This document shows positions 1-64,000 of a stretch of DNA of 64,000 bases, in pieces; the stretch's first letter is position 1, and each line of letters opens with the position of its first letter. This DNA comes from Gekko japonicus (Eukaryota), in NCBI RefSeq assembly GCF_001447785.1, contig NW_015173677.1, forward strand, positions 1,666,024 to 1,730,023, in the 5' to 3' direction. The position numbers were made by a program, and so were the translations under genes. Under the pieces are notes generated by a model. It worked only from the letters and a program-made list of their open reading frames with translations, had not been told where the DNA came from and searched no databases.

Positions 1-558
1 GCGGCCACTGCCAAAGCAGCCTTTTGTCATCTACGGCTGGTGCAGTAGCTGGTCCCCTTCCTTAGCCATGGCGATCTGGCCACAGTGATCCATGCGACGG
101 TCACCTCGAGGCTAGACTACTGCAATGCTCTCTACATGGGGCTGCCTTTGTCACAAATTCAGAGGCTGCAGCTGGTGCAGAATGCGGCAGCCAGGTTGTT
201 GGTCGGTGTCCATAAATGGGATCACATCCAACCTGTGCTGAAAGCGCTGCACTGACTGCCTATAGCGTTCCGGATTCACTTCAAAGTGCTGGTGCTTACC
301 TTTAAAGCCCTATATGGCCAGGGTCCGGCATACCTTTCCCCATACAAGCCCCAAAGAGCACTTCGGTTGGGGTCACAACACCGCCTAGTGACCCCGGGTC
401 CTAAAGAGGCCAGGCTTGCTGCCACAAGGGCCAGATCCTTCTTGGTGGCGGCTCCTACCTGGTGGAATGAGCTCCCGGAGGAGATCAGGGCCCTGCGGGA
501 CCTCTTACAGTTCCACAGGGCCTGCAAGACAGAGCTCTTCCACCAGGCTTTTGAGTAG
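1..558 (+). mobile_element. L2-clade LINE, 3' part of ORF2 (degenerate)
   Basis: Translates as LATVIHATVTSRLDYCNALYMGLP...QLVQNAAARLL...LH*LPIAFRIHFKVLVLTFKALYG, the typical L2 post-RT C-terminus, with an in-frame stop. Runs off the window start. Confidence 0.9.
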
Positions 559-929
559 GAGCCACCGCCACCCCTGCAGGCAGTCGCCAGGGCCTCCCCG
601 GCTCTTTAGCACACTCTCCTGTAGAACATCTTTCCCTGATGGCAAAGACACTGGCTGGCTAATCCTATGGAGAATGAAGGAGAAAGGCCAACAAAAAAGG
701 AAACTGGATGGCAACAACTCTTAGATACGAACCGGTTACAAACGGTTTTTGAGAGGGTTGCTCACAAGACTTCAGAGCTTAGAAGGAGCATTGCTTGTAT
801 CCCCCTCCCCACACTATTTCCTCTTTCTCTCCTCCTGGCAGCTGCCATATCCTTACCTTTCCATGCTTTCTTCTCTGCTGCCCACCCACCAACCAACGTA
901 CCTTATATTTCCCCCCATCCTCCACTATA

Positions 930-1090
930 GTTATTATTTATTTACTTTTTATACACCATGCCTTTCTCCACAATGGGGAACTAAAGCAGTTAACATCACT
1001 CTCCTCTCCTACACTTTATCCTCACAACAGCCCTATGTGGTAAGATACTCAGCGTAGCTTGGCCCAAGGTGATTTATACCTGGGTTTCCA
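930..1090 (-). mobile_element. Old SINE fragment with L2-type 3' end
   Basis: ttta-rich tail, then tttatcctcacaacagccctatgtggtaag, a motif shared with several other copies in the window. Confidence 0.55.
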
Positions 1091-1660
1091 GATCCTGCAG
1101 CAAGCAGCTAGGCCTGGGTTAGTCATGCAGGTTGCATGGTATCAGGTTGCCCGGTTACAGCTGGCAAACCTGGCACTGATGCGTCTTCCCTTAGAGGCCA
1201 AAACAGCCCTGGAAAGGATCCTACCCCCATATCTTTTACTATCAGAAACCAAGGTTTGAAGGCTGGCATTACTGCTGTGTTTCCCTATCATCACCCAGGA
1301 TGGCCACTGGGAGGGCTTTCATTTCTTCAAGATACAGGCACTGTTTCTATTATTTTGGGATTAAAAAACCAACAACTCTAGTTTGCATGCTTTAGATCTC
1401 AGATTTTTCAGCAAACCTGGAGCTTTTGTCAGGTTTGTAAAAATATTTGCCTTGTCTGTAATCTCTGGATTGAAGAATCCACACCTTTGGCCATGTAGAG
1501 AAATAGATATATTGATGCATAACCCCTGCAGTGGAATGCAAGACATTCAGTACCCAAAGAAAACATTACAAGGAAGGCAATCAGAAATGTAAGTCCTTCA
1601 TGGTGCCTCACCATGCAACTGGGTCATATTTTTCCTGAGTAGAGACTGCTAGGAGAAGTA

Positions 1661-1869
1661 GGTAAAGGTAAAGGTAAAGGTCTCCCTTGCTCGAAAGCCA
1701 GTCGAATCCGACTCTAGGGTTGCGGTGCTCATCTCCGTTTCAAAGCCGAAGAGCCAGCGCTGTCCGAAGACGTTTCCGTGGTCATGTGGCTGGCATGACT
1801 AAACACCAAGGCGCACGGAACGCTGTTACCTTCCCACCGAAGTGGTACCTATTTATCTACTTGCAATTA
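1661..1869 (-). mobile_element. Sauria SINE, 5'-truncated
   Basis: (GGTAAA)3 is the reverse complement of the (ACCTTT)n tail. The body is near-identical to the 3' part of the full copies at 18283 and 25689. Confidence 0.9.
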
Positions 1870-2381
1870 TAGGGAAAGCTGAAGACAGGGGGCAGATAAA
1901 TGTAGGTTGGCTGTTGGATGGGAAGAGAGGAGAAAGCAGGAAAAGCAAAGAGGTTATGGTTACTTTCTAAGAAGAAGGAAATAGTGGGAGAGTAGAAAAT
2001 GAGATGCTCTTGCAAATAGTTGCAGTTCCCTTTCTTATTCCTTCCTAAAGGAGCAGCCATAAGTTGTGTTCTGGTTAAAAGAACCAGGAAACAGATGAAG
2101 GAATCCATTCCAGCTAGGGATCAGAAAATGACCTGTATTTTGCTTCATTTTATATTAATTTATATTTTTTGCTTTTCACTTTTCCCTGTTAATTTTCTAA
2201 CTATGTTTGTAGTATGTATGCATATTGGATGGTTTTATATGTAGTGTAAATGGTATTTATATGTAAAATCAATGTTGTATATAGATAACAAGATACACTG
2301 TGATTTATTGGTGTATAAATACCTTAGAAATATGAGTCCATTTTACAGAAATCTTCACGGTAAAGAAACAGAAAATGGCAT

Positions 2382-2911
2382 TGTCACGGCTCAGGTGGGG
2401 TGTCACCTGACACTGCCACCACTCTGGTTCCAGGCTCCTCTGAGAAGGCCCAGAGCACCCTCCCAGGCCTTTGGACTTCCCCTTTAGCCGAAATGAGCAT
2501 GAGGACCAGGCAGAATGAACAATGAAAATAGTTTATTTTATAGGAGGTTAAACAAACAAGGTGCAGAATAATAACAGTAAGTGGATAAAAAGAAAAGAAA
2601 TCAAATGCCGTAACACATCTAAATATATACTGTCCCTAGCTCACTATCTCGTGGCCTTAGACTACTTACCCTTCCCTCAGGATGAGGGTTTCTTCCCCAC
2701 AGCAGCCTCTCTTCTGGCCCTGTTCCCTGGGAAGAAGAACAGCTTTTTCTCTTGCACCAGTTCTTTTATTCCCCTGCCCTGTTCCCTATTGGTCAAAATT
2801 GGCACCAAAACGTCTGAAGGCCTTCTGGGGTTTGTAGGCCCAGCCTCCCCTACTGCTAGCCAGGCTCCTTGGGCCTAGTAGGCCTCTGGTGGCACAGCCC
2901 AGATCATGACA
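2382..2911 (-). mobile_element. Solo LTR (Gypsy/ERV-like), 530 bp
   Basis: TGTCACG...CATGACA termini and 5-bp TSD GGCAT (2377-2381, 2912-2916). AATAAA and CCAAT occur on the minus strand. Confidence 0.8.
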
Positions 2912-4287
2912 GGCATGTAAATGAAGAATCACTGGTTCAGTTTCCAGAAGGGAGAAGCAGAATGGAAATGGGTATTTTGTGGGCGCAACAAAAAGTTTGA
3001 GAAATTCAAAATCGTCTGACTGCAGTATTCATCTTCCTTAACTTAATTCTTATGACTGAAGTTTTCTTGTGGATATTAGTATCTGAAAGCCGAATATGAC
3101 TGTATTGTTACCAGAAAAAAACTAACCAGTGTTAACTATTAACCATTAGGATCATTAGTCTGCATTCATGCTGCCTTGAAATTGAATATTGACTAAATAA
3201 AAACCACGGGAGGCAATACCTGCACATCAAAAAGTTGAACAAACTGTTGCAAGTGTTACCATGAATAATCAGATTTCTATTACTTGTGACTGGTTTTTCT
3301 GCTCTCTCCAATTTGAAATGATTGCATATTGGAATCAGTAATAGAGGGATTTTTCAAGTGGAAAATTAGCCAATTTTGTTTTTTAAAACCAAACTGAGCA
3401 AGCAAGATTGAAAGCAGAATAGAATTATTAAGTGTAAAGCAGCAGTTCTTAAGCTGGTTGCAGACTACCATTTGCAAGTATGACTGATAGCAGAATAGTG
3501 TGATTAAGTGAAAACCAGTGAATCTTTAAACTGTGGTCTACAGACTGACAGTGATCTGATCACATTTACAGGCAGTATCCAAGATCAAGACAAAATTCAA
3601 AAGATCAAGTATATTTCAGTGCAGCTGGACTGGTCTCCAGAATAAATGTTAAAGGAGCTCCAGGTCACATACATTGGGTTCTCTTCTCTATTTTATCCTC
3701 CTAAGATGTTTCTGAGGTAGGTAAGGTTAGGCTAAGATGACCCAAGACCAGTCACAATCTCTTAGCCAAACTACTTCACAAATTTCTTGTGAGGATAGAA
3801 TAGAGGGCGGTACACTGTATCTGCCAACAAGAGCTCCCTGGAGTGGCACTGGGTAAAATAGGAAATCTTAATAGCTACTTGTGTAACTATCACTGTCTAG
3901 GAACATGGGTGGTAATGTAATAATGAATAACTGTAGAAGCATGAAAAAAAATATCAACCTTGTGCTGTTATTTCCACCTTAAAAACTGTCATGTAATTAA
4001 GAAATCCCCAGCACAGTGCCTGTGGGAGCCATGGTACCCACTGATATGTTTCTTGATTCTCACTGGTTTTCCCTTCATTGGAGCAGAAGGTGCTCCAGAG
4101 AAGTATAGGATACAGGACCGTGGTATCTTCAGGGAGTACTCATTTAGAAATATCTATCATCAACATATATTTGGTTTTGAGCCTCCCAACACTTCGTTAT
4201 TGTTCTTCTGGTAGTAGCCATTTTGTGCTTGCATCAGTGAAAAAGGCAAACTGTATTGTGAATTACTAAGAGAGGGACTGAGAATGA

Positions 4288-4522
4288 AAGAAGAAGAAGA
4301 AGAAGAAGAAGAAGAAGAAGAAGAAGAAGAAGAAGAAGAAGAAGAAGAAGAAGAAGAAGAAGAAGAAGANNNNNNNNNNNNNNNNNNNNNNNNNNNNNNN
4401 NNNNNNNNNNNNNNGAGGAGGAGGAGGAGGAGGAGGTTGGATTTCGGTTGGGGTCACTTGGGAATCAAACCCAGTTCTCCCAGATTAGAGTCCGCACACT
4501 TAACCACTACACCAAACTGGAC
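4288..4522 (-). mobile_element. Squam3-type SINE (internally deleted) with long (CTT)n/(CCT)n tail
   Basis: tRNA-like head ccagtttggtgtagtggttaagtgtgcggactctaatctgggagaac on the minus strand. The (GAA)n run spans an assembly gap. Confidence 0.8.
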
Positions 4523-4529
4523 TAATATT

Positions 4530-4626
4530 GCAATGCCCTCTGTAAAATTTTGGTTGCCATATCTCAAAATGGATCTTGCAGAGCTATAAAAAGTATAAAG
4601 TATAAAAAAGACAACCAAGATGATTA
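4530..4626 (+). mobile_element. CR1 ORF2 fragment (degenerate)
   Basis: VKFWLPYLKMDLAEL*KV..KKTTKMI matches VQFWSPHLKKDIIALEKVQKRATRMI of the CR1 at 61.8 kb. Confidence 0.6.
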
Positions 4627-7600
4627 CAGCACCTTTTTGCAGACATTTTTAATGATAGAAGGATGATGATTTTATGGATTTTAAATTGAGTATTGTAATA
4701 TGTTTTTAATATTGTAAATCTGCATTAACTGCAGATACATATATGCTGTTACCTTCCTTGAGCCTACAATATGGGCAGGGTGGGCTACAAGTCTAATGAA
4801 ATAAATAAATAAATAATTTTTTGCTTACAAAAGCCTGAAGTGTCTGGTAGGGATGTGTACCTGAACAAAAACATACATGAAAATTACTGTTTTGGGCTGA
4901 TACCATGATTTTCCAGAATGTTAACACAAATCCAGGATATTTAATATGCATATGAACTCAATCTCATCTATGCCTAGTAAAAGAATAAAAACATTGTTGG
5001 AGTTATCAAGATTTGTGAGCCAAAAACCCACACACATTATTTTTGTGCTTTCTAGATTTGGCTTCTCTAATAAACGCAATAAAATATGTTGCAATAAAAA
5101 TAGGCTTCACTCAGAAATAAGAAGTGATTGGGCTGCTATTGTAGCACTGCTATTCTTTCCCCCTCATTATATTTCATAATTACAAGTTACTCATTTCCAG
5201 TTGCAAAAGAATAGATTTTTCTTAATGTGGATCCAATGGATGAATAATAATCTTATCTAAAAGGAAACTCTTCCATGAAAAGTTCCAACTTCTAAAAAAG
5301 TTTCTAGCTCCTTATTGTCACAATGATCTAATGAACATCTAACATTCTGACAAATTTAATATGAGTGTCTTACTATAATAATTTACAGAGCTTACTTGTG
5401 ATGAAAGTGCATGGTAGGACAAAAATAAATTGTGCAGAATGAATCCATTAATGGACTTGCACTTCTGTCCATGTACCAGAACTCATAGAAGGAACTTTCA
5501 ACATTTTTTCACCATTTTTCTAGGTGCCTCCATCCAGTATTTCAGTCAGCCGATGAGTGCTCAAGCTCATGTACTGTTCTCTCTAGTTGTTATTCTTCAA
5601 ACATCACTCCCCCCCTTTTTTCACTCAGCAGAAAACTGAGCAGTCTTCCCCCACTAGTAAGGTATACAGAAGTAGCCATGACTGGCTTGAATCAGTAAAT
5701 CCTGTGCTGCCTTTGTTTTCCCAGAATCTGTGTAATCCTGATCAAAAGTTTAGTGAACATATGTATAATCCACGTACAGTGTACACTTGGTTTTTCTGTT
5801 TATGTCCATGGAATAGTGCTCATGTTACATTCAATGCACGTACGGCTGAAAGTGCGACCCCCCATTCCATTTGTAAAGTGAGTGCACACGGGCTCTTTCT
5901 TACCAAAAGATATATGGATGTTAATGTAGGTTGTACAGGTCTCCATCTGTTACATGTGAACAGAACTTATGCCTCGCCAGAATTCATGACAGATAGCTGT
6001 GTAACAGCATAAATATTCAAAGATGGCAAAGCTGCACCTGTCTGTTATGCACCTGTCACAGGCACAGGATTCCCACATGAACAAAACATTTCTATTTTTT
6101 TGGGCTAGCAGAACTCACTCTACTATTGACCCTGTTCAATAAAAATAGTGCCTATTACAGGTTCTTGTGTGGGTTACTAGACTAGGAACATCCAATGAAA
6201 GGAGAAATTGGAACCCTCAAATAGGACAATATCATTTTACCTCGAGATGTGACAAAGGTTGAAATTAGAGGGCAATGTTTTTGACTGATTTCCCTCAAAG
6301 AGCGCCCTGTATCTCTGCGGTGGAGAAATGCCAGACTATGATTTTTAACAATAGATTGCAGGAGGTTCCCCCCCCCCTCTTATTTATGTTATGGCTTACC
6401 TGGGAAACTGAGGTGCAGCTATGATGTTTCAGGCACTGCTGTTCTGCATTTTACTTTTACAATTTATTTAGTTATGTTGTTTCTGATAAAGAACAGTCTT
6501 TTGCCTCTGTTAGATCTTCACCTCATTTTGTAGAACTTCCCCTTTTCCCATTTCCTTTCCCTTTTTAGTCCAGTATTCAATACAGAGGTGCTGAGAATTT
6601 CAGAGGAAACATGATTGCAGGCTAAGCTTACCTTGATTCAACCCTTTGCTTTTATATGAGTTGAGCCCCTTGCTGGTTGTTGTTCAACATTTAACTCAAA
6701 TACCATACCACACAACTTTACAGCTGTGCAGTAGCCATTTGCAGTAAAAGGCCATGCCATGCCAAGAATTGTCCAGGTTTATTTGCATGTTCGAAATGTT
6801 TCTGTTTCAACATTTCTGCTGCATGGTGGTCACTTTAATATCTCAGTCTCTGTGTCTCTATGCTTCTGTGCATAGTGCTTCCACTTTCTGCCAAATCACA
6901 CCATTTCAATAGCTTTAGACTGGGAGCTCTTTCTGACTCTGTATATTTAAGGGCCCTGTTTGCCAGATCTAGTTAAGAAGCTTGTTGGTCACAGATCTGT
7001 TGGTGACCTCCCTTCCAACCAATCCAAATGTTCATTGCCTTAAATGAAATTTGAATTAGGCATGCTATCAAAGATTTCTTTTTCAAAGAGACTTTTCCAT
7101 ATTCCATTAAAGAAGAGAGTATCTAAAGTATCTAAAGTATAAAGAAGAGAAGATCTAATATCTTCATGCCAATTTGAAAATCATCCTAAATAACGGCTTT
7201 GTTGACTTTATTTAAGTTGTTAGGTGCCCCTTTGTAGTGACACTGGATACATTTTCAACAAACATACACTGGCTTGGCTCCTGTGGCCAATTTCCACAAA
7301 TGGAAGGGACAATTTCATTGATTCCCCTCCACACACTGCAGATCCTCAGTTTGTCCTCATGTTGTTCTTAGGAGCAGTATGTTGGGGAGGGCACAGGCAG
7401 GAAGTAGCATAGAAGTCCTGTTCCACTGACAGAAATGCCTTCTTTTAGAGGAGATTTACCATGGTATCAAAGCCATTGGATGCAAGTGTATACTTTGCAG
7501 AATATGTAGGGGGAAAATCACTAAAGAAATCTACTTTCTGGGAAATGGCATGTGGCAGTGATGCTGGAGATATTTTCTATGGTATAATCTAAAGTGAAAA

Positions 7601-9523
7601 AAACACACAGTCTCAATTTATAATTCTACTGATTCACTTCAGAAGCTGCCTTTTTAAAATACTGACAGAACACAGGAAAAAATAATAATGCTCCTAGCAG
7701 CCAACTTTGCATACTTATGCTACTGGAAGCAAGGTTAAAGATATAAATAGTGATCTTTGTAGAATGCCAGTTCTATAAATATAGGAGAGAAGAGACAACT
7801 TTACATTTTTCTCCTGTCAAGAATAGGTCTTAAATGGATGACAGTATATTAGGCAGATTTTTTAAATGCAACAGCAGTATGCTTGAATGGGCAACAATCT
7901 CCCTATTCTTGGGGAGATATTGAACCAAGACCCAATTATGTCATCATGCTGTTAATAGCACCACTGTTCTCAGAATGATGTTGTATCTTGAATTATCTTA
8001 AATGGGACAGATGATTGGCTTAATGTCCCATGCAGAGCAGCATATAGCAGTACAATGACCATTCTAAGGGCCATATCACAGAAGCATTTTCATAGCCTCT
8101 GGAAAATGAAACAAAGGCTCAGTTATAGAAATGTGGCCAGATCACTTGCTAAAGAGAGACCAAAATAAAGCTGGACATTATTAGTAAAGGGAGATACTCC
8201 ATTCTGGAATTCCAAGCATCTGCGTATAGTTTGCTCAGTCCCTAAATTGGAAAAAAAAAATGAGCCCAAACTGAAGTAGATAAATCTTTTGGAGGGAACA
8301 TTTAAAACAAAAACAAAAACATGGCAACCATAGTAACCAAACAACACACGTTTTACATGTTGCCATTTTTATACGAAGCAATATACTGTAACCTTGGGAT
8401 ATTTTAACTTGCAATATTTATGTATTCCTTAATGTTCCCCTTTACAATGCCAATAAAAGTATGATGATGATGATGATGACACAAGTCTTGGCTCTCATAA
8501 AATGCCATTATATACAAAACTGGGACTCCAGACAGAAATGAAAATCCTAAATATCAGTCTTCTTTTCATGTCTCATAAGCAAAGGGCATCTAGCCATTCA
8601 AAAGTATGGACAGGCACTCTAAAACGTAGCGTAACCCTACTAGATACATAGTTGGGGCAGATCTGGGTCTCCTAGTTTGAACACGGTAGTCCATGTATTG
8701 CTAGCTCCACACTAGAAAATATAAGGAATATTTGAACCCTTCAGAATGGTTATATGATGTTAAAGAAGAAGTTGTGGGGTGCAACCAGGGGCTGGAGAGA
8801 CAGAAGTGGTGGTTTGGTTTTGTTCTGAAGTTTTTCAAATGTAGAAATGTCTTCCTAAACAAAATTAATTTGAAATCTTTTGCTCCATTGCCCACTACTC
8901 TTTCACTTGCTTCTTAATGATCATATGGCACATTTATATAAAAGGATATAACCTCTCTATGCAAATCAGAAGGAAAATGAGGAAAATGTGGTGAATTAAG
9001 TAAGTTTGCTGTATACATTTAAAAGAAACAAACTGCCTTGATTATAACATTACAGTCCTTCGATTTTGCAGCTTATTCTACCATATTGTCTTCCAAATCT
9101 ACTTCTTCAGTACCTGCCTGGATTTTCTAATGCATTATTTTTCAATTTTCACCTTCACCCCTTATTCATGGCACAAATACTTGTCAGGTGCCTTTCTTTG
9201 TGGTTAACATCTCATGTACATTTTCAGTTTTAAAAGAAAGTCTGTCTTTTGCAAACTCTGGTCTTCAGAAGTGTCCCAGCTCCAACCCTGGCATATTTTT
9301 TTCCACTGGATGAAATAGNNNNNNNNNNNNNNNNNNNNNNNNNNNNNNNNNNNNNNNNNNNNNNNNNNNNNNNNNNNNNNNNNNNNNNNNNNNNNNNNNN
9401 NNNNNNNNNNNNNNNNNNNNNNNNNNNNNNNNNNNNNNNNNNNNNNNNNNNNNNNNNNNNNNNNNNNNNNNNNNNNNNNNNNNNNNNNNNNNNNNNNNNN
9501 NNNNNNNNNNNNNNNNNNNNNNN

Positions 9524-9780
9524 GGATTTATACCACACCCTTCACATGGAGTCTCAGAGCGGCTTACAAACTCCTTTCCCTTCCCCTCCCCACAACAGAC
9601 ACCCTGTGAGGTGGGTGGGGCTGAGAGAACTCTGACACAAACTGTTCTTTTTCAAGGACAGCTGTGCCAGAGCTTGTGACTGACCCAAGGTCACATCAGC
9701 AGGTGCAAGTGGAGGAGTGGGGAATTAAACCCGGTTCTCCCAGATTAGAGTCCGCGCACTTAACCACTACAAACCACTAC
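9524..9780 (-). mobile_element. Squam3-type SINE
   Basis: Reverse complement of the copy at 38548. The tail lies in the N gap. Confidence 0.85.
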
Positions 9781-11334
9781 ATGCAAACATTAAAGCCCTG
9801 GTTAATATTCCTAAACACAAGAGGCACATTTAAGCACATGAATAACATCTATCTAACCCCGCTGAAGTCAATGAACTTAGAAAGGTGTCACTCTACTTAG
9901 GATGGCACTATTGGGGCATACTAAAAGTCAATGGGAGAAAGTTAAAAATGGTTGGTGGGGAAAAGCTTAATTTTTTCCACCATGTACTTCTTCATGCAGA
10001 AAGGACTTCTCCTAATGTTGATGTTCTGTACAGATACCAAGGCTTTTCCACTCACACTTTATTTCCCTAAATTTCCCAACAAGAATGAATGTGTGAGTCT
10101 TCCATGAAGGATTCTATGTTGCTTAGTTTTTAAATAAAATTTCTCAGAATTGCAGTTTTTTCATTTTAAAAAGTCTGGCTTTTATAATGTCAGAGATAAA
10201 TTTTATTTGTTTGTTCATTTATTCAGTATACATAAAGATCATCTTCTCTTTCTCTAAAAACACCAAATGTGTAATAGGAGCATTTTTATATCATCCATCT
10301 TGTTTAAGCAAGGAACCTTTAAGATGATACTCAGAATGAGTATGGTGTAATGATTAGAATGACAACACAGTATTAAGGAGATCAAGGTTCTAATCACTGT
10401 TCAGCCCAAGCTGAGTTATTGGGAGATTTGGACCAATCATTCTTTCTCAGCCTAGCCTTCCTCTTAGGTTTCTATGAGTACAAATGTTTACACAGGGCAA
10501 ATGCTGCTAACCTCACATTGGGACACTGTACCAAATTCTGGTAACAAAATGTATTCATTTAACAAGCATTTGACCTCACAGACTTAGCAAGAGTAGAAAG
10601 TCTTAAAGTGTAAATGCTTGGGCCAGGCTGCATATCCCATCCCACAACCTTTGAATCACCAAGGAAAAGTCCTCAGGAAATTCTGCCCTGTGGACTTTCA
10701 CATTCCCTACTAGGGGAATGTGACCTCCCGGAATGGTCGGAAAGAAGCTGATTTTTGAGAGGGCAGTATGTCAGCTATGCTGCCATGGGGGGTGGGGAGT
10801 TCATTCTGTGTCTTGGTAATTGCTATTGCATTCCTATCTTTGCTGTTCTGCCTGTGCTGAAATGCTTATCTCTACAGATGTGCAGGAGGAGGTTGTACTG
10901 TCTGGAAGTCTCCTATGTACCGTGAGAGACTACTGCTTCCCAGCTTTCGCCACCTAACGGTTTCCTAGCTGGTCCCGCGCACGGGAGGGTAGCTAATTGA
11001 CCCATGCCATTGGGTGTGTGTGTGTGCATACGAATGCCCTATATCCTATTATGCTCAATGGGTTGCCGCCATTCTTAACAGTGCCTGTGTTACTGCATCT
11101 ATAGCTTTGCAATAAAAGTATAACCGTTCCTGAATGGCTTTCCTACAGCATCCTGCTTAATTTATGCACATCCTGAATTGTTTTTTCTTCTTTTTCTGTG
11201 ACCTTTCTCAAACCTTCTTTGCTGTGAAGTTTTGGGCAAGATATGAATTGCTGTCATATGCACGGGGAAGTTTTCCCTGATACTATCTGTGCCCTCACCA
11301 TTTCTTTCCTCAACCACCTGAGGGGATTGTTTTA

Positions 11335-12090
11335 ATTGGCAACTGAATATCAGTATACTGATATAACATTCCCTCTCATCCTACATGACCAATTTGAGAG
11401 CAATTGGCTACAAGTGGTCCAAATGTCCATTGAAAAGCTGGGTCCCCCCCCCAAGCCCTCCTGAATCTTGGAATAGATCGGGGAAAATTGCTTATTAAGC
11501 AGTGAGTGCTAGATTCGGAGAGGCAAGCAGACATTTGCAGTTCATCAAATTATTTTTCTCCAGCAAACAGTAGATATGTGGTTGCTCCTGCAGCCTATTT
11601 ATATTTTCTTGAATCTTATAATACCAGAAGGGCCTTCATCCTAGCAAGAAGCATGGCCTTGCCGTCTGCAGTAACAGAGGGACGGTACAAAGGGATCCTT
11701 TACGCGCTCAGGCTCTGCACTTGTTCCCGGACTGAAATAGAGTCTGTGGAGCATATCTTTTTAAATTGCTCTTTCCATACGGCAAGCTGAAAGGAAATCA
11801 TCGGCTCGCTGCTGGAAAGGTTCCCAGGTAGATCAAACAAAATTAAATTAGAATACCTATTGTCAGATAGGAATCATCATACATCAAGGCAGGTGGCTAG
11901 GTTCTGCGCCCAGGTATATAAGGAATGCAAAAAGCAAGGCAAATAGACCATATCTCTACTTTTATCAAAAATTGTTTTAAACTGACTTTTTAAATGGCTT
12001 AAAAGTTTTAAACAGTAGTTTTACCTGTTCCTTTATATTTTATATAATTTATAAGCTTTTATGTTACTAAGGTTTTTACTGGCTCATAAC
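11335..12090 (+). mobile_element. Non-LTR retrotransposon 3' end, RTE-X-like, degenerate
   Basis: PLILHDQFESNW...IKQ*VLDSERQAD...RRAFILARSMALPSAVTEGRY...RLCTC-EIESVEHIFLNC (CCHC-type knuckle), followed by a T-rich 3' UTR. The clade assignment is tentative. Confidence 0.65.
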
Positions 12091-15000
12091 CAGCCAGGAT
12101 AGTATCGGGAATTTTTCTATTTGTCTTTTAAATTGTTATGTACTGGTTGAAGACTGTAATAATAAACTTACTGACTGATATAACATTATAAAAATATATG
12201 AAACGTCTGAATTCCCAGCTTTCATTAAAAAAAAGCCTAGACCTTTCCATTGCAGTGATATAAGGTGAAAGGCATATGTCCACAACAGAAGGTCTAAAGA
12301 TATACATTTTTCTTAAAAAAGAAGACAATTGAGAGTTCAGAGAACCTATTACATATTGTCCTAACAGTATATTGATATTCAGTTGCCAATTAAAAAATGA
12401 AAATGCCCCAGTGGCCTAGGAAAGAGAGCATGACTGTTGTTGGGAGACTGTGGGGAACCTGCTATCTGGAAGCCCCATTGCTGCTGTGCTGTATTGGCAG
12501 CTGAATCAGCAAAATGGAAGCCACACATGTGTACTCATATGGAAACTAACTGACAGTGGCTCTGCAGCATCTCTTTTCTAAGAATTGCTGAAATTCATTA
12601 ACAGGAGTCCCCAGAAAGTAAACTTGGGATGTTTACATGTATAACAGGCATTCTACCACAGAGTCATAGCTCTTACAATCTCTTGTATGCACATTCATTT
12701 TCTCCTTCTTTAAAATCATTGCCAGCAGTGCATACTTGTTTGAAATGTAGCAGTCCGCATATTTGTAATAGCTGTACTACACATCTTTGAACAGTTATAT
12801 ATTTTAAAAAAACAATACAACAACAAACATTTCTCCTGTTAAAGACTTGACTCTTGGAAATAAGCTAGAGATCTATGCAGCAAAGAATAGTTACCAGGTA
12901 TGCAGAATCAAGGTCGTTTTGCTGAACTGGTTAAAGCGACTCAAGCTACTGAATCAATAAATGGCTGAAACATAACATTAGTGGATAGATTTTTGCTTCA
13001 TTTATGCTGCATAGGTTATAAATGGAGAAAGAATTAGGTTCCATAGAGTCTTCAGCTGAAAAAAGACTGCACCTCAAGATGGACTCTGCTAAATTCTGGA
13101 AACTCACGCAGTGTGATTTAAATTTTTGTAATACTTAAAGAATGAAAGTAATACTTTTCCCCCTGAGTTTTGTTTGCATTATCTTTGTCTGAAAGACATG
13201 AGTTATAATGCAGTGCAAACAGTTTCTGAATGTAATCTTACCCAGTCTTGCCTGAGCAACTCTCTGCTGTCTTGCCACAAGTCCAGAATTGGAAGCAAAG
13301 GGGGTTGCTTCACCTCTCTTCTCACAGCCTTGAGCTGAGCCTGCTCCTCCTCCCTGGCATTCATCAGTAGTCTTCCTTTTAAACTCTGTTGTCACTCCCC
13401 CTACCCCACTGACACCCAATCCTACGTCTGATTCCACCCAGCCAGTGTCCTTGCCAATCCCTGGCCTAAGAAGCCAGTGATCAGGGGTGTGCATTCGGTA
13501 TATATCAGCATTATTCGGGAATTTATCCATCCAAATACCAAATTAGAGCATCTATTTGGTAGCCCAATAGAGATTCCCGAATAATATTCGGCTCCATTAT
13601 ACCATATATGGCCATTATTGTCAATGGCAAAACTCTTAGGGTATATTCAGTGGCCGGGGAGGGGGAGGGTTTGAGACAGAGGCACCAAATTTGCTGTGTA
13701 GCTGCTGGAGCCTCTCCCAAAAAGTTTCAACAAGATTGGACTTGGGGATCCAATTCTATGGGCACCCAAAGAAGGTGCCCCCATCCTCCATTGTTTTCAT
13801 GGAGGGGGGGGGAATAGCAAGGCAATACAAGCCCTGCAGAATGTCCCAGAGAATCTCTGCAGTAGAAGGTGAAGGGGGGGCATGTTTGCAAGGCCAGCAG
13901 CAGAACCAGTGCCACTGTGCAAGTGCCAAAAACCCAAAAGGAATAAGGTCAAATCTGAGAATCTCTGAAGTACAAACTGGTGGGGGGCATTTCTGCAAGG
14001 ACAGCAGAACCAGTGCGGAAGCCATTTTGTGGTAGTGTGAACTATTCATTCGCAAAATGTTAAAAGTGGCCACAGACTGGGTAATCATTGTCAGTGCTAA
14101 TTCTTAGATTGTTAGTTTGCAGGCTTGGACTGTGATTTACTTAATCATTCTACATACAGTATAAATGTATATGGTTGAAAATATTACTGTTACTATTGAC
14201 ATAAACAATAACTATGATAAAAACTGTATGTCTGATTGCAATAGTGATTTTCCAATCAATTATTTTTATTTTTCACTACTATAAATTTATCTCTCCAGCT
14301 TCTTCTTAGCATAGCACTTCCTATCCAGAATACTCAAACAGCTATTCCTATCAACATGGCAATTCCACAGTAACATTCCATCTGTCATAGTATTAGTGCA
14401 ACTCATCGCACAAAATCAAAGTAAAAATCAGCAACAGGAGGTGCTGCTCCACTCCACAGCATTTATCAGACTCAGCCCTTAATACCCCTGTCCTGGTACC
14501 TCTCATGGCCTCAGAACAGAAGTGGAGAAGGTTTGTAGGTAGCCTGATACTTCACTGCCCCCCTCCAATGTCCTATTGCCACTTTAGCCTCTTGTGAAGA
14601 GCTTTTTCTTGCAAAATTCTAGGAGGCAATCCACCCCTCTGCTGCAACTTCTGCTGCTCCCAGAGTAGAGCTATGACATTGCCAATCAGTTGTTGCAGGG
14701 GCAGCTGTTGCCCAAATGAGCAGCATCTTTTTCCCCACTCCACAGCAGTCTCTAATCTGAGTCACTAACCAGATAATAATCTTCCTAGGAACAATCTGTC
14801 CCACAATACCCAATAATATCACTAGCTATCCATAATAATTATCATTCTACTCTTGAAGCAGTCCATTTCCTAGTCCTTCCCTTCCTCTGTTTTGTGCAGC
14901 CCTCTGCTCCTTCTTTTAGATGTTTTTGAGTACTCTTACTTTTTGACACTGATTTCAAACAAAACAAAAAAGTAAGAACAAGCCATTTGCCAAATGAAGA

Positions 15001-15549
15001 CTGTTAATCTGGCTTCTGAAACATTTGTCATTATAATCAGCCGAACAAGATTTCACCAAAGATACTTGAAATAGATAAATAGCAATATATAATTAGTCAC
15101 AGAATAATCTTTATTCATGTTTCATGCCCTGTAATTCTGTTAAAAATTATGGCTCTAACCCAGTATTTGGTTACATGAGAATTAGTCACATTGATTTAAA
15201 GGGGCTTTACACGTGAAGCAATAGATTCTATATATAGCTTTCCGGGGTTTTATCTAATTTAACAATGTTATCTAATGGTGCAATCTTCAAGGCTCATGTC
15301 ATTTATTTTTAATGATAATGGGGCACTTTCATACAGACTGAAAAATGCATTTTCTTTGCACTTTGCAACTAAATTTTATTGTGTGAAACAGCTTAATCAA
15401 CTTGCAAATCATCACCAACATGCACTGAAAGCGGATTGAAAGTGCATTATTCTTTACTAGGCATAAGGCCCATTGTGGAAATAAATACAACGAGCTCTAG
15501 AAAGAGGCTTTGGGAGAGTGCCAAGGCCTTGGGCCCTCAGCGTCAATGT

Positions 15550-16160
15550 GCTGTGGCAACCTCAGCAGGGTATAATGACACAGAGTCCACCATTTTCTCC
15601 AGAGGAACTGATCTCTGCTACCTGAAGAGCAGTTGTAATTTTCAGTGATTTTCAGTGATCTCCAGCTCTCACCTTGGCAACAATTGTTACCCAAGAAGAA
15701 ATGGCTGGTTTGGAGGGTGGAGTCTATGCCATTGTACCTGTCTGAGATCCCACCCCTCCTCAAACTTCACCCTCTCCAGGCTCCACCGCTCAAATCTCCA
15801 TGAATTTCCCAACCTAGAGTTGGCAACCCTATTCCCTCCCAGCCAAGCATCAACCTGCCATTATCTGCCCCTCTGATTTCAGATTTCTATCTTCTCCCCC
15901 CTCCCTCCTGGAGATCAGTTGTAATTCTGAGTGATTTTCACCCCTCTCCTGAGATTGGCAACAGTGGTTCCCCAGAAGGGAATGGCTGATTGGGAGGGTG
16001 GAGTCTATGGCATTGTGCCTGTTTGAGGTTCCACCCCTCCTCAAACCTCACCCTCTCCAGGTTCCATCCCTCAAATCACCAGGCATCTCCCACCTGGAGT
16101 TGGCAACCCATTTTGAGTGCTCTCCAGCCTTCACCTGGAGATTGGCAACAATGGTTTCCC
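15550..16160 (+). repeat. Head-to-tail array of partial copies of the tagggttgccaacc...ggttggcaacccta dispersed repeat
   Basis: Repeated blocks ggagggtggagtctatg / cacccctcctcaaac / gagttggcaaccc at about 15710-15830 and 15990-16110. Confidence 0.7.
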
Positions 16161-16350
16161 AGGAGGAAAAGTAGTCTTTCTCTGCAATGGGGACCAAAGC
16201 AGCTTACATCATTCTCCTCTCCCCCTTTTGCACAACAACCCTATGAGGTAGGTTAGGCTGAAAGTCTGTGACTGGTCCAAAATCACCCACTCAACTTCTA
16301 CAGCAAGAACCTGGATCTAGCAGACCCTGCTCTGAAGCTCTTGCTACACA

Positions 16351-16567
16351 TAGGGCAGCCAACCTCCAGGTGGAGCCTGAAGATCACCAGGTATCACAAC
16401 TGAACTCCAGACAACAGATCTCTCCCCCCCAGAGAAAATAACTGCTTTGGAAGGTGGGCTGTATGGCATTCTGTTCAGCTGAGGCCTCTCCCCTCCCCAA
16501 ACCCTGGCTTCCATAGACTCTACCAGAAAATCTCCAGGAATCTCCCTACCTGGAGCTGGCAACCCTA
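16351..16567 (+). mobile_element. Non-autonomous TIR element (tagggttgcc family)
   Basis: Termini tagggcagccaacc...gctggcaacccta. An inverted relative lies at 42592-42831. No TSD found. Confidence 0.65.
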
Positions 16568-17336
16568 GTCAGGACTTGCCCCACTGAGTTCCTCACAAAG
16601 GCCTGCAAAGGGTTTCCTTTATTTGAACCAAGCTTGGTTGCCAACCATGGTGAAACGGGCTCCAATTTACAACTCAGCTGTTTGCCTCCCACCTTCGTCC
16701 CATGGGTGTATCTCACGCCTTAATTTGCTGCCACCACTCACAGAATCATCACTGCCTTTTTAGAGGGACAGTGAGACCCCTCTGGCCGAATCTCCCTATT
16801 TGGAGATGAAATCCCCAATCTTTGGGGGATCCCTGGAAAGTTGGCAAACCAAGGGTCTGGCCTTTCCTTGCTTCCCTGGGCTACCCCCTCCCTTTGGTAT
16901 TGTGTAGAGTGGGGGAGACTATGTGGTCAGAGCACAACACAGATTATTAGCCCAAATAAAAGAATTTAACTATTTACACAGTTATGGAGCACACAAACAC
17001 TGTAGGAGTAAGCACACACTATGAACCAACAAGACATAAATCAACAGGGGTTAAACTCAATCCTCTTTCCACACACACAATACTCTACCTACACACAATA
17101 CTCTCTACCTCTGGAGGTTGTGGGCTCAGGATAGGATTTTTCCTTGGATTGGCCTCTGGCTGTACTTCAGCCTCTCTCTCTTGTCTAAGAGAGCAGGGAA
17201 ACTTCCATTCATCCCCCAGTCCAGCCAACTGTGGAGTGGCTGAATTTCTGCTGCCTCCCAGGGACGAAGACTGCCTCCTCCCTGGATGGGCTAGCATGTA
17301 CTTCATTCTGACTCTAGCTCTCCCACCCTCCTGACA
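16568..17336. mobile_element. Possible LTR-like element
   Basis: 7-bp terminal inverted match gtcagga / tcctgac(a). The left end abuts the preceding element and no TSD is visible. Confidence 0.3.
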
Positions 17337-17420
17337 AGACACCCCTGAAAATTTGGGGCTCCTTGAAAGTAGCCTGAGAATTAGGTCTATGGTCAGGTTC
17401 ATTCACAGAATGGTCATGTA

Positions 17421-17626
17421 CAGTGTTCCCTCTAAGCTGAGTTAGAGTGAGCTAGCTCACAGTTTTTTAGCCTCCAGCTCACACATTTTTGTTTCAGCTC
17501 AGGAAGGATGGCTCCAGAGCAAACTGATTTATGCTGTAGCCAAATTGCTCGCTCACAACTTTAATGCCAGTAGCTCGCAAAGTAGAATTTTTGCTCACAA
17601 GACTTCACAGTTTAGAGGAAACATTG
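17421..17626. mobile_element. hAT MITE, 206 bp
   Basis: TIRs CAGTGTTCCCTCTAA / TTAGAGGAAACATTG and perfect 8-bp TSD GTCATGTA (17413-17420, 17627-17634). Confidence 0.9.
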
Positions 17627-18282
17627 GTCATGTATACCTGAGATGTAATTGAATCACAGCATATATACAGGCAGCTGTGGGTTAATATTATCTTAATTTT
17701 CTATGCCAGAGATAAACAAAGCATGGGATCAGGTGGGGCTTCTACCATAAATATTTGGCAATGTTTTTTTTTAAAAAAATAAAGCAGTAGTGCTGCTAAA
17801 TATCACAATGAAATCTGAGCTGGACAAATATGTTTCTAGAGAAGGAATGGGAGAAAAGGATGTGTTAATCTCTTCAACCCATTCCCACCCACACACTTCA
17901 CTTACAAAGCCTAATTGGTTAGGCTTTTTTGCAAATAAAAAGTTAATTTCACCCTCAAGTCATAAATGAGAAAAGCTCTTTCAGTGTAGCAGCTACCATA
18001 CTCTGGAACATATATTAACATTGTATGCCCACTTAGAGAACTATTTTAAAGAATCAGTGTTGAAATTATTCAAAACTTGCCAAGCTTAGTAAAATTATTA
18101 GGAAAAATGTTTCATTGACCAGCTATCTCTAGGGGCTATGGTAGAAAGAACTGCCCACAGATTGCAGAACAATTTTCCATTCTTAGTCCCAATAAAGACC
18201 AGAAAGAAAGGAAATGAATAAATAATCATTGTCTACAGTATTACTTTTTTATATGATTTATCCTGTAGTATTTGAAAACAGA

Positions 18283-18634
18283 AGGAGCTGCGGTGGCTCA
18301 AGTGGTTAAGACGCTGAACTGCAGGCTGTGGAAGGTCAGTAGTTCAGCAGTTCGAGACCCGGGTCTGCCGCATGACGGAGCGAGCTCCCGTCTCTAGTTC
18401 CAGCTCCTGCCAACCTAGCAGTTCGAAAGCAAGAAATTGCAAGTAGATAAATAGGTACCACTGCGGTGGGAAGGTAACAGCGTTCCATGCGCCTTGGTGT
18501 TTAGTCATGTCGGCCACATGACCACGGAAACGTCTTCGGACAGCGCTGGCTCTTCGGCTTTGAAACAGAGATGAGCACCGCAACCCTAGAGTCGGATTCG
18601 ACTGGCTTTCGAGCAAGGGAACCTTTACCTTTAC
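18283..18634 (+). mobile_element. Sauria SINE, full length, young
   Basis: Pol III A box (tggctcaagtgg) and B box (gttcgagacc), (ACCTTT)n tail, and 14-bp TSD TATTTGAAAACAGA (18269-18282, 18635-18648). Confidence 0.95.
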
Positions 18635-19374
18635 TATTTGAAAACAGACATATAATAATACAAATGGATGACCTGGAAGGTGAAGGTGAAGGGTCTTCCT
18701 GCTTCTGCTCTTCCTCCTTCCATCCCCCTCCTTCCTTCCAGCGCCTCTCCTTTGTCATTGTTGTTTTCTTCCTCCAACTCAAGGAGTGAAAAGGCCTCAA
18801 TATACCCAGTTATTCTCTATCACAGCTCTGATACACAACTAAAGTTCCACAAGATGATATCACAAGGCTCTGGAAGATGGTTGAAAAATCCCATTCCAGA
18901 TAACCAACAGCCATTTTCATGACTTTTTCTTCTAAGCAGAGAGGATGGCTGGAGGCACTTTATTCAAGGGACTATAAAATCAGGTTCCTTTATCCAATTC
19001 CCTTGAAACTTGGAGAGTCTTTAGAAGTGAAGGTAGATAAGGTTCTTGGATATTTTGATATCATTTGGTGAAAAGAGAAGTTCACGAAGGGAAATCTGAC
19101 ATTTTCCATATCTGGAAAATATTGGGCAGACACCCAATCTGATCTTAATGGAAATGGAGCCTGACAAGCCTTAACAATATGACATTGCAGTGTTTTCTGA
19201 AAACGAATTAAGATACAGAACTGAAATGACAATTTTTCAGGTACATACCCCAGTGGGCAGAATTGGTCAGGTGGTTGGAGAACTATAATTATAATAAATA
19301 GCACTATCTGTCACCATCTTTTAAAAGGAACATTTCTCTATTCTGACAGTAAGGTATTATTTTTAACTACTATT

Positions 19375-20012
19375 TTTATTTATTTACTTTTATTTATTTA
19401 CAAGACATATACTGTACATTTCTGCCCAATCAGAAACCTTTAAAACAAGGGTAAAACACATATACAAAAACACAGATGCAGAAATTAAAAGCATAGGGCA
19501 GGAAGGAGGGGTTACTGAGGGAACACCAGTAAAAACAAAAGAGTATTCACCTACTGGTGGAAGACAGAGATAGGAGATAGGTGAATATAGTTGGAAGGAA
19601 GAGCCTCAGTTCTAGTGTCATGACTGAGAAGGCCCTCTCTCAGGTTGCCATCTGTCAAGAAGAAGAAGAGGAGGAGGTTGGATATGTACCCCACCCTTGA
19701 CTCGGAGTCTCAGAGTGGTTTATAATCTCCTTTTCCTTCCTCTCCCCACAACAGACACCCTGTGAAGTAGGTGAGGCTGAGAGAGCTCTTTTGAGAACTG
19801 CTCTTGAGAGAACAGCTCTGAGAGAACTTATGACCCAAGGTCACACCAGCAGCTGCATGTTCTCCCAGATTAGAGTCTGTGGTCTTAACCACTACACCAG
19901 ACTGGCTCTCTGGAAGGCAGGAGCACTCGAGGCTGGGCCTTAGAAAATGATTGCAGTGGTCAAGTAGTTTCAAATGGGAGTAGGTGGTCCTTAAGGTATG
20001 CTGGTCATACAG
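19375..20012 (-). mobile_element. L2 LINE 3' end, interrupted by a SINE
   Basis: (TAAA)n tail on the minus strand, and cagggctttaaagg, the reverse complement of the FKAL motif also seen at 300. Confidence 0.7.
19657..19910 (-). mobile_element. Squam3-type SINE nested in L2
   Basis: (GAA/GAG) tail at 19657-19676 and head gagagccagtctggtgtagtggttaag on the minus strand. Confidence 0.85.
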
Positions 20013-21062
20013 GGCTTTAAAGGGTTTCTGATGACTCATAAGAATTTCCCTGTTGATATGGTCAATGTCCCTGTCAATGCCCTAGTTGATCTCTGGAATG
20101 AGGAAATGAATTGGGTGATTGACACAATTGCTCCTAGGTGCCCTCTCTCAGGTGCTGGAGCCCATGTAGTCCATTGGCTTACTGAGGGGCTGTGGGCAAT
20201 GTAAATGCAAGGGATACGAATACAACAACACTGGAGGAAAATACAAGGGGCAAATGTGAGAAGACACAGGTTAGAGCTCATTTTAAAACCTGCCCCATAA
20301 AAGTGATGGCAGCAGAGAAACGGTACTTTTCTCCTGCCATTGCATCTGCTCAGTGTAGGCCAGTGGAGCTGTTCCAAGTGGTCAGAGGCCTATGGGAATC
20401 CAGCCTGTAGGAGGAGGTAGACTGCTCGGTGGTAGACTGCTCACTGTGACCACTTTGCTCAACATTTGCAGATAAATCTCTTGCATTTGTACCAACCTGT
20501 ACTCTGAATTATCAGTAAAAAGGTCATATGGTGCCTGAGTGCCAACTTCCAGTTAGATGTTTGGGATACACTTCAGTTTATTGAATCTGACGATGTAAAC
20601 AGGATATTTGAATGTCTGAAGCCTGCCACCTGTATGTATCACTTTTTCCTTCCTGAATGCTGAAATCTGCTGGGGAGGGATGACTGGCCAACTGAGTCCA
20701 AAAGGCAGTGTCTCCTTGAGGTTGTCCCAGCCTTGAAACAGGCTGTGGAGCATCTACAATTTAAAACAAACAAACAAACAAACAAAAACCTACTCTGGAC
20801 CCAGGAAATTTGAATGATTTTGACCAGTCTCAAATGTACCATTCTTGAACAAGCTGACTGATTAGTTGGTAGCTGGATAACTCCAGGATTTCATGGATGA
20901 AGTAAACTATCTGGATCCTTTCTAGTCTGGTTTCAGGCCAGGATATGTGATTGAAACAACCTTAGTCACCCCAGTGGATGACCTGCACAGGGAGATGGAG
21001 AGAGAATGCAACCCTACTGAATATCCTCACCCTCTCAGCAGTTTTCTATACCATTGATCATG
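20010..21062 (+). mobile_element. L2 ORF2 internal fragment (EN-RT linker to early RT), degenerate
   Basis: LVDLWNEEMNWVIDTIAPRCPL...WLTEGL, later YLDPF*SGFRPG and LSAVFYTIDH. Confidence 0.75.
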
Positions 21063-22671
21063 TTAAAAAGAAAAAGCTCCCCACCCTGAATAAAGACCTG
21101 AAGTGAAGTAAATAAGTACTCCTGGTAAAGCAGTGCATCTACCAATCTCATCCTGCTTCTAGCCCTGCTTTGACCTCATGTTATTGTTATATTTCCATCA
21201 TGCTTACCAGATAATCCATGCTAAAGAAAACAATAAATATTAAAATGGGAGAAACCCTCAAAGCCATGTAATTTCTACCTGCCAAACACTATGTTGCAAG
21301 CAAATCAAGTGGCCATCTTGATTTTTTGATCTTCAAGATTTTTCCCCAATATACTTTTGGCTTTTTAAAATGTATGATTCTAGCTAGTCTCATAGGCTCT
21401 TCTTGATCCTTTCCTGATAGGCAATTTTGCTCAAAGGATTTAAGAAAATTAAGGTCTTATTACAATAATGTCCCTGCCAATTTTCTCTTGATGACAAGTT
21501 ATGCTATAATGCTTGAAACGGTGTTCACAGTTTCACCTTCTCTCATGAGCTCAACAGTGCAATGTTCAGATCTCTTACAAAATATTTTAATTAATGATTT
21601 CTGCAGCAACTTTCAATCTACTGACTGATTTTTTATGCTTATTGCAATGCTCACAACACTCCTCTGCAGTAAATTAGCTCAAACAATCACAATGTTATAG
21701 GCCAGTCAGAGTCTGCGCAGGGGACTTCAGGTGAAGCAATTGTATTAATAACTGAGAATGAAAACTTGCAATGTACAGCTTGTCCAGCAGGGCTGAGAAA
21801 AGTTCTACCTTCTAAAGTTCATTTTGCTATGTGCTAGTGAAGATACCTGCTCACTGATAACTTAAACAAGATTCTGCTGTTTCCAAATCCCTTAACCACA
21901 GGAATAGTTATTGCCTCAGATTTGCTGAACATCTTGCATATTATCAACTACTGAGAGTTCAGGAGCAAATGGCTTCTATTTCGGCTGAAAGATACTCATT
22001 CCATTGAATCAATCAGGCCATACATAATGTAACATGTGATTTGCAATTTCATGCACACATTCCTTTGTGTGCGTAGAGTTGCCCATCCACTGAAATAGAT
22101 GGGGATGGCATTTCAGGAGAGGAATTCCATGTGTTCCCGTAACACATAGGCATAACTGGATTAGGTTTTCTTTTTATCCTGGTTGTTTTGATACAGTTAT
22201 ATTCTTCAGCATTTGCATCCATTGCAGCAAATTGTGTTGTAAACAACTGCCGTATATCAACATATTTCAATTCACATTCTCCCATGTGAACAATGTTGCA
22301 TGCAATATTTCCATTCCTATTTAATTTCTGGAATGTATTATAGCAGAATACCAGAGGTAATTACGAGTCATGATTAAGAGTTTCTGGGATGGCTCTGTCA
22401 CAAACCACTTCTGCTAGCTATGAAGCACAAATGAATGATACCAGGGAAAAGTCAACTGAAATGTTAATCTATTGTCCTAAAGCAGTAGGATCTAACTTTG
22501 GTAAATTTAAGCTATATTTAGCTTCATATTTTATTGCTTATCTACTGAATTTTACTGAAAAAGATACCAAGAGCTGACCATTATACACAAGGTAATACAT
22601 ACCATAATATATGGCTGTTTTCATGAAAAACAAAAGCAGGACAAAAGCACACTAGTAGTTATATGATGAAA

Positions 22672-22880
22672 TACAGTGTAGTATAGTAGTCGAGTGTCAG
22701 GCTATGACCCTGGTTAAATTCCTAATATGCGGTGGGAGCTCACTGTGTGACCTTCAACCAGTCACACTCTCTCAGCCTCTAACCTGTGATTATTGTGAGG
22801 ATAAAATGGAGGGGAGGAAATGATGTTTAACCACTTTGTGTTCCCATTGAGATAGTCAGGATATTGGTGAAATAAATAAA
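22672..22880 (+). mobile_element. Older tRNA-derived SINE with (TAAA) tail
   Basis: gtgtagtatagtagtc head, gtgaccttcaaccagtcacactctctcagcct core, and aaataaataaa tail. Confidence 0.65.
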
Positions 22881-23657
22881 TGGGAATGTTTACAGCCAAC
22901 AACAACAGTCATTTCCCAACAGCCATTTCATATTGTTATTTATATACTGTCTCGTTGAAATCTAATTTATGGAAGGAAGGAGGCAGAATTTCTAATAAAT
23001 AAACATAAATCTATGAATGCTCACAAAACATTAGACTGCATTTTAAGGGATAGTTTTCAACACAGCACTAAACATGTGATTTTTACAAATAATTCTGAGA
23101 TTTTATTTGCTGCCTATGATATAAAATGGTTCCACCCACCCACATACTTCCTATGTTGATAACTGCATGCTGGATTTTTTTTAATATATGGCAGAAAGAG
23201 TATAAGACTTATCTATTATTTCCTTTCAAAAGCAGATAAGGGTATTTTCCACTGCAATGTGCTCTTTTCCCTCCCTCTGATAAAGTTATGAATTTAATGA
23301 TAACTTCATGAAACGTTACATATGCAGTCAACGCATCAGTGTGGATCTTGCAGACTAAACATCATGATATGGCAGGTCAAATAGCTTCAGGAAGTCAAAG
23401 TGGGCATCAGATTTAGATTTGGATCAGCTCTTCTAATGTTTCTGAGCTCTTTTCAACATGACACATGGCTATTAGTCCGCCTCCACTATACATCATTCAA
23501 ACATTTCTGGTGATAGTTCAAAACAGGTTCTGCTTGTGGCCTCTTTCGAAGGTTTAAAATGAAAGTAAGTTAGAAAATGAATCCCATTTAGTCCACTATT
23601 CAACCTAATCCTGATCTTCTAAGCCCATTAATTTAAATGGATTTAGAAGAATGCAAC

Positions 23658-23858
23658 AAATTGCAATTAGATAAATAGGTACTGCTTTGGTGGGAAGGTA
23701 ACAGCGTTCCATGTGCCTCAGCATCTAGTCATGCTGGCCACATGACCATGGAAATGTCTCTGGACAGCGCTGTCTCTTCGGCTTGGAAACAGAGATGAGC
23801 ACCGCATCCCTAGAGTCGGATTCGACTGGCTTTCGAGAAAGAGAAACCTTTACCTTTA
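23658..23858 (+). mobile_element. Sauria SINE, 5'-truncated, inserted in a short palindromic repeat
   Basis: A diverged match to 18434-18634 ending in acctttaccttta. Confidence 0.85.
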
Positions 23859-23964
23859 TTAACTATGTTCAGGATTGCACTCTTATGCTGGTAAAATAAC
23901 AGACAAATTAAATACTACATGGGAAACCAAAAAGATTTGACCCACTTCCTTTGAAATTATATTA

Positions 23965-25058
23965 ATAGTACAATCCTGAGGGCCACTGAGGCAGCGTTGG
24001 CCAGCTACTGACCCAAAAGCAGCACCGCTGGTCTGTTCCCTGTGGGCATTCCACAAAGGGAAATAGCTACCCATGTCCCTCTGCCAGGCACAGGTGGCAT
24101 AGCAAGCATGCTGGAGTCTATAGCAACCCCGGCAGCTCCCAATGAGAGGGCAGCCAATTATGCCTATGAGTGGCACACAAAGGCACAGTTAACCACTGCT
24201 GACTAAGCCAGCCACTGCCCCTTGATTGCCCCCCCCCCACATTCATGGAGGGCCAGAGATGGAAGGACTTCTGGGTCACCCCCATGCACATAAATTGCTA
24301 GTGTTGGGTATGGGAACCACCATTCTCAGTGGCACCTGGTCTTATGCTAGGGGGACAGGGGAGACAGGTACAGACTCCTGGGCTGGGGCAGGTCAGTTCC
24401 CACCCCTACTCATCTGGCAGTGCACAGTACTCCTTTGAGTTGGGATACCTATTAGGGTTCTGAAATCAGACACATTAGCCACACATCATGGATTTTGCTC
24501 TCCTTCTTAGGTGTTAGTTCTAACTAAGTGCTCCATCAGTAGTGCTAACTGCCTTTCTGTGACTCTCCCACTCCTAATGTGCAACACTATGTACTCTAAG
24601 TGTGCATGGCAGGAACCTCTGAGACAATCTCTTGCCACCTGCCCCACCTACTGATCTATGGGGCATCCTGGCTGGGGTTTATGTAGTGCTGGGGGGTGAC
24701 CAGGTATGGGGGAGGGTTTTGGCTTCTGCTAGGGAGAGGTGTGATTCGTTGCACCTGTAGTTGGCACCCTATGTTCTGTGAGGGCTTTGGGGTGGGGTCA
24801 TCCTTTTTGATTGTATGGGTGCCTATGGGCTATGCCATGGCTTTAGGTGGAGCAATTTTCTGTCAGCTTTTTTTTGGGGTGTGTGTGTGTTAGAGAACCA
24901 ACTAAGTCTTCCTGTGCCCCTGGGTCTGTCTCTTTGCCCACTGCATTGCTATGCTGGTGTTCATCCAGTACACAGTTCCACCAGTAGGATCTGCTGGTGC
25001 ATCTCAAAGATATGCCAGTATAGCACTTAGTTGGTTCCTTTTGCCAGGATTGTGCTGC
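23965..25058. mobile_element. Non-autonomous DNA transposon, PIF/Harbinger-like, ~1.1 kb
   Basis: Terminal inverted match agtacaatcctg / caggattgtgct (11 of 12), TTA on both flanks, and a GC-richer interior. Confidence 0.5.
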
Positions 25059-25688
25059 TTATGAAGTAATACAGCAATGTAAAGTAAGAATATGCCACAA
25101 TTGTTCATAATTATTTGAGAAAAGAAATCAGGGCTTTGATTTGGTTGGGCAGCTACGGAGAAAAGTGACTACATAGTTAAACAATAGGATCCAAGTTTAG
25201 CATCCTGGTAAGTGTTCTTTTTTCCCAAGACCTGGGAATTAAGTACTAATGAATATGAAATTAAAATAGCCAGGGACCTATAAGCATTATGTTCAATTAT
25301 TGCTATTAATTTTATCTTCCATGTAGCGGTTCTTTTGCACACAGAAGTTAAAAGGCTATGCTTTAGGGAAGCATTCTGTGAAATAAAATAAAATCTCATT
25401 TATCCAAATGGCTGAAGGGACAACTAATATTAGTTGGCTAATCAGAAGTTCAAATATGGTGGAAAGCTGTTTACATAAGATTAAACAGACATGTGGTTGT
25501 GTATGGGACATCCATAGAATTTAAATACTTGGATATGGATGTGCTGTATATATCACTGTATATTATAGTCTGATAAGAGACTGTAGAAATTCATCATGAA
25601 AATACGTAGTGGGTATTTTTATATCCTCTACAAAGTAAGTTATGTCACTGAAAGTGTGGGATACAATCTGCTGGGTTTCCATACTATA

Positions 25689-26042
25689 GGTAAAGGTAAA
25701 GGTTCCCTTGCTCGAAAGCCAGTCGAATCCGACTCTAGGGTTGCGGTGCTCATCTCCGTGTCAAAGCCGAAGAGCCAGCGCTGTCCGAAGACGTTTCTGT
25801 GGTCATGTGGCCGGCATGACTAAACACCAAGGCGCACGGAACGCTGTTACCTTCCCACCGAAGTGGTACCTATTTATCTACTTGCAATTTCTTGCTTTCG
25901 AACTGCTAGGTTGGCAGGAGCTGGAACTAGAGATGGGAGCTCACTTCATCATGCGGCACCCGGGTCTCGAACTGCTGAACTACTGACCTTCCACAGCCTG
26001 CAGTTCAGCGTCTTAACCACTTGAGCCACCGCAGCTCCTTTC
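25689..26042 (-). mobile_element. Sauria SINE, full length, young
   Basis: Reverse complement of the copy at 18283, with 12-bp TSD TTCCATACTATA (25677-25688, 26043-26054). Confidence 0.95.
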
Positions 26043-26771
26043 TTCCATACTATAAAAAGCACCAAATATGAAAGTACAAATAGGTTTTTCACATTTTTTT
26101 TCTTTCCTGTTATTATTTATTTAAAACATTAACTCCCTGTTTCTCCATATAAATATTTATATGTTGGTTTGGAGCAGCGCCAGCAAGTATTCTAAAACCA
26201 GTGAAGTATTGACATCATTGTGAACATTGCTCATCATTCTCTTAATCCTAGTCTGTCACTTAAGACATGTTACATTTAAGGAGAGATCGCTGAAAACATT
26301 AATGTATTTTTTTTTAAGTGTGCATCGCACATTCTTAGGCAGAATTTGCTCACCATATTCTGTCCCACTCTGCCTCATAGCTGAGCTCCCTCATAAGATT
26401 CTTACCTTTGTTGACACCCTTGGACAGACTTGGGTAGGCTCACTTTGGAACTTAATAACTAGAGAGTAGCTGGCTAGTTGGAAATATATGTGAGAGCTTT
26501 GTAGCACACTTAATTGTAATTTTATTTCTTTCACTAGAAGTACATTGAATGGGGTTATACAAAACCAATAATACACAATGAGCAATCAACCTAAAAAACA
26601 TTTAATCCATTTTCTCTTAATTTCTTTGCTGAGAGTACAAACACAGCGATCTTGTGAATAGTTAATGTTTATCATCACTCCTGAGAATAGAAACCACATG
26701 AAATGTTTGAAAACACTCAATTCTTAGATTAAACAAAATGTTTGCATATGTGTTACATTTCTTCTCCCAAG

Positions 26772-26803
26772 AACTGACAGTGAATAGTATTTCAGAACAA
26801 CAG
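26772..26803 (+). other. Candidate exon (32 nt)
   Basis: tttcttctcccaag acceptor and CAG|gtacga donor. Open as xLTVNSISEQQ. Supported by splice signals only. Confidence 0.25.
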
Positions 26804-27040
26804 GTACGATATGACAATATATATGTTGGGCTAAAACCAAGTTTCTACAGGAATTGTGCAGGTACCATTTTTAAGCCATGTGACTTGATTTTTCTCATGT
26901 GTTCTCCAGTTACATCATTCAGTCCCAGAACAGAATATACATATTTTGGTTTGCAGGTGATCTTGAGGGAGTAATAGCTGTCCTTTGTCTGTATTGATAA
27001 GTACTGACTGTTGCATGTTCAACTTTTTGAACATGCAGCA

Positions 27041-27122
27041 GTCTGCCAACATGGATACCTCTAGTGATTACAGATTTAAAGAGTCCACCAACATGGTTAC
27101 CTCTAGTGCTTTTAGATTTAAA
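27041..27122. repeat. Tandem duplication, ~42-bp unit x2
   Basis: ccaacatggatacctctagtgattacagatttaaa followed by ccaacatggttacctctagtgcttttagatttaaa. Confidence 0.85.
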
Positions 27123-27281
27123 CCTGTCAATCATCAAAAACAACCCCTACAGGAATGATTATTTTGTTTTCAAAATCCTTTAGCAGAGCAAGTAAATGAA
27201 GGGTGCCTCTTTCAAAATGACCTTGATGTATTACATTATGTGCTGGGAAGTTGTTTTGCTGAATCTTTCAGGCTGAATTTA

Positions 27282-27370
27282 ACAGTGGAATCCAAAGAAG
27301 AGTTACACTATTCTAAGCCCATTGTCTTCAATGGACTTAGAAGGATGTAACTCCACTTAGGATTGTACTG
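27282..27370. repeat. ~88-bp palindromic MITE-like repeat
   Basis: cagtggaatcc..gagttaca..ttctaagcccattg / caatggacttagaa..tgtaactc..ggattgtactg. Relatives lie at about 9845-9910, 23600-23882 and 29367-29450. Confidence 0.75.
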
Positions 27371-28899
27371 CCAATGACATTCAGAACTGAAGACTGAAGC
27401 AAAGAAGTTTCCCCACCTCCCCTCTTGAGTTTGTACGCTGAAGAGCTGCTTTACATTTTTTCATAAGGCCAGCTAGTATTGTGCAGGTTATGGAACTCTT
27501 AAGAGCTTTGAAGCGTGTACATATAACTAATTTATCCAGGTTGTTACCATACACTTTCTGGAGGTCAGTTCTATGAGTGAAATTCTATATTCCTGTTTTA
27601 TTTGTGCATGAGAGTTTATTTTGTTACTAATGCTGAAAGGGACTGTTTCATTATGGGGTCGTTCCATATGTTTTGTTTCATTATTGTTTCTGTCATTATT
27701 GTTTTGTTTTCATAACTCTGTTTTGTTATTATTTCCTATTGGTGTCCTTAGAATACACACACACACACACACTTTTCTCAGATCAGTACCTTCATGTTTT
27801 TTAATTCAAATGAGACAAAACTTAGAAGAACTGTAGTACTCCCCCAGGACACCACACTGTCAAATGTCTGACAGATGGAATGAAGAGCTGCCATGTTTAA
27901 TGTTTAATACTAAAGAGCTTCCATGTTTAATGTTAAAGACTCTGGGAGAACTGAAAGGAAAGATTCCAAAAAGTAAAGCAGACGACACTGCAACCACTTA
28001 GCTTGAAGAACAGTAGCACAAGGAAGAGGCAGACAGATAAGGCGAGGCATTTGGTGGCACCAGGAGGGTAAGGTACCTGGACAGGCAGTGAGTAGCAGGA
28101 GGACCTTGACACAGTTGTGCTTGGATGAGGTAAAAGGCAGCAGAAAAGCAAGCGAATGCAGGCTGAAAGGGAAAATTTGGCACAGTAGGGTAGGAAGTGG
28201 AAGGAGAGAGGAAGTTCCACTTGTATCCTTCAGGACTGGAACACTGCTCACATGTATGTAATCCTACTGGGTACACCTTGCAATCAATGAAGACAGCCCA
28301 GAGCTTCTGCCTGCTCCCCCCCAAGAACTCTGTCCTCTCTTTGCCTTTTAGTCAGAAAATACTGGGTGCCTTGCAAAAATGAAACCAATGGGGGGCATAG
28401 ATTTCAACCATGAAAAAAATCAGAACAAAACAAAAGAAAATTGTGGGCTTTTTTCATTATTCGCTGTTCAGATGTAGCATTTGTTCAGAATTCATAGTAA
28501 TTATAATAATTACAAAACACCCCATTTTTTGTAATGATTGTAATTAATAACACAAGAAATGCACAGACCTAATTCCTGTTAAATAATCTGTTTTGGACAA
28601 TTGTATGCACTGACAGGATACCTTAGAAACTCTTGCAGTGAACAACAAATAATGGGATCATTCAGATCCTATGAAGTCCTCCATACAGAGTGGCCATGGA
28701 AGAAGTAACATTAAGTACATTATGACTATAATTACTGCATCGCTTGCCTGTGGCAGCATGTAAGAAATGTGAGCATTTGCACATATTAGTCATTGATGAC
28801 AAGAAGTGTTTGTACTTTGAACATTGTCCATCTATACATTTATTCCATGCCCTCTAACCATTAGGTAACTCTATGCAATTTGGCTTCTATGGACTGTTG

Positions 28900-29144
28900 A
28901 GACCAGCATGATGTAGTGGTTAAGAGCAGTGACTGTAATCTGGAGAACTGGATTTGATTCCCCACTCCTTCACATGAAGCCTGCTGGGTGACCTTGGGCC
29001 AGTCACAATTCTCTCAGAAATCTCTCTGCCCCACCTACATCACAAGGTTCCTGTATTGAGGAGAGGAAGGGAAGGCGATTGTAAGCCGCTTTGAGACTCT
29101 TTAGGGGAGAGAAAAGAAGGATATAAAACCAACTCTTCTTCTTC
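28900..29144 (+). mobile_element. Squam3-type SINE
   Basis: tRNA-like head gtagtggttaagagcagtgactgtaatctggagaactgg and (CTT)n tail. Confidence 0.85.
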
Positions 29145-29588
29145 CATGAACCAAATTAGTCTCCAACCTTGTTAATCCAGGGCTGCCATGATGATTTACT
29201 TTACTTCTGGTCTCTTCCTTCCAAAGAATCTCTATGTTCTCAATTAGTGTTGTAGGCACATCTGAATTACTGCTTTCATGTTTTGGAGAGCAGGCATTGC
29301 TCTTTGTCTCAGTAGCCTTTGGAGTACCTAGAAATCTATTCCTTCCCACTCATTTAATCAGATTGACAGTGTAATCCTTCACAGAGTTACGCCAATCTAA
29401 ACCCCTTCAGTAACTTTAGAAGAATATAACTCTGTTTAGGATTGCACTGATTGCACTGTAAATCTGTGTCACCCTCTTGTACTCTATTTCTAAGACTGCT
29501 ACAAACTGCAACCTTTTGCTTTTTCCAGCTATGCCCTGAAACACATTTTTTGCTTTCTGTCCCCCTCCCTTTCTTTTGTACTGTGCAC

Positions 29589-29690
29589 TGGGCCTGAGGA
29601 AGAGTTCTAAGGAACTCAAAAGTTTACTCATTATTTTGTGATGTTGTAGTGGTCTTAATGAGAGGTAATACATTACTGCTGATTTTGGAT
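29589..29690 (+). repeat. Decayed minimal hammerhead-ribozyme motif in a Penelope-type repeat end
   Basis: tgggc-CTGAGGA-a-gagttc[taag]gaactc-AAAA-gttt-actca. The CUGANGA box and stem II are intact; GAAA is mutated at a CpG. Confidence 0.55.
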
Positions 29691-30264
29691 TTTTTTCCCC
29701 TATGGAGCAATTGCCTGCAATTTTTATCAGTTGGTGAGTATATATTAATCACAGTAATTACTCACTTTAAACTGCACATAAAGGGCAGTTTCTTAGTACA
29801 GGGCAGACATACTCTCGCTCTAGTCAAGATCCAGTATATGTTGGACTTCTGTATTGTGGAGATTACAAACTGATTTCATGTAATGCATATCGGCCATCTA
29901 ATTCTTTCACATAATACATAATCTAAGCTGTGACAGCTATGGTAGCAGTGACCTTTGCCACCAGAGAGGTATTTCATGCTTTGTGAATCATCATTGTTAT
30001 TTTAACAAAATATTTAAAACCGTTGCAGCTCTTTCTCAAAGGAAAGAGGCTCTTCAAATAACTTTAGTCATTAAGTGATATTTTAGCTTTGTTACTTGGG
30101 GTCTAAATCTCTGTGTAAACATGAGCTTCCCTTTATCTTCTATGAAGGGAAATGTTCAGCACTTACAGATTCATCCTAATATGTGCTAACTGTTTGCAGA
30201 AAAAAATAATATATATCTGGAGGCACATGCTTTAGAGCTTCCAGGACAACACCTGTATCAATTA

Positions 30265-30815
30265 ATTAATTTGCTTTGTTTATACCCCACCTTTCTCCTC
30301 AACAGGGACCCAAAGTGGCTAATCATTCTTCATTTTATCCTCACAACAGCCCTCTGAGTTAGATGAGGCAGAGAGCATGTGACTGGCCAAAGGTCACCCA
30401 GTAGGGTTGCCAAGTACCTACCTATGAACCGGCGGGGGACACATGCTTCCCTGCCGGAAGATTCTTGCTTGTAACACAGGCGCTGCACTATTCCATCGCC
30501 CAGACGCGATGTAGGCACGTAGCTGGGTGACGCTCCGGTAATGGAGCTGGAAACTCGATGGTGCCATCAAGTTTCCAGCCCCATTGCTAGAGTGTCGCCC
30601 GGCTACATGCCTACGTCACGTCTGGGCGGCAGAATAGTGCAATGCCTGTGTTTTCCCCGCGGGAATGGTCCTGCGAAGAACTACATATCCCCCGCCAAAT
30701 CAAGGTAAGTACTTGGGAGCCCTGTCACTCATCTAGCTTCCATGACAGAGTGGGGACTCAAACCTGGGTCTCTGAGATCCTAATCCAACATTCTAGCCAC
30801 AACATCATGTTGGTG
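30265..30815 (-). mobile_element. SINE with L2-type tail, split by a hAT MITE
   Basis: tttataccccacctttctcc...cattttatcctcacaacagccct...aaggtcaccca, resuming at agcttccatgacagagtggggactcaaacc. Confidence 0.75.
30402..30724. mobile_element. hAT-type palindromic MITE
   Basis: tagggttgccaagtac / gtacttgggagccctg termini and 8-bp TSD tcacccag/tcactcat (2 mismatches). Confidence 0.8.
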
Positions 30816-32621
30816 CTCACTTTTTCACTTACTGTACAGTGGTTCAGATGTTTTCATGGAAGCTACTGCTAAAAATTGTGTAGAAATTTAATATGAATGT
30901 AAGCTCCTAACTGCAAAACGTAATGACTCCCCTCCTGTTCATCCCCAGAGCTTCAGAATTCTTTGGTATCCATTGATGTGTGTTGTTTGAAATGGTGTTA
31001 CAAGAAAGTTGGGGAACTACATTGCAATTGGAAAAATACTGCATTATCCAAGACAATTAAACTGAAGAAAGAGCTATATGGCTTAGAGTTTCAGACATCC
31101 TTCACTAAGTATAACTGCTAGGAGGGGTTTGTACTCATAATAAGAATGAGAGGTTCATGTATTTTACCTATTTAGATGAAGTGAAGGTTCTGTCCTTTAG
31201 AAATGCATAATCAGTCTCAAAAATGCACACTGTGGTACTCTGTTCAGTTCAGTTAGGTATCCAAGGAAGTGCTATCAGTTGTGATTCTGCCTCCAAATTA
31301 CCTCTCGTGTTAAAAATCACCATCTTGAACATCTTATATATTTAATTAGATTTTAAAAGATGCATAATAATTCAATTACCATCTCAGTGTGACAACTTAT
31401 GGTCCTTTGATCAACCTAGAATAATTTGAAAAGCCTTGATAAATTGCAGTGAGAGTCTTTGGGAGGGACTCCCCTCCATCCCAGCCTGCATATCTTCTTT
31501 AGAGGTAACATGTAGACTGACCCTGGGACCTCCCACCTCTGCCTGATAGTTCAATTAACCTGAGAACTGTTAGGAAGGAAAGGCTTGTGATAGTGACAGT
31601 TAGTTTTGATGAAACCCAGGATTTCTAGCTTTACAAGGGACATTCTGAATGCGAGTGAGGAGTGAATCTTTTTCTGATCATTTATATATTTATCAGTCTT
31701 TCTGCTCTTTGTCTTTCACTGCTGGTTTTGTACATTTGTTTGTATAATGTATCAGTTTATACATGAAGTATATAGTATCAATATATTGCTTTTACATATA
31801 CATGTCAGGGAACCTGCAAGGACTTGGGGGGTGAATGACTCTTTCCTTTCCCCAAGTATTTTCTCTTTCCTTTACTTGAAAGCCACCATAGCCTCTCCTC
31901 CTTTCCTGCTTCCTTCTCTGCTTCTCATCCGTCAGCCAACCTACCTTTATCTTCACCCAACTTCAGTTTTCCACTCTACCCTATCTCAGCACTCTCTGCA
32001 TAGGAAAGCTATGGCCCAGTTCTGCTGTGCCAGTTGCCCTGGCTGGCCCAGCTGCACAGTGGGGAACCTGCAAAGACTTCCAAGAGACACTGCATTTCCC
32101 CCTGTCTCAACCTCTCCACACTATTTCCTCTTTNNNNNNNNNNNNNNNNNNNNNNNNNNNNNNNNNNNNNNNNNNNNNNNNNNNNNNNNNNNNNNNNNNN
32201 NNNNNNNNNNNNNNNNNNNNNNNNNNNNNNNNNNNNNNNNNNNNNNNNNNNNNNNNNNNNNNNNNNNNNNNNNNNNNNNNNNNNNNNNNNNNNNNNNNNN
32301 NNNNNNNNNNNNNNNNNNNNNNNNNNNNNNNNNNNNNNNNNNNNNNNNNNNNNNNNNNNNNNNNNNNNNNNNNNNNNNNNNNNNNNNNNNNNNNNNNNNN
32401 NNNGGAAGCCGCCCGTTGGGTAGGCCGGGGGAGGCATTTAAATGCCTCCCCAATCGTTCCAGCCCCCCCCCCGCCCACCTGCTTCAGAGTCGCCAGGGGG
32501 GTCGCTCTTCAGGCCTTCCTTCTGTAGCCACGCATGCAGAGGTTTTGGCTGTAGTGGGCGTGGCCAGCTCTGAAGCCAGCCGGAACTCCATTCCTGTGCG
32601 TTCCTGCCCAAAAATAGCCCT

Positions 32622-32848
32622 GATTGATTTATGCCATTTATATCCTATGTTTATCTACAGTAGGGACCAAAGCAGCTTATATCATTCTCCTCTCCTTTTT
32701 ATCCTCACAACAGCCCTGTAAAGTAGGCTAGGCTGAAAGTATGTGACCGGCCCAAAATCACCTGGTCAGCTTCCATGGCAGACTGCTGATTTGAAACTGA
32801 GTCTCCCAGATCCTACTCTAATGCTTTAACTGCTACACCACACTAGCT
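32622..32848 (-). mobile_element. SINE with L2-type tail
   Basis: Same core as the copies at 30265 and 34768. Confidence 0.7.
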
Positions 32849-33269
32849 TTCATAGGCTGCTATTGAACAGTAGCAAGCAGCCAGACCTAGGTGAGTCATG
32901 TTAGTAGGGCAGTATTAAGGTTATTCAGTGGCTGCTGCTAGGCCTAGCCCCAAGAAGTCCTCTGTCAAACAGCCCTAAAAAGGGTCCTGGTGACTCCCCC
33001 TGCCTTGTACTGACAAAAACTAGGCCTAGAATGCAATGGTTGCCTAGCAGCAGAAGGCTTCCATTTATTAAAGCTACAGGCACTCCTTGTCAGGTTCTTC
33101 TGGGGTCAGATCTAAGTTCAGGGATGATTTATTTGGGCAAGTGTCCCAGGACAGAGCCTCAAAGTAGAGCAACAGGAATTTTACCAAATTTTACTGAATT
33201 TCCCCAAATTGCTCTGCCAATTACCTATTCCCACCTGTCAAGGAATGGGTCTGGCTCTTTGTCCCTCGA

Positions 33270-33560
33270 TAGGGTTCCCAAGTACTTACTGCAATCCGGC
33301 GGGGCAAACATGCTCCCTGGCCGGACCATTCTTCCCTGTAACGCACCATACTGTTGCCAGGAAGTGATGCTGGGTGACACTCTGGCAATGGGGCTGAAAA
33401 CTCGATGGTAACATCGGGTTTCCAGCCCCATTGCCAGAACGTCGCCCAGTTTCACTTCCTGGCGATGGCATGGTGTGGCGCGTCTGTTGTCCCCGCAGGA
33501 ATTATCCTGCGAAGATGTCTGTGTCCCCCACCGAATCATGGTAAGTACCTGGGAAGCCTG
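33270..33560. mobile_element. hAT-type palindromic MITE (same family as 30402)
   Basis: tagggttcccaagtacttac / gtaagtacctgggaagcctg termini and perfect 8-bp TSD TCCCTCGA (33262-33269, 33561-33568). Confidence 0.9.
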
Positions 33561-34424
33561 TCCCTCGATGCTCTTCAGCATGCCTTTTAAATGCTTTCAC
33601 AAGAGAGGGCTAACCTGGCCTCAGACAATTGTCCTTCCCCAACCACATTGCCAGCAGGACCCTCAGAGCTGTGGTGGTGGTGGTAGTGCCCTAGGGAGAT
33701 GGCAGGGCCCTGAGGAACCACTGTTTTGGCAGCAGGGCCCCTGGCTGCTGGCAGGACCCCTGGGAGTCACTGTGTCAGCTGTGCAGGTAAATAATCTGTA
33801 CATGCACAGATAATGTTATTTTTTGGGGGGGTAAACCTCCCAATACAATTTTTTAATGCTTAAGATTTTTTCTGCAAACCTGGGGAGGGGTCTCCCCAAG
33901 TTTGGAGAAAAATCTCCTTTTTACCCCAGGAGCTGTCACACTGGTCATAGGGCCCCCAGAAGCCACAGTGGCTATGGCAGGGCCCCCAGACACTGCTGCA
34001 CCAGCCATAGGCACCCCCAGAGCCCCACCAATGGCAGCACCTTGATCGTCAGGAGCTGCATCCTCTGGTAAGTACTCAGTGCCAGTTCCTACTTATCATC
34101 TATACATCTATTGACAGAGAAGGGGAGGAGGAATTTTTAAAAAAGAATATTTTGGTTTACTTGAGTAGTGCATATACATCACCATTTATACATAATCAAA
34201 ATGAATTTTGATTGAAACAAAAGTCCTTCTTTGAACTCCAAAATACATATTGGGTGCAGGGACCCTGAAGTTAATAGATACGGAAGATTCTAATTATATG
34301 GTATCAGCTCCGATTCATTGAAGGAGATGGCATTATGGCATGCTGTACAGAAGTGCTAGTGATATTTTAATTACTGTATTAGTCCAAGAATATTCTAATG
34401 CTGTTTTTCTAATGTCTACCTCAG

Positions 34425-34477
34425 CCTATGGATGTCATTGTGATACAGACGTTATCATTCCCTCATTAATAAAGAAG
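34425..34477 (+). other. Candidate exon (53 nt)
   Basis: ctaat branch-like motifs, tctacctcag acceptor and consensus AAG|gtgagt donor. One open frame: xYGCHCDTDVIIPSLIKK. The protein is not recognised. Confidence 0.4.
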
Positions 34478-34767
34478 GTGAGTTGAGTACAGGCGGTCTG
34501 GCCACCAAATCACTTCAAGGGAGAAAACAAGAGTGAGAACTTGGTGACACATGAAGTTTTGAACATATACACATAAACTATTTTAGTGATGGTAACAATA
34601 AAACTTTATATTGATACAGTGAGTGAAAGTGGGGTGAATCATCTTAACATAAAATGGGTGATGAAGACAGGGATGCCGAGTGGAATGCAAACAATGTCCC
34701 TGTACATGCTTTTTAGAGCAGATTTCTTCAAATACACCATCTTTTTTAATGTAGTCAGTTTGAGATG

Positions 34768-35008
34768 TTTATTTATTTGCTTTTATTTGTGTTGATATTT
34801 ATACCCCACTGTTCTCAGCTGGGACCCAAAACAGCTCACAGCATTCTGCCCTTCTCCATTTTATCATCACAACCACCATGTAAGGTAAGTTGCTCTGAGA
34901 ATGTGTACCTGAGCCAAGGTCCCCCAGTGAGCTTCCCTGTCAGAGTGGGGATTCAAATCTAGTTCTCCCAGATCCTAGTCCGACAGTGTAACCACTATAG
35001 AACACTGG
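34768..35008 (-). mobile_element. SINE with L2-type tail
   Basis: (ttta) tail, cattttatcatcacaaccacc core, and gattcaaatc B-box-like segment. Confidence 0.7.
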
Positions 35009-35129
35009 TGCACTGTACATTATCTAATGTAAAGCTCTTGTTTCATCATTGCTCAGACAACAACTTCAAATGTGAGAAAAGGTGTATGCATTCCATCATA
35101 CATTGTCATAATGGAAAGGTACGCCTTCC

Positions 35130-35413
35130 TTTTTGGTGCAGCAGTTAGAAGCGCAGACTGTAATCTGGGAGAACCATGTTTGATTCCCCACGCCTCCACA
35201 TGCAGCTGCTGGTGTGACCTTGGGTCAGTCACAAGTTCTTTCAGAGCTGTTCTTTCAAGGGCAGTTCTCAAAAGAGCTCTCTAAGCCCCACCTACCTCAC
35301 AGAGTGTCTGTTGTGAGGAGGGGAAGGGAAAGGAGATTGTAAGCCGCACTGAGACTCCTTCAGGTAGTGAAGGGTGGGGTATAAATCCAATCTCCTCCTC
35401 CTTCTCCTCCTTC
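35130..35413 (+). mobile_element. Squam3-type SINE
   Basis: Near-identical to the copy at 35943, with a (CCT/CTT) tail. Confidence 0.85.
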
Positions 35414-35942
35414 TGGACAGTCCAAATCACTTACCTGATGAGCATCCTCTTTCAGAGGACTAAAACTCTGCATTTTCTTTCAGATCTAGGGAATCAATTT
35501 AAAATTGCCTGGTAGTGACTGAATATATCATTTTAAGGTACAGGAAACAATACATTATAACAAATCTATTCACAAATTATCTGCCAGCCTTTTAATTGCA
35601 TCATCAAAGGCAACTCAATTAGGAATGTAATTGAGAATAGCCATATTGCATAACCTTGCGAATTCAAGAAAGAGACAGAAATATAAACAGAAGAGGGAAT
35701 GTAGATATATAAACAGGAGGAAACTAAATAAAGCAAAAGAGAGAAAAGGGCCTAAAGAATTACATAGGGTTTCATTGTGGATTTGGGTGTTTCCCACCTT
35801 ATCAGGCAACCTGGCATCCCTAGTTATTTGTCATAGACAAAAATTGTCTTCCAGAATGGTGGCTTATCACATAAACAGGTAGTTAGGAACTGAGCTAGTA
35901 TTGATTGTCAGCCTGAAATGGTGGGAGAGGACTTTTAGATTT

Positions 35943-36225
35943 GAGAGCCAGTTTGGTGTAGTAGTTATTAGCACAGACTCTATTCTAGGAGAACTGGGTT
36001 TGATTTTCCACTCCTCCACGTGCAGCTGCTGATGTGACCTTTGGTCAGTCACAAGTTCTCTCTTAGCTGTTCTCTCAAAAGCAGTCCTTTAAAGAGCTCT
36101 CTCAGCCCCACCTACCTCACAGGGTGTCTGTTGTGGGGAGGGGAAGGGAAAGGAGATTGTAAACCTCTCTGAGTGAGACTCCAAGTGAAGGGTGGGGTAT
36201 AATCCAATCTCCTCCTCCTCCTTCT
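35943..36225 (+). mobile_element. Squam3-type SINE
   Basis: gagagccagtttggtgtagtagtta head and (CCT)n tail. Confidence 0.9.
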
Positions 36226-36481
36226 CTGTTGGCTTTAGAAGTGAATACTATATTCGGGTAGAAGTAAAATGAAAAATGATCTGATGGGAATGTATTTTAT
36301 GTACAGACTGAGCTATGTGACTGAAAGTGAGAGTCTCAGTTCAAAGCCTACATAGCCCCCAGAGGAGACAAAGATTCTGGGTAATAAGGTGCTAGCTTGG
36401 TAGTAATAGCGGGTTGGAACCAGACTAAGCTGGCAATTTCTCCCAATTTTCCTTTCCCACTGCCAACCCTCACAACAACCC

Positions 36482-36634
36482 TGCTTGGAGGGTCAACAGT
36501 GGGAGGGCTTCTAGCGTCCTGGCCCCAGTGCTGGACCTCCTGATGGCACCTGCTATTTTTGGCCACTGCGTGACAGAGTGTTGGACTGGATGGGCCTTTG
36601 GCCTGATCCAACATTGGCTTCTCTTATGTTCTTA
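36482..36634 (+). mobile_element. CR1 3' UTR stub (same family as 60827-62422)
   Basis: Matches 62260-62414, including the ctcttatgttctta tail. Confidence 0.85.
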
Positions 36635-37752
36635 CCCTCTTCGTGTCATTCCTCAGGATCACCTGTCTCCCAGGAGCAGAATTTCACAGGGTGCTGAGTG
36701 GAGGGGAGACAGGAAAGTTCCATTCTGCCACAGAAGAATTAGTCCGGATCCGACCCAGTTTGTTCAGTATGTAATAACATTAAGAACCTCTTCACTTTAC
36801 CTTTAATAGTACAAGTTTTTAAATGTATATAATATTTTTGTAATAGGTCCTGTTGATGGAAAGGTACCTGAACTGAGACTAAAAATATTTGGAGTTAGCT
36901 TTCGCAAGGAAAATAGTCATGAATAGAGAATCCTCAGTCTTTTTTATTGCTACATAATTTAAATATTACTGACACAGATGTTTGGATATATAATTGAAAC
37001 ATTAATTCAGCTTTAGATTTCCCAGGGGAATTCATAGAAAGCTCAGACACTTGAAAGAAGAGAAACTGTGCTACAAAGTGATTACAAAGAAGCAGCACAA
37101 GCAATTAAATGATCTAAAAGTTTGTTAAATTGTTTGTGAGTCTTTTAGATTCTTAATTGATTCCTGGCTCATTTATTAAAGAGAGGAGTGTCTCTTTTCA
37201 TATTGAATAAAGGTCTTGCAAAGATATAACAAATCTAATCTCTCATCATAGAAGGTTCATTGCACTTCTAGTGAACTGACATTCTTTTATTAACATCCTC
37301 ACAATCTGATAAAATTTATTAGTAATGTGTTAGCTGGGCACAACTTTAGTTACCACAGGTAGCTATGGCATCAGAGCAAAATATGTTGTATGTTCACTAC
37401 TGTGGAGGGGGGGTTATCTATTAGGTTAATTTTTTAAATATAATTTATGTTTTTATTCAAGGAACACAGAGGTTTTTGATAACATTCAACACATCTGGCA
37501 TACAAAATAAATGCAGAACATTTCTTGCAATCCACTTACCACTCTACAGTCCCTGAATACTCTCCCCCTCTAGAAGACAGGAAATTAAAAAAAAAATGAA
37601 AACAGAAAATTAGTGTTGGTAATTATTTTTCTTTCCCCGAATGCATCCTGTAAGGTTGGATTGCAGCAGAAACAGCAAAGTTTCTTGGTGCTTTGTTTAA
37701 CTTCACTAGGTGCTGTGAAGTTCCTTCTTTTACATTTAGATTTTGTTTACAG

Positions 37753-37884
37753 CTTCAGCCTAGGCATATTTATATACATACCAGGACACTACAAAATAAC
37801 AGCTTCCAATCATGGGGAGAGAACCTTCTCAGCATGCACTGTGCGCACCTATGCGCACCCTCCAATGAATGCAGATAGGTGGAG
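37753..37884 (+). other. Candidate exon (132 nt, frame-preserving)
   Basis: ttttgtttacag acceptor and perfect GAG|gtaagt donor. Only phase 2 is open (xFSLGIFIYIPGHYKITASNHGERTFSACTVRTYAHPPMNADRW). It could equally be UTR. Confidence 0.4.
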
Positions 37885-38448
37885 GTAAGTTTGTACTGCA
37901 ATTGCTCCCTCTCCAAAGATGCTCATTCCCTCCTGCCTGTTGTCTGAAAATGGTTCTAGTTTCAGTTGTGTGTTCTCTCTCTCTCTCTCTCTCTCTTCCG
38001 CATTTAGATAATCTTGTACAAATAGGTGGTTTTCACTGTGTCCTTAAAACAGTAATGTGTGGGCTAGTATTGACCTGGTACATAAGGCAATAGCAAGACT
38101 TTCCTATGCAAGCTAGAGCATAACTGCTAGATTTGTTTTATGTATTCCATGCTAAGCTTCTACATTTCAGAAATTGGTGTCTCTACCGTTGTAAGCTAAA
38201 AACAAGTCAGTCAGGTCATTTATCATTTTAATATTGGAACTAAATCAAGTAGCAGTGAGCATTTCTATTGGATCTCATCATCCATTAACTTAAGTCTTGC
38301 TATATGTTCATTTGATTCTACTTTTAGCTAAGCAACATTCCTAGGATTGCACTGCCCATCTTCCAGTAGTTGGTGGTTAATTTTTTGGTTGGGGGGTGAC
38401 TGAAGTTCAGAATTATACCAAATCATTATCCTTTGACACCTTTTCTCT

Positions 38449-39044
38449 CTGGTGGTAGTGGAAAGTGCTATCAAGTTGCAACTAACCTATGGCAATCCTG
38501 TAGGTTTTTCAAGGCAAGAGACAAATAGAGGTGGCCTGTTTGGTGTGAAGAGCCAGTTTGGTGTAGTGGTTAAGTGTGTGGACTCTAATCTGGGAGAACC
38601 GGGTTTGATTCCCCACTCCGGCACTTGCACCTGCTAATGTGACCTTGGGTCAGTCACAAGCTCTGGCACAGCTGTCCTTGAAAAAGAGCAGTTTGTGTCA
38701 GAGTTCTCTCAGCCCCACCCACCTCACAGGGTGTCTGTTGTGGGGAGGGGAAGGGAAAGGAGTTTGTAAGCCGCTCTGAGACTCCAAGTGAAGGGCNNNN
38801 NNNNNNNNNNNNNNNNNNNNNNNNNNNNNNNNNNNNNNNNNNNNNNNNNNNNNNNNNNNNNNNNNNNNNNNNNNNNNNNNNNNNNNNNNNNNNNNNNNNN
38901 NNNNNNNNNNNNNNNNNNNNNNNNNNNTGCATAGCAACCCTGCACTTCCTTGGTGGTCTCCCATCCAAGTACTAACAGGGCTGACCCTGCTTAGCTTCTG
39001 AGATCTGATGAGATCAGGCTGGGCTGGGCCATCCGGGTCAGGGC
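38449..39044 (-). mobile_element. 5S rRNA-derived SINE with RTE-type tail, interrupted by a Squam3 SINE and a gap
   Basis: The minus strand of 39044-38928 matches 5S rRNA (gatctcagaagctaagcagggtc..gttagtacttggatgggagacc; A and C boxes). The tail cataggttagttgcaacttgatagcact resembles an RTE 3' end. Confidence 0.8.
38548..38796 (+). mobile_element. Squam3-type SINE
   Basis: Canonical head and body. The tail lies in the N gap. Confidence 0.9.
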
Positions 39045-39574
39045 TTTTCCATATATGCCAGGGCTAGATTGGCATTGTCATGCTTTTTCACCAGTCCCAA
39101 ATACTTAATCTGTTATGAGCTAGACGTGATTGCAGATTTCCCTTGATGGTACACAAATTAAAATGTTTGGCTTACCTATTCTATAATTGTGAACATCTCT
39201 ACTTCACAATTATATTGTCTATTTTGATTTTTGCATAATCTGTTTGTGGAAGAGCTGTACTGATCTGTAAGAACGATGGATGTTTAGTGAGAGCTGTTTT
39301 ATCAGCTTTATTTACCAGCCATTTAAGCTTTTGCATGATGGAGTTAATGAATCAGAAAGAACATTACCTTTGCATGTCATGACTGGCATTTGAGTTTCTC
39401 AGGAGGAAACACGTTTTTATCGCTTCAAGCTGCAACCAACCAGGTAGGAGTAAAATGTAAAAAAATACATATATAGCTTTTTAAAGGTGGCTGCTGCTGT
39501 CAATGCATTAAAAAAAAAAACCCTGACAATCTAATCACACATTTGATTGCTCCCTAATTTTTCTTCTTTATCAG

Positions 39575-39595
39575 GACTTCAGTCTTTGAACCATG
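39575..39595 (+). other. Candidate 21-nt microexon ending in ATG
   Basis: ccctaat branch point, tttttcttctttatcag acceptor and ATG|gtgagt donor. Two TGCATG motifs lie upstream (39332, 39371). Confidence 0.55.
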
Positions 39596-39790
39596 GTGAG
39601 TCTGGCGAGTGGCTTAGTGATGCCAGCCTCTTTAGCAGGCTTCAAGCTGTATGCAGCACATATGGCATGATCTACTTGGTATTTGTTTAGTGTGATCCAG
39701 TGATCTGCTGGAAGAAGAGAACGTAAAGGTAGGCAGTGGCCCACCAAGCCCTCAATCCTAGAGTGAATCAAAATTAAGCCCACATACTTA

Positions 39791-40260
39791 GGCCCCGGTC
39801 ACACGGGAGGTTTTGCCCCGCAAGAGGGACAGATCGGGGGTGCATCAAATGGGCGTGATCACACAGCAACATCTGGGAAGCGGAGCGTACCCGTCCCCGA
39901 TCCGTCCTTTCTGGGCGAAACCGCGCATTAAGAAAAAAACCTAGGAAAGAGTACTACCTACCTGAAGCTCCACAGCAAGGACAGCCATGGGATAGCCGGC
40001 ACGCCCATCTTCCGCAGCATTCAATGCTCCCGGCCAAACTGCGCATGTGCACACATGCGCAGCNNNNNNNNNNNNNNNNNNNNNNNNNNNNNNNNNNNNN
40101 NNNNNNNNNNNNNNNNNNNNNNGGCATCTGATCGTGCCGGGGAGCAACTGCGCGGCGGCTCGAGGGATCTGTCTGATCCTTCCGCTGCGCGTTTATTTTG
40201 CTGCGGCTCAGAAAAGCCATGCTTTGGCCGTGCTCCCCCCCCCCCTGTGTGACCGGGGCC
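39791..40260. mobile_element. PIF/Harbinger MITE, young
   Basis: Perfect 14-bp TIR GGCCCCGGTCACAC / GTGTGACCGGGGCC, TTA TSD (39788-39790, 40261-40263), and undecayed CpGs. Confidence 0.9.
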
Positions 40261-41210
40261 TTAGATTTGCTTTCTGAGAGCTACCGTTTTCATAAATTTC
40301 CCCATACACTTTTGTTCACAAATAAACCATGTTCACAAAAATTGAAAGTTCCACAGAGCAGCTTGGTAAAAACAAATGGAATAAGTGACTGTTTTAAGAA
40401 CTAGATGAGGGTCTTTGGAAGGGGCACTGTCATGTTTGCATTAGAGGCAGCCATTTGTCTCCCACCCTAGTCTAGGAAAGCACTTTGGGCTCTCAGGGAA
40501 AGGGCCACAACTGTGGAGGAAGCAATAATTTCTTCCTACTAAAAGCAGGAAAGAAGATGTATTTCTTCAAGGCTAAGGCTCAATCAACCAACTAGAGCAG
40601 TCATAGCCCCTTGACTAACTGCTGTTATGGTTTCTCCCCCCCCCCTTTTTTGAGGGGGTATTATAAAGGCAAGATAGTGTACTAACTTTTTTGAAGCAGT
40701 TGATGTTACAAGCTTAGTATTTTAGAAAAGAACACAAAGGTATGAAATTTTCATGTATAGCTGTTCTTCAGTGTGGTATGCCACCTTCTGTACAGGGCGG
40801 TTATACCTCTGGGGTAACGCAAATTAAGATATTAATAGTATTCCACATTCTGCTTACTTTTTGTCCTCTGTTATTTAAAAGCTGCGTGTGCCCTCCCCCC
40901 ATCCCAACTTCCTGGTATATTTGATTTCACTTACAAGACCACTACAGTCCATTTTTCACCTCTCCTGAGTTATGTCCCTGCAAGTGTAAATGGCAAGTGA
41001 AACAGTAATCAGAGGTGTTAATTTGTCCTTGCAGGGTGGCAGATAATTGGAGTTGGAACTTTGTACAGAGTCTTTAAAAAAATTAAATGATGCTTTTAAA
41101 CTTTGGGTACAAATTAAGGGAAAAGATCAAGGAACAGAAAGGGAGACACTGAGATGTAACTGGAGTCAGATATTTAACTCTATTTCTCTGGAGTCAAGCT
41201 TGATAGTATT

Positions 41211-41357
41211 ATAGAATCATAGAGGTGGAAGGGACCATACAGGCCATTTACTCCAACCCCCTGCTGAATGCAGGATAAGTCTAAAGCATCCCTGACAGGT
41301 ATTCTTCCAGCTGCTGCTTGAAGACTGACAGCGAGGGGGAGCTCACCACCTCCCTAG
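41211..41357 (-). mobile_element. CR1 3' end fragment
   Basis: atagaatcataga is the reverse complement of the CR1 (ATTCTATG)n tail. Same family as 45091. Confidence 0.85.
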
Positions 41358-42591
41358 CTATATGGTAAAATAATGCTGTCGGTCCATTAGGAAAAAATCA
41401 AAAAATAACAACAGAATAACTTTATGAGGGCCAACAAAACATTGTAAAGTAATGGTAAAAGTTTAATTCTCCATAACTCTTCCTTAGGCAGTATTTTAAG
41501 CAGGGAAAAAACAAACAAATACTGTAACAAAGCAGTAAAGAAATGCGGAAGATCCTTTCGAAAACCCTACCCTCTATTCCCATTTTTTTCACTTGTAGAA
41601 ACTCATTTCTGGAATTCCCTTATCACAGAGGCTCACCTGGAACCTACCCTACTCTTTTAGATGTGAGGCCAACAGATTTCTTCCCTTTCACTGAGGGTTT
41701 TCATCTTTTGTAGCTATTGTTTTATGGTATGCTTCTCGCCTGAGGGCAGTTTTTGGATGCTCCTGAATACCATTTTCTGTTTATATGTCTAGTGATTCCT
41801 TTTTTTATCTGTTGATTTCAGTAGGGCTGTTTTTAATGTGGTTTTATGATTTTATAATTGTATATTGTTACCTTTTCGGCTACCTCAAGCTGGTACCTAT
41901 GGAGAAGGCATATGTATGCTCTACATAAATAAAAATAGCAAGTGTAAAGGAATATTTCCAGAACATGAAAAGTTTCTGAGGTCTAGACTGGACATGCAGA
42001 AGAAAGATACAGTAATGAAGTGGCAGGATGCTGAAGAAGTAGAATAAATCATGCCACTTACCTGGAAAAGTCCCATGGGATCAGTCCAATAATATCAGTC
42101 AGATTTCCCATGCAATTTCCTCAAGGGAAGCTGTGAATTTCATAGAAAGCCTGTTCAGCAATCAAACCTAACCTGTTCAGTACTCATGATGCAACCATAA
42201 GCTGTTGAAGCATATGTTCAGCTTTCACTGAGCAACTCAAACAGCTGCTGAACAAGCTTGCAGCTACATGTTGGTCAGAAGAGGACTCACAGTTGAATGA
42301 AGGATTGAGCGATCAGATGAGAGTCCTCCTAGCTCTTCCTTGTATTCTAGCCTAGTGCTGGAACACAGGAAAGTGTCACGAGGAATCAGAAACCAACTCA
42401 CAGCTGATGAAGGATCAGCCAGGCTTTTGATCTACCTCTCCCTTCAGAACATCGCTGTACAGTAAAGTTAATCAGAAGCAATTGGTTTCTGATCACCCCC
42501 ACTGCAAAAGGGAGAGGAGAAAAGTAATTTCATTCACCTTCCAACTTGGTAGAGGAAATGGAGCAATACTTCTGATGTCCCCATTACAATA

Positions 42592-42831
42592 TAGGGTTGC
42601 CAACCCCAGGTTTGGAAATGCCAGGATATTTGAGGGTGTAATTTGGAAGAGTGGGATTTAGGGAGGGGAGTGACCTTGTTAGGGTATACTGCTATGCAGT
42701 CCACCTTCCAAAGAAGCCATTTTCTCCAAGAGAAGTGGAATAAGTGTTTTAAATAAATGATTGATGTAGCCTGGAGAACAGTTGTAATTCCAGGAGATCT
42801 CCAGTCCTCAGCCTGAAGGTTGGCAACCCTA
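42592..42831 (-). mobile_element. Non-autonomous TIR element (tagggttgcc family)
   Basis: TIR tagggttgccaacc / ggttggcaacccta. Confidence 0.75.
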
Positions 42832-44034
42832 AGGGAGCATGTGAATGCTTCTCTCCTTTTCTCTGTAGCCAAGTTGTCTGATCCTTTTCTCTGCAACCCA
42901 GGCCAACAGTGGGAGAGGGAGAGTGATGTCTTTCCACTTCCCTACCCCACCGAGGGTTTGAGCTGTAGAGAACAGAACTGAACTCCTTTTCTCTATGGGA
43001 GCAGGAGAAGAGGAAAAAGAATCATTTGAGCTTCTGATCATGTGCACATGCACGCACACGCACACCAGCAACAAGCAAATATGCTGCATTTTAGCAAGAC
43101 TATTGTGAATGACTGCACTTTTAAAAGCTTTGAAGTGCTGGACAAACAGGTAAAGAATTGTGACGGGTTAATTCTTTACAGAAACAGAGAGCCTTGAGTG
43201 ATAGGCTGCTCCAAGCAATTTTATTAGTTAACATCAGCTGAGCAAAGGAAGACTTTAGAGCTGAATGCTGAGGAGGAGAACTCATTTGGAATTCAACCCT
43301 GACTGAGAGCAGTTTAAAACAGACAGGAGAACTGGGGAAAGTTGATAAGGACAAGTGGGTTGTTAGATGGAGACTCCAATTTGGGCCAAGGAAAGGGGAT
43401 AGATCTTCTAGTGAGAGGACAATTTCCCTACCCAGTCAAACAGGGAGTTAGCCCTGGTCTGATGTGGTTAGAAACTGACTTTAGAAACCTTAAGAGTCAG
43501 TTGAAAACTCAAGATGAGTACTGGTGTTTCAAGAGATCGGGTTTTGGTACCGGAAAGCATGCACCAGCCTTAAGGAAACTGAAAGAGTTAGACAATACTC
43601 AAAGAAAGTGTATTGAAGTATTTGGGGAAAACACTAGAACAAAAGCCTCTCAACATAAAGATTTAAGTCACTGTGAAAAGCTTAAAAAACTCTCATTATC
43701 GTGCAACATAAGAACTAAAGTCTGTGCATGTACTGGTTTTAACTCCAAAATTTGAACCCTTGATTTCACCTGACCTTTCCACTTTATGTTGAATAAAATA
43801 TTTTATTAATTTGGAATATTAAAAAAATCTCATTCTTGGACTGAGCCAAAAAAACAAGTGTATGCCAATAAATGTTATTGGAATTGTACTGAGCCAAAAT
43901 ACTATACTTTGACAAACAGGGACAGCCAGAGTTCTTCAGGAAAGAAGAAAACACATTACTAGGGTGACTCAGGCAGACAGGGAAAGAAAAAGGGAGGGAA
44001 AATCTTACCTCTGAAGAAGGGAAATGGACGGGGG

Positions 44035-45763
44035 CAGTGTTCCCTGTAAGCTGTGCTAGGGTGCACTAGCGCATGAATTTCTGGACTCCAGCACAGGGAT
44101 TTTCATCCCAGCGCACAGGCCCCAGGAGTGGGGGGCCCTCCTTCTCAATAATCAACTTACTTGGTGAGGCAGCTGTCTTCTCACTGTCTGCAGGGCCAAC
44201 CATCTAAAGGGAGGCAGTTGTCTGGGCCCCGCCTTACTTTTTGCTTCAACTAGAATGCCTGGAAGACCCCTCCTGCTGTGGTGCTCTAGAAGATCTGCTC
44301 TCGTGCCCCACAGGCCACTGGATCAGGTAAAGTCTCCCCCTCGCCTCTCTCTGTCCAAGAGGAAGTTTGGGCTCAGGACTGGGAGGTCCCCAGCAGCCAT
44401 GCCACGCATTTCTCTCCCTAGCCCCAATGGGGTAGCCCCAATGGGCTTTACAGTTAAACACAGCAAAAGGCTCTTCATGAGAAGCTTTGTTTTGGGGTGG
44501 GGGAGGGAAGGAGCTGGTTTCCAGGTGGAGGCTTGCACCGGCTTGCTTGGTTGCTGGTGAGTCCCTGGGAGAGAAAAGCCCCTTGCGCTTATTTTGCATT
44601 GAGGGGGAGAGTAGGAGCTGGCTTCTACATGGAAGGTTGAGCCTTCTCAGCTGGTTGCCAATGAGTCCCTGTGAAAGAAAAGCCCCTTGTGCTTGTTTTG
44701 TTGCTGGATCCAGCCTTCCTTCAGCTTAAGAGTCCCTCCAATAGTCCCTGCAAGAGAAAAGCCCCTTGTGCTTGTTTTGCATTTGTTTGGGGTTCGGGGA
44801 GGGAAGGACCTGCCTTCCACATGGAAGCTTGAGCCTTCTCAACTGGTTGCCAGTGAGTCCCTGAGAGAGATAAACCCCTTGTGTTTGTTTTGGTGTTGGA
44901 TCCAGCCTTCCTTCAGCTTCAGAGTCCTTTCAATAGCAGAAAGAGTAAGCATCCTTAGACTGGAGGAAGGCTTCAAACTTCAGTTACTGGAGTGGTAGCA
45001 GAGGGGTAGGAGCCACAAAGTGACTTGAGTATTCTATGCTGAGATTTGCAGTTTTCAGATGTGATGTTGCAAGAGAACATCTTCCCTTTTCATAGAATCA
45101 TAGAATAACAGAGTTGGAAGGGGCTATACAGGCCATCTAGTCCAGTCCCCTGCTCAATGCAGGATCAGCCTAGAGCATCCCTAACAAGTGTAATCTATCT
45201 GCTTGGTTCATAACCTTTTTTTGTAAGTTGTTTGAACAGATGCACTTAAATTGTGGAAAATAGTCTCTCTCCACTTCATTATATTTTCCAATGTGGCTTT
45301 CAGAGTTAAACTGGCTTGGGGGACTGGTGGGGCATCAGGTCCCTCAAGGTTGGTTGGAGAGGGTGGGGGGATGGAGATGGATGTTGTAAGTGGGAAGCTG
45401 GGAGGATGGAGATTCTTGTGGGGGGTCTTTTAGTAGCAGTTTTAAGGACAGATGGGCCAATGAGACCCATCCAGTCCAACAGTCTGGCTAAAGCCCTGGT
45501 GCCCACTATTGCCCCCCTGGCATAAATTAGAACGTTTACTGTAATGAGACTTGATACTCTTTCAGTTAGAATGTTTAAATAATTATTAAAGTTATTCTCA
45601 CAAAGTTATGGTAACGGTTATGTTTACATTTCATGTCTGTATATTTTGTATGTTCATAAACTGATATTAAAAAATAAAATGTAGACTGGCTCACAACTTT
45701 TATGGTTTGGCTCACAAAGACATTTTTTTGCACACAGAGCTTTTGAGCTTAGAAGGAACATTG
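44035..45763. mobile_element. Non-autonomous hAT element, 1.73 kb, with internal tandem repeats and a nested CR1 stub
   Basis: TIR CAGTGTTCCCTGTAAGCT / AGCTTAGAAGGAACATTG and perfect 8-bp TSD GACGGGGG (44027-44034, 45764-45771). The termini match the MITE at 17421. Confidence 0.85.
45091..45200 (-). mobile_element. CR1 3' end fragment
   Basis: catagaatcatagaat tail followed by gagttggaaggggctatacaggccatctagtcc. Confidence 0.85.
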
Positions 45764-47405
45764 GACGGGGGGCAGCGTCATAACTAGGATGCAGTAACAT
45801 TTCCAGGATGGGAAATCAGAATAATTCAACTTCCAGTACATTCACGTGATGAACTGAAATTTGCCTCCTGATACCTCTTCCCGCTTAAAAGTTTTGCTTG
45901 GTATTCCTCTGCACAGATCAGAAGCTGACTTCCAGATTCTCCCTCATTAACTAGGATCCAGCTTCTGATGGCTGCAAGTAGCCTTTCCTGCAAACAAATG
46001 GAAACTGGCTGCAAGTAGCTGAACAGCCCATCAATTAATTGGCTGTCAGATCTCCACTGGCGAACAGGATATGAGCTGAACTGGCAGCTGTTCAAACATT
46101 CCTAATTGCCTCATATTTAAAAAATGCTTAAATGTGACTGTGGATACTTGTTCACTGGCAATGATAATCTCATTGGTTTTCAGCACAATGGTTAGATTAA
46201 TTCTTCTCTGCCACACAGGCAGAGAGAGGCAAAAGGACATGACTCTATCAGCTGGTCCCATGGTCTGGAAGCACTGCAGGGTGCACACTCTTCCTCTGAG
46301 CTCTCTGGTTCAGACAGTAAACTCACACACAGAGAGACCAGCCTCTTCTTCAGCTGGGCTGCAAGCAGCCTATGCGGCAGCATTATTCAGTGCATTCTTT
46401 CCTGCCACATGGCTCAACCAGAAAATGGACAAAGAAATAGATGGGAGTGTCCATCAGCAGAGTCATTCTGATCAGTACTGGCTGGCCCAGATTGGGCGAG
46501 GGGGGCACTGTCAGATGGCATAGTTGCTGTGGAAATTGAGTCTATGGGAACATGGAACTGATGGGGAGATAGAGGCTGGCTGGAGAAGGACACCTCATGC
46601 TGGCTGCTTTCTTTTCATTGGGTATTTGTCTTAAATTCAGGGTCATATTTTTATGTGTAAGCTTATGGGGGGGGCAAACACATTCTGGACCATCTTCGGG
46701 TAAATATAGTAAGAGTGTTCTGACATATGAAAATCCAATCATTGAGTTACAGAGCAGGCATCTGACCTAACCAGTAAACTATTAAAAGCCTGTACTGTGG
46801 TTTGCCACTATTCTATACTAGCTGTAGCTTACAACACCTTTTGCTCTTAAAAGCTAGAGTAATTCCCCATGTACCAATCTCATCTCCTGCTTCAAGCTTT
46901 CACTATTAAAAGAAATGCACTGTAGTACTGCAGAGATCAGTGTCAGACTCAGTTTCATTTAACATTGTTACTAATGAACTGGAAGGAAGCGTAAGCAGCA
47001 ATTCCACAGCATTTGTAGACCATAATAAATTAGGGTACTGCAAACTACCAGTTAAGACAAATAATGCTATTAATATAAAGAGACCTAAAAAGTAACAAAC
47101 AAAGATTTAACCTGGAAAACACATACTGGTATGCAAATAAGGGGAAAAATCAATTTAGAGAACAAATACCGGTGTTACATTCCAAATATTCATCTCTGAA
47201 TTCCAGAAACAATACTGACGAGAACGGAAAATACCTGCTGCAGTTCTTGTGCCTGTTTATTCGGAAGAAAGTTCCACATAGTTATGGAACTTATTTCCCA
47301 GTAAGTATGTGCTTTAAGGGATTTCCAAGATAGGCCTTTACAGTGATTTTTGAACTTAGTAAAATCTTTAAAAATGTGGGGAAATGGCCATTGAATAGTA
47401 GATAC

Positions 47406-47771
47406 TAGGGATGGTCAAGAATTTAAATGCCTTTGGAACTCACTTCTAGCTGGGTGGCCTGACCCCAGAGTAAGCTCCAAAGGCATTTAAATGCCTTCAG
47501 AACTCATTTCAGCCAGTGATAGGTTCCAACGGCATTTAAATGCTTTTGACGCTCACTTCCAGGTGGACTGCCAGACCCAGAAGTAAGCTCTGGAGGCATT
47601 CGGAGCCCAAGAATGTGTCTCCCATGAACCTGAGAAACTTCCATGAAAAACATGGAGGTTTATGGGTGGAACATGGGAGACATGTTCTCCCAAATTCCTG
47701 GTTTGCAAACAACAAACTGGCCTGGTCCATGCTTGAACTGGGGTTCATTTGAGGGTTTGTGGCCATCCCTA
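47406..47771. mobile_element. hAT MITE with Ac-like TAGGGATG termini
   Basis: TAGGGATGG / CCATCCCTA termini, perfect 8-bp TSD GTAGATAC (47398-47405, 47772-47779), and internal gcatttaaatgc palindromic repeats. Confidence 0.9.
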
Positions 47772-47794
47772 GTAGATACATATAAAAATCACTG

Positions 47795-48010
47795 GAGTCC
47801 CTGAAATAAGGCAGTAATGCTAGGAAAAGTTGAAGGCAGTAGGAAAAGAGGAAGACCCAACACGAGATGGATTGACTCAGTAAAAGAAGTCACGGCCCTC
47901 AGTTTGCAAGCCCTGAGCAAGACTGCTAATGGTAGGACATTTTGGAGGTTCATTAATTCATAGGGCTGCTATAAGTTGGAAATGACTTGATGGCAGTTAA
48001 CATACGCACA
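47795..48010 (+). mobile_element. RTE/BovB-clade LINE 3' end
   Basis: MLGKVEGSRKRGRPNTRWIDSVKE...FWR..IHR..IS...LDG, followed by a CA-type tail. Confidence 0.85.
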
Positions 48011-48437
48011 TAGGAATAATTTACACTGAGCCACTCATAACCTGTTTACATAACTAATGAAACTATAAGCAATACAGTCCTGTCAAGACACCACATTTTT
48101 CACTTCAGGCCCCTCTTTGGGATACATTACATCTGGAGGTGGGGCATACAAAGAACAGGGCTGTTTCAACAGTCCCTCCTCCCACATCCCGATACAGAAG
48201 ACCCTTTGCTCCCCTGTGCTTGTCACCATCTTTATAAATTTTTTTTGCCCCAAAGCTACTTAGGATTTAGTACTAAGGTATATTAAAACTCGTGTGATGG
48301 GAAAACAGCAAATTAAGGGGGAACAAACATAAAACCATTAAATTGCTGTTGAAATAAAACAGATGCAACTACTCTTTTTAGTTGTTTCAGTTGATTTAAC
48401 CAGGCTTTTGTTTTATTTTAGACTTTCTTTACTACTT

Positions 48438-50250
48438 TTATTTATTTTTATTTATCAAATTTATATTCTGCTCCCTCTCCCCCAAATGGGACTCAGAGCA
48501 GCTAACAGCATATAAAATATACCAATAAAACCAATACAAAGATACAATAAATTATCTTTAAAATATAAAATGGTTAAAAATCTACCCCCATCAAAATCTA
48601 TCCACTATAAAGTGGGGTAGGATGTGTGGATGGTGAAGACACTGCTGATGTATACCAGCTGCCTGGTGGATCGCAATCACACAAGGGTTGCCTGAAAAAG
48701 AGCAGCCTTGCATGCCCTACGGAACCTAGGGAGGTCCCACAAGGCACACACCTCTTCAGGAAGACAGGGGTCACTACTGAGAAGCCCCTTGTCCTTGTTG
48801 ATACAAGGTGGGCAGTTTGTGGACCAGGGACCTTCAATAAATGCCGAGATGAATATTGGAGAAGATGGGAGGATCATGCTGGGAGAGGTGGTCCCGAAGA
48901 TATGAGGGTCCCAGGCTATTTAGGGCTTTAAAGGTAAGTGCCAACACTTTGAATTGGCACAGGAAACTAATTGGGAGCCAGTGCAGCTGCTGTAGCATAG
49001 GTGTTTTATGTGCTGACCAAAACACTCCTGTCAGCACTCTGGCAGCTGCATTCTGGACCACTTGCAGCTTCTTAAGTGTCTTCAAAGGTAGCCCTGCAAA
49101 GAGCGCATTACAGTAGTCCAGTCTTGAGGTGACTGTTGAGTGAATTACTATGGCATGGTCTTCCCAAGACAGATAGGGAGCAAGTTGTTGGGCCCAGTGT
49201 AGATGGTAAAACACAGTATTTGTTACCGAGGACACATATTTCTCCATGGAGAGCAAAGAATCAAGCCATACTCCTAAATTTCTGATCAAGTTGACTGTAG
49301 AAGGACGGACCCCATCAAGGGTTGGTAGAAGTGGTCACCTTGGTGGTCTGGGCTTCCCAGCCACATAATCTCTGTCTTAGATAGATTTAGCTTTAACCAG
49401 AACCAGCTCTCACCTAGCCATTCCACCACTGCATCCAGGCATGAGGCCAAGACTGGAATTCTGGCTACCAGTTGCTCATTAAATAAGAGGTGGAGCTGGG
49501 TGTTGCCTGCAGATTGATGGCACCCCACTCCAAATGTGATGATCTCTGCCAGAGGGTGCATATAGATATTAAATAACATTGGGGAGAAAATTGACCCCTG
49601 TGGAACTCCAGAGGTTAGGATCCACCTCTCTCCACCCATGATTACCCTCTGGGACCGACCCTGGAGGAATGAGGAGAACCAGCTCATGGCCGTACCCCTC
49701 ACACCTATGGAGGGTAGGTGGTTGCCCAGGACCACTATGTCTACTGTGTAAATTTTACTGTGTAAAGGCAGCAGACAGATTCAACAGGATCAGTATAACC
49801 ATCCTGCCTGCATCAAGGTGTAACCGGAGCTTAACCAGAGCAACCAGAGCTGTCTCAGTCCCAAACCCCAGCCAAAAGCAGTATTGGAAGGGATCTAAGG
49901 CAAATGTCTCATCCAGGAATTCCTGGAGCTGTTCAGCCACTGCTCACTCAATCACATTTCCCAGAAATGGAAGTTTAGATACTGGAAGGTAATTGGCTAG
50001 GTCTCTCTCATCTAGCAATTACTTTTTCAGGAGAGGTTTCACCACTGCCTCCTTGAGGGAGCTAGAGAAAGAGCCCTGGGAGAGTGAAAGATTGATAATG
50101 TCTCTCATTTCCCTGGAGGCTTTCACCAACCAGGAAGGGCAGGGATCTAAGGAGCAGATAGTAAGCAGCACAGCCAATGTTGACACTGTCAACATTTTCC
50201 TGGGAGAGTAGGTTGAAGGAGTCTAAAAATGGACTTGATTGCACACACAA
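48438..50250 (-). mobile_element. L2 LINE, 5'-truncated, degenerate RT
   Basis: DPFQYCFW..GTETALV..LLNLSAAF, GVPQGSIFSPMLFNIYM, RNLGVWLDS..VTSRLDYCNAL..VQNAAAR..LHWLP..FKVLALTFKAL, with frameshifts and a (TAAA) tail. Confidence 0.92.
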
Positions 50251-50844
50251 GATTCCTACTAACTCAAAATCTAACAGCCAAGTCTTGGTGAAGAAGTGAG
50301 CCTTTATCAGAAAAGAACATAATTCTGACTCATGTCATTATGAACCACCTTATTCACATACTGGTGTATACAAATATTTCCAACTATTTCTCTCAGGTGT
50401 TGAATCTTTGGCACATGTTTTAGCTTTTCGTATTTAGCCTTAGTATTAAGTCTTCATAGCTGGCTGAAATGAAATCCTTGCTGGTGTTTTGTAAATAACT
50501 CCTTGTATTGATTTTGGTGACATTCCACTGGTTTCTATGAAACTTAATATGAGTGAAGTGTGAACAGGACCACAGCCTTAGAGGTCTAATAATAACCTAG
50601 TAAATTATTTAAACGAGACTGACTTCCAAAACAGTGTTCAGTGTTGCAACCTTAAACATTTTATATATTCCCTTGGAACACATAGTAATTTTGTACAATT
50701 TCTAATTGTAGCAAGTTCACTGAAGCCCAAGTGCTGTCAATGACTCATTGCCAATAGCAGCATATGCTCTACTCTCACCCCATTTTTTTTAGAATCTGAG
50801 TATGCATTTTATTGACATGTTCAGTCAACAAATTTTCTGAAGAT

Positions 50845-51220
50845 AACAATGCCAGGCCCCCAGTGGCATTGGGGGATACCAGCTCCCATTTCCTGCTGCT
50901 GCTCTAAGAAGAAAAATCACATAAAAATGGCTATCAGGCCTATGGTGTGATGTCACTTCTAGGGAAACACCAAAAGTGATGTCATGCCTCTCTAGGAATT
51001 GCTGGGAACTCTAGCATAGAGTTGCCTGCAATTCTCAGAGAGCTGTGATGTCACTTCTGGGCTTTCCCTAGAAATGTCCTCTTTAGGAATTGCTGAACAC
51101 TTCATGGTTATACCATAGAGTTTCAGTGATTCTTAGACAGGCATGACACAACTGTCAGGGATTTCCCAGAAGTGATGTCATGCCATCCTACAAGTCTCTT
51201 GCTGGTTTCCAACCCTTGGT
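50845..51220. repeat. Degenerate palindromic repeat (tgatgtcacttc units), probably an old MITE related to 30402/33270
   Basis: Alternating gtgatgtcacttct / aagtgatgtcatgcc / taggaattgctg..aactc units. Confidence 0.55.
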
Positions 51221-52595
51221 AAACACCTGTGCATAGAAGTTCATTAAGTAATAGGAGTCACATGTTTTGCCTTCAGAGTATACATATAAAAGACAGAGAA
51301 TTTTACTGCTCAGAAAAGTTAGTTTGAACCTCAACATGCTTGTGAGCATTTACTTCAGGTCAACAAAGTATGTGAAACTGTGCTGGCCCACACTAAATGT
51401 TTAAAAGGATGTGGCTGTAGGCAACCAGTATGCTGTCAGCTGTCAGGTACATCCATTGCACCCAGCCAATTCTGCCCTAAGACCTATGGAACCTGTAAAC
51501 AATAATATTGTGCTCTAATTTCCCCCCAGTTCAGTGGTCTGTGTTGTCTTTCTCTCCCTTTCCTTCTGTCACCGCTCCAGGCACAAATCATCCACCATTA
51601 TTTTACTAGCTACATTGTAGTATACTGTCTTTCTTTGAAACTCATTTGACTATTAGTACCAAAATCTGTTTTTGTGAGAACTGTTGGATAATCTCACCTA
51701 TAAACTGCGATATAAATCTTGAGTTGATCAATGTGTGGACATCTTCTGTAAACAGATAAAATACAGTATTCCTTATTGCATTTGACAAGTTCTATTAAAT
51801 TATATATTTAGTCAGCCCTCCTCTTCTAACAAGGTTGACTCTCATTCATGCTTAACTGAATACGGGAAAGCCATTTATATAATTTATTAAATCAGAAGAG
51901 TTCCATCCTAATTTCCAATTGGGACTAGAGTAAATTTCATCATTTATGGACACCTCCTTAGCAATTTGTATGGACTCCCAATCTTGTTTTCTGAAAACAG
52001 ATCTTCAACCCACCCCCACCCCTGCACATTTTGCATGGACAAGAGCAGTGCAAAAGATATTGTGCGCATCAGGGAAATGCTGGAATAATTGTGGCTAATA
52101 TGAAGACTTCCTAGATTATTTCAGATCTCTGCAACAAACAGGATGCAATACAACCTGCTTTCTTGACAGCAGTAAGAACTTCTTAGTAGGAATTTCTCTT
52201 GAATAACTGTGTGGTAGGGCAGCACTATTTGCTAATTCTCTAGGTGCCTCTCTGGATGGCATATTTCAGATATTCAGTTCAATGTCTCTTCCTTGTCCCA
52301 TCTGAACATCCTCTTTCACCTGAAGTGCATTTGTCTGCATAAGTGATGTTGATTTGTGAGTTCTGACTTTAAATAATAACCTACTTAAAGCTATTTATTT
52401 TCAAATGCCCAATGGCACATAAGGCACACCACACTGCAATATATTTGTGTTTCATTGTGTTAATGTAATTAACATTTTAATAAAATTTCAATCAGAATAA
52501 TCTGTCAGAGAAACACATGCTGATTTAATTTCTGCTGGATTCTCTTTAGCTTACTAATGTGTCATACTAGGAATAAAGTGGCAGTAGACTACAAG

Positions 52596-53151
52596 CAAGC
52601 AAGAAAAAAAATATGATTCATAAGTCCTATTGAAAGTAATGAGACTTAGCAGTGACTGTGTGCTGGTGTTCTGATGATTTCGATGTGTTAGACTTGCAGG
52701 GGGAAATTATCCAACACATTTGTCCTTTCTGGCTCCATAACAGATTTCTGTAGGAAATTTACTTACTGACTGACTTGGAAACAATGTAACAGCTGAACAT
52801 AGGTGGAGAGTGTAACTTCCATAATGTACCAGCACAGACGCATCTAGTGGCTTTTGGGAAATGTGGAAACCTCCTTGTAAATTAACACATCTTACAGCTG
52901 TTGATTTTGCCAGAATCTGTATCTGCTATATTTGAGGCAGCCCAACTGCCCTGCAGACAATAGGATAGGGGAGGATGAAGGCATCGACAAGACAGTGTCC
53001 AAGGGAACCTTACTTATTTAGGATCAAAGTTAGCATGCCAAAGACTGGTAGCCCAGCCAGGTATTGCCTTGGTGTGCTTTGCATGCGAAGCAGCCTAATT
53101 TAATAAGAAACTCTGCAAGTGCAAAGTCTCACTGGTGAGTACTTTTGTCTT
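52596..53151 (+). repeat. Left arm of long inverted repeat
   Basis: Reverse complement of 53662-54212, differing by about six substitutions and one 5-bp indel by eye. Confidence 0.97.
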
Positions 53152-53290
53152 AAACATAGAAACTCGGGGTACAGCAATAGAGTACAGTAAATACAGAGTA
53201 AATTGCTGAAAAAGTTCACTAAGATATATACAAAAATATTCAATGAAAAATATTCAAATTTCCATGATGTAATTTAATACTTGTTGTTAG

Positions 53291-53581
53291 TATGTTGGAC
53301 AAACATCTAGGGCTTTGCGGACCCGTATATTAGAACACAGATCGAAGTTAAAACATAAATGTATGACAGCTCCCATGGCCCAGCATTTTGAGGAGGCCGG
53401 TCATGGCCCCAATGATTTCAGATGTCTAGTTTTGGAGGTAGTGAGACCTAAACCTTACATGTATGTTGATATGCAAAAATTGCTGATACAAAGAGAAGCG
53501 TTTTGGACTTTTGTATTAAAAACTGAACAACCTTGTGGACTGAATGCTGCCCTTGACTTATCATGTTTTTTAGGAGAGTAA
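53291..53581 (+). mobile_element. Penelope-like element GIY-YIG endonuclease C-terminal fragment
   Basis: YVGQTSRALRTRILEH...QHF...LEVV...REAFWTFVLKTEQPCGLN has the YIG motif, the catalytic R/E/H pattern and the terminal GLN typical of PLE endonucleases. The GIY half is missing. Confidence 0.9.
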
Positions 53582-53661
53582 ACATTGGATCTCTATTTGA
53601 TATATCTCTCTCTCCCTGTACCATTGTGGGGTTCTTTCATTGTAATTATAAAATTTCTGGC

Positions 53662-54212
53662 AAGACAAAAGTACTCACCAGTGAGACTTTGCACTTGCAG
53701 AGTTTCTTATTAAATTAGGCTGCTTCGCATGCAAAGCACACCAAGGCAATACCTGGCTGGGCTACCAGTCTTTGGCATGCTTACTTTGATCCTAAATAAG
53801 TTCCCTTGGACACTGTCTTGTCAATGCCTTCATCCTCCCCTGTCCTATTGTCTGCAGGGCAGTTGGGCTGCCTCAAATATAGCAGATACAGATTCTGGCA
53901 AAATCAACAGCTGTAAGATGTGTTAATTTACAAGGAGGTTTCCACATTTCCCAAAAGCCACTAGATGCGTCTGTGCTGGTACATTATGGAAGTTACACTC
54001 TCCACCTATGTTCAGCTGTTACATTGTTTCCAAGTCAGTAAGTAGGTAAATTTCCTACAGAGATCTGTTATGGAGCCAGAAAGGACAAATGTGTTGGATA
54101 ATTTCCCCCTGCAAGTCTAACACATCGAAATCATCAGAACACCAGCACACAGTCACTGCTAAGTCTCATTACTTTCAATAGGACTTATGAATCATATTTT
54201 TTTTCTTGCTTG
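53662..54212 (-). repeat. Right arm of long inverted repeat
   Basis: Reverse complement of 52596-53151. Confidence 0.97.
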
Positions 54213-56283
54213 TTGTCAACAGGTTGAATATCACACTTAGTAAGAACTGTAGCATTACTAATATTCTCAAAAACCAATCCTGTGCTATATAAACTACCTG
54301 GCATCAAACCAGCCAAATAAAAATTAAAAGTAAAACATATCTCACTTTTGGTTGTAGATGGTATTTCTCCATTTATTTAATAAATCAGAGTGGGTCCAGG
54401 AGTATTCATATTTGGTTTGGTTCAGGGTGATGGGGTGGGGATGTTCAAATGACTTTGTCATGCTTAAATCTTGTTCCTCAGTCATACAGAAAGCTAAAAT
54501 GTATGGAATTGCAATTATGAAACAAGAAATAACTTGTATTTGCTAGGGAATATTTTGAGTAATTAAATATCTCCATTAATTAATGATTACTCTCCAGGGA
54601 GGCTAACCTTGAAAACATTCATTCTTCCCTTCTTCCAGTCTTTGCCTTTAACTGTCCTAGCTTTTAGGATTATACACCCTTCAACTTTGGCTCTTTTGCT
54701 ATTTTCTTCTAAGAGGCTTTTCTATAGTTGTGCTTTGATTTTCTTCAGCATTCTGTGTCATCTGACATGTTACCCATCTAGCATCTCCTTTTGTTAATAT
54801 GGGAAGTGATGGCATTCTACCAAATGTTTGAATTCTCCGGAGAACCTTACAGTGGCTTCTATAGTACACAAGGGTTTGTGTGCATTATTTTTTTCTTGGG
54901 GGAGCCTGCTGTGAATTTTGTGAAGAGGTGGTAGGTTTTCATACTCTCCCTGTTCTGTAATTTTACATAGAATCTTGGAATTTTCCCCATTATAATTCTT
55001 TTTTCTGAAAGCTGTTTCATTTGCTAATAGGTTAAACTTGTAAACTTAAGCAGCAGAAGTGGTGAAAAAGTTGTTGCTGTCCCTGTTTGCTGCTCTAAAA
55101 AGGAAAGTAAATTCTGACTTTTCCACTTGCCCTTTGAAATATTTGTCAATTTTAAGAAGTCACCATATGAGGGACTTGCTTCTCTGTTGGTAGCATTTTC
55201 CTCCTTTGATCCAGAAACTTTGAATTAAAAGTCTTTCTTTAAAATCACAAGCATGGGGGTTGCATCATCATCCAGATATCTTGGAATTTTGGAAGCTGGC
55301 AACATCAAACATACCTTTGTTAAGAAAAAGACAACCAAGGAGTACTACCAAACAGTTAAAAAGATATTGTGAACAAAATTAAATGGAGGCAACATGGTAA
55401 GGGCAATTAACACACAGGCAGTCCCAGTTCAAAGGTATACAGATGGCATCATCAGCTGGAAACAAGCAGAATTTGAAGCAATGGATCACAAAACTTGTGA
55501 GATAATGATGATGCATCACTCACTATATCCTAGAAGTGATGTTTACTTACCAATAAAATTAGGTGGAAGAGGTGTCCTGAAAGTTAAGCAAGCAGTTGAA
55601 GAAGAAAAATGAGCACTGAATGACTACATCAAGAAAAGCAAAGAGAAGCTTCTATTATACAAAGAAGACTTATTTAAGGTTACAGAAACCAAAGAACATT
55701 TAAAAAGATTGCAATCAAAACTCACTTTGACAACTGGAAATAAAAGCACTTGCATGGGCAACATTTGAAAGACATAGAGAACAAAGTTGATAATGAAAAA
55801 ACCTGGAAGTGGCTCCAAAATGGGCACCTGAAGAAACAAAGAATTCATTCTAGCTGCACAAGACCAGGCACTCAAAATGAATACTACACAAGCCAAGATT
55901 CAGAAGACCAGTGATGACAGCAAATGTTCACTTTGCAAGAAAAGGGATGAAACGGTTGAACACATGATCGGTGTCAGCAGTAAAATTACTCAACCTGACT
56001 ATAAAAAACATCATGATAGAGTTGCAACTCTGTTACACTGGAATCTTTGCAGAAAGGATGGCTTACCATCACCCAGAAATTAATGGGAGCAAAAACCGGA
56101 TAAGATAATGAGAATGATAAAACAAAGATTCTTTGGGACTTTGGGACAATTGCAAACAGATAAACACCTGGAGTATAACACCCCTGCTATCACAATTGTT
56201 GAAAAAAATGAGAAATAGGGTTTGGATCATTGACATGGCAATCCCAGAAACAGAAGAACAGAAAAGAAAGAACAGGAGAAGAT

Positions 56284-56725
56284 TAGGGATGGGCACAAAC
56301 TGGAAAAATGCATTTCAAGTTGGTTTGTGGTTTGTGGCTGAACCACAAACTGAACCATGAACCAAACTGAACTGGAAGGTTTCTTTGCAAACCAAACCAG
56401 TTTCTTGCCCTGCAAACCCCATTGAAATGGACCGCAGTCCCTTTAAATGGGGGTTCCAGAAAGCCCAGAAAATAGCTGAGTGATAGGGAGCAGAATGCTC
56501 CCCACTGCTCAGCTGTTTTAGGTTATCTTGTGCAGTCCCGAACCAGCTGAGCAGGCTGCTCCCTGTTGCTCAGATGTTTTTTCAGCTTTGGTGGAGGACT
56601 CTATCCACAAACTGCCACAAACTAAACATGAACTGGTAGACCCATCATGAACTTCTGTTCACAAACCACCAAAGGCAAGATTTTTAATGAATTTTGCTTT
56701 GTGGTTTGGTTCGTGCCCATATCTA
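56284..56725. mobile_element. hAT MITE nested in the R4 LINE
   Basis: TAGGGATGGGCAC / GTGCCCATATCTA termini, perfect 8-bp TSD GAGAAGAT (56276-56283, 56726-56733), and subterminal aacc/ggtt repeats. Confidence 0.9.
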
Positions 56726-56790
56726 GAGAAGATCACAAAATATCAAGACTTATGAATAGAGTTAGAATGCATCTGGGAGAAGAATGTTAC

Positions 56791-57147
56791 TGTGGTGTAT
56801 TCAATTCAGTGTAAACTGTATGTGAACTCACTCATTGGAACACCATGCAAAGCTTCATCCTGGGCAAGGATCCTAATTCCTCAATTCCTATTGGTAGCCC
56901 AGGAAGAGCCGACCAATCATCTAACATCCAGTTCCCTGAGAGGGAACGTCTGTGATTGGTTGATATGTACGGTAGGGCGTGGATACATTCGCCCGGGAGA
57001 GTTTAAAAGGAGCTCAGCTGCAATGCAAAAGTTGTTCTGGTTGTTCTATTCTGGCTGTTCTGTTCTGGTTGTGTTAAGCGTTGCTCATTAAAGCTGAATC
57101 ACTGGCTGAAATCACTCTCTGACTCTTGTTAAGTAGCCGACTTAACA
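56791..57147 (+). mobile_element. Solo LTR, 357 bp, nested in the R4 LINE
   Basis: TGT...ACA termini and 5-bp TSD GTTAC (56786-56790, 57148-57152). CCAAT/ATTGG boxes, GGGCGTGG, TTTAAAA and ATTAAA occur in LTR order. Confidence 0.9.
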
Positions 57148-57834
57148 GTTACCATCATGCCAATTGTCACTTGAGCCCTTGGAGTAGTGCCTAGAAGTCT
57201 CAAGAAACACCTGGGCATTGAGCAAACAACACCAGCTCAGCTCCAGAAGACAGTGTTGCTTGGAACAGCAAAAATCCTGTGAAGATACATCTGCAATTTC
57301 CAAGAACTTGGTTAGATCTTCAATTGCAGAAAACCATTTACCGGTCAAATATATGACTGTGAGAATTCATAATAATACTAAATGTCTTGTAATTGGGCTT
57401 TAAATAGTCATGAACCCAATGTTTAACCCATACGGTTGTCCAGAATACCTTAGTTTGCTTTACTCCCCCAATTATTACAAAATTATTATTTAATGCATAC
57501 TCATTTTTATATTTATGTACTATTAATGTGCGCCAGAAGCCATAGAAGCCTGTACAATGAGCATAGTGTGCAGGAGCTTCTGTTCTTGAAGGTCAGTGCT
57601 TCTTTCATGCCATTATGTCCACCCCAAATAAGCTGCTCACATGCATATCATGAACATGCACACACACATATACAATCTTAATGAACAGTGTATTGCCATG
57701 GCCACTTAGCCAAACAAATATGAGGTGTCATTGTAAGTAAAATATATATTGCCATATTATTTAAATATCTATTAGAAGGTGAAACAGCCCCACAATCTAA
57801 TGAGGAATGGAAATTCAGAGACGTGAAATAAAAA

Positions 57835-59375
57835 GATAAGAGCAACCATGCTGTATTAAACATTACTCCACAGAGTCCATCCTCCTCCTCTACACAATGG
57901 CCAACAAGATAATTCTGGAAGGTCTGCAAGGCTACCAAGCCAAACTCTTTACTTGTTGTTGTCCTTAGCAATGGTATTCAGAGAGTTACTTCCTCTGAAC
58001 AATGGAGGCTCCATTTAGTCATCCTGACCCAGTGACCTGTCCTCCATCTATATATCTAATAGCCAAGTTGCTCCCTCTGTGCGGATATCTAAATCCACAC
58101 ATGGGGGGCACCTTGGGGGCAGGGAGATTTTCCTGCACACTTGGAGTAGTCTCCAGGAGTGCAGAAAAATCTAAAAAGTTGAAAAAAGTATACCGGGGAT
58201 ATTTAAATCCCCCCAAAAGTAAAAGAGTGTTTCCTACGCATGAGCTGAGGCGGGGGGGGGGCGGAGCTGAGGCGGAGGGGAGGGGGAGGGAAGGAGATTG
58301 GTGGAGGGTGAAGGAGCTGGGGGGGATTGGTGGGGCCTGGCGGCTGGAAGGCGCTCAGACCGTGCCGCCAGTGTCTGGGGATGGGGGGGAAGAGGGCTTA
58401 CCTGCTGCTGCTGCCTCCTCCTCCTGCTCTGCGTGGAGCTCTTCTCCCCCCCACGAGTATCGTGGGTCCCCTTTCTTGTGAAGTTCTATTCCCTTTTTAA
58501 AGCATTTTAGCTACTGTCTATGACCACACCCCATGGCAGTGAGTTCCAGAAATTAATTATCTATAAATGAAGAAGTTTCCTTTGGTTTCTCCTTAGTCTC
58601 TTATACAAGAAGTTCATTGGGAGCTCAATGCATTCTAATATTATGGGAGGGGAGGAAGTTCTTCCTACTTTCTGTACCCCATGCATATCTGAATAAACTC
58701 CTATCATATTCATTCATAGTTGCCTTTTAGCTAAAGTAAACAGGCCTTAAGAGGAATGCTGCTCCAACCCCTTCATAATTTTTCATGCCCCCTTCTGCAC
58801 CTTTTACAGTACTTCAGTATTCCTTTTGGGATACTGCAACCAGAACTGCTCACAGTATCACAAATGTAGCTGTGAAGACATTATGGTATCGCCTAATTTT
58901 TTTAAACTGCTGCTGTACACTGAATTAACTCATCAACCTGTTCCTCACAAATGCAACATCTCCTTCCAGGTCAATCATCCAAGTTCATACCCTGGCAGCA
59001 TATATTTAAAGGTAGGAATGTTTTGCACCAAATAGCATCCTCCTGCATTAATTTGCCACATTTGACTATCCATCCAGTTTGAAGAGATCTTATTACTTTC
59101 TGAGTCTCAAGATTACACTCACAGTTTTGGGTCAGGAAATTGACAGTATTTCCTTCGTATTAAGTTAATGTTTAGTCTGATATTGTCATGTATAACAGGT
59201 CTGTGAGAGAGTCTACTTACGTTTTCCAGTTTATTGGACTCTATGCATTCTCTGACATTCAGAGCAATTCCACCCCCAATAAATCTTTCCCTGTCCCTCA
59301 TATATAGTTTATGTCCAGGGATAGTTGTACCCACTGACTTTATTCATCCCATCAGAAATACCTACTGAATCCATG
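57835..59375 (-). mobile_element. Old CR1 LINE, heavily deleted (3' UTR, RT and endonuclease remnants)
   Basis: GHKLYMRDRERFIGGGIALNVRE is a CR1 endonuclease motif. CR1-like RT C-terminal remnants lie at about 58480-58900. Confidence 0.7.
58047..58478 (+). mobile_element. Non-autonomous Helitron, 432 bp
   Basis: 5' TCTATATATC, 3' hairpin CCCACGA-gta-TCGTGGG (58450-58466), then CTTG (a CTRR variant). Inserted between A and T with no TSD; excision rejoins the CR1 as cctcca|tgaag. Confidence 0.8.
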
Positions 59376-60089
59376 TTTGGCTATAACATTAAGTTCAGAC
59401 AATCAAAGAAATTATGATGGAACAGAGTCAGGAGAATTCATTAATCCCTGGAGATGGGTGAACTTTGTGATTTTTTTGTCAGAATCCCACTTTTATTTTG
59501 AATTCAATGTGAATTTTCATCTTAATTATCCATTTCAGATAACTATTGTCATATATTTTTTCAGCATTGATGGCAGTTTGACATTGCTTCCTATAGAAAT
59601 TGGCATATTATTTTCTTTCTAGGCCGCATTCACTTCAGCTTTTTCCCTTCCTTCCTGCTGTTCAGATTGAAAAGAAACATTCTTCAAGGACAATATTCAT
59701 GCACACTGTTCTGAAGGAAATGGGCTAAACTTGTTCCTTCCCAAGGTCAACATTATGTTGAATATGCAAGACTAACACTGCAGATATAGAAGACTTTACA
59801 TTTGCAAAATGCTGGCCAAACCATAAATAATCCTTAGCATGCCCCAAGGAGGAAAGCAAACTTTCTGAATCATATGCTCCCCTTCCTCTTAGAAATATTA
59901 ATTAATAATGAAGAGTTTCTTCAGAAACATCCATAACTATATTGTTACATGCTCCCCAGACAGACATGCACAAAACTAGGCACCAGCATTAAATCAAGGT
60001 AGGAAACAAAGAAATAGCATTTTAAAATCACTGCCACTTCTTTGTCCTTGATATTTGTGTCAGGGACTCCAAGGCTGGAACCATGTTGT

Positions 60090-60245
60090 CTAAACAGGAT
60101 CTGGGGGTTTTTTTTTGCCATCTTCTGGGCATGGAGCAGGGGTCACTTGGGTGTGTGTGTGTGTGGGGGGGGTATTTGTGAATTTCCTGAATTGTACAGG
60201 TGACCCTGGAGGTCCCTTCCAACTCTATGATTCTATGAATCTATG
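60090..60245 (+). mobile_element. CR1-type 3' end fragment
   Basis: gaccctggaggtcccttccaactctatgattctatgaatctatg is the canonical CR1 3' stem plus (ATTCTATG)n. Confidence 0.8.
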
Positions 60246-60826
60246 GAGCAGAGCCTTGCCTTATGGACTGCCCTGAGTTCTATATGCTCAGGCTTCATGG
60301 CCCTCTTCAGATGTATAAAGAAATACAGGTATGCAACATAAGGGCTAATGCAACAGTGAGACAGTATGAAGTCTCCGGATTGGTTTTGTCTGCAATAAAG
60401 ACTAAAAGACTGGCTTTGCCTGGTATATTGATGCCACATCAGACTCCAGTTCTCCTCTTGCCCCTCTCTCCACTATTTAGATTCAGCTTGTGCCCTTCCA
60501 TTTTGTTCCTTTATGTGCTATAATTCTGCTGTAAAGACATGGTTTGCCAGTGAATGTACATTCTAGCTGAGAAGAGCTGGTATATTTCTATGATCCATAT
60601 TGCTTGGAAGCACATTTTGGCAAGCGTAGTAAGGCCATCTTTCTCAGCTGGTAAACAAATGCTTACAACTGGATGGTGACAACTACTGTTCTGGCTATAA
60701 AAATGGAAATAAATGAGAAATACTGTATTTTGACATCTGAAAACAAATAAGAAAAATTGAACATCATGCCTTTTTGTATGTGAACAGACTAAAAGAGTAT
60801 GTGAAAAGGAGTTCAATATTTTAAGA

Positions 60827-62422
60827 GTCACTCCCATCTTTAAAAAGGGTTCCAGAGGAGATCCAGGAAATTACAGGCCAGTCAGTCTGACGTCGATACC
60901 GGGTAAATTGGTGGAAACCATTATTAAGGAAAGAATTAGTAGGCACATAGATGAACAAAACCTATTGAGGCAGACTCAACATGGGTTCTGTAAGGGAAGA
61001 TCTTGTCTCACTAACCTGTTAATGTTCTTTAAGGGGGTGAACAAACATGTGGACAAGGGGGATCCAATAGATATTGTTTACCTTGACTTCCAGAAAGCTT
61101 TTGATAAAGTTCCTCATCAAAGGCTCCTAAGTAAGCTCAAAAATCATGGGATAAAAGGACAAGTCCTTTTATGGATCAAAAACTGGCTAATTAATAGAAA
61201 ACAGAGAGTGAGTATAAATGGGCAGTTCTCTCAGTGGAGGGGGGTAAGCAGTGGGGTACCGCAGGGATCAGTACTTGGTCCACTGCTTTTTAACTTGTTC
61301 ATTAATGATTTGGAGTTGGGAGTAAGCAGTGAAGTGGCTAAATTTGCGGATGATACGAAGTTGTTCAGGGTGGTGAAAACCAGTGAGGATTGTGAGGCAC
61401 TCCAAAGGGATCTGTCAAAGATGGGCGAGTGGGCGTCAACATGGCAAATGGGGTTCAATGTGGCCAAGTGCAAGGTGATGCACATTGGAGCCAAAAATCC
61501 TAAATATAAATACACGTTGATGGGGTCTGAACTGGCAGAGACTGATCAAGAGAGAGATCTTGGAGTTGTAGTAGATAACTCACTGAAAATGTCGAGACAG
61601 TGTGTGACTGCAATAAAGAAGGCCAATGCTATGCTGGGGATTATTAGGAAGGGTATTGTAAACAGATCAGCCAATATCATAATGCCGCTATATAAATCAA
61701 TGGTGCGACCTCATCTGGAATACTGTGATAATGCCCCTATATAAATCAATGGTGCAACTTCATCTGGAATACTGTGTGCAATTCTGGTCACCACACCTTA
61801 AAAAGGATATTATAGCTTTGGAAAAAGTGCAGAAAAGAGCAACTCGAATGATAAAAGGGTTGGAACACTTTCCCTATGAGGAAAGGTTAAGGCGCTTAGG
61901 GCTCTTTAGCTTGGAGAAACGACGACTGAGGGGTGACATGATTGAGGTTTATAAGATTATGCATGGGAAAGAGCAGGTAGAGAAAGAGGTACTTTTCTCC
62001 CTTTCTCACAATACAAGAACCCGTGGGCACTCCATGAAATTGCTGAGCGGTCGGGTTAGAACGGATAAAAGGAAGTACTTCTTCACCCAAAGAGTGATTA
62101 ACACTTGGAATTCACTGCCACAGGAAGTGGTGGCAGCTACAAGCATGGACGGCTTCAAAAGGGAATTAGATAAGCATATGGAGCAGAGGTCCATCAGTGG
62201 CTATTAGCCACAAGGTATAGATAGGGACTCTGGGGCAAGTGATGCTCTGTCATCTTGGTGCTTGGGGGGGGTCAACAGTGGGAGGGCTTCTAATGTCCTG
62301 GCCCCACTGGTGGACCTCCTGATGGCACTGGTATTTCTGGCCACTGTGGGATACAGAGTGTTGGACTGGATGGGCCTTTGGCCTGATCCAACATTGGCAT
62401 CTCTTATGTTCTTATGTTCTTA
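60827..62422 (+). mobile_element. Young 5'-truncated CR1 LINE: RT domain, C-terminus, 3' UTR and (TTCTTATG)n tail
   Basis: VTPIFKKG..NYRPVSLTS..QHGF..YLDFQKAFD..GVPQGSVLGP..FADD..DLGV..RGH..FFTQRV..WNSLP. Removing a 49-bp duplication (61728-61776) gives a stop-free frame. Confidence 0.97.
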
Positions 62423-63638
62423 AGCTCTTTTAGGCACCAGAAGGATTTTGTAATGCTATAGATTATGGCATTAGTTATTGTACTTTTCTATTGCCCTGAT
62501 TTGATTAGAAATTTATCCTGTGAAAGGTTCATTTTGTTCACCAGCATTTTCACTACAGAAGTGCTTTAGTGATAATAGGAGGAACTCATCTAAATTTTTT
62601 ACAATTATTCCAGTACAGTCTTAGCTATCTTTTCAGGGCTTCCCCCATTTCCTCCCTCCAAAAATGGCTTAGGATGGATTACATTGGTATATCTGTCCTT
62701 CACAGCTCCCCCTCTTATCTCACTATCAGCACATTTCTTATGCTTTTTCTCAGCATAGTTGGAATACCTGGAAGCATTAATAAGCTCCCCGAGACAAAAT
62801 ATAGTGGGATATATCCATTCTGAATGTTCTTACCACAAGGCTGTCAGAAGTGAGCAGGAGAGAATATGGTAAGAAATTATGCATTCCATCAGAGACTATT
62901 TCTGAAAGGTACTCCCTGAAGACTCTTCATACTTCTTGGGAGTCATTCCCTAAACACATGCATGAACTTTGATCCAGCAACAGAGCTGCATGAAAAAATC
63001 CTGTATTTCCAGCTGAATTGTGATGTTTGGCAGGGCTCCTGAATTGCATGTGGTATGTGCTTTTGATGAGCTTTCAAATCCAGGACTACAGGTTGTTTCA
63101 TTCAACCAGTTACATGCACATATGACCTAACTGTTCTTATTTACTGGGGACAGTGTCTTCTGGTAACATACTGTTCTGGACACTGATTCAGGTATAAGCT
63201 TACACTTAAGAAACCCTTAGGGGTCTAGTTCGAATTCTTAGATCAGATCATTTATCTCCCAGCAAGAGTTTTGTTCATTTTAAGGAACAGTACACAATTA
63301 ACACTATAAGAGAATCATTGCTTCCATCTTAGCTTTCTATTACAACATAACTATCTGCATCTTTAACAGTAACTAAAAAGTATGTAATACCATCAACTGA
63401 TATGACATAGATAATTAAAGGAGGGCATTCATTCTAGTCCCTTAAAATGTTTTACTCAAAAATAAGTACGTCATAAACAAGGATCCCCTTTTAAGATGAA
63501 GGTGATAATTGGTTCAGATTCCCATTTTTACAGATTTTCAGAATAATTTCCCAACAATAACTAGCTGTCTTAATAAGTGTACATTCTTGGCTAACTAATT
63601 ACCTTATAGCTTCAAGCACCATGCTAAATGATCTATAC

Positions 63639-64000
63639 CAGTGTTTCTCAGCCTGGGGGACGGGACCCAAAAATGGCTTCTGAATCCTCTGAAAGTGAGT
63701 TTCAGGCCGGCCCTCCCTTATGGCTGCTCTTGTCCTTTGCCCTTTCTCTCCTCTTCTTCCTTGCCTCCCCCATCATTTGAGACAATTGGGGGGGGGGCTG
63801 TTCAACAACTAATAACTTGGCAGTAGTAGCTAGAAGGGGGGGAGGCTAGAGTAGACAGGGGCTGTTCAGCATGCTGCAGAAACCTCATAGGTGGAGAGAA
63901 GTGTGCTTGCCTGGGCTCCATCTAAGTGCTGCTCCTTCAGCAGCCCAACCTCTTGGCCAGCTCCCCCACAGCACCTCACTGCCCTCTGCCTGCTATGGGA
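63639..64000. mobile_element. Left end of a hAT-Charlie-like element
   Basis: CAGTGTTTCTCAGCCTGGGG terminus preceded by ATCTATAC, which resembles the Charlie NTCTAGAN target. The right end is not seen. Confidence 0.55.

Follow-up and report, generated by a model that had tools for sequence, protein, structure and literature searches.

An inverted duplication of host DNA around a chimeric, Penelope-containing insert in Gekko japonicus

A piece of single-copy host DNA in the genome of Gekko japonicus has acquired an inverted copy of itself, and the two copies enclose a foreign insert. The left arm of this inverted repeat, together with the 505-bp insert (52596-53656 in total), is new in the lineage of the window, the 64,000-nucleotide stretch of DNA that we analyzed, and has replaced about 700 bp of host DNA. 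We propose, at a probability of roughly 0.55, that a single complex insertion or repair event at a broken chromosome created the locus, and that Penelope reverse transcription of a non-canonical kind was probably involved.

Results

A repeat search of the window returned the inverted arms as two segments, 52596-53008/53800-54212 (413 nt) and 53012-53151/53662-53801 (140 nt), each at 99% identity, which together form one pair of 556 and 551 nt split by a 5-bp indel. The arms were 98.0% identical over 556 columns by blastn, and pairwise alignment counted exactly six substitutions and the single indel (Table 1); the repeat search, blastn and the alignment therefore all bear out the earlier note on this DNA, which had described the arms by eye with about six substitutions and one 5-bp indel. 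Neither arm had a further blastn copy in the 64-kb window. The predicted RNA fold of the 1,617 nt reached -1160 kcal/mol, versus -389 for a shuffle, with 548 of the 556 left-arm bases paired with the right arm in perfect runs of up to 197, 150 and 120 bp.

Table 1 Features of the locus, in positions of the window; a slash marks a joint
Feature	Position	Strand	Description
Outer junction	52592..52603	.	CAAG/CAAGCAAG; here the left flank meets the copy's far end, with a loss of about 700 bp
Left arm	52596..53151	-	New inverted copy of host DNA 53662-54212; retains ancestral GTAAG
Segment A	53152..53285	.	134-bp internal piece of an AT-rich, very high-copy repeat; its neighbours here differ from those of other copies
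Penelope-like fragment	53291..53581	+	Last 96 codons of the RT/GIY-YIG ORF, from the YVGQT motif, plus native stop (assigned from protein matches)
Element 3' sequence	53582..53656	+	75 nt after the stop; abuts host DNA directly
CTGGC	53657..53661	+	Ancestral host bases that separate the insert from the duplicated stretch; absent from the left arm
Right arm	53662..54212	+	Ancestral single-copy host DNA; duplication template
Arm substitutions (left/right)	52746/54062, 52763/54045, 52768/54040, 52966/53842, 52985/53823, 53031/53782		Six substitutions
5-bp indel	53007-53011		Present in the left arm; absent after about 53799-53802 in the right arm

To establish the ancestral state, we aligned Logan contigs of three related organisms, A, B and C, to positions 51200-55600 of the window; their flanks diverge from it by about 0.7-2.7% in organism A and by about 3-8% in organisms B and C. 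In organisms A and B, one contig matches the left flank up to 52595 and the match resumes at 53657, with 716 (A) or 697 (B) letters in between that are unmatched anywhere in the stretch; from 53657 onward these contigs are colinear through the right arm into the right flank. Two contigs of organism C end and begin at the same two places and carry 379 and 369 unmatched letters. The right arm is colinear with the right flank in the contigs of all three organisms, none of which contained a second, inverted copy of the arm, and the depth over the arm equals that over the flanks (75 in A, 11 and 12 in B and C). Summed contig depth over the spacer was 1,500-11,000, in organism A only.

The right arm occurs alone, colinear with its flank, in A, B and C, which marks it as the ancestral copy and as single-copy host sequence. 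Before the event, the left flank was followed by about 700 bp, then by CTGGC, the right arm and the right flank. These comparisons, which fix the arrangements before and after the event along with the identity and orientation of the pieces, identify the right arm as the template and the left arm as the copy, in agreement with the earlier suggestion that host flank had been copied in inverted orientation. The removal of about 700 bp of host DNA in the same place had gone unmentioned there, and no target-site duplication is present; about 700 bp of the target is missing instead. As a check on its view that the arms are host DNA rather than a pLTR, the earlier note had named a unique arm, a multi-copy spacer and an empty orthologous site, and the contigs of A, B and C show all of these, the right arm being orthologous in all three; the contrary outcome that it had named, an arm that follows GIY-YIG in other copies, is contradicted by the single-copy depth of the arms.

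The insert contains a stop-free frame of 96 codons (53291-53578, with the stop at 53579-81). A HMMER search with the 96-aa fragment against 1.84 billion representatives yielded 598 matches, with relatives at 48% identity at most and with the alignment always at the last ~94 residues of the matched protein; the long matches carry RVT_1 and GIY-YIG. A profile of 22 such proteins matched at E 2e-35 over its positions 511-605 of 605 and matched nothing upstream of about 53285, while Pfam GIY-YIG itself gave E 0.005 on the fragment, below its cut-off. Judged from these protein matches, 53291-53581 is the C-terminal two-thirds of the GIY-YIG endonuclease domain of a Penelope-like element (PLE), 5'-truncated and with its native stop; both the frame and the C-terminal position of the matches confirm what had been read from the letters by eye. 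The RT part is absent from the locus owing to the 5' truncation inside the endonuclease domain. A word-based protein search, confined to lengths of 53-168 aa, found no near-identical copies of the fragment, and the 64-kb window holds no other copy of the spacer or of the Penelope protein.

The Penelope piece is multi-copy in organism A, with a summed depth of 3,000-3,500 versus 75 in the flanks and one contig at 98.3% identity, and is almost absent at >=80% identity in organisms B and C. This distribution indicates a young Penelope family. With its 3' sequence the whole piece measures 366 bp, and its 3' side adjoins the ancestral arm; contigs of other Penelope copies still cover 53604. Of the 80 bp of 3' sequence that the earlier note had assigned to the element, 75 nt stand, and the last five (CTGGC) are ancestral host DNA. 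No recognisable pLTR was found in these 75 nt, and an Rfam scan of 51500-55500 returned neither a hammerhead nor any other relevant family even at E<=10, consistent with the earlier failure to see a hammerhead in the arms. Reverse transcription of the anole element, the one lizard PLE examined biochemically, begins about 111-118 nt into the following ORF, and normal copies accordingly carry a whole pLTR, a hammerhead and a 'tail' at their 3' end (PMC11167929). By that standard, which is the anole element and not a consensus of its own family, the Penelope piece would lack a canonical 3' end.

On passing from the Penelope piece into segment A, GC content falls from 40% to 27% (the latter over 53152-53290). 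Segment A has a summed depth of about 11,000 in organism A, versus 75 in the flanks, and RNA reads of its other copies diverge before 53150 and after 53285. The Penelope contig of 98.3% identity carries 37 more letters to the left of 53291 that are unmatched in the window, and the PLE profile of 22 proteins had no match in segment A. Given the divergence of other copies at 53285/53291 and the limit of the profile, the insert is chimeric, joining internal pieces of two different repeats. The stretch previously listed as about 140 bp of unassigned AT-rich sequence (53152-53290) is indeed AT-rich and turns out to be a piece of a separate, very high-copy repeat; neither the two-repeat chimera nor the non-canonical Penelope 3' end had been noticed before. 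An extension of PLE homology into segment A was considered because one protein, P0006, aligned over 30 more codons upstream, and was rejected on the evidence of the profile, the drop in GC and the divergence at 53285-53291.

Both repeats of the insert are transcribed in organism A. In the RNA reads examined (one run of organism A, about 3% sampled), coverage was confined to the two repeat pieces and a repeat at 55169-55600; no reads fell on the arms or flanks in that sample, nor on the candidate splice acceptor at 51580 of the earlier note, and organism A itself does not have the hairpin, so that transcripts, editing or small RNAs of the hairpin could not have appeared in this run.

The joints between the pieces are short. 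The outer joint reads ...GACTACAAG/CAAGCAAGAAAA; the copy ends in two CAAG units, like its template, and the flank supplies a third, so that there are three CAAG units where two would be expected and no microhomology was used. From its letters, this joint looks essentially blunt, beside a short CAAG repeat. At the joint between arm and segment A, ...TTTTGTCTT/AAACATAG, the overlap is 2 nt (AA/TT), because TT precedes AAACATAG in other copies of the segment as well. At the right joint, ...ATAAAATTT/CTGGC/AAGAC, the insert is separated from the start of the duplicated stretch by five host bases. Other transcripts read ...TGGCAAGAA ahead of segment A, and the eight letters TGGCAAGA equal 53658-53665, the first host bases to the right of the insert (rough p 0.01-0.05). 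This match may have guided a template switch, or may be due to chance.

We polarised the differences between the arms with the 17 substitutions by which organism A differs from 53657-54278. At 54062 all three organisms carry adenine, the left-arm state, which places an A>G change in the right arm; organism A also carries GTAAG after 53799, again as in the left arm, which makes the indel a 5-bp deletion in the right arm. At 54045, 54040, 53842 and 53782 organism A has the right-arm state, and at 53823 it has a deletion. With left-arm outgroup states at some sites and right-arm states at others, both copies have changed since they separated. The arms differ by about 1.1% in all, similar to the 1.7% between the Penelope piece and its closest contig in organism A. 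Substitutions accumulate at a rough rate of ~1e-9 per site per year. On that rate the arms would have separated, as a rough estimate, a few million years ago. The event could be either fixed or polymorphic.

The outer ends of the arms had also been credited with a copy of a local palindromic MITE core. The motif at 54159-54187 bears no more than a loose likeness to the palindromic cores at 27314 and 23620: its local alignment score was 19, versus 11.4 ± 1.7 for shuffles, the core of 27314 was not found within three mismatches at the arm ends, and the motif showed no fold signal above shuffles. The loose resemblance holds, the core itself does not appear, and the claim is weak; the motif is at most an old relic inside host DNA. 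A foldback or MITE transposon was likewise rejected as an account of the arms, which are single-copy, occur as one arm alone in three organisms and have no duplication at their ends.

Discussion

The layout of the locus is best fitted by template switching onto the target, one of the routes that the earlier note had offered. For the event proposed here we infer the resection, the enzyme, the RNA intermediate and the order in which templates were switched as follows. On the right-hand side of the break, 5' resection would have exposed the bottom strand, which would then have primed synthesis. The reverse transcriptase, most probably from the active Penelope family, would have copied part of a Penelope RNA from a non-canonical internal site and jumped to a second repeat RNA, that of segment A. 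The new 3' end may next have folded back to anneal with its own strand at a point 5 nt into the host DNA, with a 2-nt AA/TT overlap, and 551-556 nt of host DNA would have been copied outward along its own resected strand. Finally, a near-blunt join at the CAAG repeat would have connected the copy to the left-hand end, where about 700 bp was lost. The product of such a sequence would be a 1.6-kb hairpin-forming locus. The same fold-back, landing in the cDNA instead of the target, would produce the head-to-head pairs that are usual for Penelope.

The element's 3' side faces the ancestral arm and the new copy lies on its 5' side, an arrangement that fits priming from the ancestral arm; orientation and 5' truncation likewise fit reverse transcription, and the target sequence to the left of the presumed nick was lost with the deletion. 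The lack of a pLTR, a hammerhead and about 115 nt of the next ORF speaks against canonical target-primed insertion. Since the canonical 3' end is lacking, the piece does not conform to that pathway, and an origin templated by DNA is equally compatible with the sequence. Each proposed step has a precedent in human L1: L1 insertions include template-switched chimeras, target deletions, local inverted duplications and DNA templated from near the site, as well as cDNA-containing foldback junctions formed after hyper-resection and self-annealing (PMC11702581; PMC7058536). Partial, inverted copies on the 5' side are common among PLEs (PMC8557442; PMC3846280), whose inverted structures have been attributed to self-priming (PMC3846280), and a lizard PLE protein cleaves and extends both strands (PMC11167929).

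Repair templated by DNA, with no reverse transcription, could have led to a similar product, although we think this unlikely. By MMBIR/FoSTeS or by templated-sequence insertion in end joining, a broken or stalled end would have switched template several times by microhomology, using first one or two distant copies of the repeats and afterwards the other strand of its own flank. Such a course would suit two repeat pieces that are both internal fragments without a canonical element end (with PMC11167929 as the standard), the 2-nt overlap at the arm/segment A joint and the CAAG repeat at the outer joint, and fold-back inverted duplications at breaks are well known (PMC3907307; PMC11724301). It is countered by the absence from the 64-kb window of any copy of either repeat as a nearby template, by the position of the Penelope 3' side on the priming, ancestral arm together with a cDNA-like 5' truncation in the ORF, and by a Penelope family that is young and transcribed. 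A split into two events appears quite improbable: a fold-back duplication with a tiny spacer and the ~700-bp deletion, followed later by a break in the fragile palindrome centre and its patching with repeat filler, or the reverse order. Palindromes with short spacers are unstable, which favours this course, as does the exact position of the insert between the inner end of the new arm and CTGGC; yet two rare events would be needed at one spot, the divergence of the arms and the distance of the Penelope piece from its closest copy are similar, and organisms A, B and C contain no intermediate form.

The structure of the locus, including its joints, is known from the assembly alone, and the window comes from a gapped, scaffold-type assembly. 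A second allele might have been misplaced in inverted orientation as the left arm, the gap filled with repeat reads and the true ~700 bp lost. The five N runs of irregular size (45-270) in the window, typical of short-read scaffolds, are compatible with such an artefact, as is a spacer made of two unrelated high-copy pieces. The differences between the arms, which had been taken earlier as an argument against an artefact, do not serve that purpose by themselves, since a heterozygous animal would show the same pattern between its two alleles. We nevertheless find an artefact rather hard to believe: it would require four chimeric joints with overlaps of only 0-4 nt, which assemblers rarely make; scaffolding by read pairs would set the second allele in direct, not inverted, orientation; and 52596-54212 contains zero N's. 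An ordinary 5'-truncated Penelope insertion with its own inverted pLTR as arms is very improbable, even though PLEs often have an inverted partial copy on the 5' side (PMC8557442; PMC3846280), for the arms are at single-copy depth against thousands for the Penelope piece, three organisms without the insert have the right arm in the same place and colinear with the flank, and there is no hammerhead. We give as little credit to 3' read-through or transduction, which the earlier note had also offered: a transduced segment would originate at another locus and would lie, in direct orientation, on the 3' side of the element, whereas the duplicated DNA is the target's own flank and its new copy is inverted and lies 5' of the element piece.

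The proposed Penelope-linked fold-back repair at a break can be set beside several known systems. Twin priming, which yields 5'-inverted L1 insertions, inverts element sequence and keeps the target-site duplication. The gecko locus shares with it a retroelement-associated inversion and the use of both break ends, but here it is flanking host DNA that is inverted. The closest likeness is to local rearrangements made by L1, which also place retroelement sequence at the joint of inverted host segments, show a deletion instead of a target-site duplication and can contain a chimeric insert from two sources; the L1 model of a resected, reverse-transcribed, self-annealing end would also apply here (PMC11702581; PMC7058536). 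The L1 cases are, however, somatic (tumours and cultured human cells), bear a poly(A) and an endonuclease motif, and include foldbacks that duplicate whole chromosome arms, whereas the gecko duplication is 556 bp long, closed, apparently germline-inherited and associated with a Penelope-like piece without a diagnostic 3' end.

Canonical Penelope insertions resemble the locus in having a 5'-truncated RT/GIY-YIG piece within an inverted repeat (PMC8557442; PMC3846280; PMC11167929), and in both, self-priming or fold-back copying is the suspected source of the repeats. They differ in that here the repeat is host DNA, that pLTR, hammerhead, 'tail' and target-site duplication are all lacking, and that the element piece is fused to a fragment of another, unrelated repeat. 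Fold-back duplications at double-strand breaks, with human constitutional (PMC3907307) and yeast (PMC11724301) cases, likewise involve a 3' end that anneals to its own resected strand and copies it, and leave inverted copies around a spacer with DNA lost on the other side. In those cases the spacer is host DNA from between the arms, whereas in the gecko 505 bp of foreign repeat would have been added before folding; by the same comparison, the gecko duplication is short and was re-joined to the same chromosome. In the literature searched, we came across no account of flanking host DNA duplicated in inverted orientation in connection with Penelope. As far as we found, this kind of repair scar is known from human L1 and is apparently new for Penelope-like elements.

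It is possible, though we would not bet on it, that Penelope reverse transcription in the gecko lineage recurrently snaps back onto its target and so builds kilobase palindromes of host DNA. If so, this would be a transposon-driven germline route to long-hairpin loci (sources of dsRNA and endo-siRNA, and ADAR substrates) and also to exon-damaging palindromes, with the gecko locus as its cleanest example, because no element sequence is duplicated in it.

The case is a single locus, well resolved against relatives, and the mechanism is plausible but unproven. Hairpin-RNA and microRNA-like genes have their raw material in inverted duplications of host DNA; such duplications are also fragile sites, and the origin of small ones in animal germlines is rarely visible. 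Here the ancestral state is kept in three related organisms, and the template arm, the lost DNA and the added DNA can therefore be read. If the reading as a reverse-transcription product is wrong, the locus is still a well-resolved natural case of fold-back repair with templated filler. If it is right, retrotransposition-associated rearrangements, for which human L1 in tumours and cultured cells has so far provided the documented cases, would also be made by Penelope-like elements and would contribute to inherited variation in a reptile, and head-to-head Penelope copies would be explained by fold-back of the nascent strand.

Host bases absent beside the right arm

Alignment of the locus with contigs of three relatives (organisms A, B and C) revealed ~73–74 additional letters at position 54278 in all three, and ~74 bp are therefore absent from the window at this point, only 66 bp beyond the duplicated arm's outer end. 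This loss may have been part of the duplication event or may represent a separate deletion.

Sequence context and transcription

The irregular N runs indicate a scaffolded assembly, probably of the short-read type, which bears on the trust to be placed in any repeat structure within the window. Two palindromic MITE-like cores were found where none is expected by chance; these constitute the local repeat to which the earlier note likened the arm ends. The repeat beyond the right arm is also represented among the RNA reads, and its copies differ by many internal skip variants. In the single sampled RNA run, from organism A, no reads fell on 51200–53110 or 53699–55168, so an expressed exon behind the candidate splice acceptor at 51580 is unsupported in that sample.

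Assembly gaps and repeats in the window
Feature	Position	Remarks
N run	4370–4414	the five runs are of irregular length (45–270)
N run	9319–9523	
N run	32134–32403	
N run	38797–38927	
N run	40064–40122	
Palindromic MITE-like core	23620–23645	TAAGYCCATTG...CAATGGRCTTA
Palindromic MITE-like core	27314–27339	TAAGYCCATTG...CAATGGRCTTA
Very high-copy repeat	55169–55600	summed depth 800–17,000 across A, B and C (3/3 organisms)

Segment A and its upstream neighbours

One Penelope-type protein, P0006, aligned weakly upstream into segment A, the AT-rich repeat within the insert (window 53201–53290; NC*KSSLRYIQ versus NCCKQSLR-IQ). Assignment of segment A as Penelope coding sequence through P0006 was supported neither by the 22-protein profile nor by the read data. 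Loose ends of RNA reads before 53150 showed that GAAGTGTGGCAAGAA precedes segment A in other transcribed copies. The eight letters TGGCAAGA exactly match window 53658–53665, the first ancestral host bases to the right of the insert. This shared 8-mer is possibly a guide for template switching, or possibly a coincidence.
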